This document shows, piece by piece, positions 1 to 64,000 of a stretch of DNA of 64,000 nucleotides. Within the stretch, counting starts at the first letter, position 1. Each line of letters starts with the position of its first letter. The notes beneath the pieces are model-generated. The model had not been told where the DNA came from. It did no database searches and saw only the letters and a program-made list of their open reading frames with translations. The position numbers and the translations under genes are program-made. This DNA comes from Octopus sinensis (lineage: Eukaryota), in contig NW_021832430.1 of NCBI RefSeq assembly GCF_006345805.1, forward strand, positions 372,001 to 436,000. Reading direction: 5' to 3'.

Positions 1-1317
1 TTTACTTTTCTTTAGAGCGTTGTGACTCTTTGTATTCGATTTTTCTTTTTCTGCATTCTTCCTGGAATCGCGATTGCCGTTGCTGTTTTCGCTCTTGTCG
101 TGTCTTAAGCTTCGAAATTCGCTGGGTCTCCTGTTCTTCCCGACGGGCAGTGACAGCTGCCAATTTTTCGGTATGTTCGTCTTGTCGTCTCTGCCTTTCC
201 TCTTGCATGTCACGCAATCTGAGCTCTGAAACAGACATTTTCTGGTTCAAATCAAAACGCCTGTTCTCAATGTCAAGACTGTTCATAAAAGCAACTTCGT
301 CAATCTTTAAATTGAATGTAATGACCCACTTTTTCGTCTTCTTCTCGTGCCTTGTCGACTATTTTCTGCAATTCCCGGTGACGCTTTTCTTCCGCGTTCT
401 TCATTTTACGTTCCAAGGCTTCTCGCTGGTCCTCGGCTAACCTTTTTTTGTAAGACCTGACTAAAGCTATCTTTTATAGTCCCCCTTTTCAAATACCTTC
501 TGTCTAAGAATTTTGATCGTTTCCCGCCTTTCAGCCAAAATCTTTTCCCTGTATTTTGCTGCTCTCTCAAATTTCTCGTCTAATTTACTCAGCAATGTTT
601 GTCTGTAAATTAATAACTTCAGAAAAGTAACTCTTCGGTGTCGTCCTCGTCGCATGTGGTGGGTGTGGAAGCACATGAAGCAGACTGGAAGTATTCAATC
701 TCAGCAGATAGTTGCAAATCGTGCTGGTTAAGGGACTTGAGGGTGAGTTCGTTCATAGACTCTAGCTTAGACCCCAACTCATCCTCATATCCGTACATTT
801 CTCTCATCACCTTCAAATATCAAATCCGATCTCACTTCCAAAAGATTGTTTGTTTTGGTTACAGTATTTTCAGCCGAACTTGCTTGATCCTTTACACAAG
901 TTGTTTCCACCAATTCGTCAGTCTTCGGGGGGTCCTCGGTAGAATGAGGTGTCGGTGGAGCGATTTGAGGACTAAATTAATAAAATCAGCTTTACTAGAA
1001 TGGAATATAACACCATATATAATACGGGACGAAACATACGGGGACTAGATTATGAACAGCTCTACTCAATACAATCATCACTAATAAAAACCGGTCGTTA
1101 GGAAATTTACATCGAATAATGTTTTGTAATGAAAATATCGACCTTTTAAGTATTGACAGAATATCCTATAAATGTGATTTTCAAATATGTCAACTTTGCT
1201 GAAAATTAAATCGTTTGTTGACTGGGTATGGGTAATCACCTCTTTTAATAATTCTTCAAGTTTTGATAATAAATGACTGTTATTATTTTGGATGGGGGAC
1301 GTCATTGAAGTTAACAC
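1..1317 (-). CDS. SCAPER: SCAPER-like protein, 5' part; runs off the window start; several micro-introns; start approximate
   Basis: Removing 25-30 nt GT-AG introns gives ...RKMKNAEEKRHRELQKIVDKAREEDEK/IDEVAFMNSLDIENRRFDLNQKMSVSELRLRDMQEERQRRQDE, matching the recalled SCAPER coiled coil ([31 protein letters not shown]...LQEERQRRQEE). Confidence 0.8.
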
Positions 1318-1749
1318 ATCATGTTATTTAGAAACATAGTTTATTTAAACTAATAATTAATTATATTTAGATTATTAATTGTCTATATTAATCAAAAATT
1401 CAAGTGTTATCCAAAAAAGATTAAGGCCTTAAAACCTACAGTGCCAAAGTATTTTTACAACAATAGTAAATAAAGCAATCGTTTGCAGGAAAATTCTCCT
1501 TTCTGTGACAAGTTTTATTAGACATGTACTCAGAAAAACCAGGTTAGTAGATCGAGCATATTAACTAAGTTCAGGCCAAATAATCTTAGATAAACATGTC
1601 ACATTTTCAAACAAACTATAACTATAATAAATGTTGTAAACAAGCATTAAATGAATTGAATATTATAATAAACGTTTAAAACATAAAATTATAAAAAATC
1701 GTATCTTGCAATCGTCTTAGGGTTTATTCCACTTAGCTACAAATAATAT

Positions 1750-4700
1750 GCCCACAAAACTACTTTTCATCGTCTGAGATATGGTAGTGTTCATAGAAAG
1801 AGTTTTCTTGGACAATTTAATTACTTTCCGATGATCATAACCTCATCTTAACAAATTCTAAAAATCAAACCAATAGTTTTCGATGATTTCACAAAATGAA
1901 GACCGTCATTTAGATTCCAACACGAATCATCAAAAATCGGCAATGATTCTAACAGAAATGGACTCTCTTAAGACAATACCAGGCTCCTGGTCGTATGAAA
2001 GCCTCATGAGTCTGTCGACGTCTGTTATTATAAAAAAGGAATCCAGATATTGTAAAACCTTCTTTACCATTTCTCCCTAAAGACTAAACGGCGAAGCAAA
2101 CGTCTTCGTATATCTTCTTGAGCATATTCGGAATTCCGGCCTTGTTTACGGTAGGTTTCTTAATTATACAAAAATCATCAAAACCGGAGATTCGGCGTAG
2201 ATTTTACTGGAATTGTAATATTTTTGAATCTGAGAAGACATGGTTCTCCACTTGTCGAAATTGACTAGTCCATCGATGTATGAGTCGTTAGCATCATTGA
2301 TGAAGCATAAATCCTTCCGTAATATAGGGAGGTAAGGAATCTAGTTGTTATGAACGTTCAAACTGTGTGTATTTCGCCACTATTCATTTCGCTCATCAAA
2401 GCATTTCTGTAGCAGGCCATATTCCGCAAAGGATCACATAGTTTTGATAACTTTCCAAACATTCTTGTAAACTTAGGGGACACCTTGTCCCAGGATTGCC
2501 GAAGTCGTTGAACTGCACGATGGGATAGACCGCCGATTATTGCCAGACACGCATTAAAGTTGCCCTTTTTTCTTAAAATGTCTATTTTTAGACAAATTAG
2601 GTCAACTGGCCACATTGATTAGAATTGCCAATATTTTGGCACGTTTTGTCAAACTTGGCTCTCCACAAACTGCTGAAATGACCCAAAACATGTCAGTATT
2701 GCACAACTAAGACAGTAATACAATGTCATACATTAGCAAAACACGCCAATTCTGGACCAACTAACTGATCCTTGAGATTACAGATGTCACATATGTAGTC
2801 AAATGGGTCGATACTCCGAAACAATACTCGGTGACGTGAGTCGACCGCCTTGGCTAAATAAGCAGGAGATATATTCTCCAGAAATACAACGTCTTCTACA
2901 GCAAAGTCCTTGAGATTCTCAGTCCATGCAAAGCGTAGAGATTCTCCAGTAGGTTTGATGTAATAACTGCCATTTAGGACTTACTAAGTAAACCGAGAAC
3001 CCAAAGATAAGTTTTTAGAAAGATCTGCGCCGTCCGGGGGAAGACGACGAGACTTTATCAACGAATTGTCTTTTACAGCTACTTCATAAAGAGAATATTC
3101 CCTATTATTAATATAAACAATTATTACGTATTACTCCCTGATTCTTTAAATAGATACAAAGCACTTTCGAGTACTTGTAGAACAGACATTTCCTTTATAC
3201 TAATATAATTTGATTACATTTGTTATTGGTACGTAACGAAAGTTCCTGTCAGTTTTGTATACTTTAATGACATCGACATTAACTCCGTTATTGGGTTTGT
3301 TGAGGAAATTACAACAACGAATGTAGGAAAGGGGTATTGAATTGTCATCTTGTCCCATCCAAGATCTCAGGTTGCTCAAAGAACGACGACCACTTTCCTC
3401 CTGTCTGAAATCTCCACTCAGATTTACAAAAGTATCATTTGTAGTGGTGGAATATGGGATATAATTTAGCGATTTAAAAAATCCTAAAATTAACCAAAAC
3501 TACAACAAAAACCAAATAGGTCGGTCTGAACAACCATCGAGTACTGGTTGGCGGTCGTCAGGATTTTCCTAATCTGGCCAAAAGTAAAGTTCTTGACATT
3601 GGTTTCGTTTATTCTGAGTAGCTAATCATAAGATTATCCAAAATGCAGACCTTGTCTCCACGTCGGAGATCCAACACATCAGATTGTGTGATGAATACCC
3701 CAAATGAAGAGGCAGAGTAGAGAAAGTTGAATTCAGATGAGTCTTCTACAATGATAGTCCGCCTCCTGGTCTTTTTGGAGCACCCGATTGCCATGTCGCG
3801 CAGTTTTTTGATAAATCCCTAACATGAACAAGTCAATTAAACCAATTCTACGATTTTTTTGCAAAAATCGTGTAAAAAACTCCACATTTTGGGATTGTTT
3901 AAAAAATAGGAAAAATGACGATCAACCCATGTTTCAAACAAGTCAATAACCAAAAATATAAATAAAACCAACTTTTTCGCGGAGAATACTCTTTTCTATC
4001 CAAATCGACATTTTTTTGGGCAGGAATGAAGAATCTTCAATGAACACGCGGAAAGTCAGCAAAAAATCAAGGATGTAGTTTTCATCTCGCTTATCGCTGA
4101 TCAGATTATTAATAAGCCATTCCGGTTGTGCCTAAAACACATAACATGGCCATCAACTCTAATCACGATGGGGATATGATCTCTCTTCTCAAAAACACAA
4201 ATTGGTATTCCGTTATTCTTCGTAGAAACCATTGTGGCGTAGGACTAGGCTTGACACCAAAAAACAACATTTTCCAACACTTTTTTATAGTTCTGACTGA
4301 GAACACACAGGAATTGAGTATTTTCAAGTGCTGTGGTCATGATTCCCTTATGGAACTCCCGCTCGTCCTTGCAGGTAACTCCAAAACTGATTTGTTTATA
4401 AATGCGAAACCTGTCGCCCACGGTAAGGGAATAAATGGTTCCGTTGGGGTGTTCGACGTTGACTCCTCCGTTGATGATTACTGACCAACTGTCGTACTCT
4501 TCGTCGTGGGAGAGGACGACTGTGCCTGATTCTTTTATTTCTACGTAGTCCATTACGCGGCAGAGTTCTGTTTTTGTGGCTGCTGTGAGGTTGGAAAATG
4601 CCTGTATGATGATCAAAAGTGTTTTTACAGGCAAATGTTGAGTAAATTCGAGTAGAATTTCTAGTTCTGAATCTAATCGGAGTTCATGGCTCTTTTCGAG

Positions 4701-4799
4701 TATTTCGCATACTAAATCCTGGAATGTACAGCTGGACCGTCCTTGAGAGAGGGTAGGGGAGCCGGTACTATCACTTGAGCTGAATAATGATAGGTTCAT
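1750..4799 (-). CDS. RAPGEF2: PDZ-GEF Rap guanine nucleotide exchange factor (RAPGEF2/6 family), multi-intron; 3' end approximate
   Basis: cNMP-binding domain (LLEFTQHLP..AFSNLT..DSWSVIINGGV, 4245-4799), PDZ region (GVFITQ..LRRGDK, 3609-3794), RasGEF domain (GNFNACLAIIGGLSHRAVQRLRQSWDKV, 2358-2615; IPYLPILRKDLCFINDANDSYIDGLVNFDKWR), and tail KKIYED/GEMVKKVLQYL. Confidence 0.9.
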
Positions 4800-7700
4800 T
4801 TAATATGTGCCTGCGGGATTAGATTATACGACAGAATGATATTTTTGAAAGTTATATTCTCTCAGGAATAAACGTAAATTGAAAATGTACAAACGCAATA
4901 ACAAGCTACAAGGACTATATCTTCTATATTTTTGTTTATATTAATGTGTTAACCAATCAAAATTTCTAATTTAATTTAGATATTTTTATGTATTAAATTA
5001 AAATATAATTAAACAAATTTTAGCCTTATTTCAAATTATTCCAGACTGTTGTCTTCTCTAGAATCGAAATATAATTCTTTCTCGGATTTGAAGTCTTGAT
5101 ATCACTTCTTCCGTCCTGTGTTAAATTTTTCCAACTCGACTCTATAAGCTAGAGTGATAGAATCAAAATGTTTAAACTATGCGAGACGTATTAAAAAATG
5201 ATAATTCAAGTTCTCTTGACACTCTTGAAAGTCTTGTAATGAAATAAAACAATCGTTGTCATCTTAACGTCAAACACATAGAATTCCGTTTTATGTACAA
5301 AAAGGTTGTTATTATTATTATTATTATTATTTAAGCCAAAAACAGAATCACCGTCTTAACCATTAACTAACGTGTTCAGGTGATTCCGACACTTCTCAAC
5401 AGTCTAGCCATCTTTTCACGATGTTCAGACCGTGACCCCACACACTTTCTGTATGTACGGTGAAATGCTTGTGGTCCATCTCCACGATCCCTCCCACTTG
5501 CCTCTACAAGAGACTCCAGTGTTCGATGGACAATTTTCATGTCGGTATGGTCCTTCAGTATGTTTATGGATTTTTCTTGGATTTTCTCGATTTTTAGTTG
5601 GTTCGTTGCCGCCAGGTTACAGCCCCAAGCAGCACATGCATAGCCTATTGTTGGCTCGATATACTGCTTGTAAGGGTCTCTACCCCTGGCGGACAAGTTC
5701 TCCCACAGTTCGAAAGAAAGGCTTTCACAAAATTGATTTTCTTTATATACAAGTTGACACGATCGATTCAACATGAGGTGAGAAACAGAGGAAAGTGTCA
5801 AACGTTACACCCAATATCTTCTGTGTTTTCTTTTGTGGTATTGGGACTCCATTCAGCGTGACTTCAATAATTTTTTTCCCCATCTTCCTGTTTTTCGTGA
5901 ATAGGGTGACTGCTGACTTTTCGGAACATGCATGTAGTCTGTTTTCATATAGCCATCCATATAATTCGTCCAGTATTCTTTGTAGTCTTTCCTTCGCGTA
6001 TTCGACATTTACATCCCTTGATGCGACAACTATGTCATCGGCATAGGAGAGTAGTATGTCATTATTATCCATAGGAACCGGGAGATCATTCAGAAACAAG
6101 TTGAAGAGGGTCGGGGATAAAGGAGAACCCTGGGGTACACCATTGGGCAAAAAGCGTGATCTTGAACTCTCGTTCCCGACGCACACTTTCCCACGACGTC
6201 CGCTCAAAAAATTCGCTATCCATAGCTTCATAGGTGTAGAAATATTTGTACCAAATATCTTTTGAATTAGGATCTTCCTTGGGACGGAGTCAAACGCTTT
6301 TTGAATGTCGATAGTGCATACAATTGATTTCTCCTGCAATTTCTTCTTTTTGTGTCCTTCATTTATGAAATCTGTTAGTGTGGTGAGGAAGGAGGTCGTT
6401 GACAATCCTTCCTTGAATCCATGTTGAAATGTGGATTGTGGGAGGAAAGGGCGAATATGTTTTAGAACCAGTTTTTCCAAGATTCTTGACAGCACACATA
6501 TAAGGGATATTGGTCTATAGGAGCCGGGGTCGTTTTTCGGTCTTCCAGGTTTTAATATTGGCCGGATTTTTGATAGTTTCCATAAGTTCGGTATAGAGTT
6601 CGTGAATAATGATGTGTTATAGATCGTGGTTAAAGCATTTATTGAAACAGGGCCCAAGTGTTTTAGTAGAATAAGCGGAATTCCATCCGGTCCACATGAG
6701 TTTGTTTTCTTCTGATTCGAGATTGTTTCAGACACCTCTTCAGGAAGAAAATAAGTCGTCGGGGGCCTTTTGGATGGCTTTGATTTTAATCTTGACTGTG
6801 AGTTCATTTTTTATAAGGAATATGACTAATCTTGACACAGTGTTTCATAAAATGTTTAGATTGAGCTGATATGTTTCTGTTTTACGCTCGTCAGGATTCT
6901 TTAAGCGTCTCAACATCGTCCACATGGCCGAAATAGAGGCTTTTTATTCATGGCTCTAGAGATTCGGCTGAGCTTCTTCCTTTGGACTTGGTTGGTATTA
7001 TTCGTAATAAGCATGTTTAGAGCCCTGATTCGATCGATGATTACTTTGGGTCGATACTTTCTTTCTTGAGGCTGGTTCTTTCTCTGATTAATTTTTTCGT
7101 TCTTGAGTCATATTTTGAGCTCCCACTTCTTATACATGCTCTTCTGATAATCAAATTTCTTGCATCTATGATAGTTTTGTTGAAGCTTTCCACTGCCCTG
7201 TCCAAGGAAGAAAAATTCTTAGGGTGAAAGTTCTGGAGTCTTGAATCGACGTAATTTGCGAAAGCATTCCAATCTGCGTTTTTGTAATCATAGAAATAAT
7301 TTGGTTTCAGTATGAGATGTGGAGAACAGTTCATTCTCATTATCATTGAGTGGTGGTCACTTCGGAGATCATAGCGGACCGACCACTTGATGATAGGGGA
7401 AAGCCGAGGTGAGCAGATTGATAGATCTGGCGATGTCCTCGTGTCCTTAGAGTTGTAGGGTGTTCGAGTGTTCTTTTTTGGGTTGTTAAGGATTATTAAC
7501 TTCTGCAATTGCGATATCAAAAGGTTTCCTCTGGCATCGGCAGTCTGATATCTGAACCAAGCGGGATGCTTCGCGTTCAGATCTCCGCATAAGAGTAAGT
7601 TATCCAATTTATCAAGGCTTGATAGGTCAAAACGATAGCCCTTCTTGCATGAACCCGGGGGAGGTACGTAGACATTGGCGATTTCAAGTCTTCCGTAGGA

Positions 7701-8000
7701 GGTCATAAGTGAGATTCCAATTATTTCGGTGTTGGAGTCCTTCTTTAGGCTTGTATACGGTAAGGGATTCTCGAAATATTTTATTCCTCTTTTTATAAGG
7801 GTCAGTAGACCCCCTCCATGCTCCGACTCGCGGTCACATCGTAGTGCATCGTATCCAGCAAAAAGAGGAGTAGGGATCCGTTTCGAAAGTTTCGTCTCTT
7901 GGAGAAGACAGATATCTATTCGGTTCTCCTCCAAAAAACTGGCAAGTTCCGCCGTCTTTCCTCGAATCCCGTCAATATTCAGGCATTGTATTGTTAGCTT

Positions 8001-8027
8001 TGGACCGGGATTCTGTTCCACGTCACC
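8001..8027 (-). other. 2A-like ribosome-skipping motif GDVEQNPGP (family A LINE)
   Basis: YYRLLLLTSGDVEQNPG|P directly precedes the APE start (KLTIQCLNIDG) and fits the D(V/I)ExNPGP consensus. Confidence 0.85.
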
Positions 8028-8113
8028 TGAGGTCAACAGCAACAATCGATAGTAAGTGCCAACGTTGAGAAGATGCCGTCCAGGGGGAAGTCCTCTGGTT
8101 GGCGGGGAGCAAA

Positions 8114-8181
8114 TGGTTCTTTTTAGATACCGTTTAGGACTGTATCCGGCGCCACCAGAAAAGGTGAACCACATGACGCGC
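8114..8181 (-). ncRNA. Degenerate HDV-like self-cleaving ribozyme at the 5' end of the family A LINE
   Basis: Manual fold: P1 GCGTC/GGCGC (5 bp only), J1/2 ATG, P2 TGGTTC/GAACCA, P3 ACC/GGT, L3 TTTTCT, GG, P4 ATAC/GTAT, J4/2 CTAAAAA. Topology and P2/P3 match the copy at 15017. Confidence 0.6.
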
Positions 8182-8189
8182 GCTAAAAA

Positions 8190-8590
8190 CATTAAACTCA
8201 TTATAAACTTTCGGAGACAAACTTGAAGAATATTCGGAGGTTAAAGATTTGACAAGGTTTGTGGAACTTTTTTGCTTTATAGTATTTGCTTGTCTTCGCT
8301 AGCAACACGATTGCAAGTGAAGCCTTTTGTTTCGAGAAGATCGTAGGTTTTCCTAGACATCTGTGCCCTACAAGTTTTAGCTTATTTCTGAAAATTTTTT
8401 GTTATTTTCTATATTACGCAGACGATGAACTGTGTAAGTCGGGTAATTCAATATATTTTGTTGTAAGTCGGGTAATTCAAATAATTCAGAGTATTTCTTG
8501 GTCGCCCACGGAAACGATGGCCCCCAGCTTTGAAATAGTCCTCCATAGCGGCGTTTGCCGGTGCATACAAATCCATCCTTAGAATGTGTC
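8190..8590 (-). mobile_element. RTE-like LINE 3' fragment, decayed
   Basis: Minus-strand translation APANAAMEDYFKAGGHRFRGRPRNTL...ENLRSSRNKR resembles RTE C-termini. Contains a 19-bp direct duplication (8433-8451 / 8462-8480). Confidence 0.5.
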
Positions 8591-8752
8591 CAAAATTGCT
8601 TTGCTTTTCTTTAATACAAAATTAAACAAATATTTAAGTCATACATGTCTTTTTTGATTAATTATAGGATTTGTATTATTTAATTTTTGATTTTTGAATG
8701 TTTTTAATAAAATTACATTTGTTTAAATTTGGTGTATTAGTGATTTATCACA

Positions 8753-11138
<2,386 letters not shown>

Positions 11139-11163
11139 CAGTTCAAATAAGCCAATTATTGTG

Positions 11164-13494
11164 TTATTTACTTTCCACGTAAAAGAGGGATATATTTGTG
11201 TCCATCCAGATTGGTAGGCGATCAGGAGTGATGTATATTGAGATCCACAGCTCAGTCCGTAGCAATGAGATGTCGTATTCACTCATAATAAACCGACGGA
11301 CCCTGAAAGACTTGGGCATTGGGAGTAGTCCTACGAGGGTCCCCGAATCGATGTAGGACACAATAGCATTAGAATCTGTACTTTGCCTTTTAAATTGATG
11401 CAATGGGTGATGTCACCTTCTGGCACAAAAAGAATCGATGGGTTTGCACAAGACATCAATGGCGGTTATAATTTGATTTAACTCCAATTGATCGTGCCAA
11501 GAGTAAAACTTAAAAATATATGTAAAGGACTACCCATTCCTTGTCGCTTCTCCATGAAAAAGAGGCTTTGTTGTCATCATCAGTACTAAAGTGTCTTCTA
11601 AAAATGCACATACTCTGCATTGACAGGGGAGAGCCTCTGGACCGCAAAGAAAGCCTCTTTGTCTTTAATAATTCGGTGGATCAGCACAGCATTGCCTGCA
11701 GACTGGAAAGCCAGAATGTTATTAATAGCCTCAACAATGTTCATAAGTGCCACATGATTATGTTTAGTTTTGAAAAGAAACCAAGGAGTGGCAGTAGACT
11801 AGAATGAATGGTAGATGAGGACACCTTCATAATCATAATCAGATTAGTGGCCGAGGAGTCGTTAATTCGTTTCATGTAAGGAGAAACTACAAGTACAACA
11901 AAAAACTTACTATTTACTAGGACTGTGGTGACATAGTCGATAAACTCGTACTGCTGCACATACCCCACAAAGGCACAGTTGTAGAGGGTCTATAATACAT
12001 TTATAATATTAAACCGATATCAGGACGTCCATATATGAATTCTCAGGAGAACTATCTGCGTTTAATAGTACTGCAAATGGTCTTTCGGCACTGAGAATAA
12101 CCAACAGTTGAATGCAAAGCGTAGCCGATCCTCCTTTATCGGTATAAAAATGACTAAACTCAGTCTAAATTCACGTCCAGTCCCCTGTCGAATTGACCTC
12201 AACAGAATTGAGATGACCGGATAAAGATTTTCCGTGGTAAGAAAAGCAGCCACGAAAGACAGGATATTTATCATTAAGGAATATACCTTATTGAGATAGC
12301 AGAACATCCAGAGAATGTAAATGAACTCATACGGATAGTAAACCTCCTTCGAACTATACCAGAACACTGATTTGTACTGCTTGGATGAAAGGTTTCCGAA
12401 TCGTTTGGCGATTGCGTTAATGTCCTGCCAAATGAGCACAGGACAACCCAAAACCATGCAATTGTCAACTGTGGCCACTATTTCGGCAAAGTAATTGAGT
12501 TCCAGCTTATTTTCGTCAGTCAGACGAATATCGACCAGAGCAGATACCACTTGAGACGCCAGAAGTGCAGTTTCTGGCCAATTTTCAGATATTCTTTACC
12601 ATGTGTGCAGTTTGTACTGAAAATTGTGGAGAGAAGCGACAAGAATATTCTCTGTCCTGTATTTCTATCTAATAAGCAGAAAAACAAACTCAATTTGACA
12701 AATTCCCTCGAATTGTCTAAGCCACTTATAGTTGACGGAGGCCTCCAAAGAGGCTATGAATAAGTAATAAAACCTTAACAGTCCTCCAATTCGTATAAAT
12801 GTTCAGAAAGCAATGTCATGAGAAGGACGAGTACAGCACTCCGATGCTCCAACATTTGAGAATTGGTGACCTTGCAATATGCATGCACCATTTCCTTCAC
12901 TGAATCCTGCTAAATAAACGTCAGTTCTCAAATAACCGATTCCTGGTTGTCTTGGACTGTAAATTCTGGCAGAGATATCAGCTCCTATCAAAAATAAAGA
13001 GTGGGAATATACAGTTATAGTTTTTAGTAGGGCTACACCGTAAGGTTGTTCGCACTACTAATATATACAGGTCATACTTGGTTGTATTGAACAGTCTGAG
13101 ACCAGAAAAAATCTCTCCACTTTCGGTCTTCGTGTATAAAAGGGAGAATCCTAACCAGAATGTTTATCGAGTTTATTACTGCAAGTCAACAACAATAAAA
13201 AACCGATTGTTTTATTTTTGTCTGTTAAAATGTTTTCTTTACAACTACATAGAGTTTTCAATAGAAAATCAAAGAGGTTTGAAAGTAAGAGAGGTTTTGT
13301 ATCTCGCAGTGTGCGTACGTCCTCGGGTTTGATTGATTCTAGCAAGTCGTTAAAGTTGACTGGAAGATCAAATGATATATTGTCCCAGAAATCATTTTCA
13401 ATCTTGACTTGACTTTATTATTAAAAACTTGATTAATTTCTTTTAAATTGTGTATTAGTTTGTTTAACGGAAGCTTTGATAAACCGAAGCCCAT
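11164..13494 (-). CDS. HID1: HID1 (dymeclin family, Golgi/dense-core vesicle protein)
   Basis: N-terminus MGFGLSK (myristoylation-type) ..ENDFWDN..IKPEDVRTLRD; C-terminus SGTLVGLLPMPKSFRVRRF..LWISIY..PIWMDTNISLFYVESK matches recalled HID1 GTLVGLLPVPHPILIRKY..PVWYDTDVKLFEIQRV. Confidence 0.9.
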
Positions 13495-13569
13495 AAATAT
13501 AAGTAACACAAATATTTTAAATATGTTTTATTTAAAATACTTATAATTATAGTGACAAATATTTGTTAT

Positions 13570-14190
13570 AAAAAATGTTTTAGCCCTTGAAATATTAAAT
13601 CTCGAAAATTTCTTTGTTTATCCAAAAACTTACAATCTTGTTGCGATCCTCTTCTTGTTTCACTGCCCCTGAGGGCCTGTCCAAAATCGATTATGGAATT
13701 TCCCTCGGTTTTAGTTCCATGCTGAACATCCAATTTCACTGCAATGACTTTGTAAACTGCTTTGCGGTTCGAGGAAATCTAAATCCGATTCTGTAAATAC
13801 TTGATTTCTCCGTGTTCCTTGTTTCTTTTTACGATTTCCGCGATCTTATCAACTCGATTCTTTTGCCCTCGTAAAAATATTTTGAGTTGTTAGATTTCGT
13901 GACCGCTCTTGTTCTCGGTTTAAATAGAGCCGCTCCTATGCTTGTCGTTTTGAGGAAGTTAATTTCTTTAGTGGACTTTATGCTTTCTTATACACGGAGT
14001 GCGGGTAGATTTTCTAGCCACTCCGCGTTAAAAAACTTTGTTGGGAGATCCCTTGAGTTAGCAGGCTTTTTTGTCTTAAGGCATTCGGCCCTCAACGGCC
14101 GAAACGGGAAACGTTCCTACGGGATGGCATTTTTTCCATCGGTAAATCTAAATTGATTAACTCTGTTTACAGATCCGCATTCGAAAGGGC
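13570..14190 (-). CDS. Putative small spliced gene, unidentified
   Basis: Short open frames separated by plausible 23-30 nt GT-AG introns (e.g. gtaaacagagttaatcaatttag). No family recognised and the exon chain is uncertain. Confidence 0.25.
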
Positions 14191-14214
14191 CATAAAAACT
14201 TAAAATTTTAACTA

Positions 14215-14836
14215 CTTGCCCATCAAATAAATAAATCAGTTAAGCCTGATATTGTTGGAAAAATTCCATGTTCAAATGATACAATCAATAAACGAATACG
14301 AGATCTATCCAGAAAACATAATTCAATTTAATTGGATGAAGATGTAGCAAAATGCTCCCAGTTACTCGTAGATGTGCGATATATTTATATGGTAAATATT
14401 AAAAAAGAATTTTTGTTCAATTATTTCTTACCTTTAAACAAAAAAGGTTCTGATATTTTTGATGCATTTAATTGTTTTTTGAAACAGAATGTACATTTTT
14501 GATTTTGTATTTATAATAAATCTATTGTGGCAAAATCTAGTGCATGCACCACAGATGGAGCACAAGCTATGCTTGGATGTAACTCTGGTTTCCGAAGTAA
14601 AGTACAATCTCTCAATCCAAATGTAAAACATCTTTACTGTATGTTGCATCTTTATGCTCTAGCTGTGAAGACAATGCCTCTTGAACTTAAAAATGTTCTT
14701 GAGAATGTGAAACAACACCATCCATCTCATTATTTAAATAATTTTTTTCTTATTTTTAAAACAAATCGATAAGGGGTACGCGAAAAATTATTTAGATGGC
14801 AGGGGTACGCAAGGCAAAAATGTTTGAGAACCACTG
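14215..14836 (+). mobile_element. hAT (Buster/Charlie, ZBED/FAM200-like) internally deleted transposon fragment
   Basis: KIPCSNDTINKRIRD, QLDE, CTTDGAQAMLG...HLYCMLHLYALAVKTMP; ends in the Charlie-type terminus tttgagaaccactg at 14836. Confidence 0.8.
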
Positions 14837-15016
14837 AGTTAAGGCTTCTTGCTGACTTACATTATTGTTTTCCTGAAAAAATTCATTTAAACTTTTTTTG
14901 GATTCTCGGGTACTAAATAGTTTTTTTTTCCTCATGGTTGTTACAAATATTAAGCTCCTAAAAAGTGATTAAATTGGCTATCATTTATAAATAAACATTA
15001 CGGTTCACCTTCTCGT

Positions 15017-15087
15017 GATCGTCATGTGGTTCACCTTCTCGTGGAGACGATTGGATGCTGATTTCACATCAGCAACAAACAGAACCA
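15017..15087 (+). ncRNA. HDV-like self-cleaving ribozyme at the 5' end of the family B LINE
   Basis: Manual fold: P1 GATCGTC(15017-23)/GACGATT(15046-52) with G1.U wobble, J1/2 ATG, P2 TGGTTC/GAACCA, P3 ACC/GGA (one mismatch), L3 TTCTCGT, P1.1 GG, P4 TGCTGAT/ATCAGCA, J4/2 ACAAACA with candidate catalytic C. Confidence 0.8.
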
Positions 15088-15188
15088 ATTTTTCCCCCTT
15101 GCCAACCAACCTGTCAACGGTTTGGTTGGTAGTGGCTACGGGACGAGCGCCAAGCTTACGTTCCCTGACTCTATTGTTGATTCGGTGT

Positions 15189-15215
15189 GGAGATGTGGAA
15201 CAAAACCCTGGACCT
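15189..15215 (+). other. 2A-like ribosome-skipping motif GDVEQNPGP (family B LINE)
   Basis: SLTLLLIRCGDVEQNPG|P directly before the APE (TLTILQLNING). Confidence 0.88.
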
Positions 15216-18200
15216 GAGCCTATTAGAACACTAACCATCCTTCAATTGAACATCAACGGGATTTCCAAGAAATGCAATGACCTACGCTACTTTCTACACA
15301 CGAACTCTATTGATATAGCTCTTATTCAAGAGACCAAACTTACTCCAAAATCCCAAACCCCCCGTTTTAAGGGATATTCCACCATTCGTCGTGACCGCCA
15401 GTCTGGAAAGCCTGGCGGTGGTCTCATTACTCTCATTCACGAGGCCATTCCCTTTGCAGACTCAACTGCCAACATTGAATCTCTCTTAACTAATGATCGA
15501 TTTACCGAAATTTCATCTATTCAAATTAACATTAACAAGATATGTTACTCTGTTGTTAACACATATATCCCCCCGATTTCGTCATGTGCTCCCAATTATA
15601 CACCGAACTTACTGCCTCTTTTTTCAATTGAAAACTGTATTCTATGTGGCGACTTCAACGCCCACCATCCTCTCTGGTTATCCACAAACAAAACTGACAA
15701 ACGTGGCCAGCAAATCACAACGGATGCGGAAGAATTGATCACTCTAAACAACCCTCTTCTACACACCCGCTGTGCAATGCGACCTGGAGATTCAAACACT
15801 TCTCCTGACATTACCTTATGTTCCCCAAACATCGCCCTCGACGCCAAATGGACAGTTCTGTACGACCTACCAACGGACCACAATCCTATTCTAATCAAAA
15901 TAAACCATCACCCTGTAAAGAAGAGAATTACGAAGACCTACATTAACTACAAACGTGGGAAATGGGACTCGTTCAGGAGTGAAACTGAACGTATATTCAG
16001 TAATTTTTCTTGCTCCTCCATTCAATCATTTGACGCTGCCGTTGCTTTCTTTACTAGTACACTTCTTTCTGCGGACAAAAAATTTATTCCCCGCGGCTTC
16101 ATCCGAAATCACGGCCTCCACTTCCCCCCACCTATCATTGAACTATTCAAAAAACGAAGGAGGATCAAATCGACGACTTCTATCAATGGAAATGGAGAAT
16201 CCCTAGCAGAAATCAACAAACAAATTGACGAATTAATCAAGAAACATAAAACTGACGAATGGAATGATTTTATCACTTCAATAACCCCAAATACTGGATC
16301 CCGTGCTTTCTGGAGAACCCCCAAGAAAATTCACACGAGGCAAACATGTCCCCTCTCACATGCCACCGGTATCTCGACCAAAAAATCTGTCCTATCTTTC
16401 CAGGATCAAGCCAACATCTTAATTCGCCATTATGCAAAATTCAGTCACCTTCCTACCCCAAAGGATCTCCGTTTCGTAAGAAAATCACATTATAAGTCAA
16501 ATGACAATTCTACTGACTATATTAACATCCCAGAATCATTTACCAGGCAACTTGTTGTTAACTCGCGGAATTCTAACGCCAGAGGTCCTGATGGCCTTGC
16601 CATCCACCACCTAAAAAATCTGGGTCCTAATGGCTTTCTGGCTCTGACCAATTTAATCGAATACTCGATCAACCATGGTCTGGTTCCTATGCTTTGGAAG
16701 AAATCTACCATCATCCCTATCCCAAAGCCAAATCGTGATACCTCTGACCCCTCCTCTTTTCGACCTATCTCTTTGATCTCAGTGGTTTCAAAAATAACAG
16801 AGCGAGTTGTATTGAGCATCATAAAACCTTTCCTCCCATTTGCTGAATCTCAACATGGCTTTCGTTCTTAGCATTCCACTTCCACCCATCTTTCAAAACT
16901 GACACAATTCATTGCGGATGGGTTTAACAATCATAAGCCACCTCAAAGAACAATTATTGCATCCATCGACATTGAAAAGGCATTTGACAGAACGTCAAGA
17001 CACGTTCTGTGTAGGAAAATAACCGATACGGAATTCCCCCACCAAATAAAGTCATGGCTACTCTCTTTTCTCTCTGGGCGTCTTGGTCGCACCACAATCA
17101 TGTCTTCTTACTCACGCTACAAATACTTGCCTAACGAGTTCCCCAAGGCTCGGTCCTTTCACCTGCCTTATTTAACTTACATCTGTCAAATATCCCGACG
17201 AACAATAATACTCTACTTCTCTCCTACGCTGATGACTTAATTTTTGCCTCCCGCCACCAAAACATAATCACCGCTTCTGGATTTCTGCAGGAACACATGA
17301 ACACTCTTTCGTCCTGGCTGAAATGCAATCTTCTTCAACCTTCTCCTTCCAAATCATCTGTTACGCTATTCACAACTGACCGCCGTCAGTTCAACTTAGA
17401 GCCTAAACTATTCCTAGACAACACTCCACTCCCAGTTGAAAAATCCCCCAAAATCTTGGGTCTGATATTTGATTGCTGTTTGTCCTTCTCGAAACATGTT
17501 TCATATATCTGTGGAAAATCCCAGAAAAAACTCAATGTGCTCCGAGCTATTGCGGGGACTTCATTTGGGCAGGATAAGGAAAGTCTAACAACTGTATACA
17601 AGCAGTTTATTAGAACAACTATGAACTACGCCATCCCTGCTTGGGGTTCCTGCTTATCTAATACAAACCTTGAAAAACTTCAGAGAACTCAAAACTCAGC
17701 ATTACGAATTATTACCGGCTGTCTAAAAACGACACCTACCGACCACCTACATTGGGAATCGAAAATCCTTCCAATCAGTGACCATTTTGAAATGCTCGGG
17801 CTGCAATTTCTTGACAAATGCCGAACCCTAAATCACCCTGGCTACTTCCTCTGGCACTCCACTAACAACAGGAGAATAGTTCCGACCCTCGCGGACAAAG
17901 TCCGCAAGCTTATACGATCCCCTCCGGACATTAACCAGAAGGGGATTCACGACCTGGTGGCTACGAGGGCAATCAGATGTCTTGGAATAAACAAGCTTCT
18001 GGGACGCCTTCCGCCGCCAATTAATAAGATCGAATCCTCCCTCTCAAGAGAAGCCCGAGTGAACTTGGCTCGTCTCCGCTGTGGCCACCATACTGGCCTA
18101 CACGATTATCGCATAAAAATCGGTCTTGGTGAAATAACCCCTTCCTATTCCCTCAACGACCTTTTCTCCTGTCCAGGCCCGCCTCTACTTCCTCGGAACA

Positions 18201-18325
18201 CCGGATCACGATCGGGGATCTTTGGGAGCGTCCGACATTGGCCCTAACGTTCTTGTTAGCCACCGGCTTCCTTCAATTGAAGGGGCCGGGGGTAAATAAA
18301 TAAATAAATAAACATTACATACTGG

Positions 18326-18790
18326 TTGAGCATTTGGTCATCCTTTCGTGGCCTTTTTCTGCCCGGGGCGGCTCTCTCTGAAGACCTCGTTCTCCCAACT
18401 CATTCTTCTTGTCATCTCTGTGGACGTGGTCTGAAGACCTCGTTCTCCCGACTCATTCTTCTTGTCATCTCTGTGGACGTGGAACTTAATCTTAGCCCTA
18501 AAGAACACATCTCATTTTTTAACTGAACATCAATGGGATTACCGGAAGAGCAACCAAATTAAACTCCTTTTTAACCAAACACGACATTGAAGTTGGTGTA
18601 ATCCAGGAAACAAAACTGACCACATCCTCGAGATCCCCACAATTTCCAAACTATCACATGCAACGACTGGACAGACTATCCGGCCGCGGAGGCGGTCTCA
18701 TGACACTCATTAAGAAGGGTATTATCTACCAGGAGAGTTCCGCATTCATTAACGACCAACGCCATTTTTCCGATATTCGTCGTTCCTTCA
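18326..18790 (+). mobile_element. Decayed 5' end of a third 2A-APE LINE
   Basis: LILLVISVDVELNLSP (three substitutions from SGDVELNPGP), then NINGI, IQETKL and RLDRLSGRGGGLMTLIK. Contains a 53-bp tandem duplication at 18378-18482. Confidence 0.7.
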
Positions 18791-18884
18791 ACTTGTTTCT
18801 ATCCAACATCCAGATCACCAACGAAAATAATTTTCGTTAAATTGAAAACGCACTGTACTTCAATTAGAAAAGTTAATTTTGTCT

Positions 18885-19285
18885 ATCTTCGATATCCCCT
18901 ACGAGCCTTCCCCTACGAGCAGGGGAAATCCCTTATTTGGGATTCTACCTGCTCGGACACGTTCTCGCTGGGAAATCTCGCTCTGTCCGCCGCCAATCCT
19001 GGGCACGCTTCCAGGCAGGCCGAGGAGCGAAAGATTCTCAAGTACGGCCACCTCTCCAACTCGCTGCTCTTTACTCCAATTGCCGTGGAGTCCTCCGGGA
19101 TCTTCGGTCCCAAGACACTCCGCTTCCTTCGCTCGCTCGGTCGACGGATTTCAAGGACTAGTCACGATCCAAGAGAGTTTTCTTGGCTCCTGGAACGTCT
19201 GTCGATTGCTGTGATCCGAGGGAACGGCTTCGCCATTCGCGAGGCTGGTCGGGTGTCTCGTGAGGCCTTTAATTAACTTAGCTAT
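18885..19285 (+). mobile_element. CRE-clade RLE retrotransposon, 5'-truncated
   Basis: FPYEQGKSLIWDSTCSDTF...AEERKILKY...FTPIAVESSGIFG...LERLSIAVIRGN. Confidence 0.85.
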
Positions 19286-20939
19286 CTTTAATTTCTTTCT
19301 TGCTTTCAGAACATAAATCTTAAATTTTAAACAGTTCTGCTCACACTCAAATTATTGATTATATTTTGAAATTTTCCATTTTCTAAAATTCGCCGCAAAA
19401 TGATGGAACCAAATATCGCAAATTTGGGAGTATTTAATGCATTTTAATTTATTCTTGTAGAACTTTAGCTGGAACATTTGTTATAAAAGGTATGGTTATT
19501 TTGTTGACTTCGTATCTTCTTAATTTAGAAAATCAAATGTTTCACGAGACTCTGTCAGCTTGACAATTCGCATAATTAATGGTAAACAGAAACAGTGTAA
19601 CAATTAAAAAATAAGGTTATAATTGTTGATCATTTAGCCTCAAAATGCAAAAAGAGTATGATTAATAGTAACCTTGTTAAATAGAGTAGTCATGTATTAT
19701 TGAAAAATTATAATTAAATGCGTTTTAGAGTGTTATAATCTGTATCTATATTATTCTCTTCTAGGTCTCTGATTGTAAGCATTTCAGTGCTGGATTCCTT
19801 AAGGATTTATTTATTTAATAATATATTACGCTTTTATCAACTATTTTGTCCAAGTGATTGTAATATTCATCTGTCTAAAACATATTTATTTTAATTTACA
19901 GCTTCAATGGTTTTGTTTTTTCCAACTTTGATTAATATACATTTTTCCTGAAATTCCGAACAAAAATCTTGAAAAATGGTTTCATATTTTTGATTAATTG
20001 ATCTGATAGAACTCTAAAATATTTTTATTGAGAAATACAAATATCGGTGTAAATAAATTTGTTATTTTTTCTCCAATTAAAGCCTTCTGTGCACTTATAT
20101 TCGAATACGTGACTTTGTCCTCATTGGTTTCAATTTTACTTTTACGACTTTTTCTCAGTGCTTAGGTAAGTGGATTATATTAATGTAACATTGATGATAT
20201 TTTTTGCCTTTTTTAGTGTCGTCAAATTCCGGCAACAATATATTTTCGATTCCAGCTTCAAATAATCTGTCGAAGTCAGACTTTTAAATTACGATGAAGT
20301 TTCTTCGATCAAAGGCAAAGTTTCAAATAATCTTTCAGAAAGTTTATTTAATTGAAATCCAACTAAAATGAAGCCTAATTCACATCTTACCAGGATGGTC
20401 GACAGCGCTTCCAATATCTGCCATCTGTTGAAGTAACTTCCCATAATGTTGATTTAAAGTTCTTTTAAATTAATAGAATAATACTTTAAAGAATCGTGAA
20501 CTTTTTTAAATCTATTTCCAAGTTCTGGCCAGATGAGTTTGATTGACTTCAACATTTAAAGTAAAATTGAACTTTAATGTCGTTTAAAAAGTCTGAGTGC
20601 GACTTATCGTTTATTGAAATGGCCATTTTTACGGGAGAATAATCCAATTTATGCTTATATTTTAAGTTAACTATGCGGAATCAAAATTGAATTAATTAGC
20701 CCGAATCTTTTTATTTATAATTATTAAGAAAAGACTTTTTTAACTAAAACCAAAAAAATAAGAAATTAACTAATTCATTGACCCTGGTCTTCGGAAATTT
20801 TTTCTTTTGAAAGAGCAAATCTACCTACTCACTATTCGCGCTTTCACTTTCATGCTCTGAATCATTTATAATTTGGCTATTTGATTCATCCGGGGGCTCT
20901 TTGCAAAATTTGTTTGTAATTTTAACCAACTGGCTGGCT

Positions 20940-22370
20940 GTCGTAATAAATTAATGGCATACCTATGCTTCACCACCATGCTTTCTAGTGTCTTCATCAC
21001 AAGTCCCTGAATGTATGTTTTCGTCGAGTCTTGAACAGATAATTTTTTTCATATAGGATTTGTAACACGTCACCCCGTCATATGTCAGCACAATTGGAAT
21101 AATCTTTACAGGTGCCCCGTAAAGTATCTTTAGTTTCCCAGCCAGAAGATCGTATTTATGCATTTTTTTCCACTTCAGCTTGCTTGAATCTTTTCTGCGA
21201 TGTAATTCACACTTCAATTATTTTAATCTCATTCTTCAACTTGTACTGAATTTGAGTATCGATATCGAGCTTATTGAACTGAACTTGAGTATCTGTCAAT
21301 ATTGATGCACCCGTATCTCGACATCTGGATTTGATAAACTAGACTGTATCGAATGGACTTTAACTTCCCAGTTTTCTTAACTCCAAACTGTTTGCAAACG
21401 TGCAAATGAATGCATTGGGCCTTCTCAGATAGTCAGTGTTTAGCATTCTGTTGCACTGCGCAGCCATGCGGTTTACTGTCTTAGTTTTCTTGCAATGATC
21501 ACATAGTGCACCACGCGTAGAGAAGAACAAATTTTTATCTTGCAAGAGGAAATAAAAAACTTTATTCCTTGATGTATTGTTCCCTTTGTCTAACCACTCA
21601 CTAGACATTCTGAGATCACATTTGAATCCTCTTCATATCTGAACAAGACAGAATGAAATGATTTGTTTTTAACTTTGTTCGATAAATATTGCACATTAGC
21701 CATTCTTAGGGATTGGCAGCCATTCAATATTTAGAAGCAAGAAATCCTGCGATCGTCGTCATACCCACAGGATCCCCGACCTCCTGGGGCAGATAGCCGA
21801 CTTCTTTTCCAAGGTGTCCAAGAACTAAAGCAGCATTAATTCACTCTTGAAAGCAATTGACGTCAACTCCCTTCCCATGCTCTTTCTTGAAAGGTACAGC
21901 CGCTTTTTTGGTTTGCTTCATGTGTATTTTTTGTGTAGTAAATATTTTTCGTGTTTGGAGATCAATATCATCAAATTCAAAATTCAATATTGTTTAATCC
22001 AATAGTAACTTTATAGTGACATGGCATAATCATTGATTTCTTTGAAAAGGTTCGCAGAGTTTGTTTTTGTCTTCATTAGTTCAGTAATTTTTTTAGCATT
22101 CTCGAGAATTGTCTCCGGCACTTTTTGTTTTTGTACGATGCATCCCTGATCTTCCAGAACTCCTAAATATCGATAACTTTCGACTCCATCTAGAGTTTTG
22201 CAGTTCTCCAATGATTCTAGATTAATTGCAGAGTTCTAAGAATTTATCTTAAGCGCAACTTTGAAGTATTCAACAATAGCATCCATAATTTTAATCACAG
22301 TTTCTTCTTTCTGTGGAATTATCTTTAGATCACAACAAAGAATTAATGGTTTGTAGAGTATGTACAAGCT
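20940..22370 (-). mobile_element. R4/Dong-like RLE non-LTR retrotransposon, decayed 3' half
   Basis: SYRYLGVLED, SSEWLDKGN..LQDKNLF..CDHC..C..DYLRR, KYDLLA..IIPIVLTYDG. Confidence 0.78.
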
Positions 22371-22399
22371 AGAGAGGTCGGGGTAACTAACTAACTAAT

Positions 22400-25060
22400 C
22401 CTTTCATCCTATGTGCTACACCCTGTACGATTTGGTCTGTTAGACACCTCCACGCTCTTCTTGAGATTGAAATTTTTCTAAGGCTGTCTCGATCGTCTGC
22501 ATTTTCAAGTAATAGTCCGACATGCTTTAGGTCATTATTTTATCAGTGGTAGTGTCGTTCGTTGCCTTCCTGAGAGTATATTTCCATGATATCATTAGCG
22601 GGAACAGAGGGATCCATCCGTAGTATGTGTCCGAAGAGTTCCCATCGGGTATTATTAACAAATATCTCTGAGTGTTCTGATTTGGAAACGAAGTATAAGT
22701 CTTGGCTCTTGATTTTACCCGGATAGTGTATTTCTAAAAATGATCTATTTATTTAACCACATTCCCCCCTTAAATTGGGAGGAATGCGGCACGAAGAAAA
22801 CCGACAGACCTCTTAGGGTCACACTATAAGTTAAGGAGAGAGTTAATTTTATAAGATCTTCTTATCTCTGTGAGATTATTACAATCCAAGACGACGTGCG
22901 TTACTGTGTGTCGTCCGTCATGGCAGATTGGACAGGACGGATCGACGTCCTCATCCAGTTTGTTTTGCTAATCGAGGAGTAAAGGGTGATACCCACAGCG
23001 AAATCTTGCGAGTTCGACCCGATCTTTGCGGCTGAGATCGTTTTCAGTTGCGTTTATTTTTGGGGGGTGATTGTTGAGAATATTTTTTGCGGTTAGTGCG
23101 ATCAAGGAGGATTTAGTTAATTTATTTCCTGTGAAAAGCGTTGAGATTTTCAACACATTTCTGATTTAGTTGTACAGTAAAATTGGCAGGATAAAAGCAT
23201 TGTACAAACGTACTTTTACGAGATGTGAGAGTTGTGCGTAACTCATCATCTCGATTTTAGCCTCTTCAGTGCCAAAATTTTTCTTCGTTGAATATCTTCT
23301 CAGTCACCAAACAGTGACTCGTTTTTTCTTGATCTCCATCATATTTCGTCAGTAAATTTATTTTCTTGTTTGATTGTGATGAAATTTTTGTTCATTTTGA
23401 ACTACTTAACTACTCTCCAAATACTCAAGGACCGTGGTTAAGTGCAATCCTGATGTCATTCAGGTCTTTTAAAACAAAATCTATGTCGTCCGCATTTATT
23501 AATTCAATTATACAGGTCAGGTCAATTTTAGCTGTCAGATCATGGAGAGCAGTTTCCAGGTAGATAACAATTAGGATCGGAGATAAGGAGTCGCTTTGTG
23601 GAGTGCCAATGTGTGCTTTGAACTTACAAGAGTGATCCGAGTTAACCCACACCTCTATTTTAGTGTTTGCAAGTAGGATACATATCATTCTCAAACTGTC
23701 CTCATTTAACAATGTTTTTAATACCTGAATAAGCTTTTCTCTGCGAATAGTGTCAAACGCTTTGGATAGATCTATATCCTGTATGTAAACTGTCTTACTG
23801 AACCTCGGTGTCATGGCACACACCCATTTGTGTGTCCAGACAATATCCGCTTTTGACCTCCTTCTTCTAAACCCACTTTGTCGCACAGACAAGAATTTGT
23901 TTACGGTAGGAGATATTCTGTGAAGAACAATCAACGACAGTAGTTTTTATGGAGATATTAAGAGAATTATAGGTCTGAGATTGTCTACCGGTCCAACCAG
24001 CTTCCTTAATTTCTGTACAAGAATTAGGACTCCTTGTCCAAGTGAAACGTCTGTATGTGTCATAAATATGCCGTTTAGTATGTCGCATAACTAATGAGCA
24101 AGTGAGCTAATTGAACTGTTCAACTTCTCTGGCGTACTGCTCAAGTAATCTTGATAGAACAGGCGTATTTTACTCTTTATATTTCTTAAAATGGAGTTCA
24201 TCTTATATTTTAGTTTTATTTTCATATTTATACGCTTTGTATTTCTATAAGTCTAAAATTTTTCTATGATCTTGATGTTTTTAATTATGTTTGAGATTAA
24301 AGTCCAACAATCATCAGGTGGATATTTGGAATTTAATTTTGAGACAAATTTGTCGACTTTCTTCCTAAATCTATTGCGCGTAGCATCGTTTGCATGTAAG
24401 TTTTCCGCGGACAGTCTTGAAAAGAAATGTTTCTCGTTTTTTCTTTTAATCACATTTTGACATAAATAAAGGTTAAATTGAGAGACAATGGCCTTATGGT
24501 CACTCGATAGAAGTTTGTCTTTGTAAAATTGTGAGTCTATCAGCATGCATTTGAGATTACTTCGACAGATGATGTAATCAATTGTAAAATCGCCCCATTC
24601 TGGTTTTGTCTTCGTCCCATCCACGTCGTCATATGACTTGCTGGATGTTGAAATGCCATGTTGCACAAAAAAAAGATTTAATGGACTGTAGAAGTCTGCC
24701 AAACCTGCGCCATTTGAGTTCCTTGTTCCTCTACTATGAGCTCCGATAAAATTTTCATTCTTACGACGTGTTCTCGCTTTTGCATTCCAGTTACCTCCAA
24801 GGAAATTAGAAGAGAAGCACGTATGTCGCCTACAGTCATGCCGAGATTCGAGTAAAAATGTTTGACTTCTTTAGGACATTTCATTGCTATATCCATTGCT
24901 GGTCTATACGCGTTAATGGTATTCAAAAGCGTTTTCCCCAACCTTAGTTGTAAGACTGATATTCCGTGAATGATCCTCCAGCATTTGTGAATTATCTTGG
25001 CATAGTGGTTATTGATTTCAAATCCATGTCCATTCCGATTTTAGCAAGATAATCCTATTT
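22400..25060 (-). mobile_element. RTE-like APE-RT LINE, decayed and interrupted at about 22745-23170
   Basis: APE remnants (INAYRP..FY; IDYII; SDHKAI), RT (QSGFR, DLSKAFD, GTPQSDSLSP, ADD), VRLYNAFILPILLYN, and after the interruption HYPGKI..LY..RWELFGHILRMD. Confidence 0.8.
22745..23156 (-). mobile_element. 5'-truncated Ingi/Vingi-like LINE (family C) nested in the RTE element
   Basis: LSRKDRVELARFRCGYHP..CPICHDGRHTVTHVVLDC..; 11-bp 3' hairpin; TAAA tail; last ~110 nt match 52438-52547. Confidence 0.75.
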
Positions 25061-25463
25061 TTTTATTATAATGGAAAAAAGAGCACGGTCAAAATGCACA
25101 TGCGGCTACACGCTTGATGGAGCGTGCATTCCCGCGAATGACACCTATTTCAATTTTTGAAACAACCATAACACTTCCCGAGTCTCCCTACGTCGCATAG
25201 CGGCTTTTCCTCAGACTTCTTTGATGAAAGAAATCGTTAGAGAACCGGTTATCCCAAATAAGACTGAAGCGACACCGTTGTCCAAGATTTACATATTTGA
25301 CAATTTTTCTATTAGCTGCAGCCTCTATTGCAGAACCCGGAGAAACAGCAGAAAAGACTATGTTAGTTTTCTAATGGATGTCAACAAACGTTAAATCCCA
25401 AACCAACGAATTCCCACAGGAGTAAGGAAGAGTGGTCATCCCATCGGGTCTTTTCCCATCTTA

Positions 25464-26194
25464 AAGTCAATTTGTCAATTATAAACCTCAAATGTCATCT
25501 GCATAATTCAATTTATCAATTACAAACTTCAAATGTCATCTGCAAAGCTCAAATCCTGCGGAAGAAGTGCAGGTCGAACCCCTCGACATGCCGCATTGAA
25601 TGATGTGATACGACGTGCCCTAGAGGCAGCAGGATTCCCAGCAAGACTGGAACCTGCGGGTCTTAACCGTAATGATGGGAGAAGGCCAGATGGAGTGACT
25701 CTTTTCCCCTACTCTGGAGGTAAACCACTAGTTTGGGACTCGACATGCGTGGACACTTTCACTCGAAAGAACATCAACATTTCCTTGCGTTCACCTGGAT
25801 CGGCCGCTAACTTTGCTGAAAAAGCAAAAATTGCCAAATATTCCACAATCGGGGATTCGTACCGCTTTGTTCCTGTGGCAGTCGAGACTTCGGGTGTCAC
25901 AGGAACTGTAACTGAGTCATTCCTTAAAGAAATCGGACGAAAAATTGCTCATGTAAAAAACGATTGGAGGGAACCAACCTGGCTTCGACAAAGAATAGGT
26001 TTGGCCGTTGTTCGCGGCAATGCCTATTCGATTATGTCGTCAGCCGCGGAGAACTAGCCTAGATTAGTTTAATTAACACAGAATGATAAATTGAGAAAAA
26101 AAATAAAAAAAATAAAAAAAACTCAAATTTACAATTACAAAGTTCTAATTGCAACTGCAGATGACATTGAAGTTTGTAATTGACAAATTGACTT
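25464..26194. mobile_element. TIR-bounded cassette: small MITE carrying a retro-inserted CRE 3' end
   Basis: ~40-bp inverted repeats at 25464-25503 and 26156-26194 (37/40 identical), a second direct copy at 25505-25544, an A-rich tail at about 26095-26121 and a 7-bp duplication CTCAAAT (25548-54 / 26122-28). Confidence 0.75.
25533..26057 (+). CDS. Intact 174-aa restriction-like (PD-D/ExK) endonuclease domain of CRE type
   Basis: RH..LND..RPDG..WDSTCVDT..K..KY..VAVETSG..QRIGLAVVRGNA with no stop or frameshift; the ATG lies in the repeat arm. Confidence 0.75.
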   Translation: MSSAKLKSCGRSAGRTPRHAALNDVIRRALEAAGFPARLEPAGLNRNDGRRPDGVTLFPYSGGKPLVWDSTCVDTFTRKNINISLRSPGSAANFAEKAKIAKYSTIGDSYRFVPVAVETSGVTGTVTESFLKEIGRKIAHVKNDWREPTWLRQRIGLAVVRGNAYSIMSSAAEN

Positions 26195-27031
26195 GAAAAT
26201 GGTATAGAGCCACTGGCTCTAGCACTGAAGGGAAGCCCGCTGACTCAAAAGCTCGTAAGATTACATTGTTAACAGCGGAGTGCCGAGGAGCTTGCCCAGG
26301 AATTTGTTTGCAAAAGAGTGAGTGGACATCTTTGACGTCAACCATTTTTCTACATCTAAAACGATTTTGTTCTTAGATGTAAAATTTTAATCTCAGTGCA
26401 GTACCGATACGCATCTAGTTATCCTCTAATAAAGTTTCGAGGCCAGCTATTGGCATAGCATTCAGCCACAATCCGCTGTTTTGCACAGCTGCAGAGCGTA
26501 AACAGGCAAGGCGGTGCTGGTCGAGCCTCCGCAAAAAGATAGCCTTCGGCAGGATAAGTGAGATGACAGCAAAATCGGGCAGATCTTAAACCACTTCCGC
26601 CAGAATTAAGTGTTAGTTTACATTGCGACCACCCATTTTACTGAAAAAATTTTTTTTGGATCGACCCGGTACACAATCTTAACGTATTGTCGGTAGAAGG
26701 CAATATTTTATATTGTATGTAGCAAGGCGACCATCTCAATAAGTATAATAATTTAGGTACGTGGATGCAATTTTTGAAGAGGAAAATGCCCTTGTGGGAT
26801 TCATGTAAAGAAAGGCGTTAGAAAACGGAAAATTTCGACAGTCTAAACTTTGGGGTGGTTTTGCAATTTGGACTCCCAGAAAGGACACTTGAAAAAATAA
26901 ACATCATTGGAGTGTGTTTGTTTTATGCCTGCCAAAGATTCCCAAAATATTCTATATTACTAAACCAAAGTCTTGTACTGAGATTATGTTTTTTTGGTGT
27001 TGACTATCATTTTTACCAGGACAGGAACAAT

Positions 27032-27080
27032 TTTAGATAACTCATTTAGATAACTCATTTAGATAACTCATTTAGATAAC
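27032..27080. repeat. 13-bp tandem repeat (TTTAGATAACTCA) x3.8
   Basis: Directly visible; sits inside the decayed CRE element. Confidence 0.95.
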
Positions 27081-28140
27081 AGTCTCTTTCAGATTGTTAA
27101 ACGCGTTTGAGTTATCCAACTTCACACCGAAGGTGTTCGGGGAATGCCTTGCGTCGGGTGAAAAATCTCTTGTCGCGTGGACAGCGGCTTCACATCCGTT
27201 GAGAACACAAAATTCCAGTTGAACTGGAGATAATTCAGCAAAAATATGGGGACAGGCTCTTTGGGCGGAAATTTTGGGTACGAATCTCCGGAAGATGTTA
27301 CCGACTGCAATAAGGCGAACTCCTCCATCATTTATCGAAAAGCCATAAGATGTAAGCTAAAAAGGAGATCCCTAGCCAAGCCTGGGATCTCAGGATTGAC
27401 GATTCACTTGTTTTTATTTTTTTCTATTTTACACAGGAATTAAAATCACTAATCCAAGCTAAATTCTTCTTAAGAAAATATTTTATCTACACGCCATGCC
27501 TCGCAGAAACTGCCATTCAATACGCAGTGCGGCGTCATTGAGCTCACTCTCAGGTTCTTGACTACTTTCTCAGCTACCTACTATAGCTAGCATCTAACTT
27601 TTGCCCATTGTTTAACCGTTTTATCTACACACCAAATCAAAGAAACTTATTTCTAGAATCTTCCCACAACTAATCATTTAATCAATCGTTTTTACATACA
27701 GGATAATTAATTTAACCAACTTTCGGTCTGTTGATTTAATTTATTTTTTCTCTCTAAGGAAAAGCGTACTAAACTTCGTTAAGCATGCAATTCTGGGCCT
27801 ACCTTTTAACAGGTTTGATTTTATCAAAAACTTTAGCAACTATTAATGACTTGTGAAAAAAGTCTAATAAAAATTCAAATGACCTATTAAGGTTACAAAC
27901 CACTTATATTATAGCATGTTTAAATTGGTTGGCTCTTGAATATCGGCTAAGCGAGAGTAGTACTTAATATATCGTCGTAATCGTAAATAGCCCTAGCGCA
28001 AGATGTAAACGACATGGTGACATCTCGCTCAGGCCGGCCACTTTCACTTAATATATAGTTTTAATTATTTATTGCTATCTCAGGATCACCGGGCTATAAG
28101 GTAAAAAAAGAGAAAATGTTGTTATTTATACAGTTATTTA

Positions 28141-31100
28141 TTAGTATATAAATTTCTGAAATAAGATTAAGGTATAACCGAACCTTAATTCTTTTGCTCT
28201 ATATATATAATCGCGACATTTCTGAATCTCGGCTCCCAACAACTGCAAATCAGTGCTTTCAGGTATTTCTATCTTTGGTTCCTTAAATTTGATTACATAA
28301 ACGCAAACAATCGGGTCATTGTATTCATCCTTTAATAATCTATGCAACGTTTTCCTAATAAATGTATAATTCATGTTTATGTGATAGTTGCCTTGTGTTT
28401 TCCAAGTCAAATGAGTCAGAGGTAGAGTTCCATAACTTGACATTACTTTTTTGAATAACCTTTGCTTATAATTCCGATAAAAGGATATCACGTGTATTTT
28501 GATGCAATTTTCCGTCAAAATTTGACTCAAATAGTCACTCTCCTCGATAGAGGTCTTGTCAGTGATCAAATATATTGCCTCGACGTTCGGAATAGCCATA
28601 CAATCCTGATTATTTAGAAAATTATATATTTACTGCCAAATTTCGTTCAATGTTTGTATTTCCCAACGCATTAAGAGAAGAGCACCACAAACTGGCATCT
28701 TGGCAGTTTTCCTGGCTAAATTCCATAAGTTCTTTTCTCCATTTTCTGTTGTTATCAGCAAAGGCGACAAAAGTATATCGCCCACCTTCCCGTTGCTTTA
28801 ACTGCTTCCAAATAAGAGCTTCCAAAGATTGTCTTAAAGCCTTCATTTCTGTCACCATGGACCCAGATGTGTCAATTAAAAAAACTGCATTTTTTTCAGC
28901 AATCGTACCAAAAACTTCCCGGCTGTCTAGTATGTCAATTATTTAGATACAAGACCATTCAGTATCCATAACATTCGTTTGATGTACCGTCTTAAAAAAG
29001 CGACAACTATCAGAATATAATTGTCTAATTCATTGGCAAGTAAGTTAAAATGTTGAAGATTTCCTTTGACTGTGATCACCGGGGAATACTCGCAATGTCT
29101 GAATATTAGAGAAAGACAGTTCTGACCTTGATTCGACCATCTTTTTAGTGATTTCGACTAAGTCGATTTTGTGTCTGTTCCCGGTTGTAATAAGAAGGTC
29201 TTCAAAGTTCAAACCACACTTTTGTAGGGAATACTTGGAGAGCCACTAAATAAAGAATTAAAGTAATGTTGCACTTGTGCAGAAGTCGTTGAAATTTCTA
29301 ACTTCGGTATTTTTTCTGTAAGTTTTTTAAATTTATATTTAAGAACATTTATAATCGAGTTTGAATCTATATTAGGTATACAAAAAAGTCACTTTTTGAA
29401 CTTTTTAAACTTGAGCTGCCTTTTTTATTCCGAAAATAAATATTATCAACTAAAATATTAATAAATAATGCTAAACTTTTTTTCACAATTTGTACTGAAG
29501 AATCAACATTTTTTATTTTTGAATATTCTGAATTTTTAGAATTTAAATTTCTTTTAATTTCACTTAATTGCTTAGTTTCTCATTATAAACCCAAACTAAC
29601 CTTTCTGGCCGCCGACGTGACTGTGTGCTGAAATTTCACTTCTTGTGGCATGACGAGTTTTGCAGCCTTGACCATTTTAGTCTCATCTTCAAGCTATTCA
29701 TATTTTTTACTTAAACTAACTTTTGGATACTTTAACTTGACTTGTTCTGCTAACCAAGAACACTTCGAGGAATATTCAACCGCCTTTTCTATTTCCTTTG
29801 TGACCATTATTATGTCGTCACTTTCAATAACTCCTTTCTTAGTTCATTTCAAAAACAACCTTTTTCTCCAAACCAATGGAATCTTCCACATGTACAGTGT
29901 GCAAGATCTCGATAGATGTCGGCCGTTTCGTCAATTCCTGCGTATCGACTTGGAGTCGGTCCCTTCTCCTGATTTTGGTCAATTGTGTATAATGAGGCAT
30001 GCAAGACTATTCGCCCATTAATGCAAATTTCTTCGAAAAACGCCTTGATTACTTCCACCGGCTGATTTGGTACTCCACTGCCCAGAAAATATATTCCTGA
30101 TTGATAACTCTCAATATAATAACCAAGATTCGATTCTAATTTGTCCATATTTTCTGAAATATGTCTCAGGGCGGGCAACAAATTCCTACTTCCGCTGCAT
30201 TCTAGTTGTAGAACCCATCTAAATATGATTTTCATCAGTAATACCTCCAGGCTATTTGCAAATTTTTGTGAGTTACTTTTACCATATTTTGAGAAAAAGC
30301 TTGTACCGAAGACCCGAACCTATTATTTAAATATATATTTAGTCAATAATATTAACAAATTAATTTAATATTTACCCAATAATGTTAAAAAATTTTCTCC
30401 CTAGCAACTGTTCTTCCAAAACTAGTCTAAGGGAATGTTGTATGTGCACCAAATAATTATAGTTCATCATAGACAAGTCAACCAAAAAAACAACACTTAA
30501 ATATTTAATAATAATGCTACTTTTTTTCAATAATAGTTCCAAATAACTTGTAGCTCGATTGAAGCATCGTCTCCAATTTTTTTCTGTAAGTTTCCACAAC
30601 ACAGGCGAGCTTTTTTTGATATTCAAACAATTCTGGTAGGTCTACATGAATATTTCTGATCGTCCCATTCCACCAAGGCAGCTGAATCATAGCTTTCTAA
30701 AAATACAAACGTGCCCTCACGTATCACTTACTTCGTGTACTTGCGAGTAAACTTTTTTGGATATCGATGTCACAAATTCTTCAGCGTATTTGTATGAGTT
30801 GTGCTGTAGTATCTGATAAATATCAAGTCTTTTGGCTGTCAGAAATAAACAAGAATAAGTCAACTTTTAAGATTATTTTCTGCCAACCATTGGCTAATGG
30901 TGGGCGCAATTTTAGCCAACTCCTTAAAGTTAAGAGATGATTCATGCTGAGGCGGACATGGCATAAACTTGGTCAATTTTATTTTTTTAACTTTATTGGA
31001 AATCTAGAGGGCTAAGGTAATTGAATTTACATTATTTAAGATTGTAGTAAAACTTTTTTCAAAAATTTCATTTTTTAATTTGTCTATTTCTGAAATGAAA

Positions 31101-32150
31101 TTTTGTCCTTTTTTGATTTCCGAAAGTATAAGTTGAATCTCTGTGCTATGTTCGTGTATATTCTGGCAATATGAATCGTTCATTTCAACCTGGTCCTCAG
31201 AAGAAAAGCAGTGAAAGCTTGCATTTGTGACCTTGGCTAATTCCTCGACAGATTTCTGACAAAATCTGATATCACGTTTGATACCAAAAGTGACATATCT
31301 GATGAATTGAAAACAATGAAATTAATTCGTAGGTCTTTCCCAACAGTTACTTGCTCGATGTACTGTTTTAGAAAGTCAAATGATTGGTCAGGCCTAACAG
31401 TTTGAAAAGATCAATACCTGCTTCCAACTACAACGTAGATACCATCTAATCCAGAAATGTTAATGACACTCCTGAGGGCCTTTAGAAGATTAAATCCCCC
31501 AGATGGTTGTAAATTTGATATCCATAATCTGACAGTATCAATTCTAAAAAAACTTAATAAAAATTAATTCAAACACGTGACAGTTTACAGATTTTGGTAT
31601 TTTCCATAAATTTTCGATTTCGGTACCTGCAGAAGATAAAAATAACTGTTTTTTGTCAACAAACTGTTCGTCTGCCAAATACTAAGAGTTATGTTTGAAA
31701 AACTAACCATTATAGCACTTTTTAATTCGTTCAGACGCACCATTCCACAACTCGAATCTGAAATGTCAATTACAACTCCAATTCGGCTTCCTCTCAAGAA
31801 TCCAAAAAACTAAAAAAATGTTTTTAAAATAGACTTTTTGACTTCCATTTAAAAGAAGTTTGATTCGCTGGGCATATATTTGAAGTTGACTAAATATGCA
31901 TGTTTTTTTACCAAAATATTTTATATTCAAATTCGGCAATTTCTGTTGAATCTAAAAATAATTTTTGGTCAAATGATCCCGTCGATTCGTTGAGAAATGG
32001 CCTATTTTTATAAAAAACGAATTACTTTGACACCTTGCTTTTACAAATCAAGTCTTCGTGTGTCAAATTTAGACTTTCGAGTCCATTCACTGCCAGCCAT
32101 TCTTTAGAAGACATCCTGTCATTGATTATCATTGATTTGTTCTTAATTAC
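28141..32150 (-). CDS. VWA3A: von Willebrand factor A domain-containing protein 3A, multi-intron; start approximate
   Basis: SSKEWLAVNGL, GSRIGVVIDIS, HIQHSLRLVLEEQL, CSGSRNLLPALR..RYA..GRFHWFGEKG, VFGTIAEKNAVFLIDTSGSM..LIWKQL, DLQLLGAEIQKCR all follow the recalled VWA3A order. Confidence 0.9.
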
Positions 32151-32773
32151 ATTTAATGATAATTCTATACAATATGAAAATCATTTTTCAGAGAAATTCC
32201 CCCTATTCCAGATTCAATTTTATTGGGAAGAGGATCCAGCAGTTCATTCATTTATTGGCCGTAGCTTTCGAGCTAAAATACTGGAAATGGTTGCCAAGTA
32301 ATAATATATTTTTGATTATCAAAAATGATTTATTAATAAAAGTCAGGTCAATCTTCTATCTCAAAAACCAATAATGCCTTTTTCTGAAAATTAATTCAAG
32401 ATAATTTTACACAGTCAGTAACAAAGATGTTTTAAGCATAATTTGTTTCTCGTGTTGTTATGAAAACAGTGTATTCAAAGCGAAACTTGCGCTTAAGTAA
32501 TGATTGAAACCCTGAAATAGGTGGAATTAATTTCCGAATATCCTTACCAATATTATTGAACTCTGTAGGTCAAGGTGGCATACACACGATCAAACCAGGT
32601 CCTTGTAAATTAATTACTACTATTCTATCAATTTATGATCGCTCTTAATAAAATACAAGTAGTATCAACCTTTCTGAGTTTAACACCCGTATCTATATAT
32701 CTATATTGACGGATCTTTAGCCGACAGGACTGGAACTTTTACAAACAATACGACAAATTAAAATATTTTCAAA

Positions 32774-33070
32774 ATGTTCAAAAAGTCCACATCCGCCCCT
32801 GGATCAATCGTCACAACTGCTGAATGCAGAAAGATGCGGAAGTATTCTTCACTTGTGGAGAAATACAAATTCCTTCCATTCGCAGTTGAGACGTCGGGTT
32901 CCTTGGGTGGAAAAACAATTAGCTTCGTCCAGGAGATCGGGTCTCGGATGTCGACACTCACAGGGGACGCCTGCGAATCGAAATGGTTTTTTGAGCGGAT
33001 ATCCCTCGCGATAGTACGCTCGAACTCTTCGCGTTAGCCTCTCTCTCAGTAAAGAATCAGCCTTTTTAAT
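32774..33070 (+). mobile_element. CRE-clade RLE 3' fragment
   Basis: AECRKMRKY..YKFLPFAVETSG..FERISLAIVRSN. Confidence 0.8.
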
Positions 33071-33333
33071 TATTAAATTAATTGATTAACATTCAGAAAG
33101 TTCACCAGTGAGACATAATTTACTCGGAGTATTAGGATAATATTTTTTATGAAGTATAACGCAATTTTTTTATAAAACAAAAGAACCTATTAAAACCTAT
33201 TGAAAATTCGAGCTCACTGATTACACCAAAAAGTAAATTTTATAAAAAATGTGAAATTTGAATTAAAAAAGAAATAAATCATCTTCATACGTCTCACTCT
33301 CTGATTGTATACCTTCTTCGGTAGTCATCGTTG

Positions 33334-34063
33334 TTAGTTTGTATCTTTTCTTGGTATTTTGTAAATTCTTTTCATTAAAATAGGTGTATTAAGAGTTACC
33401 GAATCAGTGCTATCTGCGTTGTTCCGACTATTTCTTCTCTTACCCCCATCTCGCTGAGCATTGCTTTTTCTTTGGTCATTAGATTCCACTTTATTTATTC
33501 TTTCCGCTGTCGAAACAGTCCTTAAGGGTTCTAGAGCAGGCTTGGTTCCTTCAGGCATATTTAAACTTGGTATCATGCACCTCACTGGCTGGGTGGACTC
33601 CAAAAGCTTTAAATTAAAATATAAAGAAAACTTCGAGAAAACTAATGACTGATGGCGGAAATCCGTTATCAGAAATATTTTCGAGTAAATAGAATAATGT
33701 TTGGTATGATTTGTTTAGAAATTCACTGATCTTCGTAAAATGGAGAACCCAATTGCGAAATAGGAGATCATCGCAATCAAAACAAACATTAAAATTTCCA
33801 CAAGCCATAACACTGTGAATTTGGAGTTTATCAGACGTTCCTGATTGGTATTCTGTTCGCATATAAGAATTTTTGTGTAAGCCAAAATATTCATTATTGA
33901 TAATTTGGGAGTGTTCAGGAAAGGAGATCATAAATTCAAGTTCTGTAGCTTTATCTTGAAAAAACTTGGAAAAGAATTGTCCAATATTTCTTCTTTGTAC
34001 CACTATCAGATTGAGCATATTCAAGAATACCGAAGGTCCTGTCTTTGTTTCGAAAGTTGCCAA
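33334..34063 (-). CDS. Hypothetical protein (two ORFs probably joined by an intron)
   Basis: 149-aa and 89-aa same-strand ORFs separated by a GT..AG segment. No family recognised. Confidence 0.5.
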
Positions 34064-34910
34064 TTAGTCTAATAGAAGCTGAATCGTTAAAAAATGCTTT
34101 GGCAAAGTCTTCCCAGTAGAAATGAATATCTAGCTATTGATTATTTTAGTATAAACATCATGAATAAATATATTGTAAAATATAAAAGTTGTAATACATT
34201 ATTTTGAAAGAATTTATATTGATAGTTTTTGAGAATATTGTTAATTTGTAACATTTTTCTAGTCAATTTGTTTTCAATATCAATAATTCGAGCCTTGTCC
34301 TGGCCCGTCTTAACAAATTAGGTTGTATTTTTATATACGTAATTATTTGTGTCCACTGGTTGTGTCTGGTCGGAATTGTGTTTGCTATGAGATATGTGTG
34401 GTTGCAAGTTTGGATTAATCTGGAATTCTTCATTCGGATCAAAGTTCATTCTATAGATCAAAGTAAGATTAAGACCAATATATATTACTTAGCAAATATA
34501 TTCAGTCAGTAGTGCTATAATACTTTAACTGGAAACGAAACGAAATATTGACGACCGTCGACATCGCCTGTGTCGCCTTTTTATTTAGAAATATTTCGTG
34601 ACTATTGATTATTTATTCCCACGTGATTGTGGGGTTATTTTACAATTTTTAATCTTTGAAAATGAAAAAATATCTCACTTTGAACTTATCCTTGTTATAA
34701 ATAATCAGTAAACTTTTCCTAACAACTTCTGGATTGTTTTTATCTCGAGCAAATTTTTAATAATGAATATTTCTTCAAATCTTTTCTAACCTATGTGTTT
34801 AAGCTATTATTAGAAAAGTCAATATAATCCACCTGACAAATATAGGACAAATATTTTGATTTCTTTGATTTTTCCTTTGATAAAAACGATTTTATTTGTG
34901 AAGGAATGAA

Positions 34911-35318
34911 TTGATTGACTTTTCACAAAAAATGCCTATCGAGATTATTTGCCAAAACCAAGATAATTTTTGTAGTTCACTTCTACGGGTAAATATCCTT
35001 TTACCAAAATATATGATCAACGGCGTAGTGAGATCTTCTAGACGTCTAAGGTTTCGAATGCAACCGGATCACACTTTGCAGCGCACCAGAGGATTCAGAA
35101 GGCATATTCAGGACAAAAAACGTACGGTGCATGTTGCATCCCACGCGAATGAATTTCCTTCGTGGAATGAGAATAGACCGACTCGTTCAAAGATTGAAGG
35201 GAAAGAAGTGCCCTGGACTGCTCAAAACGTGAAATCGTTAAGCGTCGTTCAGCCCTATGTCTGGAAAAGCGGCCGGGACTGTGTCGGCAAGAAGGAAAAT
35301 TCGCCCGTTCACGCCTAA
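34911..35318 (+). CDS. Hypothetical protein
   Basis: 135-aa ORF in a locally GC-richer stretch; no motif recognised. Confidence 0.25.
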   Translation: MIDFSQKMPIEIICQNQDNFCSSLLRVNILLPKYMINGVVRSSRRLRFRMQPDHTLQRTRGFRRHIQDKKRTVHVASHANEFPSWNENRPTRSKIEGKEVPWTAQNVKSLSVVQPYVWKSGRDCVGKKENSPVHA

Positions 35319-35748
35319 TGTGCTCCCGTAGAAATATCCATGCAATGTGCGTGTTTTAATCCGAGCCGGATGGCGACACCAGTTTGGAGAGAGCTGTTCT
35401 CGAAAAGAGTCCCAAGGATACCGTTGGAAATGAGTAAGACACTACCGTTTTGATGTGGAGCGGAGAGGAAGCAGGCCACACGGTTCTGGTTAAGCGCGGT
35501 TTTTAATCTCTTGAAAATTCATTGGATTCATCATGTAGTGCTTTGGTTTCATGGCTTTTGAAAGTTTTGAATTTCATTAATCTAATCCAGTAATTTATTT
35601 AAATGTAAATCTCGATTTTTTTTAACTTTTCACCTTTGAAAAAAACTAGATTTCTGATAAGTTATCAGTGATAACTTATTTTTCTAACTTTGAGGTGCTC
35701 ATGTATCCTGTTGCTTGGTACTTTTTGGTTTTTTTATAATCTTTAGAG

Positions 35749-36400
35749 CTGGGGTTCCCAACATGAGTTCCGCGAATTAATTTTAGGGTTCCGCAAAATT
35801 TCTTATAATGTTTATGGAGTTGTATCAAGGATAAAGCAAATGATTCCAAATTGTACTAGTAGTCATTAAAACTTAATTTTAAATAAATTTTAGTATGTCA
35901 TAAATCATGACAAAGCTTGTGCCGGACTGGAAACAATAAGAATTATTAGTTTATCCTATATCCCTCTATTGTGGGCAACGTTTCGTAATACATTAAGATT
36001 TTCTCCGTCCTTTAATTTTTTCCACACTCCGGAGAAAAAATTAATAAAGCAATTGGATTCAAAGATATAAATGTCAACGATTTATTTGATGAATTTGTGA
36101 ATGTTAAATTGTTCTGGTCAACAAAAAATAAGGAATGGAAAACTAACCAGGATAATTAAAGAATTAAATTGGATGCATGCTTGTAAATATTTTAATGAAA
36201 AGACTATTCAAATTCCAAATTTTATTAAAATAATCGAATATGTATTTTGCCCACTTGGCTCTACTGCTCCTGTAGAAAGAATATTTTGAATTATGAATGT
36301 CACTTGGTCAAAAGCAAGAGGTCGAATGAAAAAAGAAATCTTCAAATCATTATTGAATTGTAAATTGAACATTGAGATGCCGTGCATTGATTTTATTGAA
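35749..36400 (+). mobile_element. hAT transposon remnant (left TIR plus dimerisation domain)
   Basis: ctggggttcccaac terminus; STAPVERIF*IMNVTWSKARGRM. Confidence 0.65.
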
Positions 36401-36404
36401 ATAA

Positions 36405-38075
36405 TGACGCAGTGCTTGAAGAGCCTGGTGTACAGTGCCTGACAAAAAAAATGGATTTGTAATAAATCGACTTTTTTTTAAATAAATTTTTTTTTGAATG
36501 CCAATTGTTTTATTTTATTAAGATGGCTTTGTTAACTTTTCTTAATAAAATTTAAAATAAATTATAATTTAATTTTCTTACATCATTCTTGGTAAAATTA
36601 GAATTATTTTTTTAATTTTAAAATTGTTTTTGGCTTTTAGAATTTAATTTTAAAGCAGAATTTAAAATTTGCCGGACAAAAAAATTGGATTTTTGTTGTT
36701 TTTGATCTGTTCTCGTATAAATGAAGCGTAATTCAAAAATTCATTTATCTGATTTTACAAAAGGAGTAATAATTGGATATTACTCTTCAGGAAAAACAAT
36801 TGAAGAGATATCCAAAATACTGAAAATTTCCAGATCGACCGTGGGATTTGTGACAAGAAAATTTTCCAAAGAAGGCAGCACTACGCGAAAAATTGGATCT
36901 AGACGTTTACCAAAACTCTCTTTAGATCAAAAAAACAATACAATTAATCTCGAGGGATGAACCCTCAATTTCTGCTGTGTCTCTTTCTGAGATAACAAAA
37001 ACTCAATTTAATGTGGACGTATCTCCCAGAACAATTGGTCGTATACCAAATTCATTTGGATTACATGCCCGAGTTGCAAAACACAAACCTCTTTTGACAT
37101 CAAAAAACATCGAATCCAGATGGTTAATTGCGAAAAAGTTTTTAGCCATATCTGACGAAGAATGGAAGAAAGTCATCTTCTCCGATGAGTCATGTTTTGA
37201 GGTCTATAACAGCAAAACAAGAAAAATTGTTTATCGTGAAAACGGTACTGCCTATGAAAAGTCCAATATTGTACCTACTGTTAAGTATGGTGGAGGAAAG
37301 TTAATGGTTTGAGGATGTTTCTCATATGAAGGCGTCGGTAATCTTGTTATTATAAATGGAAAAATGAACAGTGCTTATTATTTAAACATTTTGTCGAATA
37401 ATCTGCAGCAATCAGCTCTAAAAATGGGGTTAAACTCATTTATTTTTCAACAAGATAATGCTCCATGCCACGATTCTCGAGTAGTTAAAGAATTTATATG
37501 CGATAGAAAATATAAAATTCTTGATTGGCCGTCTCAATCACCTGACCTTAATCCAATTGAGCATGTTTGGGTAATGATGAAGAGAAAATTATTGCAAAAA
37601 CCGCCGAAAAACTTGAAAGATTTGGAGACAAAATTAGTTGTGATATGGGAGTCAATACCGAAAAAATACCTAGAAAATTTAGTTATGTCAATGAAAAAAA
37701 GAAGTTTGGAAGTTTATGAAGCAATTTTAATTTGTTTCATCAAAATAAAAAAATCCAATTTTTTTTGTCCGGCAAATTTTAAATTCTGCTTTAAAATTAA
37801 ATTCTAAAAGCCAATAATAATTTTAAAAATTAAAAAAAATTCTAATTTTGCCAAGAATGATTTAAGAAAATTAAATTATAATTTATTTAAAAAAAGTCGA
37901 TTTATTACAAATCTAATTTCTTTTGTCAAGCACTGTATTCCCTGGTTCGAATCCCTCTGCTATCACCCCGGCTGAAGGTTTAATGCGTCCAATATGCACC
38001 TGGATTGACGAGTGACGCCGTCATCAGTGTTATCACGGCGGAACAGGATGTCTTAATCGGCCGCACAACAAAAAT
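36405..38075 (+). mobile_element. tRNA-derived SINE-like element (~170 nt) split by the Tc1 insertion
   Basis: A-box-like TGACGCAGTGC at 36405 and perfect B box GGTTCGAATCC at 37944-37954 become adjacent when the Tc1 is removed; ends in caacaaaaa. Confidence 0.5.
36433..37935 (+). mobile_element. Tc1-family (DD34E) DNA transposon, full length and inactivated
   Basis: TA TSD; CAGTG...CACTG ends; TIRs over 200 bp; transposase 36721-~37740 with IFSDES, QQDNAPCH and SPDLNPIE (34 residues from D to E); frameshift near 36960 and TGG>TGA at 37310. Confidence 0.95.
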
Positions 38076-38169
38076 GGGGAGACAAAATGGAGCAGAAGAA
38101 ACACATGACTTTGTTTGGATTAGTTAGTTCCTTGGTAACATGTTCTCTTTCTATGAAAAAAAAGTGTGG

Positions 38170-38668
38170 CCGGCATGAGCGAAATGAGTGACATGTCAAC
38201 ATGTTTACATTTACAGAAGGGCTATTTACGATTTTTACTAGTCAAAAATTTCTAGACAAAGTTCATTCAGTTCAAAAATATAATCGAATTTCTTGGTTAA
38301 TTTTGACTAAAGATATTTTCTTGTTTTATTGTAAAAAATTTTTTTGTCCCGGAAAGTCATTTCATTCTTGTTGTGAGTTTTCAAGTTGTTCCAGAATTGA
38401 CTCACAACTCTTTAAAATAGCGTTAAATTTCCTCCTGCAAATGTTCAATTTAAACAGAAATGAAAATTTATCGGCAATTCATTGGCATTATAAGTTGTTG
38501 TCATCTTTAGATAATTTTTTCGTTAAATAAATTTAACAAATGCTAAAATTTCATTTTTGTTAAATGAATATTCTACTGTATTTTGCTACAGAACTCAGCA
38601 AATTGGAAGTTAGTATGGACATACTCATGTTGCAAAAAGATTCTCGGGGCCGCACTTGAGAACCCCTG
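38170..38668 (-). mobile_element. hAT (GTF2IRD2/SPIN-like) deleted element
   Basis: Terminus caggggttctcaa on the minus strand at 38668; decayed transposase-like translation inside. Confidence 0.55.
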
Positions 38669-38882
38669 ATCTACAACTAGCACGATTGGGAAATTTTAAA
38701 CTTTCCTGACTTTTCGTAAACAAATTTTCATTTATTAATTGGCAGATTTTTTATTGAAGGATCCACGTTTCAATTCATAATGTAACAATCCAAGATCCAC
38801 TTTGCTTTTGGTAAGACCAAATTTATAGTTCTTTATCTGCTTAAAAAAAATAATAGGATGGCAATTTTTTTAAACTTTAAGG

Positions 38883-39601
38883 CAGCGATTCCCAACTGGG
38901 GTGCCGCGGCACTTTTGGTGCCTCGAGATCTGGTTTTAGGTGCCGCGAGATCTTTAATATTTAAAATTAAAAATTATTTATAGTTGTATAATAATATTTT
39001 AATTCAATTAAAAAAACTTGAAAAATTTTAAAAATTAAAATAGTTAGTTATGAGCAATTTTTTGGTGGTTCACATCCTCAATCTTCGGCGAATAAAAAAA
39101 ACAAAAAAATACGAATTTATTCTGAAAAATATTTGAACTATGGATTTACATGGAATGGAGATTGTGCATTGCCACTACCAAGGTGTATTGTATGCAGTAA
39201 AATTCTTTTAAATGATGGGATGGTCCCGTCTAAGATGAAAAGGCATTTAGCCACTATGCACTTTTCTTTAAGAGATAAGAAATCATCATATTTCAAGAAC
39301 ATGTTAAAATCCTAGGAGACTCAAAGTGCCACATTCGTTAAAACACTTCACGTTTCTCAAAGAGCTTTAGATGACCTCCGCGTATGTTTGTCGCAAATTC
39401 GTCCCCGTCTGGAAATTTTGTGTGCACATAAACAAGCACATTTGTCTCATTAGTTATTATAACTACTTTTGGTAATTTTGCGTTAAGTTTCTTGAATATA
39501 TTAATTATAAAAACATTTCTAATGAATATTGATTTTTTAAGTGCCGGGAGAAAAAAACCTAGTTTTAAGTGCCGCGAGCACAAAAAGGTTGGGAAACGCT
39601 G
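38883..39601 (+). mobile_element. Non-autonomous hAT (Charlie/ZBED5-like), 719 bp
   Basis: Perfect 8-bp TSD CTTTAAGG; TIRs cagcg(a/t)ttcccaac; BED finger remnant YLNYGFT..PRCIVC..MVPSKMKRHL..H. Confidence 0.95.
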
Positions 39602-39917
39602 CTTTAAGGCAAATAGTGTATTAAAACATATTCTGAATGAAAGATAACGAGTATTTATATTGAAAAGTAGAAAAGAAGTAGAGAATGAATATCGAGTAGA
39701 AAGTGAATTTTAAAAAAGCTTACAGGACATAATCCCACTTTAGAGCCATTAGAAAAGTATTGTGTTTGCAGGCTTAGTAGATAATTTGGGACAAAAGGAA
39801 AAATCAATTATAAAAGTTTGACAGTTTTATTTTTTAATAAAAGTTCATTTATGTGTGATATTCGAATTGATAGATAAAGCGCGAATTTTCAAATTTTTGG
39901 TATCGTCGTTGTGGTGC

Positions 39918-42900
39918 ATGCCTCAACCTTCATTATTAAATTTCTTTAAGAAAAGTAAAAACGCGGAACAGACAACAACCCAAATTTCCAAACCTCTAAA
40001 TTCAACACCACTGAAAAGTCCTAACATAATAGAGAAATGTTCTTCTATACGGAGACGTGCCAGCATGGTAATAAGCAGTGAAGATGAATCGGTTTCTATG
40101 ACGGAAGAGTCTTTTACACAAAATGAACCAAAAATAGCACGAAAATCGACGACTTGTGCGCCACTTATGAATGAGACGAATGGACAATTCAGTCATTTTA
40201 ATTTTGAATTTTTATCCACTGAAAATATTTGGTGAAATTATTTAAAACTAGTTTTTAGTGACCGAAATGGATTACATAACACCGATCCGGACTATGATTC
40301 GTCTAGTCTGTTAGTACCACGCGAATTTCTCAAAAAGCAAACTCCTGTATTGGCATTATTTATATTCATCAGGCAATGAGGCAGTGGTGGGAGATCAAGT
40401 CTCGGAATTATGACGTCATCCTTCTCTTCAAAATGGGCAAGTTCTACGAATCCTTTCACATGGACGCCATTGTATGTGTTCAGGAATTGGGAATAGCTTA
40501 CATGAAAGTATTTATTTAATTAATTTACTAAAATATGTAATGGTGTGATTAGGGTGACTATGCTCATGCTGGTTTTCCGGAGGCCTCATTTAGTCGGTAT
40601 GCCTCAGTGTTGGTAGAGAGAGGATATCGTGTTGGACGAATAGAACAGACGGAAACTCCTGAAATGGCCAAACAGAACTTAGGTTGATTCAATAATATAC
40701 TCCAATTTAGAGAAAGTTGTCCGCCGAGAGCTTTGTCAAATTGAAAGCATAGGAACCAGAAGAGAGCAAGCAGGCCATACTCCCCAATATTTGCTGTCCT
40801 TTTCCGAAGACCCCAACGAGGACGGAACTGCTGAAATAGGTGTTGTCTTTGTAGACACCACTATCGGAAAATTTCATGTAAATTTATGAAGATTCTAAAT
40901 TAAGTTGTGCCAGTTTAAAGACGACAAACTTCGGTCTAATCTCAGAATTATTAACTCCAATTTCCCCATTGGTCACATACTCTCTCGGAGTGTCAAAGCT
41001 TTGTCAACGGACACCAAATCATTTCTGGAATCGTTGCCTTCTGTACTTAGATCGACGTTTCCGGTCAACTCGAGTTCTTGGTCGGCTGAGAGTACAATGA
41101 GAGACCTCCGGGAAAAAGATTATTTAACAAAATTTCCAACTGATTTATTACAACAACTAACATTTGACGGTGTCATGCCAAGGGAAGACAGGGACTTAGT
41201 AATGAGAGCATTTGGAGGGATTATATTCTATCTGCGAAGATGTCTGATCGACGACGAACTCTTATCGATGGGGAATGTGGTGTGGTATGAACTCTCTACT
41301 GGAGGGCATGTCGCATATCGACAATTTCCAGAATCTAAGCGAATGGTCTTACTAAATAATCTGTAATTGTAGATAATTGATTCTGTTACTCATCAAAATT
41401 TAAATATCACGGGTTCGAATGGGAATAGTCTCTTTGATGTTCTGAATAACTGCAAAACCCAATTTGGTAAATTTGTTATGATGCTTATACATAGGTAAAC
41501 GATTATTGTATACTTGGGTTTGTAATCCAGCGTGTTCTTCCGTCGTTATAAACGATAGATTAGATGCTATTGAGGATTTAAGAGCCAACCGCTCTCTTCT
41601 CCAGGAGAGTTGGTTGGAAATGTCAGCCCTCCCTGATCTTGAAAGAATGTTGTCAAGGTTTTCTTAATCCTTTTATTATTATCTCAATTCACAAAATTTG
41701 TGTAGAATTCACCAATATGGGAGCAAAAATAGAGCGACCTCTCATCCCGACAGTCGAGCAATATTTTTTGACGAAGAAAAGCGGGTTCGACGAAGGATCA
41801 CCGATTTCCTTTCCGTCCTACGGGGAATGGGAAAGGCGTTCAATATTTGTCTTGGTTTTGGAAAACTTGTATCATCATTTCGGTCTTTTTTGTATTTTCT
41901 ACTGCTAGATCTCGACAACTTATATCAACCCTAACCTTAATTGAGGATGGAGGCAATCTGCCGGACGTGACTGACCTTCTTGATCATTTTATGGTTTATA
42001 GCGAATATTGTGTATTCGTCTTAGAACTCCTATGATTTGGCCGGCTCAGACTCGGCTGGGACAATTCTACCACTCAGTGGAGTGGATCCAGATTTTGACA
42101 AAGCCTGTGTGTTGGAAGAAGAAGCCATCAAATCCATAGAGGACTATTTGACCGCACAAAAATTTATATATGGAACCAAGGACATGAGTTATGTAGGGAC
42201 GGGTCGAAATCGCTATCAGCTGGAAGTTCCAGAATGGTAACTTTTATTTCAAAGAATCTTCCATAGGTTGGAAATTGAAGGTGAACTGATGGGACAACGG
42301 AAGGGTTATCGAAGGTATAGAAGCCATGAATTGATTTCACTGATAACTAAATTAACCCAATGTGAAGAAAATAAGGCAGCCGTGTCTAAAGATATGCTTA
42401 GAGCTGTTCTAGAGTCATTTGATGCACAGTATAAGGATGTTTGCTGATATTAGTTATGGAGAATGGATTGGGGTCGTGGAGTGCGTCTCCGTTCTTGATG
42501 TTCTGTGTTCTCTCACGTATTACAGTCTCCAGTCCGCCGAAATGACTCGCCCCACCATAAATCCAGTTTGTCTTGGTTTTATAAACTGTGAAGAGCCAGT
42601 CTCCTTATTTGAGAATATCGAGAGGACTTCACCCAATTCTAAGTAGAAAGTCTGATTTTATTCCAAATGACCTTTCTATTGAAGGAACTAATCAGCTTAT
42701 GTTCATCACTGGGGCAAATATGGGTGGAAAGTCCACTTTAATGAGAATGGCTGGTCTTTTAGTTCTTATGACTCATTTGGTACTTCAAAGAATGTAATAT
42801 TTTGTAGGGGAGTTTTGTTCCCGCCAGAGAATGTACTATGTCTCCCGTTGACCGTATTTTTACTCGTTTGGGAGCTTCAGACCGGATTAACGAGGGACAA

Positions 42901-43460
42901 AGCACTTTTTTCGTAGAATTAATTGAAACCTCGTCCATCCTCAAATACGCAACTAACAATTCATTTGTCCTGTTGGATGAACTAGGCTTGTCCTGTCAGT
43001 TCTCTAGATGTAGGGAGGGGCACCGCCACTTACGATGGAACAGCCATAGCTAAGGCGGTAACATCCCATTTGGGCCGTGTTGGATGTAGATGCTTATTCG
43101 CTACTCATTACCATTGTTTATTGGCAGATTTTCCCACTTTTCCTAGGGGTTTCATGGTTTGATGATATTTGACGAATATTAGGCTTGTCATGTGGACGAT
43201 CGGGAAATCGTTACTTTTCTTTATAGTTTTGTAAATGGTTCTTCGCCTAGTTATGGACTTAACGTTGCACGATTGGCAGGACTTCCAGAAAATGTTTCTT
43301 TTTGTTAGTTTATATTTATTAGATCATAAGGACGGCACGCGTCATTGGAGATCGATTAGAGCGGTCGAATTTTCGCATTCAGATTGTGAGGGCAGTGTTG
43401 AATTCCATTTCGTTGAAGGACAAATCATTGTTGGAATCATTGTCGTCTTATTTTGATTGA
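39918..43460 (+). CDS. MSH6: DNA mismatch repair protein MSH6, many micro-introns
   Basis: PIP box [10 protein letters not shown]; [22 protein letters not shown]; AHAGFPE; IEQTETP; [13 protein letters not shown]; [11 protein letters not shown]; [13 protein letters not shown]; FATHYH; [11 protein letters not shown]; TGA at 43458-43460. Confidence 0.96.
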
Positions 43461-43549
43461 GACTTATTTTTTGTAAAGGATTGTTTTTTTAGTCGATATC
43501 AAAGGGGAATTCCCATGGCTAGTTATCCCTTCAGTCTCAACTATAAATT

Positions 43550-45294
43550 TTTTTATTTTATTTATTTAACCCAAGAATCACCAACAGTTAATTAGGGTAA
43601 TTAATTAGGTGATTCCAACAATCCTCAAAATCTTTCTCAGCTTTTCCCGATGTTGGACTCTGGACCCAACGCAAGTGCGGGACGGGCGGGGAGCAGTTTT
43701 TGTGAGGAATTGAATCGGGGTGATGTGCTTCTGGTTGTTAAGGTCTTTTGGCAGGTGGTCTTGTTGGATGGCTAAGAAACCCTTTCCATCTTTCTTAATA
43801 AGGTGGTCAAGCGGAGTTGGGATAATGTTGTTCAAGTTGGAAATTTTCGTTATGCTAGCCGCGGCTCGGCATAGTGTAGTCTCGATTTTAAGGCGGTTAG
43901 ACCATGAGAGATTAGTACTCCATGCGGCGCAGGCATAGCCAATTGTTGGTAAGATGAATTGTTTGTAGAGAGTGCCGAAAGCCGGGAACGGTATCTTTAG
44001 TCCGCCAAAAATCGATTTGATTAGTCCAATCTTTCTCTGACTGGATCCGATGGCCTTCTCTAAATGGGCAGTAAAACACATGTGGGTGTCAAAAGTGACC
44101 CCCAGGATTTTAGGGTTCTTCGTGAATGGGATCTTTTCGTTGTCCAGAAAAAGATCAACAGTATGGCTTCCAAGTCTCTTGTCCGACGTAATTAAGGTAG
44201 TGGACGATTTTTCGGGGAGATGTTCATCCTGTTTTGACATAGCCAAGTTCGAATTTGTAATAAGAGATCTTGTGTTCTTTTGGAAGCTTTCGAGATGTCT
44301 TGATCACGTGATCCAATGAGTAGGTCGTCAGCGTAGGCGAGAATGAATGAGTCTTCCATTTCAGGGTTAGGAATGTCGGATAGGTATAAATTGAATAGAG
44401 CAGGAGAGAGGGGGAGCCTTGGAAAACTCCATTTGGAAGTAATCTTGAGATTGATTTGATTCCATTCAGGCATACACGCCCTCTCCTTTCGCTGAGGAAA
44501 TTCGAAAGCCAGAGTTTTATGTTCGAGTCGATCGATAGGCCGAATATTTTCGTTGAATACTAAATTTGGAAAGACCACTATTGCCAACATATATGTTCCA
44601 CCCCCTCCGTCTTGTCCAAAGGGATTCAATCCAAACTTCTCAAAGCTATCCAATTTAAAGAACCTTTTTATTTGCGGAGACTTGGACGCAAAGCATCCGA
44701 CTTGGCTTAAATCCCAACGGGCAGACTCGAGAGGATGTCTCTATTGAAACAACTCTTTGCCATGTCTTTCCTTAACAATCCGAAGACCCACACTAGGACA
44801 CCTTATAAGGATACCGAATGGTTAACATCTCCGGACATTAAACTATCCTCAACTAACTTATCTTCGGCCATTTCATGGACAGTAGACTACGATCTTAATT
44901 CAGATCACAATCCAATCATCATCATGATCAAAAAAACCCTTCCCCGTACGAACAAAGCTATGTCCTTTTTCAATTACAAGAGCGCAAACTGGGAGGGATA
45001 TGCTAACTTCACCGACGCAATGCTGCAAAACTTTGATACTAAACTGTTCAAATCAATCGACGGAGCTGTACCTAAATGAGGCGATCTTGCTGGGTAGAAA
45101 ACTATTTATCCCAAAATGCACTTACCATCACTTCGAAGAAAATCTCAACCAGGAGACAAAAATTCTTATTAGAAAAAGAAACTTTCTTAAAAAGAATCTA
45201 ATTTCTATTCCCGGAGGAAGAAAAGAAATAAAGAATCTAAATGATACCATCACTAAGAAACTGAAAGCATCCCAAAGAAGTTGGGAAAAACAAA
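43550..45294 (-). mobile_element. Family A Ingi/Vingi-like LINE with 5' inversion
   Basis: RT and 3' end on the minus strand (~44555 to 43560), APE and linker on the plus strand (~44555-45294), all inside a 13-bp TSD TCAACTATAAATT (43537-49 / 45295-307). Confidence 0.9.
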
Positions 45295-45526
45295 TCAACT
45301 ATAAATTATATTAAAAAGACCTTTAATTAAAAAAAAGACTGAAAATTCAATGTCCTTTTATATTAATTTAGTTTTACGTAATATTCAATTCAAACATATA
45401 ACTTTTTTAATTATTTAATAGTGTCCATAAAGGTCGTGGTGAACTTTTGACAGGCTGTGCAGTTATTCTACTATATTTTTAATATATTTTAATAAAAATA
45501 ATTATTGACAAGAAAATTTTCAATAT

Positions 45527-46523
45527 ATGAATTCAAAAGAGCTAGTTAATATTTGCCAATTATTTAAAAATTTCAATAAAGCGGATTTTAATTTACAAAA
45601 ATATATAGAATGGCTCAAAGCATATTCCCAGGTATCAAATATAATCTGGAACTATGAAATAGAAAGCTGTACTATGGGCAGAACACAATTTGGTACTGAA
45701 ACCTATTTTAGTTTAAAGGGAATCTGCCATTTGAATCAAACTGTGTGCAAGATGTGCAACAGATATTATCACAGCGAAATATCGAGTCCTCAATTACTGA
45801 CTGGGAATCATACTACAGATCTCGAAAACTTTCATCAACGTCTCCACTGGCTGTTGTGCTTCACTGGCCACTAACATTATATTATATTCTCAAAAATTGT
45901 AAAAATGATACAATTAGTTTTGTTAGGTTATAAACAGATTTGTTCTGATGAGTTGACCATTCATTTAGTAGGATGTCAGAAAGAGGCAGATTTATCTCTT
46001 ATTTTTCTGGTTTTTGAGATTGATCGATTTTCTTAGGAATTGAATTACTTAATGCCCGGGATATATTTCAATATTATATTTATTGGTCCCGAAATTTCCA
46101 TTCACGTTGACGGAAAGTCTATCCGATTTCAGAATTGCCACTTTTGTTTCATTAAAAATTGCTACCATCATATCAATACAATAAGACCTCCTGATTTATT
46201 TTTAGGTTTTCTGCTACAAATTTATTTAATAGCATTTAACGCAGGTTTGCCAGCATATGAAAGTTGGTTGGACACTCTGAAATATATAATTGTTAAATTC
46301 CATGTTATAATCATTTTAGAAAAAGGATTTTCGGATTTTTTTTACTGATTATTGTCTGGAAATTTATGAATACACTCTCAAATGCGTTAATGAAGCCGAA
46401 CTTGCATGCTTTATGTCATTACCAATCCAAAATCCTTTTTGCTCTCCTGTTCCTATCTTCAATAGTGATGTTTATGCTTTGCCAAACTTATATATTTTTG
46501 AGATTATCAGAATGAGTAACTAA
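45527..46523 (+). CDS. ZMYND15/MSS51-family protein; start uncertain
   Basis: ITDWESYYRSRKLSSTSPLAVVLHWPLTLYYIL, IHLVG..E, FIGPE, YH..PDL..AFNAG..SWLDTL, NPFCSP match the recalled ZMYND15 C-terminal domain. Confidence 0.65.
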
Positions 46524-46899
46524 TTTCTTTTTTATCATTAAATTCAGCTCAATGAGAATTTGTGTCATTTTTAATGATATTTATTTTTTCGAGTCTCGAT
46601 GAATTATTTAGAAACTTAGATATTTCATTTTTCAAATTGTATTGATTATATTTTAGAGAATTTATAGAACCAGTAGGCATTGACTAAATATCATTGATTC
46701 GTCTATCGCCAGCATACGCACCTCAATCGTTGTCTAGCATAAACTCGTTGTCAGCATTGTGGTTTACGATAAGGTCATCAGGGAGATTGTTATCGTGAAA
46801 GTGGGCATCACTAGCTATGGTGGGTGCTTGAAAAAGTAGTCGAGAGCCTAAGGATCAGCTCACGGACGCCGCACTGCATATTGTATGATAGCGTGGCGA

Positions 46900-47090
46900 G
46901 AAATTCTCCTGGCACTCTTCTTATACAAAATAGGATTAAAAAATTTTATTTTTATGTAAACCGATCTGAAGCATGCAAATTGATAGGCGAAAAATATTAA
47001 AAAACTTGAATGGTTTACTCAAAGTCCTGATTTAGATCCATAGAGCACATCTGGGCCTACATAAAGTATAAATTTCGAGGGTTGGGACTA
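46900..47090 (+). mobile_element. Tc1-like transposase C-terminal fragment
   Basis: LEWFTQSPDLDP/IEHIWAYIKYKF. Confidence 0.6.
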
Positions 47091-47126
47091 CTCAAGCCAG
47101 AATAATAAGCATGTATACCATTTCCC

Positions 47127-47336
47127 ATACTAAATGGGATTAACACTAAACTAAGTGGGATTAACGTCAAACTAAGTGGGATTAACAGCAAACTAAGTGG
47201 GATTAGCAGAAAACTAAGTGGGATTAATGTCAAACTAAGTGGGATTAACATCAAACTAAGTGCGATTAGCAGAAAACTAAATGGGATTAACATCAAACTA
47301 AGTGGGATTAATAACAAATTTAATGGGATTAATAAA
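47127..47336 (+). repeat. 21-bp minisatellite x10 (AAACTAAGTGGGATTA + 5 variable nt)
   Basis: Units start at 47148, 47169, 47190 ... 47316; stop-free as (K-L-S-G-I-N-x)n. Confidence 0.95.
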
Positions 47337-47345
47337 GGATCCAAG

Positions 47346-47465
47346 CCACGATCCAAGAGAGTATTCTTGGCTCCTGGAACGTCTGTCGATTGCTGTGATC
47401 CGAGGGAACGGCTTCGCCATTCGCGAGGCTGGCCGGGTGTCTCGTGAGACCAGTAATTAGCTTTG
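47346..47465 (+). mobile_element. CRE 3' tip, near-identical to 19162-19285
   Basis: cacgatccaagagag..ttcttggctcctggaacgtctgtcgattgctgtgatccgagggaacggcttcgccattcgcgaggctgg matches the 19 kb copy with only a few substitutions. Confidence 0.9.
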
Positions 47466-47569
47466 CTATCTTTTCACTTCCTTATTGTTTTGATAAATTA
47501 AAAAAAATAAAATAAAAAATAAAGGATTACGTTTATTATAAATATTATATTTCGACGCAGCAAATAAAA

Positions 47570-47725
47570 ATGCCATGTAAATCATTGGAAGAGAAAAATC
47601 AAATGCATAGAAATAAAATACGTTTAATTTCAGCTGTAGAATCAGGTAAGGATAAAAAAACAGCACTTGAACTCAATTTCTCGAGAACAACAGCATATCG
47701 TTGGATAAGGGATGGAGTTAAACCT
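47570..47725 (+). mobile_element. Transposase HTH fragment (Tc1/IS630-like)
   Basis: KIRLISAVESGKDKKTALELNFSRTTAYRWIR. Confidence 0.45.
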
Positions 47726-48114
47726 TGCGTATGCTGGCGATAGACGAATCAATAATATCAATGATAAAGGATGGAGCTAAACCTGACACGATAAAGGATG
47801 AAGTTCATTTAGTATAGAATAATTTTTTGAAGATAACAAATATTCTATTTCAACAAATAGTTGCCTTTTAATACTATTTTTAAAACAAAGGCAATTAATC
47901 TAGCTTTTATGGATGCAAATAATCTAGTTTTATTTTTAATGAAAAATTGTACGATACAAATTTTTTTGGGTTTTTCGGGCTAAAATCAAATAATTTGGCA
48001 AGTCGGTTAATGTCACGCTAAAGTGAAACGCTGTAACCTTGAATTTAACCTTCAATTAAGCTCTTGACAATTATAAACTCAATATTAAAAATGATTTCGC
48101 ACTTTGAGATAATA

Positions 48115-48718
48115 TGTCGCGAGCGCAGCGCGCGACCGAGCGCTAAACGCGACTTTGACAGCTAACAAGCCTATCATCAACAAATATATTTATTAATTAT
48201 TTAAAATTTTAACATGATTTAAAATTAAAATTGAAATAACTTAAGTTTTCCATTGAATCCCATAAAATAATTATAAGTAGACCTTAATAGAAAAAGTAAA
48301 ATCAATGAATACTGAACGCTAATTTGGTTTAGGTTGTGAGGGGGGGTAATAATTTGACGATCTCATTGTTATTTTTTCGTTTTAATCTCTAAAATTAGGT
48401 CTTCTAATCAAAAATGAACTGTGCTGACAGGCGTGCTCCTTCAGAAGATTCTTGTTTTGACATTTTAATAAATTATGAAGCATTTAGATTTTTTCTCATT
48501 ATTCTAAAATATCAATTATAAATTTTAAAATATTATTTTTATTTATGAAATCGTTTTAAAGCTCATTCTGCTTTGGCATCGATTTTAATTTTTGTTATCG
48601 AAATATTTAATCCCAAATACAAGCCTAGGTATTTGTCAATTTATAGATTTTTTGATTGATCGGATCTAGAAATTGAGTGGTCGCTCGCTGCGCTCGGTCG
48701 CTCGCTGCGCTCGCGACA
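48115..48718. mobile_element. 604-bp MITE with TGT...ACA ends and 5-bp TSD
   Basis: TIR TGTCGCGAGCGCAGCG(C/A)GCGACCGAGCGC; TSD TAATA at 48110-14 and 48719-23. Confidence 0.88.
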
Positions 48719-48759
48719 TAATATTATCGGAATGAGATTTGCCAAATTGTAAAGGATGT

Positions 48760-49700
48760 TCAGGAGTATGAGAATATTCTTGATTTTTAATAAATAATAC
48801 AATAGAAGATTTTTCAATACTAAAAAGATTTTGTTTTCTCAAAAAATGTAGAAATTTCGTAAATTCTGGAGGTACTATTAAATCTAATGATAGGTGTGCT
48901 ATATTATGAACAATCTGATGGAAACAAAATATTGGTAATTGCCTCAAATGATTTTGAATCCATGAAACTGCATTGTGAAATGATTCATTCAATTTATCAC
49001 TATGGATTTAATAAAATGGAAGAGTATTGCAAAAATAATTTTTGCATAATCAATCGAAACATAATTAGGGATGTAATATCATCAAGCCACAAATGTCAGC
49101 AAAGTCAGTCCTTAAAGACAAAATATCCACTAGTCAACATAATAGCCAAAGAACCTCGAGAACGGTTCATTCAATAGTTTATTTTTAGCTATCAAGTTGA
49201 TTTAGTCGATCTTTTTTTATTCAGATTTAAATGATTCTTATAATATCTTATGAATGTCATAGATATTTATTCAAAATTTTGCTTTGCTAAAAAATAGAAA
49301 ATAAAGAAGCAGTTACAGTTTCGGAATCATTGAAAACTATATTTCTTTCCTATGGTTCACCAAAAATTCTGCAGTCTGACAACGAAACAGAATTTGTTAA
49401 TTCAGAAATAACGTCATTATGTGAAGAATTTAAAATAATTCATAAAAGGGAACGTCCAAGATATCCAGAATCACAGGGACAAGTGGAGCGTTGTAATCAA
49501 ACCATTTGCAGATGGATTCAAAAAGAACTCACAGGCAAACAGAAAAAATGGGTGAATGTTTTAGAAAAAATTGTATATTAGTACAATATTTCAATTCATT
49601 CTTCTATAAATATGTCACCATTTATGGCTTTTTTCCGTACAAGAGGACATAACATTTCTTATTTTAATGACAATTAATTAATTGAAGAACATGAAAATCA
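48760..49700 (+). pseudogene. Ginger/GIN-like integrase-type transposase (KRABA2/SCAND3-like), decayed, with micro-introns
   Basis: H..HYG zinc region, PRERYQVDLVDL, IDIYSKF, PKILQSDNETEF, RPRYPESQGQVERCNQT, YNISIHSSINMSPF; several stops and frameshifts. Confidence 0.8.
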
Positions 49701-50399
49701 AACTATCATAAATGACAAATATTTTGAAAGAATGGAATGAAATTCTTCAAAAACATTGAAAGAAATTGCAATTGGAAATAATGTTTTGCTGAAAAAAAAT
49801 TTTATTGTTAAAAAATGTAAAAAGGCAAGATTCCATAGTTTATAATATAACCATTATATAAACTTTATATAATAGAATATTTGCTGAAAAAATGCTTCAG
49901 TTAGATTTAGTGAAAAATCATTTGCGTCGATAGTAGTCGGAAGAAACGTTTGAATCCTTTTTTTAGATTCGTGTATATGTGAAATGTGTTTTTACGTAAA
50001 TCTTTGTTTTTCCACAAACCATTTTCTACGAAATGTTACACAAATATCGCATAAATAACAATATAAAGTTCCACCGGGAGTAATTGATAATTCATCGAGA
50101 AATTAGTAGATAATTCTCAAGGCTTTAGATTAGGTGAATTTTTTGACTTAGGAATTATAAAAACGATCATATAATAGTCAGCGTGGTTGAAATTTGATAT
50201 TTACATTAAACAAATTTAAGCTGAAAATTACAAAATGACAAAAATTGACAAAGTTGACCTAGAAACCTTTCGAATAAAAGCATTTGCCTTCATCATCGGC
50301 CTAGACCTGATCAAAAGAATTTTGTTTACTTTACCTTAAGTCTACTAAGTTACTAAAATTAAGTTTTAAAAATAGATCACTCCAGCTTTTGCTCTCTTC

Positions 50400-50810
50400 A
50401 ATGCCTAAAATATTCATTCACTGCATAAGTCGACGCATTTTGTATAATACCACTAAATTTGTCAATGCATTTATGAGAGATCTAGTCAGAATTGCAGTAT
50501 GTCCACGGCAAGGGGCTTTGAAAAACGGAAAAAGGTAATAAAATGCCCAAGCCAGAATAAAGTTATAAAACATGGAAAAGTATAGATTTGATATTGCACA
50601 GGTAGCTCCCACACTTTACAGACTTATTTTCACTTGAATACCTGCCACTAGTAAACTAAAGTTGAAACATTTTATTGCCGACTTTCTAGTCAATTTTCCA
50701 ATTAAGGTTTCAGTAAAAATCAATGGTATTCCTCAGAACACAGCCGTCAGAAAATATGGGATCAAGAAGGCTCCTTGAAATTAAGGAAAGAAACACATTC
50801 TCCTTGACTA
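50400..50810 (-). pseudogene. SLC6 (neurotransmitter:sodium symporter) pseudogene fragment
   Basis: GAFLIPYFLTAVF*GIPLIFTETLIG, FYNFILAWAFYYLF, then frameshifted QSPLPWTYCNSD*..C..AVNEYF. Confidence 0.75.
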
Positions 50811-52437
50811 TAAGATTAACTCCGAATACCCATGGTCTGGAAAAAATCTGTTATCATTCCAATTCTGAAGCCCAACAAGGACCCCTGCGACCCCGCCTCG
50901 TTCAGGCCAATCTTACTCATCTCTGTCCTATCAAAAATCCTCGAAAAATTTGTCCTGAAATCAATCTACCCTTTCCTCACTCTATCAAAGTCACAGCATG
51001 GCTTCCGTCCGCAGCACTCAACAACTACACACCTATCTTATCTAACAAGATTCATCGCAGACGGATTTAATAACTACTCCCCTCCCCATCGAACTATCCT
51101 GGCCTCAATTGATATCAGTAAGGCTTTTGACCGGACTTCATGACATGTCCTGAGCTCAAAAATTCACTCTTCTCCTATTCCCCATAATCTGAAAATCTGG
51201 CTGTGTAGCTTCCTATCTGGTAGACTGGCTCAGACAAAATTCGGGTCAAAAAACTCCAGATTCCGCTACTTACCTAATGGGGTCCCTCAGGGCTCCTGTC
51301 TCTCTCCAGCCCTCTTCAATCTACACCTCAGTGATATGCCTACTAATTCGGAAACATTACTCCTCTCGTACGCTGACGACATAGTGATTGCTTCAAGAAA
51401 CAATTCCATCGAAGCTGCAACAAACTCACTTCAAACTCATCTAGACTCTGACCAAATGGCTAGGATCTAACCATATGACTCCTTCTGCGTCCAAATCGTC
51501 CATCACTGTTTTTACATCTGATAAAAGACAATTCAACCTAAACCCAGTCCTCGATGTGGCCGGCGAAATAATTCCCGTCATAAAAAACCCGAAAATCCTT
51601 GGAGTCGTATTCGATCAATGCCTATCTTTCACGCAACACGTGGAGCTCATTTCCACCAAAGCCAAACGAAAACTGAATGCACTACGTGCCTTATCTGGAC
51701 AAACTTACGGCCAAGCCAAAGAATGCCTCACTTTGGTTTACAAACAATTTGTCAGAACATCTATGAACTATGCTAGTCCAGCATGGTCATGGAACTTGTC
51801 TCATTCAAACCTCCAAAAACTCCAAAGAATTCAAAACTCAGGGCTACGCACAATAACTGGCTGTCTTGCATCCACTCCCATCGATCATCTCCATTGGGAG
51901 TCCTGTATCCTTCCGGTCGATGACCATTTGACGATGAGAGGACTCCAATTCCTACAGGAAATACAAGATTCTTCTCATCCAAGTCACAAAATCTCTATTC
52001 CAGAAAACAAAAGACACATCATTTCTACTCTGGCCGATCAATGTAGATGTCTATCAAAAATACTCTCAACCAACAATGGGAAAACTGCGAATAAACTAAT
52101 CCATGACTACATCTCCACTCGTGCTATCAGGATGCTCAAAAACAACAAACTTCTCAACTCTCCCCCCCCCGCCGGTCCACTCCTCAGAGCAATCACTCGG
52201 CAGATATCTCCGTGTCCAGCTTGCTCAGATTCGCTCGGGACATCATCCACTCATTTTTGAAACATACCGTTCCTTCACCCCCGAAGACCTCTTCCCCTGT
52301 CCTGGACCGCCTCACTTGTCTCCGCCTATTGGGATTCGGGATCTCTGGGAGCGCCCGATCTTCGCGTCTCGCTACCTGATTGCAGCCGGCTTCCTACGTG
52401 TTAGTGAAGCCGGGGTAACATAACTAACTAACTAACT
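50810..52437 (+). mobile_element. 5'-truncated Ingi/Vingi-like LINE (family B-related)
   Basis: WKKSVIIP..SFRPI..QHGFR..DISKAFD, GVPQGSCLSP, YADD, C-terminal ORF 51475-52260, 3' hairpin and (TAAC)n tail. Confidence 0.92.
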
Positions 52438-52547
52438 AAAATTAACTCCCTCCTTAACTTATGGGGTGACCCTAAGAAGTTTTTCGGTTTTCTTCATGCC
52501 GCATTCCTCCCAATTTCAGGGAGAAATCGGGTTAGATAAATAAACAG
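52438..52547 (+). mobile_element. 110-bp family C LINE 3' tip directly after the tail of the previous LINE
   Basis: Matches the reverse complement of 22745-22850. Confidence 0.8.
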
Positions 52548-53439
52548 TGACCGACCTGCTACAATAAAACATTTTAACTCTTGACTGCTTGACAAAGATT
52601 TAAACTAATTTTTAACAATTTCATTAATTTTTATAGACCGGGCTGTAAAAAAAGACGTGTCACGCTTATGCTCGGCGGCAATTGTATCAATATCAGTGAA
52701 ATCTCACACGAATAGTATTTTTCAAATGTGAAATAGCTTTTATTTATTACAAAAAGACACGCCGACTGATATCTAAGATTTCCTTATCAGCGGTTCCTTA
52801 ATGAATTCTTAGAATTATCATTTTTACTCCAGTTGCTCATAAATAAATTAATTTTTTACTTTTTATTAGACCTAAGAGATTTTAGTATCATAAAATTTTA
52901 AATAAAACTCTTTGGGAAAGTTGACCAACATCATATGATGGTTTTTAGTCAAACCAGAAAGCTCGATACTTCAAACTCTCAATCAACAAAACTACTCTTT
53001 ATTAGACAGTCAAAACAAATCACAAACAGGAAAGACCAAAGATATATTTAAAATTAAACTTATTTTAACTGTTCTTTACTTTTTTAATGGTTTCTAGAGA
53101 ACCTTCTTGTTATGTCAAACGAAAATCCCCGGGAGAGAATAAAAATGTTATTAAGTTCCAATTGATGTTGTCCATTTTCTTTAAGGAAGTCTTCTTTCTA
53201 CAAATATTAGGAGATAAAAATCTTGTTTTCCCACTAATCGATGTTTAATATGTGGTCTGATTTAAAAACTCAATTTCTACACTAAAAAAGAAATGTTAAC
53301 AGTAATTTTAAGCACTATTGTTGCAAAATAAAAATTTCCGTTAGAAATATTTAAATAGTCTGCTTAGGATGAATTTTTTAAGAAAGATCTTGAGGTTTTT
53401 CTGACCTATTTGACCTGAATTAAACTAAATAAATTCATC

Positions 53440-53975
53440 CATCCTGAGAGTAAAAACACAATTTAAAAAATAAAATATGATTTTACGTGGATAATAGTTT
53501 ATTTAAAAAAATTAGCAACAGAATTGTTGACCCTCCCCAAAGCATCTCCTTGTCTTACAGAGTTAAGATCACTGAAACGGGATTTTCGAGGGACGTTTCC
53601 AGATTTTTTCCTTTTTTGAGCCTCCACGTTAAATTCAAGGGAATCCTTAGAATAAGAATTGAATCAATCGATTGTTTTTTGCAGAACATAATGAACCTCG
53701 TCATCGAAGATATTCCGTAGCTTCGCCGGAATCTTATCATTCTTAAGTTAGGTTATTCAAGGTCAAGACAACCATGCTGACTGTATTTATCTCTTTAAAC
53801 GATTCGGAAATGGGGGTTTCATCAATTTGAGTGAAATTATCAATTATTTTCATTAATTTTTGATATTCCTCATCAATGTTAGGACTTGATTAATTAAGTA
53901 AAGGTATACTTAAGAGGTTCGGGAATTAACTTTAAATTGTGACGAATTTCTTTAATTTCTTTATTATATTCCATA
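53440..53975 (-). CDS. Hypothetical spliced gene
   Basis: MEYNKEIKEIRHNL.. can be chained across plausible GT-AG introns to ..NKLLST*. No family recognised. Confidence 0.35.
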
Positions 53976-55050
53976 ATTTCTAAATTAACTCAAGCATGAA
54001 AATACAGACACAACAAAAGAATACGTAAGTTCAAATAATAATTTTACAACTCTTTTGGGATCAAAATTATTAAAAATTATATAATAAATTTTACATAATC
54101 CAAAGTGATCATTCAATGATTCTTGGTGCAAAGAAAAAAATCAAAATGATTATTCAATTATTCTTGGTGCGCATTAATTGGTCTTTGCTCAAATAAAGTG
54201 TGTTTTCCCTATGCGGGGCTATAAAGTACTACGACTATTGTGATAAGGGTAATAATAAGAAAATTAGAGACTTGAATGATAGAATATCTGATAATTATAA
54301 AAATCTGGAATTATAAGAATTTTTTTGATTTTATACTTCAAACTCTGAAGAGTGCCAATATTTATAAATTAGTTCTTTTTGTTCCTTAGTATTCCACTAG
54401 AAATAATTCACCCTGAAAATGCTGAAAAAAATTTTTACTAAGAAGTTGTGTAAATGGATATAATTCGCTCTTTAAAAAAATAGTTGAGCTAATTCTAACG
54501 ACATCCAGTAAAAACATCTTTTTGAATAGTTACCTTAAGCAATGTTTTGGAAAAAATCTATAGTTGCCGCCCTTAAACAAATTAAGTTTGTGTCTTGTTG
54601 TCTTGTCTCTTTTGTTCCGTAGTTTCGAAAATAGTTAAAGGAGTCGTTTCGAAGAAAATTCAGCAATTTTTACAACTTTTAAATACCAACACGACTTTCA
54701 CTTATTTGATTCAACATCTTACCTCGGCTCACTGACTCGGTTCAGTGCTTACAATTTGAACTCGAATCCGTCGGAACGCAAGTCCTTGTGTCAATTTACC
54801 GAAAAAGGAGATTCGATTGCAAATGCTGTCCTATTTGTGAAACAAAATTTAAGCTTTGAAAATTCCTGACCGTCTCAAGTTTAGCTTACTTCTATTTGAC
54901 TTTCACCGCTTTTTTTCTAGTCGACCAGATACCTTTGAGAGCGACCACTAATAGCTGGCTGTCTTTTGATAGCCCAGACTTCCTACATTATTACAAAGTT
55001 ATAGTTTTTTAGACCAAAAAAAACATGAAAGAAATGTTTTCTAATTTAAA

Positions 55051-55375
55051 TTAGTCGCCGAGCAGATGGACATGCATTCCTTGTAGTATCGCGAACGATA
55101 TCCGTTGAAAAAACCAGCTCGTTTTACGACCATCGTGACTCCTCCTAGTGATGGCTGAAACAATCTCTAAGAATAGTTTGAGCGCTTTGGGTCCAATTAT
55201 CCAACTGATCTCGAAAGCCAGGGGGATGAAGCAGGGGGATGAATCATGATCCAAGACGGGAAGCAGAGTCGATCATCGATGATGAGAAAAATGAGTCTAC
55301 GCAAATAACATCCCACACGAGGGCTAGTTTCTCCCTGAACGGGAATAAAGTCAACCCATCGGGGCGTTTCTGTCC
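55051..55375 (-). mobile_element. CRE-clade RLE 3' fragment, decayed
   Basis: RPDGLTLFP..LVWDVICVD..FIPLAFE..FQRISFAILQG. Confidence 0.75.
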
Positions 55376-55510
55376 CAGTTTGAATTAATTCTATGATAAA
55401 TATAAAACACGATTCTATAAAAAAATTTATTTAATTGAACCTTTTTAAATAATTGAATTTTGGCATGATTATAAATGAAATAAATATTAATTTGGTTCTT
55501 GTTGTCACTA

Positions 55511-56174
55511 ATGGCGAATCAGACTTTGAAAGGTGCGGTCTCTATTCATGGTTCTAACCCTCAAACTGTCATTGATAAAATAATAAGATCCCGTATCTAC
55601 GAATCAAGATACTGGAAAGAGGAATGCTTCGCCCTGACAGGTTGATTATCCCAATAACACATTATATAGCCGAATCATTGGTGGACAATGCACTGGCCCT
55701 TAAATGCATTGGCGGAGTATTCGGTGGGACCATTAATCCTACCAATTTTCTCTGTCTAGTACTTAAACTACTTCAAATCCAGCCAGATTATGAAATTATT
55801 ATCGAATATATGAATAACGAGTTCAAGTATTTTTTTATTTTCATTTTAGATACCTCCGGGCATTGGGAGCCTTCTATGCACGTCTCACGTTTAGCAATGT
55901 AGACTGCTATCAATGTCTTGAACCGCTTTATGCGGACTATAGGAAACTCAAAATGCAGAATCGAGATGGAAGTAATCCCCTTCCTTTATTTGTAGAGTAT
56001 TCAATTATCCATATGGATGAGTATATTCACATGCTACTCAGGAATGAGCGAGTCTTTGATGTCATTATGCCCAGATTGTCTAAACGTACAGTTCTTGAAG
56101 ATTTGGGAAGTTTGGGACCTCGCGTTAATTTTATTGAAAACGAATATTTTGAAGATTCACAGAACCAAAATTGA
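55511..56174 (+). CDS. PRPF38A: Pre-mRNA splicing factor 38A, 195 aa, three introns (29, 23 and 24 nt)
   Basis: MANQTLKGAVSIHGSNPQ..IRSRIYESRYWKEECF..FLCLVLKLLQIQP..LEPLYADYRK; introns at 55641-69, 55827-49 and 55972-95. Confidence 0.96.
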
Positions 56175-56339
56175 TGTTTTATTTGTTTATACGAATGGCG
56201 TGCTTCATTGATTCTTTACTGAAATTTAATATAAATATAATTTTTGAATGCTTGCTTAACTTAACTATAATGTGTGGTGCACAAATTCTAATTTAATGAG
56301 TGGTTAAGGCGCACAAATTTAACGTCTTTATGGCTTCTG

Positions 56340-56900
56340 CGCCCATAGGGGTCTAAAGATGCGTGGGGACAAGTGCAGTGTTCTCAAAGTCTGTAAAAGG
56401 ACGAGGAGTTACACTAATTACGTCCCTAGGTTATTGCTGAACGGGTCAGCAATTGCTGGAGTTGATCGGATGACTTATTTGGGCGTGCTCTTTAAGCCGT
56501 CCGGTAAGTTTGATGATCACATTGCACGTACGAAAATGCGTGCAAAGCAGCGATTAGACGCGTTGCGTGTTTTCCGGCTGCGAAGAGGTGCTTGGCTACG
56601 CGTGTTTAACGCCATGGTGTTACCCGTGTTGACCTATGGCGTTCATGCCTGGCACTTCTGCGAGGACCGGAAGAAGTACGTTGACGCGCTCAAGAAAGTC
56701 AGAAGACGAGCCATCCGGCTAGCCCATGGCTTAGGATGGCGAGAGGAGCTCTCGGACACCCAGGAATTGTCCCTCAAAGGCCTCCCTGAGGTCTTAGATA
56801 AGATAATGTCTAGGTGGCAGGTAAGGCGGTCAGTTTTAGTTTGCGGCTGAGAGGCGAGCGTGTGTGCGGGACTGAAAAGGCAGGAATGCCGAAGGTCTTA
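56340..56900 (+). mobile_element. 5'-truncated APE-type LINE, C-terminal portion (clade unresolved)
   Basis: GC-rich 163-aa open frame with TYLGVLF..F..HI and VFNAMVLPVLTYG..AW. Confidence 0.75.
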
Positions 56901-57120
56901 ATATACCCTCTACTAACAGCCTTTTTAATATAAAAATTTTTCGTTTCGTTTCTGAATAACCTCAGAAAATAAGGTTTAGAAGTTCGTCACAGAGTAGTCA
57001 AAATCTGAAATTTTTATTTGGGACCAGTGAAAATTTAGAATTTATAGTTATCGTGAATAAGTAAACAAACACTACATTTGGGTGTATTGAAATTATTTAT
57101 TTGAAAGAATATAACTGTGA

Positions 57121-58826
57121 CTAATCAGCAATACACTCCTCTGGTCGATCTGAACTATAACTCGCTGTTATTTCGTCGATAAATTCCTCAGGGGAGACTT
57201 GCTCTATCGGGAAAATATTCTTCTCTAGTAAATGTATGCAGCCCTCTGGCACACACATACCACACCTCGCAACAATACTCCAAAACTCTCTTTCAATTAT
57301 TGAATCGGGAAATTCAAATTCGTGATCGACCAGGATTTCTCTGAATAAACGAGAAAAGCAATCGAATTTCTCTTGATTAATAAGCCGTTTGAACACATCG
57401 ATGCACTCAATCTGTGCTGCCTCTGTAACAGAAGGCAGACAAATCAAGTCTATCAATAATGGCAAAAAATGTGGGATCAGATCCACGTCCCCGTTCATAA
57501 ATACCCCAATAAATCTGATTTCCACTATCATAAGTTCACAGAAGTGTGACTGGGCAAGACATGGAAACCAAAAAGCAGTTCCTCGTATGAGCAACTCTGA
57601 TCCCAGTCTTTCCATGGCGCTGTAAATTGACTGCATTAAGACTGTCTGGAATAGTTGCCTTTCTATACCTTGCCAACAAGGGAGGGAATATAGAGTCGAC
57701 TCAGTCTCGCAAATATCTCGACATCGGAAACATGTCTCAACAGTGACGAAATCAACTTGACATTCCAAAGATCAAAAGAGAGCATTTCATCCATCTCAAA
57801 ATATCGTACTGAATCAAGCACATAAAAAGACAAACGACAAGGCTAAACATCATTAGACATAGCGACCTGTGTTGAGACAGCTAGTTTATTAAATATTTGC
57901 AGCATGTTTTTCTTATACGAAAGAGGCCGGCCGCATAGATCTGGGAATGGCAGGGATACAACAAAAGACACGACTTTATCCGTCCAGGCCGACAGGCACT
58001 CCCCTTTAAGCCAGTAAAGGGCACTTCCAATTATTGAAAGAGACGTGGAGAAATCTGGTGTTTCCAAAAAAGTCCAAAAAACTGGACTCAAGTCAGATTT
58101 AGTAATATAGCACACCATAACGGAGGCCCGGACAGAATCGGCAGATGGAATGGAAGAAAAGTAGACCATGCATGAGTTGAGGAGTTTGACTATTGAGGGC
58201 CACAACAACTGGCCCCTGTAAAGACTATAAATCAAGTCAACTATTCTGAATAAAGAAAAATGTTCATTTAAGCCTGCAACCATAAATGACCACAATTACC
58301 GTTATGGCAGGCCGATAAAGAGGTTTCAAGCCAGTTTTCTAACAATTTAAAACCGTTGGAGTATTTGTATAAATTATTAGCCATTTCAAGAGATTCCCGG
58401 ACGACATAAATGTTTTTTGACACCAAAGTAAAATGACCAACGAGGACCGCTTCGATATCTAAAATTTCGCAAAATTAGTTATTTTATTTATTCAAATAAA
58501 CCGTCAATTTCAATCTTGGTCTGTTGAAATAATAAATTTATGCAACAGAAAAATGCGAACTGAATTGCAGTTATTTTAGAATGATTAATAAATATTTTAA
58601 TAACATTTTTAGCATCGTTTTTATGTGCATTAACAAACATGCGCAAATAAAGAATTTTGTGGTAATTTTCATCATTTTTTAAATCGCGGGACAATTCGTC
58701 CAATAACTCCAATTCAATATTTGATACTGCATAGATTTTTGCCAATTTAGCCAAAATACTTCTTCCGCTTAGAATCAGAGGGATTTTATCAATTATGGCT
58801 AAAATTTTACGAAATCTGTCTATCAT
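57121..58826 (-). CDS. Hypothetical helical-repeat-like protein (probably one gene)
   Basis: Same-strand ORFs of 112, 150 and 215 aa in series. No family recognised. Confidence 0.55.
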
Positions 58827-59454
58827 GACTACACATTGAACTCTCTTAACTAGAAATATAAATTCGAAATTAATTTTAATTTCTGTAATAAAATATATTT
58901 AGTTAAATAACTAATGTAAAAAAATTAAAGTTTGAATATAAGTTACCTCGAAATAATTTGTGACCTATTTAACCTAATGTTCAATTTCTAACAAAGCAGC
59001 TGACGAAATCGATGGTTTCTATGAAGAATAGCCCGGACTTTTAGTGATCAAAGTGATTCTCCCTTTATTCATGTGAAGGCATCCATATATTTAGCCAACA
59101 GAAGGAATTTTATAATTTAGACGTTATATATGGCACCACGTCATACTTAAAGAATGACACAAGCTTTGACACCATTTAAGAGAAATTTCTGAGAGCGAAC
59201 TGACATCATCTGATGGTATATCTTTGTTATTTTCTCAGTCATATTTGTAATCTACTTTGAAAAGTTTGTACAAAGAGGTGATTTTATGATATAATGCATT
59301 ACTAGGCTTTTTCAATCTACAATTAATAAAAAAATATTAGCATAGACAAGATTAATACTTTCTTGTGGACTGTTTTATAGACACAATTAATCTATTTTTT
59401 GAAATAATAAAATTATATGTATTTGGGGGCAGTCGGTGATATAAATATATCTAA

Positions 59455-60345
59455 TTACAGAATATGCACCAAACCATTTATAATCGTGGTCCAATCAACG
59501 AGGACGTGGGTGATCGTGGCCACAATCGGTCGTTGCTTAGCATTGTTCTTTGTGCGAAGATAGTCGAGGCAAACTCCCATCGATGACCCCTCGCGAAATC
59601 CCTCAAAGTAACAGTGGGCCTTCTTTGAGTTCGTTTTTTTCCCGAATCTGGACAAAATGCTCGATTTTTTTGCAGATTTCTGTCAAATAAAAGGAATAAA
59701 GAAACATATGAACAAGATAAGACTACGTAGTCAGTTTCCCCCTGAAAGATGACGTAGTTCTTATCAGAATTGACGTCCAATGCCACCAACTCATAGACAA
59801 GAGTTTCCCCCGGCCACACGACGATTCTATCAAAAATCTATAAATGTCACAGGATCATAACATCTTGATGGTTTTCGTTCGGAAAGAACAGGTTGGGGTA
59901 GGACGATTGTGTAGTCTCCTCGATGATGTCCATTCTGTAAGAATTCGAGTGGATGGGGACGACCTGGAATGGTTTTAACAAACAACCAACGTCTGAGGCC
60001 TGCACACGAAGTTGGTTGACTCCTGGGGACCGCACTCCAGATGTGAGTACATATTGGTACTACATTATTCACTGAAATTACTTCGTGCATTAGGAAATTT
60101 AAATAAAATGATTTTTCAAAATCAACCGAATCAAAGCAAATGGCCGGCATGTTTACTCCTTTACGAACTGCTTCGGCGATCTGCTGATTTTATTTTTATG
60201 CAAAAATACTCCTTTCTCATCAGACTTGACAAGAAATAGTAGGTCATCCTTTGGGTCATTGGTATCAATGGCACAGTACTTTTCGAAAAAAAGTGTTTTC
60301 AGTTCATTTTTTACTTTAAATGTTAAAATTGCAGCAATCACCAGA
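59455..60345 (-). CDS. KIAA0930: KIAA0930-like protein; ends approximate
   Basis: FFEKY..KDDLLFLVK, VDFEKSFYLNFLMHE, SYPNLFF, GETLVYELVA..VIFQG..Y match recalled KIAA0930 blocks. Confidence 0.8.
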
Positions 60346-60559
60346 TTTTGAGCTAATTATTCGGGAAACTCTTTCGAAAAGTGCACATTCATTCATATTC
60401 AAATATCTTATATTTATTTTTTAAATATAAATAATATACCTAATCTAATTTTTGTTAAAACCTTTAACCTAAGTCAGTAATTTTGTATTGTTAAAATTAA
60501 TAAACAAATTAATAAGTAGTTTTTTGAAGTATAAAAAAAGTTAACATCTGGCTTTGTTT

Positions 60560-62050
60560 GTCATTTAACTTTATTTGGACTTTTTTTTAATTAATCTGAT
60601 GTTATTGTCTTCAAACACAAGCAGACAAAGATATTTAAGCTCTATTCGATTTTCTAAAACTCACTTATTTAGTATATATCTTTGTTCAGAGCATATAGCT
60701 TTGCTTTGTTCAGCTTTATCCAAAAGATTGGTCTATAGTGGCATTTCTTTTGCCAAACTTTTTAGTAGTTCTTGCCAACAAATCTGTACCAAAGTCAAAA
60801 CTATTCAGGATAATATAAAATTAAATAAATCTTTTGGCAGCCTTTTTGGAAAGCATTGCTTTATATCTCAAAGGAGGCGAATTTCCGCGACCTAAATTAC
60901 CTCTTGTAAAGATCATTTTTCTCCGACTTGGTAATATTTACGTGCACAATTTTCAGAGAATATTTCAAATCATTTATAGGAATTATGGATAAAACAAAAT
61001 TATCAATGTTTTCAAATAATTACTAATAAATATTAAACAGTTAATTCAGAAGCACGGCGTTTGTTACGTGCTTTAATGTTGGGTTGTTTCTTCCATCCTT
61101 TGTCGAGAGAAGAAATACCTCCAGAGATATCGGAATTGTTCGACTGACTGGATTCGGTTGTTACATTCTGCTCACTTAAAAAATGATTTGACTATAAATT
61201 TACTTTTGCGTTGATTCACTGGAATATTCCTCGACGGAATATAACCCTTCCTTATCCAAAATTCCTAACTTTTTTTTCAAAACTGCGAGACGATCGTTCA
61301 TAAGTTTCTGCAAAATAATCAGAATCATTACAGTAGATAACTTATGTTTATTTATTTTAATATGTTTTTGACATATCTCGGAAATGGCCCTACGAATATA
61401 TTTTCACTAAACTTATTGGTAAAGATCCCGTTACTAAGAATTTCATCTGATACATTAACAAGAAACTCCGCGTAGTCTTCTGAATTTTGACTAATATTAG
61501 CAAAATCCTGATTGACGTCATTGTTCTGAAATTCTTCGTCATCAAACTTCTCTGACAATTGATTATTTGACGAAGGGTTTGAAGCAATTACAGATTCAGG
61601 TTTATTGACTATTTCAATTTTTGATTGTTCTGGTGATTTGATCGCCAGCGGAGGTTGTGTATTTATTTCAAGTATTTCATTTGGTCTGTTCTTCTTGATT
61701 GAACGGTAACATTTGCTTGAAATGTCAATTTGTTTTAAACGTGTTTGAAGCAAGTCTTGAAGTCGCACTTGTTTTTTTTATCCTGGGGTGAAAAGGTCTT
61801 TCTTCCACAAACGACTTGGGGAATCTCTCGATGACGTCTCCAGATTTTTCTCTCTCCTTTACAGAATCCGGAATGGCGTGAAAATCTAGATTATGGATCG
61901 GAGAAGTGTTTAAAACTTGGACTCAGTCTTTTCTGTCTTAGAATGTGAATCATGTCGTTTCTCTTCATGTTTAAAAGATATTCTATTATAAAATACTTTT
62001 TTTACCTGTGGAAAGCTGCAAGTCTGATTTTTCGCTACACAAGGAGCTGG
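60560..62050 (-). CDS. Hypothetical spliced gene
   Basis: 138-aa ORF 61352-61768 plus flanking short frames and candidate micro-introns. No family recognised. Confidence 0.3.
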
Positions 62051-63150
62051 TCTGTTGTGTAAATGTAATCAAATAATTACCGATTTTAAATTAAACTGAC
62101 TTTTGAGATATATTTCAACCGGCGTAGAGTTTCGCCTATTTTGGGCTTGAATTGAATAAATTGGGCTTACAAATCAAAAAACTTTTCGGAATTGTATTAT
62201 CAATAGTTGCTAAAAATAATAAATGGCATCAACATTTTGCTCTTTCAACTCGTCGGATGTGATTTACCATGGTACGAGAGACCAATATTTGGTCAATATA
62301 TCTACTGGATGGGAAAAGAAAGGCTAATCTATGTATCATAATTTCATTTACTGTTATCCCTGTCGCCTGTACTGTGAAAATTTAAAAGCGAAGAGTTTCT
62401 TCTCATCTAATGAGCAATTCGTAAATACAAATACGTTACTATGATAACATAGGTTTCTCGCCAAATTATCACATTTATTAAAATACAATTTAACTAACTT
62501 TATTGTACAATTAATATTAAAGTCCGGCTGATAAGAAAAATTTTAATATCAGAAATATAACCAACTTTCATTCAAAACAGTTATAAATTATATCTTTAAA
62601 GCAATTATGCCTTCGAATTCAGACAGGTTTTCCAGGCTCTATCAAATAAATAGTATCATCTCTTTTCCAGTTATCCATTCAAATTAACAATGATTATTTA
62701 TAAGACTGCACGAAATACGTCATCAAACAATTTTCTCACTATATTGTTGAACAAAACTAGGGAAAACGCCTGGTTACAAAATTCGAGGCTAGATTTAAAT
62801 TAGCTAAACCATATCCTCAATAGTGAAATGAATCTTTGGGTTTTTAAAAAATCGTCAAATTTCTAAATAGTTTTTTGGATATCCTGTTAATGCTTCATGA
62901 AAGTATCGCGGCATCATAAAATTAAATTTTGAAAATTTTCACAAATCCTCAAACAAATTCACTTGAGCTTCAGGAAACGTCATTAAAGCCTAATATTTTA
63001 ATAGATCCACCTGTTGGTTTTTAAAGTGAAAGTTTTACCTTGAGTTAATACAGCATATGATCGTGACATCATAGGCAGTCTGGTGTGCCAATTACCCATG
63101 CTTAATTTAATCATTGCGTTTTATATAATAGGAATTATACGCTTGTTGTC

Positions 63151-63965
63151 CTAATGATACTTACTATTGTCTTTCGAAATAAAATATACAACAAATTGGT
63201 GGATAATAATGCCACATTCGCTCACGTCTTGAAAGATTTTTTGATTGAAAATATGAAACTTGTCGAAATGTGCACAAATGATATGGATTCGTATTACTTC
63301 AAATACAAAGGAGGGAAACTTGAAAATAGTTGGAGAGTCAAAGAGATTATTATATTGAACTATAGCAGAGTCACCGTTATGTCTCGACATGAGTCTAACA
63401 CTTCAATATTGATTCAGTGTGATGTGCCAATTCCGAAAATGATCGAATTACATAAACAAGTTGACGAAATCACCGTCGCTCAACTGCGAGAGATCATGAG
63501 TGAAAGGACTGGGATTCCCGTCTGTCTTATATATATCCTCAAAGACAAGAAGACTGTCCTCTTTGATCAGTACAATTTGGTTGAATACGGTATCACTCGA
63601 CAAACACTTCTGGAGATGAAGGTCATCTCTGAATGGGAGGAATTTGTCAAAATGGTCATCGTTAGACAGTGTTCTTGGGTTGAGAAAAATCTTTCTAGCA
63701 ATCCCGTAATATACAATTTCCAAATAAAGGTTTTCATAAAAAATATTTTTCAGGTAGCTCTATATCTTGGCACATGGTATAACCTTGTCGATCTCATCAT
63801 TTTTTGCCTCGAACTCAGAGCCAAGCCTTGTGAATCTATTAGTAGTATTCCTGGGAGAGAATGGTGTATAAGTGAGAGTTTGGTGGACACTTTGACCACT
63901 CCAGCACATCTTGCCGCCAAATTAGGAAACTTGAGAGTTCTCAAACTATTTGTCCGACAAAACAT
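63151..63965 (-). CDS. Hypothetical gene, probably extending beyond the window
   Basis: Three consecutive minus-strand ORFs (71, 91 and 79 aa). No family recognised. Confidence 0.4.
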
Positions 63966-64000
63966 ATCATGTCTTCTCTCAAAAAATAAAACAGGGAGGA

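What the first reader, a model, noticed from the sequence alone, without database searches (positions are those of the whole stretch)
15017..15215. Ribozyme-ATG-2A module: an HDV-like ribozyme apparently translated as a leader and cut off by a 2A site
Seen: 15017-15087 folds by hand into a nested double pseudoknot (7-bp P1 with G1.U wobble, 6-bp P2, ACC-TTCTCGT-GG P3/L3, P1.1 GG, 7-bp P4, C-containing J4/2). The 3-nt J1/2 strand is ATG, in frame with a 63-aa leader ending in GDVEQNPG|P just before the APE. Known: HDV-like ribozymes process R2, RTE and L1Tc/ingi RNAs, and 2A motifs occur in L1Tc and some animal APE LINEs. Inference: one compact 5' module makes the RNA end from read-through transcripts, supplies the start codon on an uncapped RNA, and uses 2A to shed the ribozyme-encoded peptide. 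I do not know this coupling to be described in this lineage.
Basis: partly seen in the sequence, partly recalled or inferred. Interest (0 to 1): 0.82.

Follow-up and report, generated by a model that had tools for sequence, protein, structure and literature searches.

The report
Ribozyme-like start of octopus LINE
The first 71 bases of a jumping gene (a LINE) in the octopus genome can fold like a known self-cutting RNA, hold the element's only start codon, and are read through into a short peptide that a "2A" skipping signal would cast off before the enzyme part; all of this is sequence evidence, and cutting has not been shown.

Summary
Window 15017-15087 (+) fits an HDV-like nested double pseudoknot. 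ATG 15024 lies between P1 and P2. It is the element's first ATG and opens a 63-codon leader that ends in GDVEQNPG|P just before the endonuclease. The window is Octopus sinensis. Copy c1 is a full-length, now frame-broken, roughly 3.3 kb single-ORF LINE flanked by a 15-bp target-site duplication.

Support for a selected fold:
- A descriptor set at the observed quality hits only 15017 in 128 kb, against 7 hits in 400 shuffled windows.
- A second subfamily (c2, 8183-8114, minus strand), 53% identical overall, keeps an 18-base exact block over P1/ATG/P2/P3, the P2 partner, the GG and a different P4 hairpin.
- Colinear c1 sequence begins at G15017.

Weaknesses:
- No Rfam match.
- c2's P1 is cut to 4-5 bp and its L3 lacks the G. 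J4/2 is long in both.
- c2's genomic 5' ends do not match the homologous cut site.
- Related 2A-LINEs share the core motif without the rest of the fold.
- Too few copies were available for real covariation.

Ribozyme plus N-terminal 2A is already known in L1Tc, where the ribozyme is in the 5'UTR. I read this as a probable new variant of a known kind. Cleavage, initiation and skipping are all untested.

The parts
14987..15001 (.). 5' copy of the target-site duplication ATAAATAAACATTAC that flanks LINE copy c1
   Evidence: The same 15-mer recurs at 18304-18318. Part of it may belong to the (TAAA)n tail.
15002..15016 (+). 15 extra bases, GGTTCACCTTCTCGT, between the TSD and G15017. They are a copy of internal bases 15028-15042.
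   Evidence: The break in colinearity falls at 15016/15017 (+/-1), which is the predicted cleavage site. I infer a template switch at an RNA 5' end.
15017..15087 (+). HDV-like nested double-pseudoknot fold (candidate self-cleaving ribozyme), 71 nt
   Evidence: Descriptor scans, helix check, conservation in c2.
15017..15023 (+). P1 5' strand, GAUCGUC. The predicted cut is 5' of G15017.
   Evidence: Pairs with 15046-15052 as GU, AU, UA, CG, GC, UA, CG.
15024..15026 (+). J1/2 = AUG, the start codon of the LINE ORF
   Evidence: First ATG of the element and the only in-frame ATG before the 2A. Same position and context (CGTCATGT) in c2.
15027..15032 (+). P2 5' strand, UGGUU(C)
   Evidence: Pairs with 15082/3-15087. 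Identical in c2.
15032..15045 (+). P3/L3/P3'. Register B: CAC-CUUCUC-GUG followed by GA. Register A: ACC-UUCUCGU-GG(A).
   Evidence: CGTG at +24..+27 and the layout 'CGTGG-N-P1 3' strand' resemble L1TcRz as rebuilt from its primers.
15046..15052 (+). P1 3' strand, GACGAUU
15053..15054 (+). J1/4 GG, the candidate P1.1 partner of the first two L3 bases
   Evidence: GG is kept in c2.
15056..15074 (+). P4 hairpin UGCUGAU-uucac-AUCAGCA, 7 bp
   Evidence: -7.9 kcal/mol on its own. Replaced in c2 by a different hairpin (GAUAC/GUAUC, extendable) at the same place.
15075..15081 (+). J4/2 ACAAACA, A-rich, with C15076 and C15080 as candidate catalytic C
   Evidence: c2 has CUAAAAA: same length, with the C next to P4.
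15082..15087 (+). P2 3' strand, GAACCA
   Evidence: AGAACCA is identical in c2.
15024..15212 (+). 63-codon leader ORF MWFTFSWRRLDADF...LLLIRCGDVEQNPG. Its first 21 codons are the ribozyme-like fold.
   Evidence: Translation.
15099..15132 (+). Stable hairpin inside the leader ('hairpin 2'), downstream of the fold
   Evidence: -16.8 kcal/mol, z = -3.4. A hairpin at the same relative place occurs in c2 and in four distant 2A-LINE relatives.
15189..15215 (+). 2A (StopGo) motif GDVEQNPG|P
15216..16871 (+). AP endonuclease and the start of the reverse transcriptase. The ORF ends at 16871, so the copy is frame-broken.
   Evidence: Pfam Exo_endo_phos_2 at 4.5e-14 and weak RVT_1; ORF list.
17297..18247 (+). 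ORF fragment near the 3' end of c1, presumed C-terminal part of the LINE ORF (position only)
   Evidence: ORF list. No Pfam family, hence no RNase H detected.
18293..18318 (+). (TAAA)n 3' tail of c1, merging into the 3' TSD copy (18304-18318)
8114..8183 (-). Homologous 5' module of subfamily c2: GCGCGCGUC-AUG-UGGUUC-ACC-UUUUCU-GGU-GGCGC-C-GG-P4-CUAAAAA-GAACCA
   Evidence: Four near-identical O. sinensis copies share sequence from TTTAGCGCGCGTC onward.
8001..8174 (-). c2 leader ORF (57 codons plus P), from ATG 8174-8172 to the 2A GDVEQNPGP at 8027-8001
5743..8000 (-). c2 AP endonuclease (ORF runs to 7041) and reverse transcriptase (6807-5743, in another frame)
   Evidence: Pfam; ORFs.
5306..5335 (-). 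c2 (AAT)n 3' tail
18319..18540 (+). Decayed 5' region of a third related LINE (c3), starting right after c1's 3' TSD. It has TGGTCATCCTTTCGTGG, an internal duplication, and a degenerate 2A, VDVELNLSP (18467-18502).

Best explanation
Window 15017-15087 is the 5'-terminal RNA module of a compact (about 3.3 kb) single-ORF APE/RT LINE of Octopus sinensis. [quoted passage not shown]

Proposed mechanism:
1. The fold (P1/P1.1/P2/P3/P4) forms on read-through or tandem transcripts. It cuts 5' of G15017, leaving an RNA that starts with the ribozyme. This step is inferred.
2. The element's only start codon is the 3-nt J1/2 linker, 7 nt from that end, so the ribosome must begin inside the fold and translate through it. 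The frame and the unique ATG are shown; initiation is inferred.
3. The resulting 63-aa leader, whose N-terminal part is dictated by RNA-structure needs, ends in a canonical 2A. This 2A would release the leader co-translationally, so the endonuclease/RT starts about 8 residues before its first domain. The motif and frame are shown; skipping is inferred.

The c1 copy itself is dead because its ORF is broken. The young c2 subfamily keeps the module in a weakened form.
For: 1. All helices are present as described, and the ATG, leader, 2A and APE share one frame.
2. At the observed quality the descriptor hits only 15017 in 128 kb, against 7 hits in 400 shuffled windows. The hit lies at the 5' end of a TSD-flanked LINE.
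3. c1 and c2 are 53% identical over 1.1 kb, yet share an 18-nt exact run, 15020-15037, covering P1 3' half, AUG, P2 and P3. The next longest run is 9 nt. AGAACCA (the P2 partner) is also kept.
4. P4 has a different sequence in c2 but is still a hairpin at the same place. The GG and an A-rich J4/2 of equal length are kept. In P1 one pair is compensated on both sides (U-A to G-C) and two change compatibly on one side.
5. The peptide across P1'/P4 is not conserved (LDADFTSAT against YSPKRYL) while the hairpin is. This argues for constraint on the RNA rather than the peptide there.
6. In c1, colinear element sequence starts at G15017. The 15 nt between it and the TSD are copied from inside the element, as expected for a template switch at an RNA 5' end.
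7. In four c2 copies, homology to the element begins 10 nt or fewer before the same ATG. The RNA 5' end is therefore at the module in both subfamilies.
8. Precedent. L1TcRz is an active HDV-like ribozyme in nt 1-77 of L1Tc and is followed by an in-frame 2A. Its local layout, CGTGG-N-P1 3' strand-NN-P4, matches c1. HDV-like ribozymes in LINEs are reported to promote translation initiation.
Against: - No Rfam HDV-type family reaches even E = 10 on 14900-15300.
- Nested folding energy is not unusual (z = -1.05 for c1, -1.1 for c2).
J4/2 is 7-8 nt, longer than I recall for the family, and neither C is at a conserved distance from P2.
- c2 is the subfamily with near-identical, hence recent, copies. 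Its P1 is reduced to 5 bp (or 4 bp in another register), it has no G in L3, and it lacks the C that corresponds to C15080.
- Its four copies share AGC (plus a T run) upstream of the c1-homologous cut site. This is not expected if that site were cut.
- Distant 2A-LINE relatives carry the motif TTCACCTTTTCG or ACCGTTTTTTGG plus a downstream hairpin, but lack P1', P4 and P2'. Part of the conserved block may therefore serve another purpose.
- Only two independent sequences were available, so covariation is anecdotal. The descriptor thresholds were chosen after seeing the hit.
Confidence: 0.55

Rival explanations
1. The conserved 5' block is a non-catalytic cis element. It could be an internal Pol II promoter of the Pr77/DPE kind, a protein- or ribosome-binding structure (IRES-like, or a handle for the element's own RT), or a translation-start context. 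On this view the RNA 5' end is set by transcription initiation. The HDV-like pairing in c1 is then incidental, or a fossil that no longer cuts.
For: - The c2 copies are recent, yet their fold is degraded, and their shared 5' boundary lies upstream of the homologous cut site.
- The core motif plus a downstream hairpin is shared with relatives that lack the rest of the HDV fold.
- c1 has CGTG at +24..+27, close to the DPE position +25..+28 reported for L1Tc Pr77.
- No Rfam match.
Against: - It does not explain why the 55 nt that c1/c2 have beyond their relatives supply exactly P1', GG, P4, an A-rich J4/2 and a P2 partner. It also does not explain the strict-descriptor rarity.
- c2 lacks CGTG.
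- Promoter activity and ribozyme activity coexist in L1Tc, so this rival is not exclusive.
Confidence: 0.28
2. The fold is a chance or hand-fitted match. The 18-nt block is conserved because the leader peptide MWFTFS (and RT..SP.PT) is selected at the protein level, for example as part of the context that 2A needs or as a functional peptide.
For: - A loose HDV topology is common by chance: 0.53 per window, about 35 loci with a looser descriptor.
- The frame is the same in c1 and c2, and MWFTFS and RT are kept.
- Many 2A-LINE leaders share a VF[SWL] motif upstream of the 2A.
Against: - The conserved run starts 4 nt upstream of the ATG, in non-coding sequence.
- The 4-fold site in ACC and the TTC codon are unchanged, although divergence elsewhere is 47%.
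- Peptide selection does not predict P1/P1' complementarity, a hairpin kept with a changed peptide at P4, or the strict-descriptor statistics.
- The motif lies about 55 residues before NPGP. I recall the context that influences 2A as being about 30 residues; I did not check this.
Confidence: 0.1
3. The fold is a real ribozyme but is not coupled to translation. The leader would be an accidental open frame, translation would start elsewhere (non-AUG or internal), and the 2A would serve other ends, such as setting protein ratios as proposed for L1Tc.
For: In L1Tc the ribozyme is called 5'UTR. The 2A there is said to influence the balance of translation products.
Against: A 2A must be translated from upstream. 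There is no other in-frame ATG between the 5' end and the 2A in either subfamily. Both keep 57-63 stop-free codons from the same ATG.
Confidence: 0.07

Closest known systems
L1Tc (Trypanosoma cruzi, Ingi clade): Pr77/L1TcRz HDV-like ribozyme plus L1Tc2A
   Same: - An HDV-like fold occupies the first 71-77 nt of an APE LINE, with the cut at +1.
- A canonical D(V/I)ExNPGP 2A follows, in frame with and just upstream of the endonuclease.
- The local layout CGTGG-N-(7-nt P1 3' strand)-NN-P4 is shared, and CGTG lies near +25.
- Both elements have a single ORF.
   Different: - In L1Tc the ribozyme is described as 5'UTR, and an ATG appears only near +138 (primer L1Tc55+152r). Here the ATG is J1/2 and the whole fold is coding.
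- I could see no sequence homology beyond that short motif; the first 24 nt of Pr77 were not available to me.
- The octopus element is about 3.3 kb, has no detectable RNase H, and ends in a (TAAA)n or (AAT)n tail rather than poly-A.
- L1TcRz activity is experimentally shown. This one is untested.
[quoted passage not shown]
   Same: - The position and the presumed job match: freeing the element RNA from co-transcripts and giving a structured 5' end that supports cap-independent initiation.
- The conservation pattern resembles R2: the P3/L3 core is conserved, P1 is compensated and P4 is variable.
   Different: - The host clade is undetermined. On my reading of the RT motifs it is not RTE or R2-like.
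- I found no published case with the initiator AUG as J1/2 plus a 2A that removes the encoded peptide. I could not read Ruminski 2011.
- J4/2 is longer than I recall for the family.
- No Rfam model matches.
2A-like sequences at the N-terminus of metazoan APE LINEs (Rex1, L2, L2A, Crack, CR1, Ingi; Odon et al. 2013)
   Same: The 2A lies 40-80 aa from the N-terminus, immediately before the APE, mostly in single-ORF elements and including molluscs. The motif and the Leu-rich upstream tract match those families.
   Different: That work discusses no RNA element in the leader: 'ribozyme' occurs 0 times in the text. It covers no cephalopod.

Membership tests
HDV-like self-cleaving ribozyme | Nested double-pseudoknot order: P1, P2, P3, L3, P3', P1', J1/4 (P1.1), P4, J4/2, P2' | tested here: met
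   c1: 7-bp P1, 5-6-bp P2, 3-bp P3 (register B), 7-bp P4, all in the right order. c2: met only with a P1 of 4-5 bp.
HDV-like self-cleaving ribozyme | Occurrence beyond chance | tested here: met
   Strict descriptor: 1 real hit, against 0.0175 per shuffled window. Loose descriptor: not significant, 0.53 per window. Thresholds were set post hoc.
HDV-like self-cleaving ribozyme | G at +1 forming a wobble or pair at the base of P1, with the cut 5' of it | tested here: met
   G15017 pairs with U15052. Sequence-level only.
HDV-like self-cleaving ribozyme | Catalytic C in J4/2 at the usual short distance from P2, followed by purines | tested here: inconclusive
   c1 has C15076 (5-6 nt from P2') and C15080 (1-2 nt from P2'). 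c2 has only a C next to P4. J4/2 is A-rich and 7-8 nt in both. The usual spacing is from my memory.
HDV-like self-cleaving ribozyme | P1.1 (two pairs between the start of L3 and J1/4) and a G near the 3' end of L3 | tested here: inconclusive
   GG is present in both. Its partners would be C-G plus U.G (register B) or two U.G pairs (register A). c1 has a G in L3 only in register A. c2 has one only in the 4-bp-P1 register. The importance of the G in L3 is stated in PMC3774820.
HDV-like self-cleaving ribozyme | Compensatory changes in helices across homologues | tested here: inconclusive
   Only two independent sequences. The P4 sequence is replaced but remains a hairpin. In P1, one pair is compensated on both sides, two are compatible on one side, and one is lost to a 1-nt deletion. 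P2 and P3 are invariant.
HDV-like self-cleaving ribozyme | Match to a curated covariance model (Rfam HDV, CPEB3 and drz families) | tested here: not met
   No hit at gathering score in the window, and none at E <= 10 in 14900-15300. These models cannot score pseudoknots, and I recall each family as narrow.
HDV-like self-cleaving ribozyme | Genomic full-length 5' ends coincide with the cut site | tested here: inconclusive
   c1: colinear sequence starts at G15017, but 15 internally derived nt precede it. c2: four copies begin at T(3-5)AGCGCGCGTC. That is 3 nt or more upstream of the homologous site, but at the site of the alternative 4-bp register.
HDV-like self-cleaving ribozyme | Mg2+-dependent self-scission giving a 5'-OH product | not testable with these tools
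   Needs in vitro transcription or RNA-end mapping.
2A / StopGo recoding peptide | C-terminal motif D(V/I)ExNPG|P preceded by a hydrophobic, Leu-rich tract | tested here: met
   c1 has SLTLLLIRCGDVEQNPGP and c2 has RLLLLTSGDVEQNPGP. These resemble dozens of LINE 2A leaders.
2A / StopGo recoding peptide | In frame with an upstream start and a downstream protein | tested here: met
   ATG 15024, 63 codons, then APE (Pfam).
2A / StopGo recoding peptide | Ribosome skipping in a reporter | not testable with these tools
   -
L1Tc/ingi Pr77 hallmark (dual promoter-ribozyme) | Sequence homology to the 77-nt hallmark, and membership of the Ingi clade (RNase H domain, poly-A tail) | tested here: not met
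   No RNase H by Pfam in the ORF fragment near the 3' end of c1. The tail is a microsatellite. Only CGTGG and the helix layout resemble L1Tc nt 25-77. The full hallmark was not available, and the RT clade was not determined.

The most novel reading that the evidence does not exclude
A protein-coding HDV-like ribozyme. The initiator AUG is the J1/2 linker, so after self-cleavage it lies 7 nt from a 5'-OH end. The ribosome translates the whole catalytic fold. The N-terminal 2A exists to discard the peptide that the RNA structure forces on the ORF. If this holds more widely, it would explain why 2A in single-ORF animal LINEs always sits 40-80 residues from the N-terminus: the leader would be a translated cis-acting RNA module. 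That module could be a ribozyme and/or the conserved U-rich motif plus hairpin seen in relatives.
Probability: 0.3. Interest if true: 0.72.

Novelty: new variant of a known kind. Interest (0 to 1): 0.55.

Why it matters
Three points, all conditional on cleavage being confirmed.

[quoted passage not shown] This element would add a cephalopod host, and probably a new clade.
- **Dual use of sequence.** It would show a catalytic RNA fold and an open reading frame occupying the same bases.
- **A testable reason for N-terminal 2A in LINEs.** The 2A papers left this open (PMC3708506, PMC3894237). The 2A would let an element place its start codon at the extreme 5' end, inside an RNA structure it cannot change freely, without fusing the resulting junk peptide to its endonuclease.

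Compact single-ORF LINEs (Vingi, RTE, L2) and ribozyme-bearing 5' modules are now being built into RNA-only gene-insertion tools (PMC13708176). A self-processing, self-initiating 5' module of 200 nt would therefore have practical interest.

Tried and rejected
- **Rfam.** Nothing relevant on the whole window (gathering score), on 14900-15300 (E <= 10), or on relatives L001-L003.
- **More copies by DNA pattern.** ATGTGGTTCACCTTYTC in metagenome and viral contigs gave 125 loci. All were chance matches: none has GAACCA or a 2A downstream.
- **More copies by protein.**
  - The c1 leader alone found nothing.
  - The best whole-ORF relatives are 37% identical.
  - An all-against-library phmmer search with the first 110 residues found no second MWFTFS leader.
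  - Only c2's cluster gave extra copies: three O. sinensis loci, about 99% identical, hence useless for covariation.
- **HDV fold in distant 2A-LINE relatives** (L001-L003, L134). There is no consistent P1/P1' or P2/P2', so I rejected it.
- **Covariance model from c1 and c2.** Not built. MAFFT misaligns P1', P4 and J4/2, and two sequences carry too little information.
- **Clade assignment.** No reference RT set was on hand: the supplement of PMC3708506 is not held, and Ruminski 2011, Webb 2009 and Kojima 2011 are not held.
- **Upstream AAATAAACATTAC.** I first read it as the tail of an older tandem copy. It is better explained as the TSD.
- **U run plus hairpin in relatives as a -1 frameshift site.** The heptamer does not fit X XXY YYZ in frame, so I dropped the idea.

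Full report
**What is there.**

Bases 15017-15087 (+) read GATCGTC ATG TGGTTC ACC TTCTCGT GG A GACGATT GG A TGCTGAT ttcac ATCAGCA ACAAACA GAACCA.
- P1 has 7 bp and begins with G15017.U15052.
- P2 has 5-6 bp.
- P4 is a perfect 7-bp hairpin.
- GG follows the P1 3' strand.
- J4/2 is A-rich and has two C.

The weak spot is P3. A one-base shift (CAC 15032-15034 with GTG 15041-15043) gives three clean pairs, a 6-nt L3 that starts CU (able to pair with the GG), and a 2-nt linker to P1'.

ATG 15024-15026 is exactly J1/2. It is the first ATG of the element and the only in-frame one before the 2A. The frame then runs 63 codons (MWFTFSWRRLDADF...SLTLLLIRCGDVEQNPG|P) into an AP endonuclease recognised by Pfam.

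**Where it sits.**

The window is Octopus sinensis, contig VCDQ01001009.1. Copy c1 is a complete insertion. The 15-mer ATAAATAAACATTAC occurs at 14987-15001 and again at 18304-18318, just after a (TAAA)n tail. The element is therefore about 3.3 kb, with one ORF of about 1070 codons (2A leader, APE, RT), now broken by frame changes. No RNase H is detectable.

Between the 5' TSD and G15017 lie 15 bases (15002-15016). They are an exact copy of 15028-15042. Colinear element sequence thus starts at G15017 (+/-1 because of a shared G), which is the predicted cut site. I read this as a template switch made when the reverse transcriptase ran off an RNA that began at G15017. This is an inference.

**Is it more than chance?**

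Topology alone is not. A loose descriptor finds dozens of loci, and a moderate one gives 0.53 hits per shuffled window. At the quality actually observed, the only hit on either strand is 15017, and 400 dinucleotide shuffles of the window gave 7 hits in all. The thresholds were fixed after seeing the hit, but the location adds independent weight: it is on the 5' end of a LINE, a few hundred bases out of 128,000. Nested-only thermodynamics is unremarkable (z = -1.05), as might be expected for a pseudoknot. Rfam gives nothing.

**A second subfamily.**

A related LINE on the minus strand (c2) has the same 2A (8027-8001) and the same start, CGTCATGTGGTTCACC. Over the first 1.1 kb, c1 and c2 are 53% identical, yet they share an 18-base exact run at 15020-15037. 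The next longest run is 9 bases; it lies in the endonuclease-coding part. They also share AGAACCA, the P2 partner.

Between these blocks the sequences differ, but c2 again has GG, a hairpin (GAUAC/GUAUC, extendable) where P4 should be, and an A-rich J4/2 of the same length. The peptide there is unrelated (LDADFTSAT against YSPKRYL), so the constraint in that stretch is on RNA.

In P1:
- U-A becomes G-C, a change on both sides.
- Two pairs change compatibly on one side.
- A one-base deletion in the 3' strand leaves 5 bp, or 6 bp with a bulged C.

A different register gives a 4-bp GCGC/GCGC P1 with a perfect CAC/GUG P3 and a G at the end of L3. An active R2 ribozyme with a 4-bp P1 is on record (PMC3774820).

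**What c2 says against the idea.**

c2's ORF sits in a 90% cluster with three other O. sinensis proteins. Their loci (L130-L132) are about 99% identical to c2 from TTTAGCGCGCGTCATG onward and unrelated upstream. So the c2 RNA begins 10 nt or fewer before the ATG, which fits a 5' end made at this module.

However, the shared AGC (behind a T run of 3-5) lies upstream of the cut site homologous to c1's. That fits only the 4-bp register, or a transcription start. In the homologous register c2 also lacks a G in L3 and the C matching C15080. The recently active subfamily may therefore not self-cleave, or may cleave differently. I could not decide this from sequence.

**Wider relatives.**

The best database relatives of the ORF are 30-37% identical, and many carry N-terminal 2A leaders.

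The DNA of four of them (L001-L003, L134) shows a motif, ACCGTTTTTTGG or TTCACCTTTTCG, followed within a few bases by a strong hairpin. It shows no P1', P4 or P2'.

c1 and c2 have the same motif and the same hairpin (15099-15132, z = -3.4). About 55 extra bases lie between the two, and those bases are the ones that complete the HDV-like fold.

This cuts both ways. Part of the conserved block is older than, and perhaps independent of, the ribozyme. But the extra segment looks built for the fold.

**How it most likely works.**

1. Cleavage 5' of G15017 frees the element RNA from read-through transcripts (inferred).
2. The structured 5' end carries the only AUG 7 nt from the terminus, so initiation is presumably cap-independent, as reported for other LINE HDV-like ribozymes (Ruminski 2011, cited in PMC6765202 and PMC13725137). 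This step is also inferred.
3. The ribosome reads through the fold.
4. The 2A releases the 63-residue leader so that the endonuclease starts clean. The motif and frame are shown; the skipping is inferred.

I put 0.55 on a present or recently active ribozyme, 0.28 on a non-catalytic 5' element or promoter, and the rest on chance, peptide selection or an uncoupled ribozyme.

**Comparison with what is known.**

HDV-like ribozymes at LINE 5' ends are established for R1, R2, R4, RTE, LOA and Ingi (PMC5786205). N-terminal 2A is established for Rex1, L2, L2A, Crack, CR1 and Ingi LINEs, including molluscs (PMC3708506). L1Tc has both.

From the published L1Tc primers, nt 25-77 read CGTGG-T-GCCAGGG-TC-(hairpin)... 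This is the same local layout as c1's CGTGG-A-GACGATT-GG-(hairpin), with CGTG at almost the same distance from +1. In L1Tc, though, the ribozyme is 5'UTR and an ATG appears only near +138.

The octopus elements differ in three ways:
- The AUG lies inside the fold and the fold is translated.
- They are compact.
- They lack RNase H and end in microsatellite tails.

Their clade could not be fixed here. The 2A papers do not mention ribozymes at all.

**Verdict.**

- It is a new variant of a known kind if cleavage is confirmed. The claim rests on two independent sequences and no experiment.

Noticed in passing
window 15099-15132 (+); 8059-8089 (-); L001 1629-1663; L002 1668-1702; L003 146-186; L134 212-246: A strong hairpin sits in the leader between the U-rich motif and the 2A. 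It occurs in all six LINE families looked at, with different sequences (z = -1.2 to -3.9). Its 3' strand encodes the common W-L-A / L-L part of the 2A upstream tract, and its 5' strand often encodes R-P or E-Q. It may be a conserved RNA element of 2A-LINE leaders that I have not seen described.
   Followed up: partly
L001 1615-1627, L002 1654-1666, L003 134-145, L134 196-212; protein leaders: Dozens of unrelated 2A-LINE leaders share a (T/S)VF(S/W/L) motif about 20-30 residues before NPGP. In the DNA fetched it is always GTTTTTT or TTCACCTTTTC, so the constraint may be on nucleotides (a U run followed 3-6 nt later by the hairpin). Its function is unknown.
   Followed up: partly
window 18319-18540 (+): A third, decayed LINE 5' end (c3) begins 5 nt after c1's 3' TSD. 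c1 therefore inserted just upstream of an older relative's 5' end. c3 has an internal 53-nt tandem duplication and a degenerate 2A, VDVELNLSP.
   Followed up: partly
window 8184-8195 (-); L130-L132 about 1480-1492: The four c2 copies are preceded by a T run of variable length (3-5) and then a constant A. This could be untemplated A-addition to the cDNA, a target preference, or part of the element. It is undecided.
   Followed up: partly
window 18842-19276 (+) and L004 about 3300-3560: An ORF (FPYEQGKSLIWDSTCSDTF...) resembles a stretch that lies upstream of an unrelated truncated LINE in another O. sinensis contig. It is probably a further repeat family.
   Followed up: no
window 4245-4799 (-): A 184-aa ORF (...VVLSHDEEYDSWSVIINGGVNVEHPNGTIYSLTVGDRF...) lies next to c2's 3' end. 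It does not look like a transposon and may be a host exon.
   Followed up: no
L134 29-100: A perfect inverted repeat of about 31 bp (GCTTAAGGTGGACGCAGCCCTGATGGAG...CTCCATCAGGGCTGCGTCCACCTTAAGC) lies upstream of that relative's leader ORF.
   Followed up: no
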